DNA of 64,000 bases, from assembly GCA_001938485.1 (NCBI GenBank), contig MQRK01167730.1:4723-68722 (forward strand). The letters are read 5' to 3'. The notes under the pieces are model-generated. The model had not been told where the DNA came from. It saw only the letters and a program-made list of their open reading frames with translations, and did no database searches. Positions 1 through 64,000 of the stretch are shown here, piece by piece. The first letter of the stretch is position 1. The number at the start of each line of letters is the position of its first letter. Made by a program: the position numbers and the translations under genes. The stretch comes from Girardia tigrina. Its lineage: Eukaryota.

Positions 1-179
1 AAAATTTTTTTTATTAATAATATTATTTAACTATTTATAGTTATCATTTAGGAATTCAAATCGTTCGATTGATTTCGAATAACAGAAATGATAATAAAAC
101 CAAAATAAAACTTTTTAAACCTAATTTTAATACTTCTACACTTAATTATCACTTGATTTTCACAATATTTGTTCAATTT

Positions 180-424
180 ATTATTTTTTTCCGTACATCA
201 TTAAGACGGATTATTTTCCCGTATAAGACATAAGCTATTTAATTATAGTATATACGGTTTATGTAGAGCCGTAAATGTTTTAAAATATTGTATTGTCATC
301 GGAAGCAAGCCTGTATAAAAAAATTCAGTTCAATTGGATGACTGAAAGTGGTCGAAAAATCAATCGCAAGATTTGTTCCAGACAGACAAACAGACAAGAA
401 AGCAAGCTAATAAAAACGTGGTAA
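180..424. mobile_element. Non-autonomous Helitron/Helentron-like (HINE/DINE-type) repeat
   Basis: Ends in a (CAGA/CAAA)n microsatellite followed by GAAAGCAAGCTAATAAAAACGTGGTAA, the layout typical of invertebrate HINE-like repeats; left boundary approximate. Confidence 0.4.
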
Positions 425-537
425 AAATACCAATTTCCATCTGGTTGGAAGAATCACCTTTTTAAGTTCAGCATACTCAAATCAACATACAACATCAATA
501 CATTCATACATTCAAACAATTTAAAATATTTCTCACA
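423..537. mobile_element. Terminal piece of the solo-LTR family ending ...TTCCTCACA
   Basis: AAAATACCAATTTCCATCTGG...TTTAAAATATTTCTCACA closely matches 56281-56395, and less closely 49315-49416 and 51160-51268. Confidence 0.7.
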
Positions 538-548
538 CATTATATATT

Positions 549-585
549 GTGATCGATTTCGACAGATCAACCATCATCATCAGAC
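549..585 (-). ncRNA. Minimal type I hammerhead ribozyme (PLE family D), intact core
   Basis: GU-CUGAUGA-U-GAUGG(UUGAU)CUGUC-GAAA-UCGA-UC-AC: conserved core, stem II with two G.U pairs, palindromic stem III loop, AUC triplet; stem I is only about 2 bp. Confidence 0.8.
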
Positions 586-690
586 TAAACTAACAATAAT
601 ATATTCTCGTTTATATATCAAAGCAATATATATGTAATTTATAAATCATGAAAATACTTTTAATAAAGTTGAAGGGGATAGTGTTTGCAC

Positions 691-904
691 CAGGACTGCG
701 GAGTTGAACTAAAATTGTCCGACTCCGACTACAACTTCGACTCAGCTTTCGACTCCAACTCTGACTCCGACTCCTTTTTAGGTCAATTTATAATATTTGT
801 TGTTATTTTGGTCGGATTCGAATTTCACGACTCCGACTCCGACGCCTACTCCGATTTCAACTCAACCTTCGACTCCCGACTCCGACTCCGACCCCGCTGC
901 CCTG
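691..904. mobile_element. hAT-type MITE with internal GACTCC repeats
   Basis: Imperfect TIRs CAGGACTGCGGAGT / ACCCCGCTGCCCTG; 8-bp TSD GTTTGCAC (683-690) / GCTTGCAC (905-912); splits the PLE coding tail. Confidence 0.85.
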
Positions 905-1559
905 GCTTGCACATAGATTTTAGGATCCCAAGATTTGATCAACAATGCATCACACATCACCTTCTCCCAGTAATTTTTAGATTTTGAACACAAAATCTTA
1001 AAATTACTTACATTAACTTTACTGTTCAAACAGTTCTCCCTATTTTGAGCAAAATTACTATCACTTTCCCTTCGATAATATTCCTGAATCCCTTTACAGA
1101 GATGACGGGCAGTCTCTCCAATGTATGTAGCGTCACACTCATTACATTTATATTGATAAATTAAATAATTACATAAGCCATTTGGAGTGATATATTTACT
1201 ACTGAATGTTCACTAAATCGTATCAGCAGCAGCAACCAATTAAGAGTTTTTTTCCAAGTGATATTTAATTTAATTTTTTGATTTTTAATTATTAAAGAAA
1301 AATTTCTTAATTGGATTTGCGACCCCTGAAATTTTTGAGCTGAGAAAAATTCAGACGTACATTAAAAAATTTTTAATTCAATTAAAAATTTTAAAAAATT
1401 GATCAAAAAAATTATTATCGAAAACTTTGAATGAATTAATTTTTGTATTGTTTAAATATATTTGAATTATTATCGCGTTCTTTAAATTTGTTTTCTTTGT
1501 AATTAAATATTTGAAACCATTCTATTAACAAGAATGTTACTGTTTCAAAAGCGATAAAC

Positions 1560-1920
1560 AATGATTTTTCTAACATCACATATGAAGAAATTTTTGGAAA
1601 GAATAAATGCTCGAAAAATGCAAGAAAAAACAGGATCATCGATCTTGGTTTTATCGATTTGTTATTGGTCGTTTGCCGATGGAATTCGAACGGGAATCCG
1701 TCGAACTCGATTATCGAAAATATCTGATCGTGCAATCGCGAATCGCCGCCACAACAGGCGACTACTCGTAATTGGCAACGGCGCAATACAATCCCTGATG
1801 TCTCTATGTCGACCAGTCCAGAGAACGATCCCTGCCGATTTATTCGGAATTTCCCGATCCGAAATGCGGTCGGAGTCTGTGGACGACACGTTTGACCGGG
1901 ACAGACACGATAATTTATTA
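1560..1920. pseudogene. Unidentified GC/CpG-richer coding-like fragment abutting a PLE inverted repeat
   Basis: Sharp compositional shift from the AT-rich background and protein-like translations in several frames; family not recognised. Confidence 0.35.
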
Positions 1921-2448
1921 TGTTTGTATACATCATCATCAGCAATTTTCGGATGTTAGTATATGAATATTGAATTGTTTTAATAATACACTTTTAATAG
2001 ATATATTAACTTTAAAAGGAATATTGAAAATTAAATATTATAATTTATTAAAGTATTATTGGGTAATAATGGCAAAATATGAGTTTTCTGTTCTACAAAA
2101 CGGATTCGATTCACATTACGAACGACAGTTTTGTGAATCGCTACTAATAAGACACTACAACCCATCAATTAACATTCAGAATTGGCAAACTAAGGTTATT
2201 TCAATACTTAAAATTTTTAATTAAAATATTATTACCCAAAAAATTATTACCCATTATTACCCAATAATACTTTAATAAATAATAATATTTAATTCTCAAT
2301 ATTCCTTTTAAAGTAAATATATCTATTAAAATTGTTTTATTAAAACAAATCAATATTCATATGCTAAATATACGAAAATTGCTGATAATGATGTAACATC
2401 GAAATATGTCAATAATTATATAAAAAAAAGCTTTAATCAAATTATATT
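1921..2448 (+). mobile_element. PLE family B unit: inverted pLTR + GIY-YIG C-terminus + pLTR
   Basis: 1921-2080 is the reverse complement of about 2221-2400; the middle encodes EFSVLQNGFDSHYERQFCESLLIRHYNPSINIQ...LKIFN*; decayed hammerhead at 2378-2413 (CUGAUAA). Confidence 0.85.
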
Positions 2449-3220
2449 TTATATATATATATATATATTTGAAAAGAAATATTTTTGAACAAATAAATCA
2501 TAGGATATTTGAGAAATTCTTAAAAATAATTAATAAAATATAAAAAAATTATATTTAAGATGATCGATTCACGAGGATGATTTTTCGGTTGGCAATGTTT
2601 TTTAAAATATATATTTTGCTGACTCATTCGCTTTTTTAATGTTTGATATGAAAATTACAGATGAAAAATTATTAGCATTTGTTTTCTATCAAATGATAGA
2701 AAATAAAATCGAAAAATTAATAAAAATAATATCATTAACATATACTCTTTTTAATTACTTCTTCATTTTGAATATTAATTAATGAGTTATAGTGTCTGAT
2801 TAGCAATGATTTTCAATACAACCACTCATTTTGTAAGCCATAATGTGTTTGAAGAATAAAAATTTTATTTTTAAGATTTCTAAGTTTTTTTAAGAAGTTA
2901 ACTTTATAAACTTCTTTCGTTCAATCCAGTGTTTACATATTATTAGTTTCTATTTTGTTTTGAACTAGGATGAAGATAAGGACATATTTATAAAATAATA
3001 GAAATTATGACTTAGTTATACAATATTTTGGTAATATTACAAGAATTAAATATTAAAGAAGATTCAAATGAGAATCAGAAATTAATAAGAAAATTCAAAT
3101 GAAGAACTTAAAATATAAAACTTCTAAATGAATGATATAATTTTGCAAAATCGGGTTTAAATAAAAAAGTAAGATTAAATAAAATATTTCAGAAATTCAA
3201 AATTTATGATTAAAATAAAA

Positions 3221-3769
3221 ATAAACAAATAAATGCCATTTAAAAATATATTTTAGGATAATATATTTCGATGGTTTAACCGTCATCATCACTGATTATG
3301 TTCTTTTTTATTGCTTTTATATAAGAAATGAGTGATTGTGTAATCACTCCACATATACATTATTATGCCACATACATCGGAGAGACTGCCCGTCATCTCT
3401 GCAAACGAGTCCAAGAACACAGTCAAAAAGGGGGAAAGAGTAATATTTCTGAACATAAAAAAACGTGTAAATGTAATATGAGCATAAATGATTTTAAGAT
3501 TGTGTGCAAGCATTTTAAAAATTATTGGGAGAGAGTGTCATGTGAAGCATTGTTGATAAGATCATGTGATCCTAAAATCAGTGTTCAAACAGCACTCTCC
3601 ACTAATTTGTTAAGAGTTTTCGATTAGACTTACGTAAGGGATTACATAATCACTCATTTCTTATATAAAAGCAATAAAAAAGAACATAATCAGTGATCTG
3701 ATGATGACGGTTAAACCGTCGAAATATATTATCCTAAAATATATTTTTAAATGGCGTTTATTTGTTTAT
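3221..3769 (+). mobile_element. PLE family A unit: ~125-bp inverted pLTRs flanking a GIY-YIG fragment
   Basis: Arms 3221-3345 and 3640-3769 are near-perfect reverse complements; ORF 3328-3627 has ATYIGETARHL...EHKKTC...CEALLIRSCDPKISVQ; possible TSD AATAAAA (3214-3220 / 3770-3776). Confidence 0.92.
3695..3733 (+). ncRNA. Minimal type I hammerhead ribozyme (PLE family A), intact
   Basis: GAU-CUGAUGA-U-GACGG(UUAAA)CCGUC-GAAA-UAUA-UU-AUC: 3-bp stem I, perfect 5-bp stem II, palindromic stem III loop; predicted cleavage after 3730. Confidence 0.9.
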
Positions 3770-4499
3770 AATAAAAAATTGCCATATTTTTTCAAGTTAA
3801 TTAAAATAAAAATAATTAAAATTTCATACATATTCAGAAATAATAATATAAAGTCTTTTATAATGTGAGAATTATTAGGGATTAAAACGATGCATGCCAT
3901 TTGTATTGGTATTTTGGTTGTTCTAGATGCCGAATTGTTCGAGAATGATATATCTTTTTAATTAAAAAATAATATTTTAAAAAATTTTAAATATTAAAAT
4001 GATAATATTAATTTTAATTAAGCATAAACTAAATTTTTAATACCGATTAAATTTATTTTTTTCATATAAAAATCATTCAAAAAATTTTCCAGTAAACATT
4101 TTATTGGAATATATAAAATTTATGAAATAATCATGAAACCATAAATTTAATTTAATTGTAAAAATTGGAAATCGTTGTTCGAATAATTATTTTAAAATAC
4201 TTCATTTTAGAATCATTTTAAATGGGATGTAAACTAATGTAATCTTTGTTGAGTATCCTAAAGAAAAGTCGAATTGTGATATTAATAAAGATGTTGAAAA
4301 TCATATTTGTGTTCTTAAATCACTCAAAGTAATACAAAATTAAATTTGAAATTAAATACAATGAATTTTTCGTTTAAAATTTAGTTACGATAATGCTCGA
4401 TAACATTATCGCTTTACACTATGATCATCTTAAAAATCTTATGGGACATTTTATAACATAAAACAATTCTAGAATAGTGTTGATTATTATCCATTGTGG

Positions 4500-4838
4500 A
4501 CAGGAAGCCGTGTCTCCATGTTATTTTGGGAAGAAAAGAAATGTTTGTCAATTTATCATCTAAAGCATTCAGAGATTTTCCTTTTTGAATTACATCGGCA
4601 ATGTTTTTCACCATAATTCTTTGAACATCCTTCAATTCACAATTAATTTGAGCTAAATTTCTCGATGTTCTGGTGTCTGTAAATATCTTTTTTTGCCTTT
4701 TGACTATCTCTCGAACTCAATAAACGCATAAGGTCTTGATGCAATATCAAATTTACTGCCATATTCATTGTGAAATTTACCCATAATATCAGTCAAAAAT
4801 GCAAACACTATTTCTTTTGAAAATTCCCTCTCAGTTTC
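4500..4838 (-). pseudogene. SEC22B: Sec22 (longin R-SNARE) gene fragment, disrupted
   Basis: EREFSKEIVFAFLTDIMGKFHNEYGSKIDIASRPYAFIEF...KKIFTDTRTSRNLAQINCELKDVQRIMVKNIADVIQKGKSLNALDDK matches Sec22b SRPYSFIEF...[20 protein letters not shown]; frame is disrupted, no N-terminus or TM segment. Confidence 0.9.
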
Positions 4839-7214
4839 TATTTTTTGTAAATTTATTTATTTTAAATTGATTATAATTCAAATTCGATCAAGAGACAACT
4901 CTTTTTTTTAAAAAACTTTTATTTGTGATTAAAACTCACATTTTCCAATTAAACTACACACACACACAACATACACACCTTCAGTCAATCCCAATCATTT
5001 ATTCATTCTCATTTATTTACACACACCTAACTTTCAATCAATCACATTCTCCTCATACATTCACATGCAAACAATAAATAAAAATGAGGCTCACCATTCG
5101 ATCGAATATATTAATTATAGTGATTTATTCGATCTCTTTATGCGTGGAATTGAATTCGAATGATTCCACAAATTATATTCTATTATACACTGCGCGTTTA
5201 TTATTTAATTTATTGTTTTTATATTTAATCATTTAATTATATATTTTGTTTACATTTTACTGAAACTGGCAAAAATGTTCGGGCAAATCAGCAATTCTCA
5301 GCTTCACATTGATTAATAAAATATTAAAAACAATATAATTTTAACCCAAATGGAATCAAAAAGTACAAATGTACTTTAAGTCGCGCCTTACTTGTTTTAA
5401 GTATCAAACTTTCGATTTTCATAATAATATATGCGAATCTTAATTTCACACTTCCAACAAAAAACCAATATTTGTATTTAATTTACGTAGAAAGTCATAA
5501 AATTAATGTGTAAAATTTAATTTGAAAGTATAAATCTCATTTATTTTACTATGCAAATATTAGAAATTTCGTTGGTAATCAACCATAAATATTCTAGAAA
5601 CGCAAGGAAGTTTCATAGGACATTTCATCACACATGAAACACTGGAAATGTGATTTGATGTTACATAAACTGATGCTGGTTGATAATGAACGATGACATA
5701 TTTTAAGGGCAAAAATTTACTTTCCTAAAGAAAATGTGGGAAAAGGCGACAGAAATTATCAGATTAATTTATCAACATTAATTCTGTCTATTCTGGAACA
5801 AAATTTCCTTTCGTCACAAACTGCTAAGATAGTTTTACTTTATGTAATTGTTGAAGGATAAATGAGAAGCTTCAAATACTCATTGAAGAAATAAAATAAA
5901 ATCTAATTTAAATAAATTAGATTTTCAGAGTCTCTTTCTTAAATAGTTTACAAACTATGCCAGATTTTCTGAATTAATTTCTGAATAAATACCGTGTAAA
6001 AATAAATAAAGTGCTCTTTTTTATTTTTTAGCAAGTCGGTTTAAACATTTAAATCATTGATGTACAAAAAGACTCATACAAGTAATACGGGCCAAGGAAT
6101 ACTTCTTTCATCCAAGAATGACAAGAGTATTACTTGACTGCCGAATGACTAAATAATTAAGCAGATTCGTATAAAAAATTACTGTAATGTAATATTTTTT
6201 TAAATTTAGTTATTATAATTTATGTATACAAAAAGCTAATAAAAGTATTCAATTCCTAGATTTTTATAATTCAAAATTTTAACAAAAATTAATAAAAAAA
6301 CATAAAAATACATAAAGTTTATAAAACTTTTAAAAAGTTAAAAATGATTTTTTTTAGAAAAAACCACGAAAATTAAATAATAATATAAAACCAAAAAAAG
6401 TTTAGACAAATTAAAATTAATTTATTTTAATAGGAAAAATGATTAATAAAAGTTTTAAAATAAGAATTTTAAAATATGTAAAATATGTAAAACTTATAAT
6501 ATTTTTTATAAAATAATTTTAAAAGAAATTAAAGTTAAGTTAAATATTTTAATTAAGTGATTTTAAAACATAAAATATGTATTATAAATTCAATTTAATT
6601 ATATTTTATAAATAAATTTTTCAATTTAAAAAATTATAGTTTAAATTTAAAGAAAATCTAATTAATGGATTTTTGCGAAATGATTTAATTAACGAGAAAT
6701 TTGTTTAAATATGTTTATTATTATTAATAAACTTTTGTGTTAAAGATGAATTAGGACTCATAAATGTCAATAACGACAAATAATAACAATATTGCAATTT
6801 TATCTTGTATCACAAACTTGTTCCTCAATTTTCTCAAAAGTAATCGTTCTTTTATTATGTATTCAGTTGAAAGAATTTGCTGAAAAAATATTTTATGGCT
6901 CGGAAATTTTAAACGATTTATCAAAACTGAGGCAAATTACCACAATTAAATTAATTAAATGTTATATCTGTGAAAGTAAGTTTAGAAAACTAAACAAATA
7001 TTTTAATAAAATAAACGAAACCTTAAAATAAAACAATCCAATAAACATGATAGTCTTATGTTTTGTGTATAAAATACTAAGAAAAAAAGGATTAGGAAAA
7101 AAAATCAATTGGAGAGTCGTTTTAAATAGATAGAAATTACAGTAAACAGGAAAATCAAAATAATCTTCTATTAAAAGTAAGTCATGGAATTTCCTGGAAA
7201 ATGATAGACCCTTT

Positions 7215-7500
7215 TGTTGTTGCTGAAACCGAATTTCATTAAACCAGATTAAATTTTTTATTAAAAATAATTTTATCAGAGTAATAATAGAGTAAATTAA
7301 TTTAAAATTGATTAAAATTATAATTATTTAAGAAAATTATTTCTTCTAGATCAAATTCATAATTAATAATGTTTATTTTGTTAACTTTTAAACCATCAAG
7401 AATTTTATTTAATAGAAATGATTTAATAGAATTTCTTTTGAATAAATATTTAGTAAATGTTAGTAAATTTTTAGTTTAGAAAATGTTTTGATAATATGTA
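7215..7500. repeat. Dispersed AT-rich repeat, inverted relative of ~20540-20770
   Basis: Shared blocks GTTGCTGAAA and AAATATTTAGTAAATGTTAGTAAATTTTTAGT, reverse-complemented at about 20552-20767. Confidence 0.5.
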
Positions 7501-8039
7501 TCAACACAAATTAAATTAATTTAAGAAAAGGAAGTTTAAAGCTCCATTAATTATAAAATATTCACATGTTTTTACTTTTTCAATCCGAAGAGGTGAATTC
7601 ACTTCCCCTTCAAGAATCCTTAACGAACGAAATGAATCTTACACAGATTGACAGTTATCGATAATTCTGCGAGAAACTCTTAATATCTCCAAAATTGCTG
7701 ATTCTTCCGCTGAGCTCCCTCAAATACTTGCCAGCCTTCCATTTTCTGGGTCTGACATTGACTGCTTTCTTCACGCCTTTGTTGTCAGTCCACAGGTTAT
7801 TCTGATAAACTCAGATATGGCTAGGAACACTGTTATAGAAAGGAGCATTCTCGAAGTCAAGATCTTTGTACACCTCTTTTAGTGGCTGGATGCTACTGGA
7901 TTCTTATCCATATATCTCTCACTGTGCTGGTACTGCAAAATGGTTTTATGTATTGGGCTGGAATCCACATATAGTGGGAACGTTAGGCTTATGTCTGAAA
8001 TTTGTTACTGCTCTGAGTAGCCATCTCCATGACTACTCG

Positions 8040-9350
8040 GTTACCTTGGATCAATAATATCTTCTTATGGAACTTGTGAGCCAGATATCAGAGAGAGAAA
8101 AAGGAAAGGGTTCGGTAAGCTACGAACTTTGATGCCTATCCTGAAGTGTCCAAAACTAACGATCCAAAGCAAGCGAAAATTGATTGAGAGTTGTATACTA
8201 TCTGTAGTATACTATGGGTGTGAAAATTGGAGGACTACCGACACACTGGTAAATAAACTGCAGAGCCTACACAATCATGATACTCGACTAGTGTTGCGGA
8301 TAAGGAAGGATCAACAGATCAGAATGGATACCATCACAATTGGGTTACCTCACCCAATGGACATTCTAACTAAGAGATGACTCCCGTTCCACGCTCTCTT
8401 AGCTACTGGCAATGGACCGATGATCCTGAAAAGAGTCATTGAATCCTCAATGACAGAGGGTAAGAAAATCTCAGGAAGAAAGAAGCAACAAATCAAAGAA
8501 TGCTTAAGAGTCGACACGGAATGGCTTTTTGGAGAAAATGCTTCCTTTGATGATTTTTTAATATTAATTCAGCAGGAAAGCGCTCAACTCAAGATGAAAG
8601 ATAGGATCGACTCATTAATATGCGAGAGGCGAATAATTGGGCGGAGATCAGAAGACATGCCAAAACTTATCAGACCACGGATGAAACTGTTTCAATGTTC
8701 ATACGAATCGGAATTTCAGGGAATTCGCGGAGCAGACAGATTTAAATCGACACGAAAAACAAGATCATAGACCAAGAGTCCCTCAAGAAGAAGAGCCGGA
8801 TGGATTCAATTGCCATCAATGCAGAAAAAACTACAAAACCAAAGGATGGCTCATAAGACATTTCAAAACAGCGCGCAAAATTGAAGATGAACAATTAGTC
8901 CAAATTTTTCCCAGCAGAACCAATCAGTCCAGACAATCAGAAGAAGGGAATCAACCACTGAACGCGATACCAGAAGACAGCGTAACTCAAGTACCAATCG
9001 TCGATTCGAATGCTGCTTCGATAGGAGAGTTAGAAGCGAGTCCTTTATAAACCCATCTGGACTTTTACCTGGACTAAACCTTACAGATCTAACTGTGAGA
9101 GGAACCTTCAAATGCCCGTTTTGCAGATGTGTAAAGTCCACGTACACAGCCAAAAGGATGCAGAATCATGGGACTACTATCCATGACTGGTCGTTTCTGA
9201 CTGGATTGCCAAAGCGTGTGCGGAAGTGAAAGGCCTGTAGGAGGCCTATCGCTTATAGACTTATTTGGTTTGGGTGGACCATCTAAAGAGCCTATAGGCT
9301 CAATACCATTCTTGAAAGAGATGGGAGGCCCAATTTAAGGAAATGATAAT
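8040..9350 (+). mobile_element. RTE-like non-LTR retrotransposon 3' fragment with C-terminal C2H2 zinc fingers
   Basis: RT thumb region KLTIQSKRKLIESCILSVVYYGCENW...KLQSLHN..RLVLRI, then EGKKISGRKKQ; fingers FQCSY../EFAEQTDLNRHEKQDH, FNCHQCRKNYKTKGWLIRH, FKCPFCRC...MQNHGTTIH; stops and frameshifts. Confidence 0.8.
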
Positions 9351-11152
9351 TTATATGATCTATTTACTTGAATCAAGATTTTTTTCTGTTCTGTTTGGAA
9401 GTTTTTAATCACTTCTTTGCAGCTGTTTAGAAAGGGGAAACTTTCATATTTTGAAGAATCAATTTAACAGTTTTAGCAACGTAATAAAACTCTTCAACTG
9501 GTAAAATAAAAAAAATGTCACTCCTTTTTTTATAATTAAATTCCTTTCTTTTCCTACAATAATTAGAATTTTAAAAAATGAGTACTGTGTTAAATCAATT
9601 TAAATAAATTGATTTATAATTTTGAATAATTCTTTGGATTAATTTATTATTGCTTAAATTTTATAATTGTTGAAAAACATTGACTGATAATCAAGAAAAA
9701 ATATTTTAAAAGGGATAAAAATGAATTAGAAAATATTTCAAATTTCTGTAATAACTCTCTTGTAGTTAAAAAAATTTAAAACAATAAATCCATGAGGAGA
9801 TACATACTTTTCATTTCATTAATCGGGAATTAAATAATTTAATTAAAAAATAATAATTTAATATTATTTAATTAATTATTGAAAATTAAAAATAGTTTTG
9901 AAAGAATCGTAGTTTAAGTTAATTAAATTTTAAAAATTCAAAATTTCATAATTTAAAATAATGATTGAAATCAATATTTTTATTATAAAATTAGTTGAAT
10001 ATTTTCGAAAAAATAAAATATTATTTAAATAATAGAAATTGGTGAAGTGATTATTAAAGAAAAAAGGAAGTGTTTTGAAATTTGTGTATTATAAAATTTA
10101 TTAATTGTGCTACTTATGACCACTAATATTGACGTAACTAACAATGACAAAAATGTAAATTTAGATTAACAATTGAACTACCAGATCAGTCACTTTGAAT
10201 AGTGAGCTCATTTTTTATTAAACTAATGCATAAATTCAATTTATTTTTTTGTCCAAATTCATTATAATTTTCGTTACAGTAAGAAACTAATACACATATC
10301 CATTCTTGTTCCACTCCTTATTTTACCATTATTTTTTACTCATTATTTAATGATCTTGTTGTTCAAATATTGAAAAAAGAGATCAATTTAAATGTCTTGT
10401 AATCTCAGTTAAAGAGAGAATCTATTTATAATACAAATTCAATCTTTAATTTCTCTGGTACAGCATACATTGTTAAGTATTTAAATTTAAATTCTCATTT
10501 GAAAGTTTTTTTCTACTTATTTAAACTAGAAAAATTTTGAAAATTTATTTTGAAAATGTATATAGAAATATATATATATATATATACACATATATATACA
10601 TATATATANNNNNNNNNNNNNNNNNNNNNNNNNNNNNNNNNNNNNNNNNNNNNNNNNNTATATATATATATATATATATATACTAATGACATATCGACTC
10701 GTCAAATATCTTCTGCAAGTTGCGGCCCGCTGCAGACGCTTAACTATCATTAACAGAAATTTAATATCCTTGCATAAAAAATTATTATCATCTTCATTCT
10801 CGAACCATTTGATACCATTAATAATTAAACAGATATTTTCCTCTTAAGAAAATAAATTATTGCCCATTTAAAAGTTTGGAAAGATATCAATTACTTGTAT
10901 CCGTCTACGAGAATAAATAATAATTTAGTTCTACGCGACCCCAAAATCAACAAGAATCTATCAAACCAAGTCAGATAATTATTTTCTCATTATTCATTGA
11001 ATTAATATTTATTTTATTAGTAATTGTTTCTGTTGTTCGTTTACAAAATATTTCAAGTGTTCTTTAAAAGATGTGATAGGTTAATTTAAATGTTTTTGAG
11101 TGTTTTAAACTTGATTTTTTTTATTTTCTTAAATATTCAATTTTTTGAAATT

Positions 11153-12220
11153 TTAGGTTGGTCGAAAAATAATGGCGGTTTTGGGACACAAAATGCCTGG
11201 ACAAATGCCTGAAAAAGTAGAAGTCCGTTGGCNAGAGGTCTGGTGAATATGGTGGATGAGGCAGGGTTTCATAGCCCAACTCATTAAGCTTTTGAAGAGT
11301 CACTTTTGAAATATGAGGTCTAGCATTATCATGAAGAAGGATGAGACTTTTTCGATTGACCCGGACAAAGGGTTTTCAATTTTTTATGCATTTCATCAAT
11401 TTCATGACAGTACCTCTCCACTGGGATTGTTTCACCTGGATTCAAGAAACTATAGTGGATGATTCCAGCATCACACCACCAAACTGTCACCATAACCTTA
11501 CGGGGTGTTAGTTTCGGTACTTCATCTTTGTCCAACCACTGTGNNNNNNNNNNNNNNNNNNNNNNNNNNNNNNNNNNNNNNNNNNNNNNNNNNNNNNNNN
11601 NNAAATGGATCGTTTTTATTGCGAAGATGATTGGCAGAACAAATTTAATAGCGTCGGTTCTTTTGATTTTCATTCAAATCACGTGGAACCCATTTATCAA
11701 GTTTCTTGATTTTTCCAAGTTATTTTAAATGATCCAGGACTGGTGAATGACTAATGCCCAAACCATCTGCAAGTTCTCTGATTATTGTACGGGGATCTGT
11801 TTCCACCATTGTCCTCAAATTGTCGTTGTTCACAACAACTGGACGACCACGACCTTCTTCATCTTCAAGGTTTTCATCTTCATCAAAAAATTTTCGGAAC
11901 CATCGTTGCACTGTGCGCTCAGAAGTTGTTCCCTTGCCAAACGCTTTATTGATATTGCGAGCCGTTTCTGCTGCTTTATGATCCCAGTTTAAATTCGTAC
12001 AAGAAAATTGCTCGAATTTTAATTTTTTCCATTATTAATTTAGCACCGTAAATATTCTAAAAAATAACAGCAATATGTTAATAATGGCTATAGGAATATA
12101 TAGCTAGGCATAAGATTTCAAATAATATCTAACACTAATGCATTTAAACTTATATACATATCAAACTAGATAAACAAAGTATAAAGCTCAAAAACCGTCA
12201 TTATTTTTCGACCAAACTAA
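11153..12220 (-). mobile_element. Mariner transposon, 3'-deleted and frameshifted
   Basis: 30-bp TIRs TTAGGTTGGTCGAAAAATAATGGCGGTTTT / AAAACCGTCATTATTTTTCGACCAAACTAA followed by TA; MEKIKIRAIFLYEFKLG, VQRWFRKF..EDEEGRGRP, KWVP, KVMVTVWW, HPPYSPDL. Confidence 0.95.
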
Positions 12221-12259
12221 TATAAAAAAAACTATACGCCATATTAAAATATATTTTTT

Positions 12260-12345
12260 TTCTGATAATATATTTCGATGTTTTTATCGTCATCTTCAGA
12301 TCACTGATATTTTAGCTTTTTTATTGCTTATATACATGTGATAAC
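12260..12345 (-). mobile_element. Isolated PLE family A-like pLTR with decayed hammerhead
   Basis: GAU-CUGAAGA-U-GACGA(UAAAA)ACAUC-GAAA-UAUA-UU-AUC; stem II mismatched; upstream TATATAAGCAATAAAAAA as in 3660-3700. Confidence 0.75.
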
Positions 12346-12734
12346 AGAGTGATAACAGTTATATACATTATTAGCCCTCTTAAAATAATCTGAAAGGATC
12401 TGAGATATTGAAATATGTCACTATTCAGAAATTTTATACAAATTCTAAAATATATCTTTTTTATCATATGAAGTTTGAAATCTGTTAAAATGATCAAGAC
12501 CTATCAATATTATTTAAAATCTTAAAAGAACAAGCATCGTAGAAGCGGAGATAAGTTATCATTTTATGTGAAGAAACATTCACCGTTAGATTCAATAAAG
12601 TTTGTGATTATATAAGGATAATTCATGATTTTTCTGTTTTAATATTCATCTAACTTTAATCACGTTTCATATAAATATTTAAAAAATGACGATAAATTAT
12701 TTTTAAGAATCAAGAAAACGTTCGTCATAATTTA

Positions 12735-12882
12735 TTGTGATTAATTTCGACAGATCAACCGTTATCATAAGACTAAAATTAGAATTGATTTACTCGCGTT
12801 TATATATCAAAGCAATTTTTCATAAATCATTGTATAATTTAAATCATGAAAAACTTTCAATAAAGTTGAAGAGGATGGTGTT
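12735..12882 (-). mobile_element. PLE family D 3' end with mutated hammerhead (CUUAUGA)
   Basis: Near-identical to 15848-15993; encodes TPSSSTLLKVF. Confidence 0.9.
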
Positions 12883-13004
12883 GTGGGGTGGACTAAGGGT
12901 CGCGGGGACAAATAAAAAATCATCTCACATTTTATATTGACGACCTGAGACCCAAGCTCTGTGTCTTCACTCAAATGTTGTCCGTTAACGAGAATTTCTA
13001 TAAC

Positions 13005-13379
13005 CAAATACGACGGCATTTTCGGTAAAGACTCAATGAAACCATCAGCATTACATCTTTGATCCATCCAGGTAATCGAATTCGAGTGCCGATTGTAGCC
13101 CGACTCGTCCTTGTCGTCATTCCACAACAAAACACAGTGTATTTGCCTCGATATTCCAACTTGTCTCACATTATTCAAACCGTCACCCTTCATTTCATTT
13201 AATATCTCTCGAATCGTTTCCAATATTTTGTTAACATTTTGCTCGTGATAAAATTGATTTTGATTAATAATCGTGGATTTAGTGTCTTTTATCGAAAAGT
13301 TCCGTGTAGTTTTATCTTTGGCATTGCTCTAAATAACTTTTACGGATGTCGTACCGATATCGATTCCGAGGACATTCAT
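13005..13379 (-). pseudogene. SHPK: Sedoheptulokinase (FGGY kinase) N-terminal fragment
   Basis: MNVLGIDIGTTSVKVI*...HEQNVNKILETIREIL...VRQVGISRQIHCVLLW...SNSITWMDQRC...FIESLPKMPSYL versus SHPK LGIDLGTTSVK, EQDVSRIL, IGVSGQMHGVVFW, LVTWQDGRC; in-frame stop. Confidence 0.88.
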
Positions 13380-13562
13380 GTTTCCCGTTTTTCGGGAGAT
13401 AGTTTTACTCTGAATTTAGTCAGAATATATTGTTTTTATAATTAGATTTATGAATTTTGTAATTAGATTATGAATTAGATTTAGAATTTTTGAATTAGAT
13501 TATGAATTATGAAATCAATCAATATGTATGCATAAAATAATTGATAAATCGATCTCATAACT

Positions 13563-13905
13563 TCAAAATTCAATACGCAGAAAATAACGATAATACATTA
13601 ATAAAAATTCAGTAATTTTGATATTGTACATTGTTCGTTCATATTTTAAGATATGAGTCCCAGAGAAAAACGTTTCGATTGCTGATACAGCACGAGATAG
13701 TCCACAATATTCAATGATTGTCTTCGGCAAAATATCGATCGAACACTCTCTCGTCATTGCTCCAATCTCATCGATTACATTATCATCATCAATCTCCATT
13801 GATCGATGATCGATAATCGAAAAATCGTTAATATCGGTGAAATATTGACCGAGAAAACTCGTGTCGGCAATTAATCGTGATTTCGACTTTTTTTTCATTA
13901 ATAAA
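13563..13905 (-). pseudogene. NTPCR/THEP1-like NTPase fragment
   Basis: LGQYFTDINDF...VIDEIGAM resembles NTPCR VGQYVVDLTSF...VIDEIGKM (Walker B); no P-loop present. Confidence 0.55.
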
Positions 13906-13949
13906 TTTATTAATCGCAAAACAACATGAAATTGATGAATATATAATAT

Positions 13950-14540
13950 ATTGAGTTTCTTCTGAGTCTAGATATAACAGGAATATAATCAAATGTTTCC
14001 TTAACCATTATTGGTCCCTTTCTTCTACTTTTACTAAATCTAATAAAAGCATTGAAACATTGAGTAAATTGTTGAATTACAATGGATATCCTAAGTCTTT
14101 TATTGAGAAACTCCGTCATGACACTTTAGACAAAATTATTGAAAGAGAACGAATTACGACTACTTAGTTTTATGAGACAATTAATTTAACTATAAATAAA
14201 AGTGAAGGATCAGTCTAGAAAGGTCTTAAGATTGCAATTTTTTCATACGGGGTTACAAATTGAGCGGACATTATTCAGAAGGATTCAAACAGCTAAAGAA
14301 TTCTATTCTTAAAGCAACAAATAATGTTTTAAGTTTAAAAATCACTTCTCTGTCATTTAAAGTGGAAAATGTATTTTGAAATAAATCACCTACTCCTTTC
14401 CCTTTGTGTTCGGACGTGGTTTATCAGTATAAATTTAATGGATGCAATGCCACATACATTGGAGAGACTGTCCGTCATATCTACAAACGAGTCCAAAAAC
14501 ATGCTTATAAAGGGGATAAGAGTAATATTGCTGAGTAAAG
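13950..14540 (+). mobile_element. PLE fragment: RT thumb/linker + GIY-YIG N-terminal half
   Basis: LSKLLNYNGYPKSFIEK (PLE NGYP motif) and DVVYQYKFNGCNATYIGETVRHIYKRVQKH. Confidence 0.88.
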
Positions 14541-14564
14541 GAAAACTTTATTTGAGAATGTTAT

Positions 14565-14675
14565 TTGAGATAATCAAAATTTATTTCGACGATTTGATTG
14601 TCATCTTTAGAATAACTGATTTTTTAAAAAATAAAGTTTCTTATATATTGTCAGTAATGATTATGTAATCCATAC
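14565..14675 (-). mobile_element. Inverted PLE pLTR with heavily decayed hammerhead
   Basis: Minus strand GATTACATAATCA...TATATAAG...CTAAAGA-T-GACAA(TCAAA)TCGTC-GAAA-TAAA-TT, family A-like. Confidence 0.6.
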
Positions 14676-15429
14676 TTAATAAATAATTTTTTTAAAAAGA
14701 TATATGTATATTTTATAATTATTTATTTTTATTACGCAAAGTAAATAAAACTGAATGACAGGTGAAATATTTTTTAACTTGATAAAGTAAAAAACATAAT
14801 TAATAAATAATTAAAAATAAATAACTATTTTACAGTTTCAAATACTTTATTTTATTTATTTTACTTTTTGGCAAATAAAAAAAATTGTTTTAATTATCTT
14901 TTCAATAATCTCTTTTAAAAGACTTAAAATAAAATTTTCTTTATTCGTTTCTGATTTTAAGGATTAATTTTTAGTGATTGAATTGCAGATAATTAATGAT
15001 AAAACATTAAAAAATTTTCTAACTGGTTTTATGATTGTAAAATATTCTCAGTGAAAGTATTTATTTTATTAATTATTTATTATATTTTACTAGTATATAT
15101 TTTATTAATCTTAGGACGGGAATGTTTGCTAAAAGATATATAAAATAACTACTCTTTCAACCCGTTGGAAAACAAGCTGAATTACTCGTTTATTTAATAT
15201 TGACATTCGAATTGTACGACAGGGCGACCAGGAACTACCAATACAAATGGTAAGTTTATATACCTTTGAGTTAAATAAATGCTAAATGTACTCACAGGCT
15301 AATCGAGAAAACTGGAATATAATCGCAAAATATATTTTATTGTCATTGTTTTGCAAAATTTATTTCTTATGAATTTACTTTACTATTTAAATCTTCACAA
15401 TTTAAGTTTGCATCTATTTATATGATCCC

Positions 15430-15847
15430 TGTGAGGAATGTTTTGAATTGTGTGTTGATATTGTGCATGTAGAATGTTGATTCGGATTGTGCCTCTCCTA
15501 CACAGATGGATGATTGGTATTTTCTTTGATTCTTACTAATTAAAAATAATTTAATTTAATTTTAAAGTAAAAAAGATTTAAAATAATTTTTGAATGTATT
15601 ATTTATTTTTTAAATGTAATTTAAAATTTTAATATATTAATTTAATATGTTATTTTTTTAAAAAAATGTTTAGATTTAATTTCAACCAATTAAATTCTTT
15701 ATAATTAATAATTTTTATTAACAAATTTTCATTTATTGAAAATAATTAGTTTGAACTCAGAAATATATTGATCAAGAGAGATGTCAAATAGCGAATGCGC
15801 TTGTGGTATTAATAAATGTTGTAAACCTCATATTGATGTTGTTAATA
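15430..15847. mobile_element. Solo LTR (~418 bp), inverted copy of 37222-37636
   Basis: TGTGAGGAAT...GTTAATA, colinear reverse complement of the 37.2-37.6 kb copy. Confidence 0.85.
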
Positions 15848-16175
15848 GTGATTAATTTCGACAGATCAACCGTTATCATCAGACTAAAATTAGGATTGAT
15901 TTACTCGCGTTTATATATCAAAGCAATTTTTCATAAATCATTATGTAATTTAAATCATGAAAATACTTTCAATAAAGTTGAAGAGGATGGTGTTTGCATA
16001 TTGATTTTAGGATCAAAGGATTTGATCAACAATGCTTCACACATCACCCAGTAATTATTATTCACACTCTCCCAGTAATTATTAAATAGTAAACACAAAA
16101 TCTTAAAATTATTTACATCGACTTTATTATGTTTACAAACAGTTCTTCCTATGTTGAGCAATATTGCTATAACTT
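15847..16175 (-). mobile_element. PLE family D 3' fragment with hammerhead motif (15847-15885)
   Basis: ORF 15955-16161 NFKILC...YWVMCEALLIKSFDPKINMQTPSSSTLLKVFS; AGU-CUGAUGA-U-AACGG(UUGAU)CUGUC-GAAA-UUAA-UC-ACU with a G10.1->A change. Confidence 0.9.
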
Positions 16176-17809
16176 TAATTATTCACGTTTCTTTATTTTT
16201 ATAATTTCTTGTATAAAATAAAATATTGATAATATATACATTAATAAAGTCATTTATTTTAATAGTGGCCTAAGTTCATTTATACTTAAATTGAAATGTT
16301 ATTGGGTTTGTGTGGCAATGAAATTTAAAATATAAGTACTCTCAAAAACTTGTCTCCAAAATAATTAATCTTCAAAGAATATAAATAACCTGAATTGTTT
16401 TATTAATAAATAATTTGAAGTGGAACATGTAACCCCTGAAAACTGACTTAATTAACCAATAGATTTAGGCTTCTTTCAAAATAAACGGCTCCATAAATTT
16501 TTAACATATTATTCTACATAGAATTTAATAATTTTCTTCAATATAAATTTAAACAATCCCTATAAAATAATTTAAAAATATTTATATAAATCTTTGGAGT
16601 TTTTGGTCTAGTATATAACTTATGAATCAATATTTAGAATAATAGGACAATCATTTAGAGATTAATTTAACATGCTTCAGTTAGCTTAGTAATCTTGCTT
16701 CAGTGTTGATTGTCTTCTAGTTATTTACAATTAATACCTTATATTACCAGTGGAATAAACCTTAAATTAAAAATTATTATTATATTTATTATTTGTTTCG
16801 GAATTTCAAGATAAATGTATATTGTAATAACCTCTCAATTTTGTTGTTAACAGTTTATTTTATTTATTTCTTTTAGTGTGATCTTTTTCCATTTACGTGT
16901 GTATACGTAAGCTGTACATACTCTGCAAACATGTGATGTTGTAATTTATTTAAATTTTATTTTTAATAACCCGTTGTTGTAGGGGTTTACTTTTTATTAA
17001 CTTTAGTTATTTTTTTATGTTATATTATTAAATAATTACCATGGACAATAAAGAATAATAAAAAAATCAATAGACAATGGATTTATAAAATTCAAAGATA
17101 AAGAACTATAATTCTGCATTATCGTCAAATTTATTTTACATTTGGAGTTCATTTTACAATCGAGGAGCAGACTTTCCTAAACACAATCGCAAAGGGCCCA
17201 GAACAGATAAACACAAATACTAAAGTAAAATTATTGTTATCATTCAAAACTATTGGATCCAACAATTTCAAAATCCAACTATTATGAATCAAAAAATAAA
17301 TAGGATTACATCTTCGTTCTCCTAACCAGAGTCAAGATCCTCAATCCTCAAACAAAGAAAAAATTTCTCTCAGAATTATTCACCGTCATTCGTTCATCTA
17401 TTCTACAAACGAAAGTAAAAATACAACAACTGACATTCTTTTTCCTGTGATTATCATTAACATCTTCGTTTTATCCTTCCGTTTTTCTAATTAATATTTT
17501 TTCTGTGCTTAGAGTTATTTTATTTTTTTTTGATTATTGTATAGCCAAGTTGGTAAAGACTTTTCTTTTCTAACCAGCTTGATTACACAATACCTTGTTG
17601 GTCTATTTTTATTTATAGTAAAAATAACAAATCGACACTTCAGCCACTTGGCGCTTCATTTGTTATTTTTAAATATATATATATATATAATAATTATTAT
17701 TTATATGTATAAACAGATATTCAATTTTTAAGGTACAATTTTTCGTTTTTATTTATTAAATGTTGCTTTTGCTATATTATATATTGTGTTATTATTATAA
17801 ATATGTTCC

Positions 17810-18323
17810 TGGGGATTCTGTACCAATCGTCTCGCGACTTCCGACGAATATTGATAGCGACTTTGTGGGCAGATTTTCAACGCCAGTAACACGACGTGAC
17901 GCCGTCGATTGTTCTTTTAGATTTAACTTTTCCCATTTGCGATTTGTCATGACTTTATTCAGATTCAAATGAAACAAAAACGCACCTGGCGGTTGGAAAT
18001 CAGCAAATGATTCTTGCATGTTTTTCACAGATTCGGATTGATCGGCGTCAGCCAAGATTTTCAACTCTTGTTTCTTTGAAAAAATCGATATAGTATGAAT
18101 TAAAATGGGGAATTTGCAGTTATATCTCGAGTTCACTAATATTCTGAGCTGTTGCTTTTATGAAACAAATGCCATTCATGTAAATGAGATTTTCTTTGAT
18201 ATAATTAATTGTTTCGTAAAGATAAACTTCATGTTTCATTATTTCTGACATTACTGTCATAGCTCCAGATTCATTTTTTATCATATATGTAAAATAATTC
18301 TTAATCGCTTCATTAAGATTCAT
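17810..18323 (-). pseudogene. VPS45: Vps45 (Sec1/Munc18 family) N-terminal fragment
   Basis: MNLNEAIKNYFTYMI...SEIMKHEVYLYETI...ICFIKATAQNI...LKILADADQSESVKNMQESFADF...FLFHLNL versus VPS45 MNVVFAVKQYISKMI, SEILQKEVYLFERI, ICFLRPTKENV, LAEADEQEVV; internal deletion, stop and frameshifts. Confidence 0.9.
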
Positions 18324-20902
18324 TTTGAATCAAATAACTTTCGAAGAAAAATAATAATTTAATATTTGACGGACAAAAAATATTATTTGAATTTATCAAC
18401 TACAACTGCGGAGTTAAGGCAAATTCATAATACGTCTGAATCTTTAAACAAACTTAAAATGAAAAAAACAACACCAACCCAATATATATATATATAACAT
18501 AAAAAATATTTATATCTATTTTAATTTTCAAGATTTAACATTTTTCTTTTTAAAAATTTTTTATAAAGAATTATTTAGAACGAAAATCATTTAAAACGAA
18601 ATCCAACATATTGCTTATATTATAAATATGAATACATTTATATGTAAGTTAAATTTAAGAAAAACCATTAAATAATTAAAAAAATCATTATTGATAAATT
18701 TGAATTTAGTAATTGGATTGGCCGAACTCTCCGATGACGCAATATGTGTGTTTGACGATTCTGTATGCGTGTTTAAGAAAATGAAATTCTCGAATCGATT
18801 GATTGGTCTCTTTCCTATTGATTGACCAATCAGAGCGAGTTAAGTCGTTAGGTGATTTTGAAAATCCATTTTTTCAAAACGAATTTTCGTGAAACGATTA
18901 TTTAGTCGTTTGTTTTTCTTAAGAACGATTTTCATGGATACGATTTAATTGCTGTTTGATAATTTAATTTTGTGAAGAAATTATTTACAATTTATTTACT
19001 TTGAATTATTGAGACAATTGTTAATTTGAAATTGTTGAAACATTTTGTCGCATAATTAGATTGTGAACATTATTTTGTTGATTTTCTGATTTGAATATTT
19101 AATTGTGTTTGTGAAGAATATTTTAAATGCTAAATATTGTAAAAAGAATTAGAAAAAATTGTTCGAATAATCATGATTAAAAATAGAAATTAAAAAAAAT
19201 AATTAGAGTGATATTCAACACCGAAAGATCTTGCAAGATTTGTAATGACTACAAATGTAATAATAATAAAGATGCTAATAAAATCTTCTTAATGTTCTTA
19301 ACATTGTTGACCCATTATTTTTTTCGAAAAGTTAAAAATATTGTGTTGTAATTTGAAATTCAAAATTGATTTTGCTGGTCATTAGTGTTAAAAGAATAAA
19401 GAATGAGATGATCAAATGTCAATGATTTAAGAAGAAATAAGGGCGACTCTATTGGCAGAGGGGAAGGACAAAATAATATCTCACCCAGAAAGAGAGGAAA
19501 TAAAATAGAGTCATTTTTTGATATTTAAGGTCATTAAATTCATCATTTTTTTTAATTTATGTTAAAAAATATATGAATATTTTTATCACGTATATATCTT
19601 TCCCATATTAAAAGAAAATTAGTTTTTATGAACAAAAGAATGTTTTTAAAAATGTTTTTATGGTAAATATTTTATAAAGAATGGAATTTAAAACGGTTTT
19701 TATTATGTACCTTTTATAAATAAAAAGATATACATATAGATAAATACGAATTTCATTAAAAATTTAGACTCATGACAATGGATTGATATTTTTGCTAAGC
19801 ATCATTCTATTTAGAAATTCAGTAAATAGAGTTTTTCGAAAACCATAACATTTTTTTTGAATTTAATAATACTAAATAAGAATTGTTGTATCATAAGTAA
19901 ATACAACTTTACCCATAACAAATAAAAGTAGAAAATATAATATAAGTAGAAAATGATATTAACGTTTCCTGGAACGACATCACGCAAATAAATTCACATA
20001 CTTAAATGTTTCCATTTAAAGCGCTCTCAAAGATAAAATCTCTTACAGAAAAAAAATTCACAATCAAAGGAAATCCCAATGCAAAATGTTTATTCCCATT
20101 CATTACTTGTTCAGTAAAGATGATGTTTTCATTTGGACTTTATTTTGTTTGGGTATTTATATATGTCAGTTGTTTTCCTTAAATCGTCTTTATACAGATA
20201 ACACAATGTAAACCTCTAAATAGTACAAATTCATCGGTTTATCTTTAGACAGAATAAAATGTTCATAAAATATCTTTAGAAAACAAATCTCATATCGATT
20301 ATCCTTCTTAAAGGTCTTGAATCACCGGTAACATAAATAAGGAGGTATCTATAAGGAAGTATACTATTTTTTTTCGCTGATCATGATGCTATATTGCTAT
20401 AAAATAAACACCTTCAATTATTCACAATTTTACTTGTTTTTAATAATCCCTTAATTCAAGTCTATTCGACAACCTGTAGGAACCAAGGTCGTAGCTAAGA
20501 GATAGAGACATTGAGGATTAATCCCCTTGAAATATTAAAAAAATATTTCCTTACTAAAAATTTATTAACATTTACTAAATATACTAAAAATTTATTTCCA
20601 TCAAATAAAATTTTAAAAATTTAATGAAATAAACATTAATAATTTGAGATAATTAAGAAATAATTTAAATATTGATAATTTTATTCAGTTTTAATTTCTT
20701 AACGCTTAAAAAATATTGTTAATAAAATATTTAATTTGGTTTAATAAAAATTTGATTTCAGCAACATCATCATGAAGAAGAAACACATCATTTTAACTTG
20801 AAGAGTTGTTGTTATGATGATCCGAATTAAAATTATTGGGCATTATTAAATTTTTATACATCTTTTTTTTATTATTTTAATATATACTATCAATTATTTC
20901 TA

Positions 20903-20904
<2 letters not shown>

Positions 20905-20942
<38 letters not shown>
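20905..20942. repeat. (TA)n microsatellite
   Basis: Direct; others at about 2449, 10567-10682 (gap flanks), 31982-32017, 45340-45370. Confidence 0.95.
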
Positions 20943-20945
<3 letters not shown>

Positions 20946-23059
20946 CGATTCTATTTGAAACGATTAAATAGAAATGTACGTTGTGATCATCTGCGTTGTC
21001 AAGAGAGAGACAGATATAAATAAAACTAAAAATAAATTAACAAAATATAATAGGATTTTATCTAAAATTTCCAAAACAGTCTTTTGTAATTTTATGAACT
21101 CAAACTATTTAAATATTAAAACATTTTTTTTGTTTATCATATTTTCAAAATTTCTAGAGGAAATGTCTTTCATTCAGAATCTGAATTTCAGTTTATATCG
21201 TATTCCTTCGAATAAATGACGCATCGTTTATTAAAATGTAAAGTTTTCCTGTTAATTATTTTAATTGTTGTTATTTTAAATTGAGATCAAACACTTTTAT
21301 AAAAATGAGAATATACCTACAAATTAAGACTCAGATATGAATATTGATGCATGTGGTACAATGACAAAAACTTAATCGAGGTCGCCATTTAATCAAGGAA
21401 ATATGGTTTGTCCCATAATAATAAAAAATCATATATTAATATCATGATAATTTATCTGATTAATTAATTAAAATATTTCATTTAAGTTTAATTATGAACA
21501 GCATCAAAGGCAAAATTATTTTTCAAAATACTATATGTGATCTTAAAGGTTGCTTCTGTCCACATGTGTCTTAAATGGTGTAAAGGACCGTTAAGAGAAC
21601 AAGAACGATATCAGATCAAGTTTAAGGGAATTCTGAAAGATTTATAATTAGATAATCTTCTTCAGCCTTTTATAACCCCTAAAAAGAAACTAAACTAAGA
21701 ATAATAAACGAAATTGTGAACTTCATGGAGTTATGACGAGTTATTTGACATTTTATTTTTAAAACAATGAAATATTAATTTAGAAAATTAATAAAAATAA
21801 AAAAATGTTATGATTAATAATTTTTTTAATTGTTGATTTTTATTTTCATACGATTCCGATAAAAGATTTTCGTAAATTATCATTATAAAGAATATATAAT
21901 TAAAATCAAAATTAAATTATATCTCAATAAAATTAAAATTAATTATCGAAACATATTCATTTATTCAATAACAAATATTTTGTTCAAAAAAAATCATAAA
22001 ATGTAATTTTAATTTCATTAATATTCCCAAATTGAAAATTCAAACAATGAAATATTGAAAAAAATATAAATAAAATAATTGTTAATATTTTCTAGAAAAA
22101 CAAACATTATTATTCTTTTAAATTATTTCAAAATAAAGAAAAAACCGATTTATAAAACAACATAAAATTGTGAAACGTTTTACGACTTTGGAATTTATTT
22201 TCCAATTTTCGAATTGTAGAAATTCGTTATTTAATAAAGGAAAACTTTTTATTTGATTTTTTTTATTTTTAATTATTACTTTATTATTTAATTAACATCT
22301 GATAAATGAATACAAAAGATGAAAGAAATGAATCTTTCAATGTTGCTCTTTCAAAGACTGATAGGAAATTGTCTATTATTTTTTTTCTTTAATTGCTAAA
22401 AAATCTTTAAAATTTCTAACAATATTATTTGTACTAATCTTGTCAATGAAAACATTGCCTAAGCATCCTTTAAATACATCCTATAAAAACAACCATAAAA
22501 TAAGTTTCAAATTCTATTTTTGTATTTGTTAAAAATCAAATGTAACTAGAAATTTCAAGAACACTTTTTGAAAGATATTAGGATTCAAGTAGTTTTGAGT
22601 GAAACCATTCAATCATATCTTGGAACTTCAGAGTGCGACGTATTTTTGAGAACAAGATGATGTCCGTTGGAAAAATGAATGGACAAAATAGATCATTTAT
22701 TACATATTAAAGTTTTATATAGATGGACATGATATCATACAATGAACCCATCATTGACAGCAATAATACTTATGCAGCAGCAAAATTTTCTTTACAATAA
22801 GAACGTTAAGTCTTTGGAAATCCAGAAATACTATCTGAAATACCTGATAAGTTTTGGAAGGATGGAATTTTCTAGTTATACGAAAAATGATAAAAAATGT
22901 GGAAAAATGGTGCATAAATTGTTTGATTAAATTCATGTATAAATAGGGTGTTCCAAAAGTAATGGGAGGAAGTTATTTAGTATGCATATCTGACAAAATA
23001 AAAAAATGCAAAGTTAATGGTTCATCTGTATTTGCCAACATACAGAATGGGATAACATT

Positions 23060-23900
23060 TATCACATAGATCATAGGATAACATAGATCAATGGATAACA
23101 TAGATCACATTTGCAGTTGTTTTCCCGGTAAGGCGGTGCACTGTTCAAACTGCTCATACGCTGCATGACATGCTCTTTAGACCATGTCCAATAGTATTTC
23201 TTTAATGCTGCACTCGATATTTTCTTGGATCTTGGCAGTGGTAGCAGGCCTTGTGCCACACAGTTGTTTCGGCTTCTGGATTTCTCACAAAGCTAACCTG
23301 TAAGAACTGGTCTTCTTAGTTGGTTTGTCATTAGTTGCTGTGTCCAACCCGACCCTTAGACCTTGTAAAAAACAAACCGCATCTTCGTCTGGGTCGGATG
23401 GCTTTCCAAAAAAACTCTGGATGTATCGTGACTTCAACGTAAACAGGGACCGTTTTTCCGGGTGAACCTTTGTGAGTGCCAAAATAGGAGTCTGAAGACA
23501 TTCAAAGGACATGTGTGCTCGCAAGTGAGGGAATTTTCCGATGTGGCTGGTCCTGGGCCAAATGGACGCTTTAGTCCGAGCTCCATGCTTGACGAATATT
23601 TACTCATTGGCGTATCCCATTTTGTCATAACAGGTATAGATATTCATCAGCATTGACTGGAAGTAAGGTCCAGCATCAAAGAAATAAGACACTTGCCGAA
23701 GATACTACTCGCCACACCATTATTCACAGGCGCAAGTTTAGAATCTGCTCTTGAGCGTTTGGATTCTTTAGATCCCACCAAACATTGTCTTGTCGTGACA
23801 CTGCTCTAGATAGGTCAAACAAAGATTCGTCTGTCCACATTACTTAGTACCATTAGTATTAAAAACCATTCATTATAATTCAGTCCTCCGCCATATACTT
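23060..23900 (-). mobile_element. Unclassified GC-richer coding-like remnant, probably TE-derived
   Basis: Compositional island with broken overlapping ORFs; no diagnostic motif recognised. Confidence 0.3.
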
Positions 23901-24278
23901 ACCAAGAAAACTTTTAACTCATAACTTATTTATGAAAATATTTCGGAATGTCTATTGCGATTTTTTTCCTTATGACAGTTTCTCCTTCGTCGTTTTTTCC
24001 CGAGATGTTGATTCCATAGTCCGTATTTGGTCCTATAATCTTTTTATTATAGTGAGTAGAATATATAGTTGATCAAGTATTTTGATAAATATGAAAATTA
24101 ATTTTGTTAAAGCTTTTTTCAAAAATTAAAGATTTTAAGATTTGAAACGCCTTTATTTTTCCCATTTTGAATGCTTATTAAATGTTTGTAGTCTCTTAAG
24201 CATTTTTAAAATGCAAAAAGAAAAACTGTTACAAATCTCAAATTCAATTAAAAAATTTGTTTTCCATTATTATAGAAT

Positions 24279-24865
24279 ACTAGCGCGCTCGGCCCGCTTC
24301 GCGGCCCTCTCTTGCCGGGGGTTCAATTTTTTTTATATTATAAAAGCCCAAGTAACTCACTGCCTGCCTCACTGCCTCACTAACGCTGTAAGGTNNNNNN
24401 NNNNNNNNNNNNNNNNNNNNNNNNNNNNNNNNNNNNNNNNNNNNNNNNNNNNNNNNNNNNNNNNNNNNNNNNNNNNNNNNNNNNNNNNNNNNNNNNNNNN
24501 NNNNNNNNNNNNNNNNNNNNNNNNNNNNNNNNNNNNNNNNNNNNNNNNNNNNNNNNNNNNNNNNNNNNNNNNNNNNNNNNNNNNNNNNNNNNNNNNNNNN
24601 NNNNNNNNNNNNNNNNNNNNNNNNNNNNNNNNNNNNNNNNNNNNNNNNNNNNNNNNNNNNNNNNNNNNNNNNNNNNNNNNNNNNNNNNNNNNNNNNNNNN
24701 NNNNNNNNNNNNNNNNNNNNNNNNNNNNNNNNNNNNNNNNNNNNNNNNNNNNTTTATAGTGTGCCGGATATATATACTACCCGACACACTCGGGTTTTTT
24801 TATCTCGCTTGATTACGTCAGCGTTAGTGAAGCAGTGAGTGACTTGGGCTTTTATAATATATATA
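24279..24865 (-). mobile_element. Non-autonomous Helitron spanning an N gap
   Basis: Minus-strand 3' end GGCCGCGAAGCGGGCC hairpin followed by CTAG; 5'-type end TATATTATAAAAGCCCAAGT..CTCACTG present on both strands (24333+ and ~24860-). Confidence 0.75.
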
Positions 24866-26199
24866 ATAAATAATTAAAATAATTAACTTAAATAATTAAA
24901 ATAAATTTAAAAACTATTCCCTTGAAGCGAACATTTGATAAGATTTACACTACAACTAAGAAATATTAAATTATAATTGTTGATGATGGAATTCCAAAAC
25001 TTATTTAATAATCAATTTAAAAAAAAAGATTTAACGAAATTATTTTTATAAAATATCAAATTTGATATTAATACATTATCGGATACAATTTATTAATAAA
25101 TAATATTTGTATGTTATTCAAAAATAATATAATCAACATCCTTTTAAAATTATACCGGAATTATTAAATTAATACGATATTATTATTTTTTTAAAAATTA
25201 TTTTAATTACAAAGAAATTAAATAATTATTTAAATAAATGTGGATAACATGTCAGTCATTTGAAACTTTAATTATGCATATTATTTTGATTATAATTATT
25301 AAGCAGTACGGGTAAATAAAATATTTTATTATAACGAACAAATAATAATACATCTATTATATTTGAAATATTTTTTTTAAAAAATTCAAAAATTAAATAA
25401 ATAAAACATTAGAAAAATTAAAATTTTAAATTAAATTTAGTCAAATTAAATTAATAATCATTATGTATTCTATAATGTTTTTAAATTGAAAAGTTTGTAG
25501 CAACTGACTTCAATTATTCATACTTAACAACTCAAACTCAAACACTCATTATGATGGATGAAAGAACAAAATTAAATAATTTTTCCGAGTATTAATGCGA
25601 ATTTATGTCGGAAAGTTGTCTTTAGTTTTTTAAGTATCCAGATTTTTAATGTTGAGTTACAATATATGTGTTAGAATCGTATATGGTCTTTCTAGAGAGG
25701 TTCATTAATGGTGTAAAAAATCGACGAAAAAAATGTAATAAAAATTAAAAAGACCATACATATTTTCAACTTAAACGATTTACCGAAAGATTAAAGGGGA
25801 TTTCTCAAATCTATACGACGTAACTGTTTAAAAAGTAATACAATTTATATAAAGTTCAGCTTAGAATATGTATATAATATATATACTATATATTTGGCTT
25901 TAATCTATGGTAGAAGAATGTCTGCCTCCAAATCCGAAAAGATTGTGAATTAAATATTCTTCTGTTAGCTAACAAAAGTCATTAAAATATATTTAGTGAA
26001 TGTATTTTCATAATGTGATTTAATTTTATTTAATTATTTTGATTTTTACTAAATATATTATTTTCCTAATTTGTCGTGAAAATTTCTGGGATATGCTTTT
26101 ATCTTCTGTTTTGATTTAAAACCCATATAATTCATTATGAAACGCTAATTTACAATTTAATTTTTTTCTCGGTTTACTCTCGAAGAGGAAATTGGCTCA

Positions 26200-26560
26200 T
26201 GACAATAAGGCCCCCCTTGATAACTTCATTAACATAAAAGCAAATGTTGAATTTAATGCCCTTCTCAATGAAGACAAGAGATGTTTTACCCGATAAACAG
26301 ACCCCTGCCAAACAATCACAGATTCAAGAAATTCTGAACGACTTATGAAATAAGTATTGACAGAGAAACGGGTGTTCTGAGAGTTGTGCGATCGTTTTCT
26401 GGGGAAATATTTTAGTTGGAAAATTTTACTTCATAAAAGCTTGCTTGTTAATTAACGCAATAAGCATTTGTGTTTTTCTGATGCAATAAGGAGACATTTA
26501 TAGATCATTTTTAACTATGAACCTCATTTTCATTCTTAGATACCATAATATTTGGTCATC
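26200..26560 (-). mobile_element. Tc1/mariner-superfamily transposase remnant
   Basis: MRFIVKNDL...HNSQNTR...SVIVW...GKTSLVFIEKGIKFN..FYVNEVI; related to 50060-50165. Confidence 0.65.
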
Positions 26561-27917
26561 TGATGTATAGAGCAAACATCGATCTTCCTCCAAAGTTCAA
26601 AGGTACCTAATGTTACGAGATGTTCCCTTTTCGGGATGACTTCAACGCGACATATCTCATTGAACCTATTGTAGATGCTGTGTAAGTTATTGACCCTCAT
26701 CTTGACAATTGACGCAATCTCTTTTAATTTTTTTGCTTCTTAAAAGAAGTTTATGCATAAAGATGAAAGTTTGTTTTTCTGTTTGCACATCAATAGAAAA
26801 CTGTATAACAACATGGAATTAAACTTTCTAAAGACATCCTTTATACACAGAAGCAAAACAAATTCCACATTTTTTGAAAAAAAATAATAAACTACTAAGA
26901 ACTCTGAGTGCCATATTCGACAAACTATATTGCATTATTTTCAAACTGTTGAAAAAGTACTTTTTTATAATTTTATGATACAACGGAATAAAATAAAATT
27001 GGACCAATTAGCTAAAATTAACCGATAAATAAGCTGATTGCTTACTAAAGAAATTTAATTATATTAGAGCTTATTCCGCTATAGAAAATAACTGGAAAAT
27101 TGTAATTTATATTTAAGGTGAACAACTAAGCTATTGAATATTACAATAGTGTCCAATATACGATTTGGTGGATGAAGATTGAAATTTTATTTTACAAAAA
27201 TATTTAACAAATTTAAAAATATTATTTTAAAATAATAAAAATACATATTAGATATTATTTTATTCTTATTTTATCAATTGTTTTTACAATAATATTAGAA
27301 AAAAATTGTTTATTCAGTTTATTATTAGCTATTGGAAGTAGGCAAAGTGCATTTAGAAAATCTGATGCAACTTATTTAAACTGTACGTTTAAATTATACG
27401 CGACGGTAGAAACTAGATCTAACGTGCTAATGATAATAAATGAGTTTCCAGATGCTCTTTGGTTAACTTCACCGCAACTCTCTTTATAATTTGAAATACT
27501 GTAATCACATTGGCCTGTATTGAAGACAAAGTTTGATATTTGGAAGAGTCTATACTGAATTATCCTCTTAGTACCGTCTTAAAACGTCTAGCAAACAGAT
27601 AAACAGGCAATGTTTCTGAATTTAAGTTAAATTCCGATTTATATTGATGTATATATTCGAAATTTGAATTTAACATTTCTATATATTGTATTGTTATCGT
27701 TATTTATATTCCGTTTCAAATTTATTTATTTTGAATGACAATCACTGATCTTTATTGCCTTTTGCTTTGCATTTTCATTCAATATGTTAAAGAAATTAAT
27801 TAAAAACAGAAATAATACGGTTTATCGATCTAGTTTCCATTACTTGCCATCATTTTTTTCAATCATTGAAACCAATTTTCCAAATGATGTAATTTTAATT
27901 AAAAAAATCAATAACAG

Positions 27918-28700
27918 TTAATAGCAAAAACACGACATTTGTTAAATAAGCATTTATTTTTGCGACAATTAATTTCGACGGTATCGTCAGTTCTTAATAA
28001 AAAATGAGTTTTAAATCTGCTTATATAGGCAAGCAGTGTTTATGTCATCAATGGATTTTTATGTCATCTAAACACTCTCAAGAGGATTTTAAGCATTCCA
28101 TATTCCGAAGGATTTGGTCAATTTAAATGTTCAATTTTAAAATGTGTAAATAATGCATTTAATTTAAAAATAATATTACAAACATATAAAATCCAAAATG
28201 TATTTTGTAATAAATCTCCAACCTCATTTGGATTGTGTTCAAATCTCGTACATAAATTTACATGTAATGGGTGTAATGCCACATACATTGGAGAAACGTC
28301 ACGCCATCTCTGTAGGAGAATCGAGGAACATGGTCGGAATGTAGGTGTGAGTAATTTTGCAGAACACAGAAATGGTTGTAATTCTAACGAAAATATGATC
28401 ATAAAGGATTTTAAAGTTCTGTGTAATCATTTAATAACTATTAGTAGGATGATGGCCTGTAAAGCATTTTATATCACATCTTTAGATTCTAAGATTAATG
28501 TGCAAATTGGTCTCTGGACAATCCTGTTGAGCGCATTTAGATGACACAACAATCCATTGATGACATAATCACTGCTTGCCTATATAAGCAGATTTAAAAC
28601 TCATTTTTTTTGAAAACTGACAATGACGGTTATACCGTCGAAATTAATTGTCGTTAAAAATAAATGTTTCTATAACAAATGGCGTGTTTTTTTGTTTTAA
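27918..28700 (+). mobile_element. PLE family C unit: ~170-bp inverted pLTRs flanking a linker + GIY-YIG fragment
   Basis: Arms ~27918-28088 and ~28520-28700; open frame IPYSEGFG...NLVHKFTCNGCNATYIGETSRHLCRRIEEH...DSKINVQ; hammerhead remnants at 28617-28652 (+) and ~27965-27992 (-). Confidence 0.92.
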
Positions 28701-28879
28701 AACATAATTTTTCATTATTTTTTAATTTTTTGAAAAATTAATAACATCAATAAATTTTATAAAATCAAATTTGTTTTAAAACTTTGTTTTTTAAAATTGT
28801 TTTTTAAAAATTGTTTTAAAGTTATAATTGAAGAAACTACAAAATTTCTCAAAAGACAGAGAGAAATTTTCAATTAAAA

Positions 28880-29560
28880 TTAGGCAAGGCCATTCAATTA
28901 AAGCCATTTCTGATGCTTTGACGCTAAATTACTTGGCAGTTTAAGATATTATTAAAAATTTGAGAAAAGCAGTGAAAAAACTTCAAAGAAAAGGGTTGTT
29001 ATGGAAGATCTAAACTTGATGATAATCAAAAGCATCAAGTGAGAGCATGAGTTGATGAAAATTACCTTCTTAACCTAAAAGAATTGAGTGGTAAGGTCGT
29101 GGATTTATTTTTGATTTAGTGAGTCTCAAAGCATCATTACATCTTTAAACAGATCACAATAACTCCTTCCCCAAGAAACAATGATGGTGCCATTGAAAAA
29201 AGATATCAGTATTCTCAGATGTTCAGTAAGTATGAGATAACTCATATTATTAACAAGTTAATTTTTATAAATGAAGTTGAGTTTGAAATGTCTTCACGGC
29301 CCAAAAGAGGAAGGTTCCTTGTAGGCACTTCTGCTTATGTAGACGTTTTTGCAGCAAGAACTAAAAAAATTATGTTCTTGCAGCCATGCATACAAATACA
29401 ATGTTTTTATAATAAAATTCATGATAAGGCATTAAATGGTGAAGATTTTAAGGCCGTGCATGTTGAACTGAAAAATGTTTGTCGACAAAAGAGCATTGAA
29501 AAGCAAGTGCTTATTATGGATAATGTCTGTTTGCGAAGATTTGTTACCCATTAGGCAGGG
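28880..29560 (+). mobile_element. IS630/Tc1-like DDE transposase remnant
   Basis: VRA*VDENYLLTLKEL; LIFINEVEF...KRGR..VG; ALNGEDF; VLIMDNV. Confidence 0.75.
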
Positions 29561-30484
29561 ACTGATCGAAATTGGTATATTGAATCAAGAAATCAAAATT
29601 ATTTAACCTAATAGTATCAAAGCATTATCATCTCGAACACGAAAATTTCAGCGTTCTAACAGGACGTTTTTTAATCCGATCTTTTACTAGATAAAACAAT
29701 GTCTTTGTCTTTTCAAAAATCATTGGAGAAAATTTATGAATGATTAATTGTCACATTTAAAATCAACGATAAATTTTTTAAATTATCAACGGAATTAAAT
29801 TTAAAACAAAAAAATTAGAATTACAACAGAAAATGAATTGATAAATTCACTCCAGAAAATACTGTCAATGATAATTTGATATTCGTTTAAACCGTTCGAT
29901 ATTTTTATTCAAATTAACGTTAATGAGTTAATGAATTTTGAATTTGAATATAACGAAAATCAAATTCAATCAAACTAAACTTGAATTGATATTCTTGACA
30001 AATAATTTACTTTCAGTGTTAATATAATATAGTTTTCATATGTAAAAAGGAGAAAAAATAAATAAATGTAAAAACGGAAATTGTTGTCAAAGCCAATTTA
30101 AAAAAAATAATAAAATACCACATCATGGCAAAAAATAATGTTTGTTTGGTGATTGATGTGACTATTTCTGATTGGCCAGTTTGAATTTGTTTTCTTAATT
30201 TTTTTTATGAATTTTTGATCATTTTGATCGATTTATCCTTTTTTGTTTATTCGAATCAATGGAATTTTTGTTTTGTAGAGGGAATTTTTAAAAAGGTGTT
30301 CGAAATAATGTGAATTTTTTTTGGAAAGTTTGTGTTAAAAATTTGTTGACAAAATTAAAAAAAATTTTTTTGGTCAAGTGCCGTTTGTTTTTGAATCATT
30401 AAAATAAAATCAATATAATTGTAATAATTAAAAATTTTCAAATCATTGCTTACACATATTTTCGGTTTTTAAAATTTATTCGTA

Positions 30485-30762
30485 CGATAACTTCAATCAA
30501 AGTGTCATCGCCTACATCAAGAACCAGTGTCTCGTGCGCGCCACCGTCGGCATCCTCATCACCACCATCGTCAGCAACGGTAAGCTAGAGACGTGGCCCG
30601 AGCTTATCCAGCGACTCATCATGTGTTTCAAGTCCAATAGCGACAATCTGTGCGAGGGCGCTCTCGGAGTGCTCCAGAAGATCTGCGTGGATTCCAGTGA
30701 CCAGCGGGATAATTCGGCACTCAGACTACCCATCAAAGATCTGGTGCACGAGTTATCGTACG
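30485..30762 (+). pseudogene. TNPO1: Transportin-1 (karyopherin beta-2) HEAT-repeat fragment
   Basis: [32 protein letters not shown]...CEGALGVLQKICVDS versus TNPO1 FIKSECL[NNIGDSSPL][25 protein letters not shown]...CEGAFGALQKICEDS; about 9 codons deleted; markedly GC-rich. Confidence 0.93.
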
Positions 30763-31268
30763 TTATTATTGGGTAATGGCAAAAATATTTTAATTAAAAA
30801 TTTTAAGTATTGAAATAATCTTACTTTGCCCATTCTGAATATTAATTGATGGGTTGAAGTGTCTTATTAGTAGAGATTCACAAAACTGTCGTTTTCTAAT
30901 GTGAATCAAATCCCTTTGGTAGAACAGAAAACTCATCTTTTGAAATGGATGAGGTTCTATCCTTACAACATAACCAATGATCAAGGACCTTACTCGATTG
31001 AATTAACATTTAGAATGGCCAAAGTAAGGTTATTTCATTACTTAAAATTTTTAATTAAAATATTTTTACCATTATTATCCAATAATACTTTAACTAATAA
31101 TAATATTTAATTTTCACTATACCATTTAATGTTAATATATTTATTAATATTGTATTTTTAAAATAATTCAATATTCATATATTAAATATCCGAAAATTGC
31201 TGATGATGATGTATGCAAACATCGAAAAATGTTCAAAAATTATAAAAGCTTTAATCAAATTATATTTT
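30763..31268. mobile_element. PLE family B composite: minus-strand GIY-YIG tail (30763-30945), filler, plus-strand 3' end/pLTR (~31000-31268)
   Basis: RQFCESLLIRHFNPSINIQ...LKIFN on the minus strand; the plus part is colinear with 2170-2448. Confidence 0.88.
31197..31236 (+). ncRNA. Minimal hammerhead ribozyme (PLE family B), core intact
   Basis: UUG-CUGAUGA-U-GAUGU(AUGCAA)ACAUC-GAAA-AAUG-UU-CAA; stem III loop has lost the palindrome (inferred ancestral CAUG). Confidence 0.8.
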
Positions 31269-31394
31269 CAAAATATTAAACTTGCGTTCACAAGACACTT
31301 CTACTTGTCCTGAATTGCTGACAAATAAATTATCATTTCACGTGAAATCGTTAATATTATAAAAATTAAATAATACTAATTTTTATTGTATTTT

Positions 31395-31500
31395 TTGTTA
31401 ATTAAAATTTTTTAATGTTAAAAACTTTTATGTCCAAGTACAGTTCTGTCTGCGTAAAGAATTGATATAAAAAATTTAATTTTTTGATATACTACTTATA
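31395..31500 (+). repeat. Dispersed repeat shared with ~46835-46938
   Basis: Shared AGTTCTGTCTGC(G/A)TAAAGAAT(T/G)GATATAAAAAAT..AATTTTTTGAT. Confidence 0.7.
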
Positions 31501-31978
31501 ATTTTGATAATGATGCAAGAAAACAGTGACATTATATTTTCAAAAGTGCTATAATTAATTTATTTTTCAAGATATATATAAATATTTATGTATATTTAAG
31601 TTATAAAAAAATAAAATATTTTCTATCAAAAATTAAAACTTTTTCCTATGAATTATTTTTTAAATTTTGTTTCATCATTATTTTTTTGTTTTATCTGGAT
31701 AATTAATTTATTTTCTCACGAAAATTTTTTGTTTTATGTCAATGAATTAAATTGTTTCATGAATGAAGCACAAAAGTCATAATACAATTACAAATTAATT
31801 AGTTCAGAAATCTGATTTTCAATAATTCTTGAAGCAACTATTTCTGAATTTTTATTTTGTTAACATGTCATGGACCCCTTCAACCTTCTTCATTCCTTTC
31901 AATATTGACATACAAATATTAAACATAGAAATAAGATTTTGTTTGTGCAAGTTTTAATAAATGTCTTAGATTTTATTC

Positions 31979-32018
<40 letters not shown>

Positions 32019-32299
32019 TTTACTTGGGATGTAATTTATTTTGCTTTATTATTATTTGTTTTTTTATTAATTTATTTAATTTTTAAATATAAAATGGTAA
32101 CAAAAGTTTTAAAAATAATATTATTATTATTGACATCACAATTTGCATGTAAACATTTATTAATAACACAGACTCATTGACTGTTGCACAATTTGTGGGA
32201 AGCATCGTTCTTGATTAATATGTTTTTTGTAAATGTATTCAAATCTTTAAATTAATTAATGAGATAAGAATAATATTAACCTTTAAAATCGTTTACTAA

Positions 32300-32372
32300 A
32301 AATATTATTAATAATTATTATTAATATTATTATTATTATTAATATTATTAATATTATTATTATTATTAATTA
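32300..32372. repeat. (TAT/ATT)n low-complexity repeat
   Basis: Direct. Confidence 0.9.
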
Positions 32373-34014
32373 TAAAACTTTTAATTATGTTTTTTAAACA
32401 TTAATATCATTAAATTAATTTCATTAGATTTAAATAATTAATCAATATCATAGCAATCCCTCTGAGTAGGAGAGTCACCAATGCTGTTTACAGCATATAA
32501 ACAACAAACTTACAATATTCCGAATTGTCCCTCACAATTATAGTTCAATTTTATTATTTAATAGTAAAATTTATTTTACTTATTTTATTTAAAGACATTT
32601 AACATTGAGATTGCTTTACTTTCCCATATTTGGATGCTAATCAATGTGCTATAGTGTATTATTAGCAATGATTCACAATACAATTTATTTTAATATGACT
32701 CAAAATTCTACCGAAGAATAGAAAATTTATATTTTAAAATTGATTACGTTTTGCCTTTGCAGTATTTGCAGTGAGAAAGAACCTTACTCGATCGACTCGA
32801 CTGAGAGTGTTCACTAATCTGTGTTTTGAAATGACGTTTTATCTCTCTAATTTACAACTTCTTAGACCAGCGACAATTCAATTTGTACAAAAGATTAGCT
32901 CACACTAAATTGTCAGTTTCGCTTTCACTAGAAGGCAACTTTTTACTTTGGATATTACGGATGCTATCTTAACATTGTCCATATTTTAATACATGTTATT
33001 CTTAAATCTTCTAAAACATTCTGAATTAGGAATTTTTATAATTTTAACGCATTATCATTTATCCTCTTCCTAGGTTTTTTCAGCGTGGATTCTATATAGC
33101 ATCAATTTAATATTTTTTATATTTGTTTATTCTAGTTCATTTTACTATGTAAACGTTTCCCAGGAATTTCAAGTCCATCCATTGCACTTCCTAAAATTGT
33201 GAAAAGATTCAATATTCTATGAATTAAACCATGCAAATCATGTAAGGGTTAAAAATCACTGAAAATTCATTTCGTTTTACAATATAGTTAAAAAAATAAA
33301 AATATATTAATAAAATGAAAAAAATAAAATCTAACTATTCAAGTAATAGGAAGTCGTCATTGTCAAAAGAAGTGTAAATGAATGCAAAACACTATTTAAA
33401 CAATCAAAATAAAAGTATATGTTGATAGAACAAATAAGAATTGAAAAGAGTTGTCAAATTTAAAATTTTTAATAAAATTATTTGATAAAAATAACGTTTT
33501 TAATAATTGGAAATGAATTCATAAGAAAAAGTTAATAATTACATGGTTTCAAATTTTAAAATAAATAATTTGGCCCCCCAATCGAGCATTCCATGGGGCT
33601 TGGATGTGTTTTATTAAGTTTTTGTCACTGAAATTTAAAAGTAGTCTTCTGTAAAAAAAATTCATTAAATAAAATTAAATTTTGACAAATTATTGTCTAT
33701 AGAGACGAGAATAATTTTGGGTAGGTGTTTTCTGATTTATATTTTTTAAATATTTAATAATTATTTTATAAAGGCTGTAATTAAAATTGATTAATGAACA
33801 GAAAAGAATATTTAGTTACCATTTGCTGAATTGCTTAGAATATTTTAAATGTGTATTTATAAAATGATTGGTGATGTTAAAATGGTTTCAGTAGTATTCA
33901 AAGTGCAAAGTGAAATAAATCAAAAAATTGAAGATGCAATTCCTCATTTCAAGGCCCGGTAAGTAAGTCTTTTAGTTTTAGTAAGCATTCACAAAGGATG
34001 TATTATATGAACAC

Positions 34015-35075
34015 TAGGGTGATCCTTATTTTTGAAATTTTCAACCTCGCACCCTTTTAAAAGTTACTCCCTTACTAGAAACTAAAAAATAAAAAATATT
34101 TTTCCAATTTATAAATATATAAGGTATGCTCATTTCAACTGAAGTTTGACTATAATTCGCAATTTGTGTAATTTTCAGGTGATTTTCTTCTACTGAAACG
34201 AATATATCTTGAGATGCCCATGTCTCACCAAGACGGATCTAATGTCATAAAACACAGTGCAGCAACCGCTTTTCACAATAAATATCGGATTGAAGTAGTT
34301 TGAGACGTGCAAGTCTTGTTTTGAGATGTGAACTCTGGAGTTTTGTAAAAATAAATAGTTAACATATTTGCAAGTATTTCGAAAAGTGTCACTATACAAT
34401 ATTTGCATAAAATAGAAATGTGAACAAGCCAAAGAAAATATTTTATTAATTAAAAAAGCATCAACGGTTAAGGTGGTGCAAGGGCTTAAAGAAATGTAGA
34501 CTTCTTACTGTCAAGATAGTATTTCCGATGCTCACTGACAACTTGCAGAATAAATTGTGCCTGCCCCTCATTTTTTGTTAGCAGAGTACTGAACTCTTGC
34601 ATAAATGCATTCCCTTGTTCTTCTGTGTCCTTTACAACACGAAGCTCTCTGACAGCATTCTTAGCTAGTAGGTAATCTGGATTTGTATGCCAAGTGTCAG
34701 GATCAGTTTCCAAGAAGGAATACGGAAGAGACAGGATCCTGAAAAAATTCCCTGTATTCTTAGAAACAAAATATGAAGTCTTTTCTCAGTTATCTTCGAC
34801 GGTTCCACAGAGATACGTTTAGGAGGATACTCTTCTCCTTCATGTTTAAGTGCTTCAATCATGGCTCTTTTCTCAAATTCATCCACATTTCTATCAAAGA
34901 AAGCTAATGCCACCAACTCATCATTTAAATACCACTGCTGACCACACATCTTTCTTAACGCACCCTTTGCTGATGGTGAATCAATTGTACTAGCCCGCTG
35001 TGGATAATCGAGAGAGGAACCAAGACTTGATGTATATCTTGAGACCAAACACACAAGTTCTTCTGATGCCAAGGA
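34015..35075 (-). mobile_element. hAT-related (hATm-like) transposon 3' portion
   Basis: WYLNDELVALAFFD...LRVVKDTEEQG...LTKNEGQAQFILQVVSEHRK (family consensus HLWYLSEELV.LAFFD, LRVVNDTAERG); terminus TAGGGTGATCC at 34015. Confidence 0.7.
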
Positions 35076-36814
35076 TGAGTCTTCTATTCTACAAAAATTT
35101 TTTATTCCAGATTATGAGCTGCAGTTCTTGGAATTAGTATTAATGAGTCACTACAACCTATTAATTAACATCCCAAATAAGCATTAATAAAGTCTACTCA
35201 CTACTTTAAATTTTTAATTAATTAAATAAATAAATAATTTGCTCTTAAGGTTCACCAATATTTCAATGACGTATAATAAATTATTTTAATGTTATCGGTT
35301 TTGGTTTTTTTCATCTTGTATTTAAATATTGTGTTCTTGATAATGATTAAACAAGGGACATCGAAAAATTTACAATCACTATTCTTAAAACGAGCTTTAG
35401 GTCAATCATTTTGTGCCTACATAAGATATACAAATGGCATTTCTAAAAAGTATTTGAAATTGTTTTGTTATCGATAGTGAAAGTTTTTATTTTATATATT
35501 TATATGCCTTGACAATGAAAACCTACAACTATAAATTTAAATTTGTATTTCAATTTTTGCTGTCTCACATATACGTGTATTATTACTACGTGTACGTATA
35601 ACTACTTCAACAAAATTGTATATTGTAATTATTTCCTCTTTCTTATTCGTAAACTAAATGCTAACAGTAAGTAATTCTTTAAGCAGTGAATGCATTTTAT
35701 TTTATATTTTTGTGAGAAATTAATTCTTGTTTTTACTTTCTAAATGTAATTATTACCATCATTCTTTTAGTCTTTTTTTCCAATGAAATCGAAAGCTTTT
35801 TACATTTGTCCTAGAACTGATGATAAAGACAAATTTAATAATTTACAACCAAGAGTAAAATAAATCTCCAGAGGTTTTCAGAGTCAGAGATGTAGTTTAT
35901 TTTTATTTAATCTTATCTTTTAAGGCTCTAGTTTTAGGTTTGAAACTAATTTCTTCTTTATGAATGTTATAACAATATATAATGAAGTTAATAAATAATG
36001 TCAAATATAAATAAAACATTAGGCTTTTCCATTATAATACTTATCTTAAAATACTTTCTGTGCGCGATTTCTCTTTTCTGTTTCTTTTACTGAAAGGATT
36101 TAGAATATAAATTGGACAAAAAAATAGTATCGGAATTAACAGTTATAAAATGATTCAATTATGAATTCCATCCCTGTAAAAACTACCTGTTATCGAGGGT
36201 CTTCTGATGGCTAGGAGAAGATACCATGAAATATGAAAATATAGATACATATAAGTTATAGCGTTTTAATATAGCGTTCATATAATATAGATTTTATGTT
36301 TCATTGCATAAAGTATCATGATGCTTGTAAGACTTCCTCTTAAATTTTAAAGAAAAAACTAGAATTTTACATATTTTTTTAACGTAATTTTAATGATAAA
36401 AGATGTTAAATAAGTCGAACTTTATGGTATAATATAATTGCAAAACAAATAATGGTCGTTTCATGTTGAAACATTACAAGATATCATTAAGAAGCTAGCT
36501 ACTGTTTTATTCTTGAGTTAACTCGATGTCGTCAAAGAAGGTCCTTAATTAAAAGTAGATTTCAACTCTTCCTTAAACGATTCTCGACATTAATATCAAC
36601 AATAATATTATTTATAACCAGGAATCCAAACTCTCGGTCTACATATGTAGAATCTATAAGTACAAATTACAAAGAGAATCTCTAATTTATGCAGAAAGAT
36701 TGTATTTTGATATTTATTTTTATTTATTATTTATATTTAATTATCAAAATATAGTAGGTTTAATTACTAAATGAAAAAATAATTAATTACATATCATTAT
36801 TTTTAAAATGTTTT

Positions 36815-37027
36815 TTACTGAAAACCTTTTAGAGAAATGAGAGCGTTAACCGTGTTCCAATTTTTGGTGACAAACAGCGCAGCAGTTGAAAGTACTCGTT
36901 CATATTCTAACGATGTTGCCTCAATAGAACCAAGACCCTCTAGCAGCATTTTGAAATTTTTCGTTAGTTTTCTACTGGCGTCAAATAAATTAAGTTCTTT
37001 TAAAATTGTCATATTCTGTATCTCCAT
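36815..37027 (-). mobile_element. hAT transposase C-terminal dimerisation remnant
   Basis: SIEATSLEYERVLSTAALFVTK, similar to hAT IP.TS...ER.FS.AG. Confidence 0.75.
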
Positions 37028-37221
37028 TATATATAATTATAGTGTTATTTTTCATTGAAAATACCATTTATTTTTTTATGAATTTATATCTGATTTAAAA
37101 TGTTATTTTAAAATGTTTTTTTAATTTTGTGACATCTATTTAACCCATTACTGAATATTTTTTTTAATAAAATATAATATAGGAAAAAACTAAAGAGATA
37201 TATATTTTTTTATTTTTTAAA

Positions 37222-37636
37222 TATTAACAACATCAATATGAGTTTTACAACATTTATTAATATCACAAGTGTATTCGCTATTTGACATTTTTCTTGATCG
37301 ATATATTTCTGATTTCAAACTAATTATTTTAATAAATGAAAATCTTTTAATAAAAATTATTAATTATAAGGAATCTAATTCGTTGAAATTAAATCTAAAC
37401 ATTTTTTTAAAAAAAGAACATATTAAATTAATATATTAAAATTTTAAATTACATTAAAAAATAAATAATACATTCAAAAATTATTTTAAATCTTTTTACT
37501 TTAAAATTAAATTAAATTATTTTTAATTAATAAGAATTAAAGAAAATACCAATCCTCCATCTGTGTAGGAGAGGCACAATCCGAATCAACATACAACATG
37601 CACAATATCAACACACAATTCAAAACATTCCTCACA
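37222..37636. mobile_element. Solo LTR with 5-bp TSD
   Basis: TATTAACA...TTCCTCACA flanked by TTAAA (37217-37221 / 37637-37641). Confidence 0.88.
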
Positions 37637-38659
37637 TTAAAGAAATGACTTTTTTTTCATGTAGAATATTCAAACATATATGGTTCATATATGACGAGCT
37701 ATGTGGTCAGAGTAATAAACTTATGAGCAATTATTTTTGGTCATATGTGATCCACTTTGCGGTAAGGGGTTAATATATATTTGACATATGTGTAGAAAAA
37801 GAAAACATGAATTTCGAGGGCTTCTTTATTTTTAAATGTTTTATAATAAAACAGCTACTTATATAATTGTTTTCCATCTATATAAAGATAAATAAAAATG
37901 ATAAAAAATATTCCGAAGAAAACTGGAACGTAAAATGCCTGGAGAGAAACCCTGGTTTATGAAAAACTTTATCCAAGAAGTTTCAAAAATAATAATTAAA
38001 ATAATAAATTTTTACAACATCTCATTTGGCAATGATCCAACGAACAACTTTGCCTAACATTTTCTCTATTCTTAAATAATTTATTTAGACAAAATGCATA
38101 ATGAACTCAATTATTACAAACCTAAATTAAGTTTATTTATTGGAACGACAATGTATTAATACAATCAAAACGAAAGAGATTTAGAGCAAATGAAAGAAAT
38201 CAAATTCGATTACTGAAAAAAAATATTTTTGTGAATGTTCCGAAGAAATTAAAACATAAATTTTTTTGTTTTAATTTAACATAAAAATTTTTAAATTTTA
38301 CCTTTATATTAATGTAATTTAAGTGCTTAGAAAAATGATTTCTTGATAATTTTAATCTTTAGTTTTTTTTACTTTTTGTTAGGTATATTAAGTCAATTTT
38401 CTTTTTATTCGGTCAATCAATTCAATTTTTATATTTTAGGTTATTTTTTGGGGGGTCTTTTAAGTCAATTTTAATTTGATAAAGTGAATTAGAAAAGTTG
38501 TAAAAATGAAAAATTTGAATTAAATTAAATAAAAATAGTTTTATTGATCAGAAAAAAATTTTAAAATTAAAAAAAATAAAAATATATTTGTTTGTTTATT
38601 TTAACTGAAATCAAAAAAAGCCGAAAGTAGCAAGATCAAAATTTGAAAAAAATTGACAT

Positions 38660-39950
38660 TTATATGACGAAATATCCAATGGAATTCGTTGCCTCTCCGT
38701 CTGGGAATCTTTTCTGTTAATTGTGCAATGTAGCAGTAAACTGCAAAAACGATTTCAATGTTAATGCGCATCGGGAATCGCTAAGGCACTCGAATAAAAT
38801 TCCTCAAGAGAACCAGAAGTAGCAGTTCATCGTCGTTGACAAAAATTCTTTTTCCCATAAACTGGTCAAAGCATTTTTGAAAGCAGATATTCCACTTTCT
38901 AAATTACTAAACGATACTATCAAAGACTTATTTCTGGAATTGAGACATCAAATCCCTTCAGAAAGTTTTTTCGTTTCAAGGTGGCCAATATCAGTTTCAA
39001 TATTTTGGAAAAAAAATAAAAGCAAATATCTTCAACCAAAAAGTGATCCTTATTGCTGATGAAGCGGAAATCCGAGGCGAAAATTTTTTTGTAACACAGC
39101 TTTCATTGTTGAAAGGCCCATCTAAAATTTATACTATCGGTAGCGAATATGTGAAATGTAGTTTGAAAACTTCTGACGTGGCCGAAACACTAAGAGAAAA
39201 TTTAACCGTTTTTTGAAGTGATGCTGCTCCTTAAATGTGTTTGGTCGGTAAAATTGGAAGAGTATGTATTCAGAAATGGTCCATATCAGATGCTTCTCCC
39301 ACCTATTGCCCAATTGTTGTATGAAAATTAGCTTAAAATTCGAAGAAGTTCCTTTTTTGATATCCTCTCTGCGAATGGCACTTTTGAAAAACATTGAACG
39401 TTCAGATAAATTTAAGGACATTGGGAAGCCACCATATGTTATTGTTACTGGCGGGGTATATTGATGAGTGCAGTTCAATATTATTCAAAGCTTTTGTCTG
39501 AAATTCGTGAAAATGTCAAGAATTTCCAAGAAAATGGAAAAATTGCACAAAATGTCAAAAAATTCGTTTCAGTTGATAATTCGACATTTCAATTGGCCCA
39601 AATCATTCTAGAATATGATTGCATTGTTCATTTATTAAACGAAAGCGAAAATACAAACTTTTTTATTTACAAAAGGGGCTTGAAATTAAAAAATATCGAT
39701 TTTGAAGAAGATCCTGCTAAAATCAAGTAATACATTATCAAAAGATTGTCTAAAAATGACATTTTTGTCGTTGTGGAGAGAGCCAAATCAACAAATATCT
39801 TTTGAAATGTATGTGTTTTTAATGAAAGCGCCATGCTCAAGCACTTCTGTTGAGAGAAATTTGCTAGATTCAAAAATCTTCTCTGAAAAGGCCGTATTTT
39901 TGACTTTGAAAATGTTAAAAATTACTTTTTTGTTTAATAAACGATTTTTA
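38660..39950 (+). mobile_element. hAT-like (CGGBP1-related) transposase pseudogene
   Basis: BED-like finger LFC*LCNVAVNC..FNVNAHRESLRH; ADIPLSKL; IADE; SDAAP; HIRCFSHLL..C; PPYVIVT; APCSSTSVER. Confidence 0.85.
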
Positions 39951-42859
39951 ATGGTAATGCTTCTTAATTATGTAGTTTTATTGCGTATTTATGGACTACT
40001 TTTAATTTAAAGTGAATTTTTGTTTTATGGGTCAATTTTTTAGGTAAATATAAAATTTATTGGTCAAATTTTATTTTATAGGTCACTTTTTTGGTTGTCA
40101 TAATTATAATATTATTTAATATTCTGATGTAAATGTTTTATTTATTTTCTTTATGTTAAATAAACAAAATGTATATTATTTTAATAAGGAATTAGTTTCT
40201 TTTAGGTTTGAGTTATATTACAATTGCCTAGGAAGCTGGGAGTGTAGGGTTTAATAATGCAGACAGATGGATTGCTGTTGGGTAATAAAGTTTTTTTTCT
40301 TCGTCAATAATTAATCTATTTGATATAAACTATGAAAAACTACTGTATTTGAAAGTAAATAAAACTTAATTCTTGATTTTCGTCATTAAAAATTTAAATT
40401 CTTTCCAATACTAAATTTCAAGTTTACTGATTTATTTAAGTATTTATTATTAAAAAACCATTGTGAAATGTTCTATTTATTTTTATATAACTTTCTTTCT
40501 GTCTATAATTGTTTTTATATGTTTTAAGGATAAAGAATCAATCATAAAGAATAAAAAACAAAAGGATTATTACTATTAATTCTATTTATTTATTCTTTTT
40601 TTATATTTGTGTTAAATTACATTGATTCTTTCTCTTCCTTCCAGCATATTTCCAATGCAATTACATATATAGATGGGTTTGAAAACGAGTATTTTTTCTC
40701 ATAAAAGTAGTTCAATCTATTAAATTGTCCATGAATAATTAAATAAATAAATAAGAAATATATATAAACAAAATATTTTTTATACTTTTTTCAAAGAAAT
40801 TAAAAAAATTCTTTAAATAAAAAATTTTAAAACAATTGTTTTAATTGTAAAATTTTTAAAAAGGGTCTTTTGTGTTTTTTTAGAAAAATTCATTGTATGT
40901 TACAAAAAGTTATTTAAATAGATTTACGTTATATGAAAAAATTCAATTTTGATTTTTTTTTAATTTAAAGGTTTTTATATTTTAAAAAATTTCCAAAATT
41001 TTTTATTTAAATTAGAATTAAACAATATTCATTGTATACATTAAAGTAAACAAAAATTTCTTTTAAGTTAAAAAGAATTAACATAATTTTACAACAATTT
41101 AAAAACACTCATAATTCTACACTTAATAACAAGTGAAATGTGAGAAAACAGATTCAGTTCGTGCCAGACCACTCTCAGGACATTTGAGTAAGTTGGAGAT
41201 ATGTTTCTGCAAAACATCGTGACAGTTGACGAAACCCCGTCCTCTTTTTATGCACAACGAGTCTCTACAAACTCGCCGCCACTACCACTCTACCACAATC
41301 ACCGTCCGGTATTCAGAGCAACCGGGAGATCTGGAGGAACAATTATTAAGCATATTTAGGGATTTTAGAACTCTATTTATTATAACGGAAGAGAATTTAC
41401 GGCTCCGGTAAAAACAACTTGGATATGTTGGAAAAATTTAATTTTGCTAATAGTAAACCAGGACAAGTTCTTTTTCAATTTTTGTTGTTTCATTAGATAA
41501 AGATAAAGCTGTTCAAGTAAATTAAATTAGCGTGACCATTGAGTAAAGAAGAAAAAATTGAATGTTGATAAGACATATAGTATCACAAGTAAAATGTTCG
41601 TAATAGACAAGAAATACCAAGAATCGTATGTATTCAATAAATGCGTGAGATGATATATTTTTTTTATTTTAAATTAAGTTTATGTAGGATAAACAAAATA
41701 TATTATTTTTTTCTTTATTAATTAAGAAAAAGATGTGACATAAGAAGGCGTCAATAACTATTTGGTGGATGCGCGTATATATTTAATGAATTGGAATATA
41801 AGATTCACAGAAGGTATAATATTCATATCAGAGTCAAAATCAAAAAGAAATAACACAAGTAAAAGGAACAGCTGCCAAATACTTCTGTTAAAAGTTTGTT
41901 ATCAACTACATTTTAATTTTATTTGAAAATTTTCCTTCGATTTTAATATATTAGAAATGATTTTATTAAAAATATACATTTTTACTAAGATTTTCTTCAT
42001 TATAATTACTTTAAAAAGATGTAATAAATATTTTTTTTATTACAAATAATAATAAATAATAAACTTGAAAAAACAAATTCTTATTATTACTATAGGAAAG
42101 GGATGATTGGGCAAACAATCATGTCATAAAGGTTCTATTTTCAAATGTTTAACAGAAAAGTTAAGTGTGAAGCTTGAATATTACCTTTCTGATAACTCGA
42201 TCTTAATAATAAAGCCTGGAAAGTCACTCTCTTCCAATAACTTCATAATGTTGTTAAATATTTAAATTTTTTTCTTTGGTATTTTACTCTCTTTATCTTA
42301 TATTTGAAATTTCGTTTCTTGGTTCTAAAATCTGCTAAATATCTTAAAGTTCTGATTTTCTTTTAAATTATTTTTTTATATAAAAACAAACGTTTTAAAA
42401 TCAACAATCTTGTAAATAAATTCGAATCAATAATGACCAGTGTTATTAATTTTTCTAAAGTTTAAACATTTGACTCCTAAAATGTTTGTTTATAAAACAA
42501 AAAAATACGTATAATCATAGCAATAATCTTTATTAAGATCTATTGTCATTTATTCTACTTATCTTTTATTTACAAAAGCTCATCTTTATTCAACAATACA
42601 TTTAAGGAAATCCCTAAATTTGGTTTCCAACAATTATTTGTTAAGTAATTCTTTATAGAAATTTGAGAAATATTTTAAATTGTGTATGAATATTGTGTGT
42701 TTACTACAGTAATTCAAAGGTTTTTTCGTTTTTCTATGCCTCACATTGTGACAGTTATTTTATATAAATATTCTATCTTGGCATTATTGATTTTTATATT
42801 ATTTATTATGGTATTCCATGACGAATCTCGTTTTACAGTATTAGTATATTAATTGAAGA

Positions 42860-44140
42860 GGTGCAACAGGTCCCCGAAAGTGGAATCTTATGTCGATTGA
42901 GGCGGCATTAGATTGGCTCAACGCAGGAACAACTCTGGGGAAAATCAAAAACTGGTGAGCGAAGAGCAAGTTCGCCATACATAAAATCAAGAAGCTGCAC
43001 CAGATTCATGTGAGTATGGTGCAGAACGAACAAGGCTTGTGTCTCCATCTCCACCAATCCCTTGTATGGGAAAGGACACTTCCGAATGGTGAGACGGAGA
43101 TTATAAGGGATGATACAGACGAGAATATACTGCTCACACTACTTCTGAAGGACAGTGTTTCCGGGACACTAAGAAGATTAGTGGACACACAAATGGACAA
43201 AACAAAGCAGTGCCGGTCGCTTTGCGAGAAGTTTAATGTCTACAATTAGCTTCCACGGTGCTGTTTATGGGGGGGGGCTTGAATTACAGTGAGTGATATT
43301 TCTATCACAAGGCGATGACATACACATTCCCTGTGAATTACCGCCCAGAATGTACGAGAAACAGGGGTCACTGTCGTATTTTTCGCAACAATATGGAAAC
43401 ACTTGCTCACGTGTTGACCGGGTGTCTGTTTAGTGAGGGCTTCAGGAAATATAGACATAACTCGGTCCTCAGGTGCGTATGAGAACAAATAACTCAGTAT
43501 CTTGATTGCACAGTGCACATAGATGTTGAGTGTCAATATGCACCTTCTAGAGATCGAGTTGATCTACAAGTTTATGTACCAGGGTCAAAGCACTTTTATG
43601 TAATAGATATGAGACAACCTGTGTGATTCTGCAAGACACAAAAAGAATAAGAAGAATAGAAGTCTAAGAAATAGAGTTGCCTCAGGAATCCAGGCTCATG
43701 ATGGAGGAAACTGAATATGAACATTTGGAACAGAAATTCACCAAGGATCTTGATCCTGCCGCCCTGGATGCACTCTTACAATCATACAATTATAGAATTA
43801 GAACGCAACAGGGGGTTGAAGAGGATGAAGTCCACGGCTATGAATCATCCGAAGATGAAGAAGAAGTCTCTTTGCCATATAGGAGGCGGGTTGGAGATTC
43901 GCTGAGAATGAAAACAACCCATCATGGGGGGAAGATATATCATCCGATGATGAGTTGATAGGGTTTGAGTGAAAGTGTCGGACTTGGCGGAAATGATCAC
44001 CCAATTGAAGGGTGCGGGGAGAGGCCGCGAGAAAAGAACCCTGTGAAAACCAGGGCACATGTTAAGGACGGCTAAGGCTCGAAACATGGTGCGAATCAAT
44101 ATATGTTCCAACCGGGCACTTTTGCTCACTGACAAAAAAA
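42860..44140 (+). mobile_element. RLE-type (R2/NeSL/R4-like) non-LTR retrotransposon 3' fragment
   Basis: CCHC remnant HCRIFRNNMETLAHVLTGC, YRHNSV, RVDL..., YVIDM; acidic tail; 3' UTR ending in an A7 run. Confidence 0.8.
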
Positions 44141-45333
44141 TGATTCAGATACACTTAGTTTTAATTTTTTATTGTTTTGTATTTTTTTTAATATTAAACT
44201 ATAATTTTGAATAAAAATTGGAAAAAATCGAATTTCAGTAATATAAATTTAGATTTATTTTCAATTTTGTTTTACCTATACGAATAATTATTTTTAATTT
44301 TAATTTATAATTTCCCAATATAAATTTAATGTAAGAAATATGAGATTTTATTTATATTGAAAATAACTAAGATTGAAATATTTAAAATCAATATTCTAAC
44401 CAATTTTATATTGTAAATTAATAATTAATTGTTTATAAATTGAGAAAAATAATTTAATTATTTTGAATATGTTAAAAAGTAATTACATTTCGTAATTTAC
44501 TACCTATAAAAGATTTAAAAGTAATTTAAATTTTTAAGCAATATTAATTTAAAAATTAGGTTATTATTATTTTTTTAATATTATAAATATTAAATATATG
44601 ATTATTATATATTGTGAGATATTACAAATTTAAATTAAAATTAATTAAATAAAATATTACTCAATCAACAAATTTAGAAAATTTCTAAATTATTATTACA
44701 TAACTTTTACGAGGTCGAGAACGGATTTAACCTTTGACTATCCTTTAATTTGGTATATAAACTGTATATGTGTTTGTATGTTAGTTTATTAAATATATTT
44801 TAGTGATGAATCTTAGTCTTCTTACAAATATAATTCTTATCAAATGCTGAGTGATTTGTAAATGTGATTTGGAAATGTATACAATTTAATTCGTTAAGAA
44901 ATGTTAAAATGTGATTTGAGAGGGATATTTTTCGTTTCTTCAAGTGTCAGCTTTGACTTATCAACAATAGTTACTATTATAGATAAAATAAATAATAGAC
45001 TGATTACTCAAATAATCCATTAACTCTCTTCGAATAAATATAGTTTCAAATCATGAATATAATGAATATGAGAAAGCGAAGTAGAGGAAATAACACAATA
45101 TGAGGGAACTTGGAATGTTTCTTGGGTTGAGAGTAATTCGAATGGAATTTGAGGATTTTTTCCATTCTTTTTATTAGCTTACTTTCTATATATATAAATA
45201 GATGAAAATATATATATAGAATGTAAGCTAATAAAAAGAATGGAAAAAAGCCGCAAACTACATTAGAAGTACTCTCCACCCAAGAAACATTCTAAGTACC
45301 CTCCTATTGTGTTATTTTCTCTACTTCACATTC

Positions 45334-45370
<37 letters not shown>

Positions 45371-46069
45371 NNNNNNNNNNNNNNNNNNNNNNNNNNNNNN
45401 NNNNNNNNNNNNNNNNNNNNNNNNNNNNNNNNNNNNNNNNNNNNNNNNNNNNNNNNNNNNNNNNNNNNNNNNNNNNNNNNNNNNNNNNNNNNNNNNNNNN
45501 NNNNNNNNNNNNNNNNNNNNNNNNNNNNNNNNNNNNNNNNNNNNNNNNNNNNNNNNNNNNNNNNNNNNNNNNNNNNNNNNNNNNNNNNNNNNNNNNNNNN
45601 NNNNNNNNNNNNNNNNNNNNNNNNNNNNNNNNNNNNNNNNNNNNNNNNNNNNNNNNNNNNNNNNNNNNNNNNNNNNNNNNNNNNNNNNNNNNNNNNNNNN
45701 NNNNNNNNNNNNNNNNNNNNNNNNNNNNNNNNNNNNNNNNNNNNNNNNNNNNNNNNNNNNNNNNNNNNNNNNNNNNNNNNNNNNNNNNNNNNNNNNNNNN
45801 NNNNNNNNNNNNNNNNNNNNNNNNNNNNNNNNNNNNNNNNNNNNNNNNNNNNNNNNNNNNNNNNNNNNNNNNNNNNNNNNNNNNNNNNNNNNNNNNNNNN
45901 NNNNNNNNNNNNNNNNNNNNNNNNNNNNNNNNNNNNNNNNNNNNNNNNNNNNNNNNNNNNNNNNNNNNNNNNNNNNNNNNNNNNNNNNNNNNNNNNNNNN
46001 NNNNTCTCTATTCTAGAGACGACAGTTCCTAATCTCAATATCTGTGCAAATAATAAATCTAGAAAGCTT

Positions 46070-46575
46070 TTGGACTACTCGATTATTCCAGACAGTCCAT
46101 TGCCTTCTAAAGCTATACCTTGTCCGGATAAAAAAGATAAAAACATTTCCTCCAACGTCAATGATAGAACCATTGATTTTTCATGTGAAAACTTTGACAG
46201 TCCATTAAGAAAGAATAATTCTTGTATACTGAATCAAGCTGTGATTCTTGAATCACCCAATACAATATCCGACTTAGATGATTCTTCTTATGTCTTCAAA
46301 ACACCTCAGAAACCGGTCAGGTCAGCCGTAAACAAATCGAATGTGAATGATGTATCTTATATCTGTTCACCTATTGTACGTCAACGATTTAAAGCGGTGT
46401 CTAATTCTAACGGTCACAGTTATGAGAATGAATCTGACGCAATTAGTTTCCTTAATTCATCAATGCTGACAGAAGTATCAAGCTTATGCTTTCAAAAATA
46501 CAAATGCCTTAAAGTACTCGGAGAAGGAGGATATAGCAAGGTGTTTGAAGCTATCAAATTAAGAACCTCTGCGGA
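46070..46575 (+). pseudogene. Protein kinase fragment (disordered S/T-P-rich region + subdomain I), Bub1/Mps1-like
   Basis: FKTPQKP; YKCLKVLGEGGYSKVFEA Gly-rich loop; breaks off at (TA)n before the subdomain II Lys; upstream lies in a gap. Confidence 0.6.
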
Positions 46576-48829
46576 GATACAACATATATATATATATATA
46601 TGAAATTTAGAAACCTGTTTTTGAAGGCTTTTTACTCAATCGATTTTCTTTAAACTTTGCACACTTACTCATTCTCTATAACAATAATTGATTATGCAAA
46701 TATTTGATCGAAAAAAACTTTTTAAAATTCCAAAATGGAAAAAAAACGGAAAATTCGGAGTTCCCGAACAATATTAATTGCAAGATATCTACTTATAAAT
46801 TATAAGTAGTTTATCTAAATTTTTTATGTGTTTTTGTAATTAAAATTTTTTAAATTTTACAAACTTTATTGGCAAAGTAGAGTTCTGTCTGCATAAAGAA
46901 TGGATATAAAAAATTAAATTTTTTGATTTACTAGTTATGTGTTAGTAATACTAAAGGTAGCTTTCTTGCATTCGTGCATCTAAAGCCGTGCAAGAAAGTC
47001 AGTAGGCTCTGTATTGTCTATTTATGGTTTATACCCGATACAGAGTCTATGATTCACTACCCTGTACGCCAATACTGGTATTGTAGTCTCTACAATACTC
47101 AGTTATCCATTCAGTCGGGGGAGGCTTATTAAAGGTAGCTAGATATTCTAAAAATTATTAATTCGTTTCATCGACAATGAAATTCCATTGTAATTGATGT
47201 TTGATATTACAATTGTAATATTGGTTATTATAATTATTACAATAAAATCCCTACTACTTGAGTGGTAACGGTCGCTGAAAGCAAGGCCTTCAAGTATGGA
47301 TTTGGAGTGATATTAAAAAAAGCAACAAAATAATGATGTATACGTATACGTATTTATATATAATATAATATAAATATATATTGTTTTAAAACGAAAATTT
47401 ATAATTTTATTAAAATATTTGTTTTATTGTAGTGGATAAAGAAACGGTAACTAGAGAAAGAGTTTTCTAAAGTCGATGTCGTTTTCAATTGATAGATCGT
47501 GTTGAATGTCGAACATAATCAGGATTCCTGATTACGGAATTGCTAGATCAACTGAGAAATAGAAAATTAAACTTCAAAAAAACCATTGAAGAATTCAATT
47601 ATGAAAGATTTTGAAATAAAAATAGTTAGGAAAAGGATAGAAGAAACAATACGATGATATTTGAAAGAATCTCTCAAGTACGAGAAACGGTCCTCTAGAG
47701 CTAGTTCTATAAGTACACTTTACTTTTACTGTTTATAAGTTTCAATCAATAATATTTTTAGATAAGTATATTTTGAAATATAATTTCTGTTAATAACAAA
47801 TAGTTGAAACATCCTGAATTGCTTCAAATGTTAAAAAAACATTGTTATTTAATCCGTTGGAAATCATTTTTGGATTAATGAAGACTTCCTGTAGATGGCA
47901 ACTTGACGAAGAAAAGATTGTTTTGCAGTAATGAATTCCGTATCAAATATCGAGTTTCTAATACCTTTCAAGAAGTTTTTTGGATAAAATTTAAATTAAA
48001 TTAATAAATATTTATTTTTTAAAAATCTTAGATTTATACTAAATTTTGCTGGGTAATTTTTTTTTGAAAAAAATAACATTTTTAATTGATTATAAATGAC
48101 AATATTTCTTATGGGCAATAATAATAATGAATTTAATAATCATTAATAACACGAATAATAATTGTAATATTATTTATTTAACGAAAGCAGTTTGTAGAAA
48201 TAAAGTAAAAAATCGTCACAAAAGTCGGTTTGAGCAGAGGATTGAAACAAAAAATTCAAAGTATTTCAGAAATCAATATTATCAAATTTTTATTCATGCC
48301 CCCCTAAAATGGCGCCACTGATTCTGCGAGGTACGACACCTGTCGGAACTTGAGATCGGAATTATTTTCAAAGAGAATTTGATTTAAATTTTCGGTACCA
48401 ATATTACCGGAATCATTTGTCGGTTTGTTCACCGCTAATACTCATAAATTATTTAATTTTCTGAATTATCCTTTTAATCTTAATAATTTTCCAAATTACG
48501 TGGTTAATTTGTGATTGTAAGATAAGGCTTTGTGATGATTAACAAAGGAAGATAACCTTTTGTCGGTCCCAGTACCGCACACGACAACATTGGTCTCACT
48601 AAAGAGAGAGTTGAATTAGAAATTTTAAATATTAAAAATAAATACTAAAATATGAGGAAATATGAGGAAAAATTCGGAATATTTGAAGAAATGTTTTCCT
48701 GATCAAAACAGAAATATTTATTCTTAGCGGAATCTGAAATACTCAAATTTCATACATAATTAAATTCAAATCCATTACTAAAATTAAATTTACTCTTTTA
48801 AAAGGGCTTTTGAAATATTAAAATAAAAG

Positions 48830-48955
48830 CCAGAAAAAAAGATTCTCTTTAATCTCTATTATATTTACAAATAGACCACTGAAGAGAGAACAATTTTGAC
48901 TCTGAGGATAATGAACATGCATAATATTTAGAGCACCGACACAATTACTATGCGC
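48830..48955 (-). mobile_element. Possible PIF/Harbinger transposase scrap
   Basis: HSNCVGALNIMHVH resembles FPNCVGALDGKHV. Confidence 0.3.
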
Positions 48956-48959
48956 ACAT

Positions 48960-49416
48960 TTATTACTAAAACATTTAGAGTCATCAAAACTCTCGGACGA
49001 TTTTTCACCATTTGTCATCGTTCTAATTATGGTAGTTCTGAATTTTTATTAATGATAACAAATTTCCTAACACTTTATTAATCTCTTAACGTTAATATAT
49101 TTCATGAAATTATAAAAAATATTTAAGTAATTTACAAATTATTTCAGACCTCTAAAATGTCTTTAATTAAAACATTAAACACACTTATTTTAATTTTTTA
49201 AAAGTATTACTAATATTAGAAATTACCCTATATTATTATTTTAAAAATTTTAATTTTATCAGATTATAAAATTTTCATTAATTTTAAAAACATAAATTCT
49301 GTTCGCAAATACAATAAAGCACCAATTTTCCAACTAGGTTGGAGAATCACACTTCCTATTTAAGCACACTCAAATGAACACACCACATCCATACGCAATT
49401 TAAAATATTCCTCACA
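48960..49416. mobile_element. Solo-LTR family copy (left end unclear)
   Basis: Shares TTTAGAGTCATCAAAACTCTCGG with ~56078 and the ...AAAATATTCCTCACA terminus. Confidence 0.7.
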
Positions 49417-49619
49417 TATACATTAAAAAAACTTATAACATTTGGATGGAAAATGAGTCATTTGTATTTTAGTATAATAATAAATTTAAAGTTATTAATT
49501 TTTTAAAAACAAAACCTTTCCAAACAATTAAGTACATTCACTCAGTTTATATCAAAGAACATGTGTAGAATGAAAAGAAAAGTAATTTCTCCTTAAGATT
49601 ATTGATAAAACTACCAAAT

Positions 49620-50170
49620 TCATCAACAATCAATTCATCTTCAAATTATTGTCAAATTGTTGAGAGTAAGGAGAAGAGGTACATCAAAGCCACCCCACAA
49701 GTGTGTTCTAAGATCGGTAAGCACCCCGGAACTTTAGAAGCAAATTTAGATCTTGCTTTGAAAGTCAAAGTATACTTGTTTCAGATAATCAGAGTATGTA
49801 TATCAGAGACAACAATGCGGTACATTATCAAGAGTGATCGAAAACCTTTTCTCTGTTGCACATGTTTAAAAAAAGGTACACATGTTTAATGACTTGAAAG
49901 AAAACGATTGCTTCCCCCATGGGGCCTAGAGTCAAGCTTTGGTCACCAAAATGAGAAGCTTTCCAATTTAGTAGAGCAATCTGACAGCTTTCAAAACATC
50001 AAGTAACTATTTTTTCTCATCCTCTACTATGCTATACACATTAGTTGCTCCAACTTCTTTAAGTCGGTGATGGTTTGGACAGAAGTCTGGTCAACGAGTA
50101 AAGCTCTTCTAATCTTCATTGGCAAGTACAACAAATTCAACAGTATCGTATATGTTAATGACATCAGTAA
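49620..50170 (+). mobile_element. Tc1/mariner-superfamily transposase remnant
   Basis: ISETTMRYIIKSD; SVMVWTEVWSTSKALLIFI...FNSIVYVNDI. Confidence 0.65.
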
Positions 50171-50756
50171 AAGTCAATACAGAGCACAAAAGTTTTTTTT
50201 ATTTTTAAAAAATCGCTATTCGCATTTGAAATTGCTTAGTCCTTTTAAATAATTTTTTGTCCGTCATTTTTTATATTTATCTATACATTATTTATTACTG
50301 TTGTTATTTTGCATTCAGTTTACTTTCTTCTCATTTTATATTTAATCTTTCTTTATAATTATTAATTTAGTTTTAATTGTTAAAAAATAAAAGAAATGTG
50401 AAAATTTGATTAATGTAGAATTTTTTGTTTATTTTGAAATTTTGTTTTGTTAATTAGATTTCTTTGAGAACTAATTCACTATAGTAAGACTAATTTAAAT
50501 TTTAAAATAAAATCATCTATGGCAAAATCGGTTAATCGATACTGTCATAGATAATTAAATTTAATAATTAATTTTATTATAATAAATAATATAATATTAT
50601 ATTATAAGTTTCCTAATCCAGTTCTACCCTTCATGGGGCTGTCACTTTCAATAAGACCTCCATACAGGGACAAGAAAAGGATTATAAAGAAAAATATATT
50701 TTTTAATATAAATAAAATATATTGTCCGGTAAAAATTCAAGAGTGAATGGTGGATT

Positions 50757-53700
50757 TGTAACAGTAATTATTAAACAAATTAATTCGCTTGTTTAAATAA
50801 ACTGTTAGTCATAATTATTAAGAACACTAACATGGCTTTTTAAACTTTTATTTTCATTACAATCAGAATTGTCTTTTGGACAACTCTCAGCAAAACTCTC
50901 GTCATTCGACATCGTTCTAAATTGATAATTTTTTATTAATGTTTGTTAATTTTTATTTACATATTAATTTTATTTAAAAATTATTTTATGTAAAGAAAGA
51001 ACATTTAATTAATTCAAAACTTAGTTAAAACTATTTATTTTATTTAAATTTTAATATGAAGATTTGAAAAGATTTAATATTTTTAATGTTTTTATATATC
51101 ATATGCTGTACTTTAAAATATAAATTATACTCGAATAATTATTTATCGTGAACATCTAAAATATCAATTTTCCATGTGGGTGGGAGAAACACATTTCCAA
51201 ATACTAAACTCAACATACAAAATTCAACAAACCAATTTCAACATACCAAATTTAAAATATTCCTCATAATAATAAATAAAAAATTTAAATTTGACTTCAG
51301 CATTTTGATTTACCATAATAATTGGCGTCATCAGCTGGATAAAAGGAATTCAATGGAGATTCTCGAGAAGATGGATATATCAGATCCGAACAGCCTTCAT
51401 GATTGGTATAAAATGTTTGAGATCTACTTCTCAATCCAACAAAAAAATCATAAGAAAATAAAACCGCACATTTCCTAACGATGATCGTCAAAGAAGTATA
51501 TTACCTAGTTCGAAATCTGGTATATCTTGAATCAGTCTCAAAAAAATCCGTTCAATCACTTCTACGAGCGCATATGCTACCAGCAAAATACGAGATCATC
51601 GAAAGGACAAAAATTCACAGCATCACTCGACACTCAGATGAGAAATACAAAGAAGTTTTTACTCCGGATTCAAATACAGGCTTCTAAATGCAATTTTGAG
51701 GATCAATTGGAAATTCAAATTAGAGATAGAATCGATGCGGGAATCAACAACACTGAAATTCAACAGAAGTTATTACGAGAGAAGAATCTCTCATATCACA
51801 AAGCCTGCAATATCTTACAAGAATATAATGATTTATACAATTCAACGACAATTCCAGTTTTTCAAGTGAACAGAGATGGCAAATACAAAAAGGACATCAG
51901 AAAAGAATATTCTCAAAAGAGAGTCCCTGGATATAAAGAAACATCAAATTAATATAATACCAGGATCAAAATCGGACTTTGTCAGTTTTGTGATGTAAAC
52001 ATTTTTGCTGTTCATATAAATTCAGGAACGCAATCTGTCATCAATGCAAAAAAAGTTCATATAGCAAAGGTTTGCAGATCCGAAAACACATAAGTTCATC
52101 CAAAAGCAGAAAATGCTTCAGAAGAGAACTTAGACACATAAATGTTATCATTTTCTATCGATTCAACTTTATCCATACATGAGGAATTGAGCTTCGATAA
52201 TGGGATAAACCATTAGTTTATTCTAGATACCGAAAGTCCAATCAACTTTGTGCTCATTTGCCTGCCGGAAAGTCTGAAATTGGGAAACAAACAACTATAT
52301 CGTCAACTTCAGTCGCAATACGCGGAGTATCAGGTCAAAAACATCTCGTATATGGAAAATACTTGATGAACGTATTAAAAGATGGAGGAAAGGTATCTTT
52401 AAATTTCTATATTACAGCAGACGGACCAAGTGTACTCGGACTGGATGGATTAAAAAGCTACAAATACTTTCTTTAGCAGTACAGTCAAATTCAGAGAATA
52501 TGGTACTTACAGGAGAAATAGAAAGTCTCGTATATACGTACAGCAATGTGAAAGGTGGTATCCAAATTCCACCAATTTCAATAAAAATTTCATCCAATCC
52601 AATCTTTCTCAAAGCTCAACCGAGAGCGTTTGCCTCACAGGAGTCATTTAAGAAGGAATTAGACCAACTAGTGCTTGAAGGAATAATCCAATACGTCGAA
52701 TCAAGTTCATGAGCAACTCCTATCGTAACGCATCTGAAACCAAACGGTCAACCAAGAATATGTGGAGATTATCGAATATCCATCAATCCACATTTGGAAC
52801 AGACCGCATCAACTACGCAACCAGTTGAAGAAATGTTTATTAATTTGAAAGGAAACTTATTTTATCAAACATCGATCTCACTCAAGCATTTCTTCAGATA
52901 TCTCTAAACGAAAAAAAACAAAAAAGCTGACCACCATCATTATATAACTTTTTCCCATTTAGATTATCAGTATATCCGAATGTTTTTTAGACAACAATTA
53001 ATGAAGTTATTAAAGGAATTCAAGGAGTCAGAGCATATCAACACGGTCTTATTGTTTTTGGAAAATCATTGGAAAAAAACAAAAGAAACCTGAAACAATT
53101 CAATGTGAAAATCAATGCGTCCAAATTCATCTTTGAGGTTCCAAAAATTAAATATCTGGACTATTGCATCGATGGAAACGGTATAACTCTAGATCAACAA
53201 AGAATTCAACCAATAATTAAAGCTTGAAAACCAACAATAATGATTGAACTAAAATCATTTCTAGGATTTATGCAATATTATGCCTCATTTTTCCACCATT
53301 GCAGTACCTCTATTCGAAATGCTCTTACAGAAACAATTCAATTGGAATCCGAAGGAAAATCAGGCCTGCGAAAATCTTGTATCATAAATAATTTCGAGAA
53401 AGTAGATGCTTCGGAATTTGAACAGGGGAGCGTTTTAGAACAGTCAGGTCAACCAATTATTTTCATATAACGTCGATTGTCTAGGGCAGAACGTCATTAT
53501 TCACAAACGCAAAAAGAAGCCCTAGCTATTCCCTGGGCCGTAAAACGATTTTACAAGTACCTATTCGGGAACAAATTTCTGATAACAACAGATCACAAAG
53601 CTTTGGAACACATATTCAATACAAAACAATCGTCATCTAAAACAGTATCCAGCATAATTCAAAGATGGGTTCTAATTATAACTCCATATAATTATGACAT

Positions 53701-55036
53701 TGAACACCGTTCTGGGGAAAATACCTCTATCCAGATATTCATACCAAGAGCAATCATGGAAAGAATGAAGTATTTTTATTATTAATCCATTGCCTATTGA
53801 CAGGAACTTATCGATCACCGAAACAAAAAATGCTTATGCTCCGATATTATCAGCGTTCAGAAGTGGATAGTCAATCACCACAAAGAAAAGATTTCCGAAT
53901 TCTATGCAAAACGTGAAGAAATATCTTTACAAACCGATGAAATCATTATGATTAATGATCAAATACTCATTCCTCCATGATGTCAACAAGAGATGCTAAA
54001 TCATCTGCATAAAAGCCATCTCGAAACAGACAAAATGAAAATGTTGGTGGCCAGAAATCAATCACTATATTGTCAACTTCGCGAGAAACTACAAGAGATG
54101 TGCAGAAAAACCTAGAAATCACAAGAATTGGAAGACATGACCGACAAAAATGTGCCCTATGCAATTAATCCACGCAGATTATTGTGGTCCGTTTTTGGGA
54201 AAATGTTTTGCTTTAGTAATAAAAGACTCATTCAGTTACTTCCCAGAAGTATGCTTAACACTAAATGCTACGGAAGATTTCATAAAACAATCTTTACAGA
54301 AAAATATTTCTAGAGAAGGAATAGCTCAAGTTCTAGTTACTGACAACGGGAAGCATTTTTCTTCTAAAAATCTACAAAAATAGCTGAAAACAATCGGATG
54401 CACTCCGACATATACAACTCCAAGGAGTCCACAATCCAACAGATTAGCGGAAAACTTCGTTACACCCTAAAATTGCCATTATTGCAATAAATCTAACAAA
54501 TTTCGAAGAATTTATTATTTCCATTGATAATATTTTGTAGCAGTATAGAAACGCAGTTCATTCAACGACAAAGAAAAGCCCAAAAATAATATTTAAATGC
54601 AGAATTCTTCGATCTTTCGGAAATATGGATGCAACAGAAGTCATGTTTTACAAAGACAACGAACAAATCCCAAAATATAGTATTATTCTAAATCATATTG
54701 GCAGTCGAATGTTTAACAATATGGATCGAGAAGACGGAAGCCTACATCATAGATATTTAGATCAAGTACACATTTCAAAATCGCAAGATGAAGCAAAGAA
54801 TTTGAACAATACAGAAACCCAATCAGAATCGACAAATAAAGAAGGCGAAAATTCTGAACAACGAAGAATTCAAAGAGAATGAAAACTTCTAAACTACTTA
54901 AGGGACTTCGAAACGTAAAGAGGAAGGAACTATAACACTAATTATTAAACAAATTAATTCGTTTGTTTAAATATACTATTTGTCATAATAAACAAAAGAT
55001 TTAAATTTGACTTTTGCATTTTGATTTACCATAACA
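50757..55036 (+). mobile_element. Full-length degenerate Ty3/Gypsy (Mag-like) LTR retrotransposon
   Basis: 106-bp LTRs (50757-50815 + 51274-51320; 54931-55036), TSD GATT, PBS TGGCGTCA at 51323, PPT AAAGAGGAAGGAA; gag (CNFEDQLEIQIRDR), PR (FILDTES), RT (ICGDYR), RNase H (YSQTQKEALAI, TDHKAL), IN (HADYCGPF, VTDNGKHF) in PR-RT-RH-IN order; many stops. Confidence 0.96.
50816..51268. mobile_element. Solo LTR nested in the Gypsy 5' LTR
   Basis: TATTAAGAAC...TTCCTCATA with TSD ATAAT (50811-50815 / 51269-51273); removing it restores the match to the 3' LTR. Confidence 0.9.
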
Positions 55037-56028
55037 GATTCTTCATTGAAGAACCATTCCAAAAACAATTGGGAATGTTGAATAAAACATTTGTCATGTT
55101 TTTTGTGATGATGTGACTTATTTTAAAAGTTCTTTGGTGTTTAATTTATGTTTTATTTGTTCCGTTTTGCTTGAAAAATTTTGTAAATTTATATGATTTT
55201 CAAAAGATAATACTTCTTGAAAAATAAATCTTTCAACGAGACAAATTATAATTCAGGATCAACAAAAATTGTATCCAGTGTTCCAAATGAACCCCTCTGG
55301 TGTCAAAATTGCATATTAGTAAATTTGTCCTTTGTTGCATAGAAACTGTATGATACGACACTTTTAGACCCCTTTATTATTCATTAAAATATTCGCCTTG
55401 AGAAGCTAATTAAAAATGAGACTTTGTGTACCAATAGGACCATGCTGTACCTTACAATTAGTATCAAATGCAATATCTTGTTGTTTTTCTAAATTTTTTT
55501 TAATTGCTGCCATTTTTATTTTACAATTGTTGTGAATGCATACAAATTTATTTTACTTTCCTACATTAAGTTTAAATGAATGTACAGTAAAATGTACTTT
55601 TCCAACCAAAGGGATTATTGTTGGACACATTAAAAAATATATTAACAATTATCATAATATTTATCGTAAATAAAAACAAATGTTATCATTTATTTACATT
55701 ACAAAATGTCAAGATAAAATCAATTTTAATATAAATAAAAATTTTAATTGAATTTAAAATTAAATAGATGAAAAATAATCAATAATTAATTCTGAAACTG
55801 CTTGAGTAAAGGAGAATGTTATTTCTAATATTAATTTTAAAAGGAAAGAATATTTTAAAATTTTTCTAAATCAAAGTTTTATATTTTAAATTTTTATGAA
55901 CAAAAATTTCCAAAAAAAATTAAAAAAAATAATTAGTAAAAAGATAATTATTTAATTACAAAATAACTAGTTATTAAATTAATGAAACATATTATACAAG
56001 TATTATTTTTTAATTTTTATATATATAT

Positions 56029-56395
56029 TGTTAAGAACATTGAGGCAATTACTATTAGAACATTTATTAAGATCAAATTTAGAGTCATCAAAACTCTCGG
56101 AAGATCGTTCAAAGTTTGAACTCTAAAATTTGAAATTTTCTAAAGTTACAAAAATATATTATACTTAAAATATTTAAACTTGATTTTAATTGCTAATTTC
56201 AACAATTCGAAATTATAAAATCATTTCGTTATTATTATTTTAATGATGCTCGAATAATTGTAATCATTGTAAATATAAAATAAAATACCAATTTCCATCT
56301 GGGTGGGAGAATCACCATTCTAAATTTGCGATACTCTAATCAACATACAGCATCCATACATTTACACATTCAAACAATTTAAAATATTCCTCACG
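56029..56395. mobile_element. Solo-LTR family copy
   Basis: TGTTAAGAAC...TTCCTCACG, TSD TATAT/TATAA. Confidence 0.8.
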
Positions 56396-57141
56396 TATAA
56401 ATAAATGCGTTTTCGTTTGTTTTCCCAGTACAGATTTTTTGTTTTTTGGATTGATGTTAATTCTTTTATAAAAAACTGATTTTCATGGGGCTGTTAGGAA
56501 ATATTTTCCCATTGAAGGCGGTGTGAATCATTTCAAATTTTAAGAACTACTGATTTAGACCCCCAAAATATTGAATCCTAATCATAATATTTTTTGATTT
56601 TATTATTGTTCTATATTAAAACTATAATAAATATATAAAAAGATCATTGTTCAAGATGGAAATTAAAAATAAAATTTGGAATTGGAATTTAATTCCAATT
56701 CCAATGAATTATATATGTATATTTACAATTAAAAGAAATTAATTAATGGGTTAAAAGGAAAGAAAGCAATTATTAATTAAAATTACTTTTGTTGTAAAAA
56801 AAAGAACGAAAAGGAAAAAAATGTAAAGAAAAATGTAGTTTTGAGTCACATTTGTTTAAATGTTTTATTTTATCGATATAAAATAAAATATCGAATAAAA
56901 GTATTAGAAAGAATATTGATTTTTAATTATAATAATAAATATATTTAATTCGACATAAATTATGTTTGGAGAAAAGCGAACTTTGTCATTTGACTATATT
57001 TTTAATGTGGATTATTTTATAAAGGCATTTAAAGATAATCATGCAAGAATTCCCGATCGGAGATTGCATATCAAAGAAACTGACGACAATTCAACATCTA
57101 CTAAAAATTGTGAAGACATTCATGATCAATGGTATGAATTA

Positions 57142-57429
57142 ATGAGAATATTTCAAAGTTGTGGAAACAGTATTGGAACGACGTTTTGTAAAATAATCAC
57201 CATCGAACACATTGTCAAATCGACCACTGATGTTTACGAAAGTGATAGTGATTTGCAATTACGGAGAATTTACGTTTACTTTACTTCTGGAATTCATGGA
57301 AAGTGTGTGCCTATCAGTGTCATGGTTGAATTGTATAGTACAACTCTCGATTACGTACTGAATTCGAATCTTGGGAAATTGTTTCAACCAGATTATTTCA
57401 TCGGTGGTTCCTCAAGTACTTCTAATAAT
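57142..57429 (+). pseudogene. TUBB: Beta-tubulin N-terminal fragment (~residues 1-100) inside chimeric ORF 56962-57519
   Basis: MRIFQSCGNSIGTTFCKIITIEH...YESDSDLQLRRIYVYF...GKCVPISVMVEL...LGKLFQPDYFIGGSSSTSNN versus QCGNQIG.KFWEVISDEH, YHGDSDLQLERINVYY, KYVPRAVLVDL, GQIFRPDNFVFGQSGAGNN. Confidence 0.93.
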
Positions 57430-57519
57430 GTTGAAAGAGATACGGTCCTCTTGAGGACCACAATTGACGATAGGGAAATTGAATTTTGGATCGCATCCTC
57501 ATGGGCCGGATGCTGGTAA

Positions 57520-58814
57520 TCAACAAAAGTAATTTTAAAGTATTTCCAATTATAATCATATAGAGGTTCCGTAGATTCATTGAATTTGTAATTGTTTTCT
57601 GTGGCGAATAATGTTGATTGTTTTTTGTTATTGTCGAAATTTATTTGGTTGTAGTTTTCAGGTTTGGCTTCTGAATTTATTGAATTTGTTGTAGTTTGTA
57701 CGATTTTGTTTAAAGTTGTATACTATGTTTGCATTGATTGATTACATGTTCTCAAAAGATTTGTCGAGGTTTCACGATCTAAACTTGTTGTATCGTTTGA
57801 TTGTGTGTAGTTACCTACTAATTTTTTGTTAGTGTGTGTTCGGTTTGTAACTGTACATCTTTATTCGCTGATTTCTTACAAAGATCAAACTGATGTTTTG
57901 ATTGTAAAATGTTTTCTTCTGTTTTTGTAGATTTGATTGTAGAGAGGGGTTTTTTTGTATGAGATTCGCGGTCTGTAGATTTTGATAAAGTATTTTCTAA
58001 ATGTAAATATTTGTGATTATTATCGTAGTTTTTTATGTTTTCTAATATTCGAAATGGTTTTGTAAAACTTCTGTTGTATTCTTTTGAATTAGTTGCATTT
58101 GTTTTTGTAAAAATGTAATTGTATGCATTTTTCTTTAATTTTGAATTGTAAAATGTTGGTATTCTAGGTTGATTTCTCATCGTTTCTTTTCTTGATTTGA
58201 ATGAGCACAGATTTACGCAATTGAATGCCTTTTCTTTGAACTTTTTATGATATCAGCATAAAACTCTCAATTGGTTTGTTCGTATTGTGATATTTGTGAC
58301 ATTCTAGTGACTCAATGAAGTACTTTGATTTAATTTCGTAATTTTCTTTTCTTAGTTCTGCAATTTCTATCTTAAGCACTTTGTGTTCCATCTCCATGTT
58401 TTCTAATTTGGTGATCATTTGCTTAAGTAAATCTACATTTGAATTTTTTATTATGCTATTGCCGTCTGGTTTGTTATGTTGAGTTTTTTTCTCGTGTTTG
58501 TACTGTGGTATGTGTGTATTGTTGAAATTGATAGTTAGATTATTTATATTGTTTGAATATTTGTTTGTTTGTGATTTGATTGTATTTGTTATTGTAAAGT
58601 TAAGTTCTTTGTATGAATTAGAGTTTATTTTGTGTGGAGGCATTAAGGTATTTTTGTGAAAGAGAATATAATGTAAGGTCGTAAATGTTGCTTGTGATTT
58701 ATTGTTGTGTGACAGAGATCGTGTGTGGGTACAATTGTAACTTCTGACACCAATTTGTAAAAGCAGCGAATTTTATAATAGTTTAATTAATATATTATAT
58801 TCGCTGCTTTTACA
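57520..58814 (-). mobile_element. 5' end of an LTR (Gypsy-like) element: 59-bp LTR, PBS, broken gag-like ORF
   Basis: Minus strand TGTAAAAGCAGCGAA...TTCGCTGCTTTTACA-AAT-TGGTGTCAGAAGT (tRNA-Leu-type PBS); ORFs 58245-58643 (coiled coil) and 57818-58180. Confidence 0.7.
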
Positions 58815-60065
58815 ATAAAAAAATGAATTAATTATAAAAAAAAGAACAATTAGTAAAATGACAAACTCTTTAATTCAACAAAGAAAATGAATAAACATAC
58901 ATAGAAAATAAATAAACATACATACAACATAAGACTAACGTCCTGAGTGATAAAATATTATCCTCGTTAAGCGATTATTAACAACGTTTACTTTAATTCC
59001 ATTATATTAAATAATAAATCCATAGCGCATTGATTTCTTTAATATATTATCTTTTGATAATAGCACATAAATAAATAAATAAAAATACATATACATCATC
59101 CACAAAGAACAAAAACAATTATGTACAGGGAATATAATAAAAATATAAAAAAATATCGAGAGATATTACAGTCGTTTTAAAAAAGAGCATATGATAGTTT
59201 TGTCAGTTAGTTGACAGTAAAGTGTAATGTTTAAAGAATTAAAATATGGCCGATTGTTACCAAAAAAAATTTTAGCTTTATTTTTTTAAGTAAAATTAAC
59301 ATTTAAACATGAATTTTGATGAACCATTTTCATACGACTGAAATAGTAAGAAATTTGATACAAAATAATTATATTCTTATATCCCGGATATAATCGGCTT
59401 GAACTTGTTTCAAATTGTAGTATATAAAATTATATCCGGAAGTCGAAATCACTGAAGTATGAAAATAACACTAAATTATAAATAGAAATAATAATACAAG
59501 AGGAAATACACTTTGGAATTTCTAAAAACCCTCCACATATTCCTTGATAAAATGTTTACTGAAATTATAATATGGGAACAAAATGAAAAGAAGAAAAGAA
59601 CAACCATATGAAGCAAGGCTAAATATATATTGAGGGGGAATTTTAAGTTTGGTTTTATCAATAAATTAAATGTTGTTGTAAGTTACCATCATTACTTATA
59701 ATAAGTTATAATTTTACTCAATAAATGAATGTCTTGGAAAATATTTAATGAATGAAAAACAGACAAGGAAAATCTTTGATGTTAACCTTACATTTAAACT
59801 TTATAACTTACAACATTTTATTTCATAAAAAGAACATTGTTGATGTACTTTGTACGTAATTACTAAGCTTACAGAAAAATAAGATGTTTTTTTACACAAT
59901 AATCAATAGGGATGAGGAAAGATTCATCACATGAATCTACCTACATTTTTCGGTCCAAAACATGTATCGACCATTACGAAAGTGTTGTTGTCCGCGTTTT
60001 GAGATTCTAATTTAGAGTTGTTAGAACCTTATCAAACCAATAACTCTCTTTTTATATTTTATCTA

Positions 60066-61293
60066 TTGGGTTGTCAAGCATGAAATTTGTAGGCACAATT
60101 ACAATAAATTTATATAGTTATAATATGATAATCACTTAACATTTTTTTGCTCAGTTATTTTTTGTTTGATTGCTACATTGGTTGAATATTAATAATAATT
60201 AATTTATATTATTGGTAACGTATTTTAATAATCAGTACTTTAAAAAATCGAAAATGTAGAAATTCGAACTACTAGGAAGAACGAGTTTCTTCATGGAAGC
60301 TGTGCATCAAAAACTCTGCAAAACATCAAAAACGTATTTGGATGAAATGGTACTACACAGCAGCCAGTTTCAAATTGGTTCAGGAAATTTGTAAGAGATA
60401 TTTTTAACCTCAAGAATAAGTCTCAAGGTCGCCCAGGAATGCAGATAGACAATCACAAAGTGCTCATGACTTATCATTAACGTTTGCTTTTACAAAGCAA
60501 ACAATATTGAATCCCTTGCCTTAAATTGGTAAAGTGATAAAGTTAGATAAGCGGATTCTACATGAGTTGAATAAAAAACAAAAACAAAATGGTTTGGATG
60601 TCTGCTTTATGATGTTTTCTCATTATAAATATGATCATTCTTTGAAATGAATCGTCATTTCTGATAGAAAGTAAATCCAATATGATAATCACAAACGTTC
60701 AGCAAGCTGAGTGGACACGTATGAAACACCAAAACACGGTGCAAAGTACTAAATTCATCAATCAAAGCTGGGGGTGAGTATTTGGTGGTCTTCCGCTGAT
60801 GTAATTCATTATAACTTCCTTAACCTGGTTCATCTATTACAGCAAATGTCTACTACAACAAATTGGAAGACAAGATGCAGAAACTCAAAGACAAATTAAC
60901 GCGTTTTGTAAGCAGGTCGATTCCCATCTTTCTCCATGACAATGCAAAACCATATACTGCACTTACGATAGCGGTAAAACTACATGAACTTGAGTTGGAA
61001 CTTCTGCATCATTCTCTATACTCTTGAGACCTAACCCCAACTGAGTAACATTTTTCCTAAATTTCAACAATTTTAGATTAGAAAAAAATTCGATTCTGAA
61101 GATGCCGTAAAACAGCCTTTTAGGAATTTATAAATTGTAACCCACCAAATGTTTATTCAAATCGCTTCAACAAGCTGCAGTTCAAATGGAAAAAAGTGTG
61201 TCGATATTATGATGAATGACACAGATATTTGTATTGGTAACTTATCAATAAACTTTGTCTTTAGTTCTATTAATTTTATACTTGACGGCCTAA
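60066..61293 (+). mobile_element. Mariner transposon, near full length, highly degenerate
   Basis: TA-flanked TIRs TTGGGTTGTCAAGCATGAAATT / AATTTTATACTTGACGGCCTAA; RILHEL, VSIWWS..DVIHY, FLHDNAKPY, LHHSLYS*DLTPT. Confidence 0.9.
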
Positions 61294-62789
61294 TAATACA
61301 TTTTGATGATTCTTTTAATCAAAAAAATAATAATCCATATTATGATCATTTTATTATGACAAACATTCAATTATTTTTTAAATCAAATTTTCTTAAATTA
61401 ATAATATTAAATTAAAATTATCTAAAAACTGAATGTCTCGAACTGAGGTCGTGAGTCTCATGAGAATGTTTTTGAAACAAAGAAGTCGTAAGGTATTCGA
61501 GAAAAAGAGAAATTAATCGACATTTATTTAAAATATTTGACTAATATATATGAAAAAAATTCTTCATACGGTTTGATATTTTTTATATTTCGCCTATTTT
61601 AAAATAATATCCAATTTAAGTCAATTGAGTCAATGACAATTGGTTAATTACAATTTATTAACGTCAAAGTTCCTTGGAGACTTGGGAAGACAAAATTTAA
61701 AAAAAAAAAAGACAAAAGCCACTCTAACATACTAATCTCGAGTTATTTTAATTATTAAAAATTAAGTTAAAATTTTATTAAAATAATTTTAGTATATTTC
61801 GTTAATTTTCTGTGCTTCATTTTTTTACATGGAACATTTGGAAGTAGAAATAAATAGAATTTTAAATTTAAAAAATAGTTTGAAAAATTATGTATTAGGG
61901 TTCTTATATTTATAATTAGTTTAAGATTTGTTACATACGTTTTTCTATTCGTTTTAATATAAATATCATCTAGAAAATTTTAAATAAAGTCATACACGGT
62001 AGTCCAAAAGTTAGGGATAATGACATGAAAATCCCTCAATATATTCACCAACAAATCTAACAAGCGTTATGATCAAAATGTTTGGTTTGCTTATGAATTT
62101 GTCATTAATATTATGAGGATTTAGTCGAAATTTTTCATTAACCAAAAAAATTAAAGATTTTGTTTAATTTAAAATTTTAACAAAAATTAAATAAATAATT
62201 AAAATAAAATACAAAAAAACTCACAAAAATTAAAAGAATTATTTAAAACCACAAAAAGTTTAGATTAGTTAACACCGATATATTTTAATAGAAAAATGAT
62301 CAATAAAAGTGCTGGGTTCTTGATCGAGATTAGAATTCATTAACACCAAAATTTTATTTCTATAACAATAACAGTTATTTAAACAATTTTTCTTGTGGAA
62401 CTTTTCTTTTGTTTTCTTTTGAACAGATTAATTATACATAAAAAATACTGGATTAAAAATACTGATAAGTTATTTATTAAAAACGTTAATTAAAAATTTA
62501 ATTTATTATTTTTTTGATTACGTTAATTTATATATTAATATTTTATAAAATCTTTAAAATGTATTATAAAAATCTAAATAATTACTGTTTTATTTTAAAT
62601 CATTTTAAACATATATTAGTTAAATTACAACGATTTCTATTATTTAAAATTATTTAGACGATGTTATTTCAATACTAGAAAAATACACATCATATATGAC
62701 GGGAGCAGCTGAATTTTCGACTTTGAAAGTTTCATTTTTAATTTTTCAATTGTAATTATTATACTTTATTATTAATTGTTTTAAATTCT

Positions 62790-63412
62790 GCGGTAATTTA
62801 ACAGTCAGTCAAATAAATCTGCTCCAGGAACCTTTCGGCAAAGGCGCTGTACAGACAGAACCATCTCAAGGCAGACTTTACAGAGCTATCTCCACTTTAC
62901 TGAAATTCCTGCAATATTTCTCATTTTATCAGTAAATATACATGATAAATAAATGTAAATATGTATGATAATAGTAAAATTTGAGTTTGGCCGACAAACC
63001 GTAAATCAGATGATGACGAAATTTTGCAAATTTAACCCAAATTGATTTTTATAAATATAATTCGTAAATAAGTGATACAAATCGTTATTTATCAAATAAA
63101 TTAGTATTTTGTTGATAATTTTATAAAAAGTTTTACGAAAATCCGTGTAAGAATCATCAAAATCGCCATTATTCTAAATCGGTGTTAATTTAACCATTTA
63201 ACGGTTTGTTCGGTTTTCGATCGATTTCATCGGCTTCTGGGCGTCATTCGGCAAAGGCGCTACACCGACAAAATTTTATTGATACGGGCAATCCAGATTG
63301 ACCACGATCTTAAATAGATTCACTCTGGTTCGTCCGCAATTTCACATTGAAAAGCGTAACCGACAAACAAACAAACAAACCAACACATTTTTTATACAAA
63401 TATTATATATAT
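62790..63412. mobile_element. Helitron-like non-autonomous repeat
   Basis: (ACAA)n tract before an AT-rich terminus; internal direct repeat TTCGGCAAAGGCGCT at ~62834 and ~63247. Confidence 0.45.
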
Positions 63413-64000
63413 TATTTATTTAAAACCATTTAACTTAAGTATAATTTTAGATCTTTAAAATATTTGAATGGTACATCTACTTTTAAAATTAAAGTTCCAA
63501 ATATCTTTTATTCTTCGTTAATTGTTTAAAATATTCAATTATAATTATTTTTAATACAATTTCAATTGTAATAAAAAACATTAAAATTTTGATTTTACAA
63601 CTTAATTTTATTTACAAGATTTGTTACTCCGAATTATTTATTTCCCAAAAAGTCTTGTCCAATAAATTAAAAGTTAATTACAATCTTTATTATTAATGTG
63701 AATTATTTATTTTTAAAACATTTATATAAATAAATTATTTGAACTTATTTAATTATAAATATGATATTACTAATTAATTATTTAAAATTTTAAAAGTCAC
63801 CAAAACCCCTAACAAAAAGTTTTTAAATAAGATTTTTAGAATAAATAATAAACGGCGAAAAATTTATAATATTTTTACGAAATGATTTTTAAAAAAAGTT
63901 TATTTACAAATTAAATTTAATAAATTTAGAATTTATAAAGAAAATAAATTTTATAAATAAATTTTACAATTTATGAATTTAAATTTATAAATTAAATTTA

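Follow-up and report, generated by a model that had tools for sequence, protein, structure and literature searches.

Introduction

Penelope-like elements (PLEs) have been described with inverted pLTRs, a one-sided tail of ~30 nt, a target-site duplication (TSD), TATA/Inr motifs and hammerhead ribozymes on opposite strands 100-700 bp apart (PMC3846280, PMC8557442, PMC4209133). Craig et al. present an inverted 5'-truncated copy and a 30-40-bp tail as traits general to PLEs, and they report that PLE inversions trouble short-read assembly (PMC8557442). In Adineta vaga, Pen2a carries an inverted pLTR, a 9-bp TSD and an optional 31-bp tail on one inverted pLTR; TATA and Inr motifs and 22 ORF codons, tail included, are reported, as are palindromes located 5' in the pLTRs of related copies (PMC3846280). 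The minimal hammerheads of PLEs are marked by an extra base, a G10.1-C11.1 pair and a palindromic loop 3, and they cleave poorly and act as dimers according to Cervera and de la Pena (PMC4209133).

Biochemical data come from an anole protein, a predicted dimer that nicks and extends both target strands and prefers AT-rich sites. Its reverse transcription (RT) starts at two internal sites bounding the tail, insertion proceeds in vitro without ribozyme cleavage, and Frangieh et al. map the tail ends to these start sites (PMC11167929). Craig et al. suggest that the tail reflects endonuclease (EN)-mediated resolution of an intermediate (PMC8557442). The mechanism that forms PLE inverted ends is called undefined in the papers cited here, and no paper on twin priming by Penelope elements was identified by title or abstract in a literature search.

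Here we describe an inverted PLE unit from the planarian Girardia tigrina, located at 3221-3799 of a 64,000-nt stretch of DNA (the window, to which all coordinates refer). The unit is most likely a known by-product of PLE insertion and not a new kind of mobile element. We read it as very probably a single, fairly young, dead-on-arrival PLE insertion, comprising the last 435 nt of the element and an inverted, tail-less pLTR.

Comparison with described elements

Relative to Adineta vaga Pen2a_Av and its relatives as published (PMC3846280), the unit lacks a direct 5' pLTR and its ORF is cut to 263 nt. Its TSD is 12-16 bp long versus 8-10 bp, and its pLTR measures ~130-140 nt plus tail versus 193-218. 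Truncated Cercyon PLEs of Schistosoma mansoni (PMC4209133) bear dual minimal type I hammerheads on opposite strands, 100-700 bp apart in that species and ~440 nt apart here; the extra base before stem II and the palindromic loop III are shared, but Cercyon belongs to another family and one ribozyme of the unit is broken by a deletion. Poseidon PAc of Anolis carolinensis likewise has an ATG where stem II begins, the cut being reported 26 nt on in PAc and predicted 27 nt on here, and both systems have a tail bounded by two ends and an AT-rich target. PAc RT starts 111-118 nt into the ORF at an AC-rich stem-loop, whereas the ends seen here are 66 and 96 nt past the ATG and U-rich, and the unit is known from sequence (PMC11167929). 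Drosophila virilis Penelope with inverted terminal repeats (PMC2377424) features a 5'-truncated copy, inverted repeats of variable size and a 34-bp terminal extension, but that form retains a full-length copy and uses a TATA-less internal promoter.

Two classes of short elements also bear comparison. Animal non-LTR retrozymes (bioRxiv 10.64898/2026.07.22.740005) are, like the unit, short, non-coding and PLE-derived, with a type I hammerhead. They are described as tandem arrays, arranged head to tail, in which successive units carry working hammerheads, whereas the unit is inverted with one intact hammerhead, and no tandem array is present at the site. MITEs (PMC8969392) share with the unit a length under 1 kb, a lack of coding capacity and inverted repeats near the ends. 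At 579 bp with half an EN domain the unit is short and non-coding, but it is derived from a retroelement, its repeats are not strictly terminal and high copy number is not evident (one copy in 64 kb). Both arms and interior are PLE sequence, with no sign of a TIR/DDE-transposase origin. The unit does have the 5' truncation with inverted pLTR, the one-sided tail (optional in PLEs, at 30-40 bp) and the TSD expected of PLE insertions. Our literature searches, which miss most subscription papers, found no amplified family of inverted mini-PLEs.

Arms and genomic setting

The features of the unit are collected in Table 1. The inverted arms proposed in an earlier note on this DNA are real, and both ends of the insertion are pLTR, hence element 3', ends, as that note also held. 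The three substitutions and the slippage deletion that separate the arms would have been acquired after insertion. CpG decay was considered as the source of two G-to-A differences between the arms and found unsupported: the window is not depleted in CpG (observed/expected 1.04), which suggests little germline CpG methylation in the host.

Table 1. Coordinates of features in and around the inverted PLE unit
Feature	Coordinates	Strand	Remarks
Target-site duplication, left copy	3209..3220	+	12 bp; 16 bp when arm-matching 3221-3224 is counted
Inverted pLTR arm without tail	3221..3345	-	122/125 aligned bases identical to 3640-3769, plus one 5-nt gap (E 4e-53)
Broken hammerhead	3257..3292	-	Lost 5 nt between short direct repeats; base 3272 mismatched in stem II
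TATA-like box 3317-3323 and Inr-like motif 3290-3295	3290..3323	-	Face the left flank
Junction near-palindrome, 20 bp	3330..3349		Native short palindrome at inner arm end plus 4 snap-back bases
Junction filler, 19 nt	3346..3364	+	4-nt snap-back, 7-nt and 6-nt copies of 3368-3377, ~4 bases unassigned
5'-truncated PLE ORF end, GIY-YIG C-terminal half	3365..3627	+	86 codons from 3367
3' UTR and sense pLTR arm	3628..3769	+	3640-3769 is the portion repeated inverted
TATA-like box 3662-3668 and Inr-like motif 3690-3694	3662..3694	+	Face rightward
Minimal type I hammerhead	3695..3733	+	Intact core at 3698; predicted cut after 3730
Putative ORF start of next tandem copy	3704..3799	+	ATG at core A9; by analogy with PMC11167929, PMC3846280
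One-sided PLE tail, 30 nt	3770..3799	+	Between right arm end and duplication
Target-site duplication, right copy	3800..3811	+	Extends to 3815 at 16 bp

The window is AT-rich (GC 16-35% per 2-kb bin), contains 1,102 N in gaps and is dense in transposon debris, including a mariner HTH, a Ty3-type RNase H and others. Remnants include a mariner transposase at 11329-12031 (minus strand), a Ty3/gypsy-type element at 51100-54900 (plus strand) and a LINE-like or zinc-finger region at 8033-9229 (plus strand). A 418-bp repeat occurs in opposite orientations at 15430-15847 and 37222-37636 with 95% identity; one of the two adjoins a pLTR, just a few bases beyond the predicted hammerhead cut site. Two intronless, apparently frameshifted pieces of host genes, which lie near or against PLE units, may be retrocopies: a probable Sec22/synaptobrevin-like piece at 4417-4856 (minus strand) and a probable importin-beta/transportin-like piece at 30432-30763 (plus strand).

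Read-through RNA would pair arm to arm in a predicted duplex of 121-127 bp, in agreement with the long dsRNA anticipated in the earlier note. Hairpin RNA would be expected from the unit only upon read-through transcription from the host. A search for a host gene spanning the unit gave none: the Sec22-like piece is frameshifted and without introns, and 1-4400 contains no recognisable downstream exon.

The GIY-YIG stub and its family

The interior of the unit is a GIY-YIG stub, as first described: open codons at 3367-3624 are followed by a stop at 3625-3627, and 3365-3627 constitutes the last 263 nt of the ORF. Its Penelope origin is borne out by 62 of 86 residues (72%) identical to the C-terminus of P0003, an RT and EN protein in which Pfam identifies RVT_1 (E 1.8e-12) and GIY-YIG (E 4.6e-5). 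GIY-YIG was not recognised in a Pfam search with the stub alone, and a PDB search returned distant reverse transcriptases only. The stub groups with P0001-P0005 (support 96/90). It starts just ahead of the second GIY-YIG signature motif, and lacks the first motif, an in-context start codon and the CxxC that is present in 13 of 13 relatives compared. We infer that a stub missing the first motif and the CxxC cannot act as a nuclease. No functional product is encoded by the unit.

The parent appears to have been an endonuclease-bearing PLE, most like the Penelope/Poseidon type. No reverse transcriptase is present within 3221-3799, and the fusion of endonuclease to reverse transcriptase is seen through the likeness to P0003. 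Penelope/Poseidon is set apart from Neptune, Nematis and Naiad/Chlamys by a C-terminal EN together with the absence of a cysteine-rich, Zn-finger-like RT-EN linker. The C-terminal position of the EN excludes Naiad/Chlamys. RT-EN linkers contain 0-3 scattered Cys residues in 13 relatives, a comparison made up of sequences other than named references. The pLTR, with its predicted minimal type I hammerhead, is likewise that of an EN+ PLE.

Hammerhead ribozymes

The whole window was scanned for consensus hammerhead core motifs together with a closing stem. Three matches were obtained, all within PLE ends, one of them at 3698. The right hammerhead consists of a 3-bp stem I, an intact core and one extra base ahead of a 5-6-bp stem II (stem II z = -3.19), and the palindromic hexamer 3724-3729 stands for stem III. 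In the left arm, stem I has lost its 5' strand, and the core its C3, to the 5-nt deletion (fold z = -0.34). The left ribozyme is very likely dead, by analogy with the anole element, where the C3G mutation abolishes hammerhead cleavage (PMC11167929). The intact right ribozyme and the loss of the core C on the left agree with the original description.

Rfam reports no hammerhead in the window at the gathering threshold, nor over 3100-3900 at E<=10, where four unrelated weak matches appear; the ribozyme call thus rests on motif and covariation. For the latter we aligned 8 of the 12 hammerhead-bearing arms, excluding the broken left arms and a damaged right arm at 2370-2410. Pairing is observed in 83% of 88 cells versus 70.6% in shuffled alignments, and the covariation score of 0.383 was reached by none of 500 shuffles, nor by slid controls. 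Two other measures are less telling: pairs with a change on both sides are marginal (42/500 shuffles) and further pair types do not exceed the shuffles (220/500 as high). All three stem I pairs show changes on both sides. The loop III palindrome is perfect at its innermost pair in seven of the eight copies, with three pair types (AU in 3/8, UA in 3/8 and CG in 1/8).

We note that the left hammerhead region has a deletion or break affecting its core or stem II in all three units of the window that retain one (3221-3345, 27926-28088 and 1920-2072). Two of the three right arms are damaged too, hence a bias is not established.

Promoter motifs and a putative ORF start

A TATA-like heptamer is present in 9/9 pLTR copies examined. 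A spacing of -30 from TATA to start is a mark of promoters, and in the right arm the central A of the Inr-like motif falls 30 nt after the first T of the TATA-like box. These motifs may act as promoters in both arms. Since the two arms read outward as sense pLTRs, both sets face the flanks and point away from the interior, leaving the unit with no evident means of transcribing itself whole. A sigma-70 promoter scan was set aside as meaningless for a eukaryote; the junction hairpin was confirmed by it.

The frame that opens at the ATG at 3704 runs for 22 codons to 3769 and for 32 with the tail, and it could represent the ORF start of a next tandem copy, in line with the anole element, whose ORF starts at stem II (PMC11167929). 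The count of 22 is shared with A. vaga in number and not in anatomy, the published A. vaga figure including the tail (PMC3846280) and the unit reaching it before the tail. At the peptide level, the 32-codon alignment does not rise above shuffled controls (555/5,000 as high; 2,099/5,000 for the tail alone), and its placements on full-length relatives are scattered and uninformative. A K7-Y8 register is found in 2/5 of the nearest full-length relatives versus 1/92 others, a post hoc count based on 97 of 261 proteins (790-900 aa with an M start). An LP motif that the tail appeared to share was given no weight once the focused peptide test proved not significant.

Boundaries of the insertion

Arm-to-arm homology stops at the same outer base, as the earlier note observed; the insertion itself probably extends past that base to 3799. 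It is bounded by an exact duplication of 3209-3220 at 3800-3811, which four bases common to the arm end stretch to 16 bp; this 16-mer occurs in two places in the 64-kb window, 3209 and 3800 only. Against random pairs with any offset of 0-60 allowed, duplications of at least 16 bp were found in 0/16,860 local and 0/19,928 window-wide comparisons, and of at least 12 bp in 2/16,860 and 1/19,928. The heptamer AATAAAA proposed in the earlier note as TSD does flank both 3221 and 3769. Such a match is seen in 0.09% of random flank pairs (0.4% with slack) and the window contains 204 instances of the heptamer; the match is probably coincidental, and that assignment probably wrong, the 12-16-bp duplication sitting 30 nt further right.

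Between the right arm and the duplication lies the one-sided tail, which is identical at 19/30 positions to the sequence past the arm end of another inverted unit at 27926-28730 (null probability 0.001 at one offset and 0.007 for the best of nine). Given the right arm with its 30-nt one-sided tail and the 12-16-bp duplication, the latter is best read as the TSD of an insertion spanning 3221-3799. This extent (579 bp) is most likely the true one, and not 3221-3769. The right repeat consequently ends 30 nt inside the duplication, and the claim of terminal repeats at both ends does not hold. A search for a TSD at the units at 27926 and 1920 revealed no clean duplication.

The junction and its filler

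The filler between left arm and stub is mostly accounted for by exact matches to sequence within 30 nt and reads as a snap-back plus templated slippage. Read on the bottom strand, it resolves into successive switches between nearby templates, among them a 9-nt match to 3647-3655. Because a coherent 5' to 3' reading exists for each strand, the filler does not separate the two priming mechanisms considered below.

Within the window, the 32-nt junction has a single match at up to three mismatches. Its best partial match, 16/17 bases at 12361-12377, lies directly behind a diverged solo arm at 12218-12334 and covers the bases at the filler-stub border. Its score of 27 exceeds the null maximum of 26 and was reached in 0/2,783 non-overlapping and 0/25,017 sliding windows; the same score behind seven other pLTR copies ranges from 10 to 16. 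Allowing for eight copies and four junctions, p is below about 0.04, a rough and post hoc estimate. The match is in part a local duplication of the TATA region of the solo copy itself, and 49413 holds a chance match to a 13-mer of the filler.

The solo copy (12218-12377) is a pLTR in inverted orientation, the most similar of the solo arms, and ends at about the same proximal site; past the match, neither a stub nor a right arm follows. Compared with the right arm, it shows differences at 12/97 aligned bases plus gaps, versus 3/125 arm to arm. Of three scorable variants, one is in the left-arm state and two are in the right-arm state.

Other Penelope-like ends in the window

Self-search and tblastn identify 12 PLE 3'-end loci in the window, with two further short matches uncounted. 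Four are inverted units (3221-3799, 27926-~28730, 1920-2458 and 30764-31276), with four different junctions; their forward pieces start, and their inverted pieces stop, at differing places. The three further units have arm divergences of 7-15%, and their inner arm ends are not at the 3330-3349 palindrome. Units 1920-2458 and 30764-31276 belong to one subfamily (81-91% identical) with different breakpoints. In the former, the pieces are joined via a 5-nt microhomology and the left arm goes no further than the base of hammerhead stem II. The unit at 27926-~28730 has arms about 85% identical and a forward piece that begins in the RT-EN linker and is 78% identical to P0001. Both its hammerheads are damaged and it has no clean TSD; its arm end and apparent right-only tail are at the same pLTR place as in 3221-3799.

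No second full copy of 3221-3799 is present in the 64 kb. A recurrent layout with private junctions points to integration by-products, the opposite of MITE-like amplification, within these 64 kb. The suggestion of a MITE-like, remobilised unit is not sustained, given the single junction match, the separate junctions of the three other units and the non-terminal repeats.

Some further loci are arranged differently. At 14319-14671, a forward ORF fragment abuts the outer end of a pLTR in the opposite orientation; on its inner side this pLTR ends close to the short palindrome at which the unit's left arm also stops. On the minus strand, another subfamily is represented by three plain 5'-truncated PLE ends (546-1209, 12726-12882 and 15848-16176), the first interrupted near 690-900 by a short insert with 6-bp repeats.

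Origin of the unit

Direct observations are the anatomy of the unit, its family, the 12-16-bp duplication that accompanies a tail on one side, and a layout that recurs with differing junctions. That the unit is a one-off integration by-product we hold with considerable confidence. Two-strand priming and fold-back, both raised in the earlier note and both sensible, are the mechanisms to be weighed within this reading, where the former appears the likelier and the latter a serious but lesser contender. In two-strand priming, the element's GIY-YIG protein would make two nicks in an AT-rich target, one per strand and 12-16 bp apart. Both 3' ends would then prime RT on pLTR RNA at start sites 30 nt apart, the distal one on the right (3799, giving the tail) and the proximal one on the left (3769, giving none). 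The first cDNA would halt 263 nt into the ORF end and the second 13 nt beyond the stop codon, at the short palindrome, and the two would be joined following a 4-nt snap-back and a short templated filler. Three substitutions and a slippage deletion would later mark the arms. The two-site start and the two-strand extension have been seen in vitro with the anole protein, as reported in PMC11167929. A TSD longer than that of the A. vaga paper, an ORF start at the arm end that is not significant as peptide, and the 16/17 junction match behind the solo arm, which a one-off event does not predict, count against this account.

Fold-back involves the same single insertion with only one cDNA, which would copy from the tail to 3365, slip, re-anneal via the palindrome and copy itself to the proximal site, where the endonuclease would resolve it. 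The inner arm end does coincide with the palindrome, the bottom-strand filler forms coherent local switches with the 9-nt match to 3647-3655, and resolution by EN is what Craig et al. propose for the tail. Frangieh et al. nevertheless see extension on both strands and tail ends that are RT start sites, and the palindrome is not where the inner arm ends of the other three units fall; we consider fold-back possible but doubtful.

If the match at 12361-12377 reflects real descent, the unit, or an arm plus junction, would have been recopied in trans by the family RT/EN from read-through RNA, with arms regenerated or homogenised each round. The junction bases behind the most similar solo arm, with a score unreached in the null, and the one left-arm variant of that copy would fit such inverted mini-Penelopes, and in A. 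vaga pLTRs are reported to suffice to mobilise intervening DNA in trans (PMC3846280). The solo copy, however, does not continue into a stub or right arm, agrees with the right arm for the remaining two variants and, from its divergence, seems older than the junction; it would be too old to inherit it unless arms are homogenised. The test is also post hoc, the match is partly a TATA-region duplication, a filler 13-mer recurs by chance and the promoter motifs face outward. We regard a propagated junction as improbable.

An artefact of assembly or amplification fold-back is suggested by the gapped assembly and by the trouble that PLE inversions cause in short-read assembly (PMC8557442). The arms differ by three substitutions and a deletion, a duplication and a family-like tail bound the unit, and three more units show arm divergence of their own, which makes an artefact highly unlikely. 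Scarcely credible, and slightly less so than an artefact, is a true MITE with arms recognised by a DNA transposase: the unit is short, non-coding and bounded by long inverted repeats and a duplication, but its internal sequence is all PLE-derived, its right repeat lies 30 nt inside the end, no second full copy exists in the 64 kb and self-search shows no similarity to the mariner-like remnant of the window.

Implications

As a PLE insertion the unit is ordinary, its layout being already published. It is a compact record of one integration, with two ends 30 nt apart, a staggered cut and a templated filler, and this record is consistent with the two RT start sites and the extension of both strands that were reported in vitro in 2024. 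Annotators should be aware that such inverted units resemble MITEs when viewed in a dot plot. With four in 64 kb, they seem to be plentiful in this genome, which would be useful for junction statistics on PLE inverted ends. The finding would matter more only if the junction were amplified: an inherited junction would make the unit a retrotransposon-derived MITE mimic and provide a handle on how PLE inverted ends arise.
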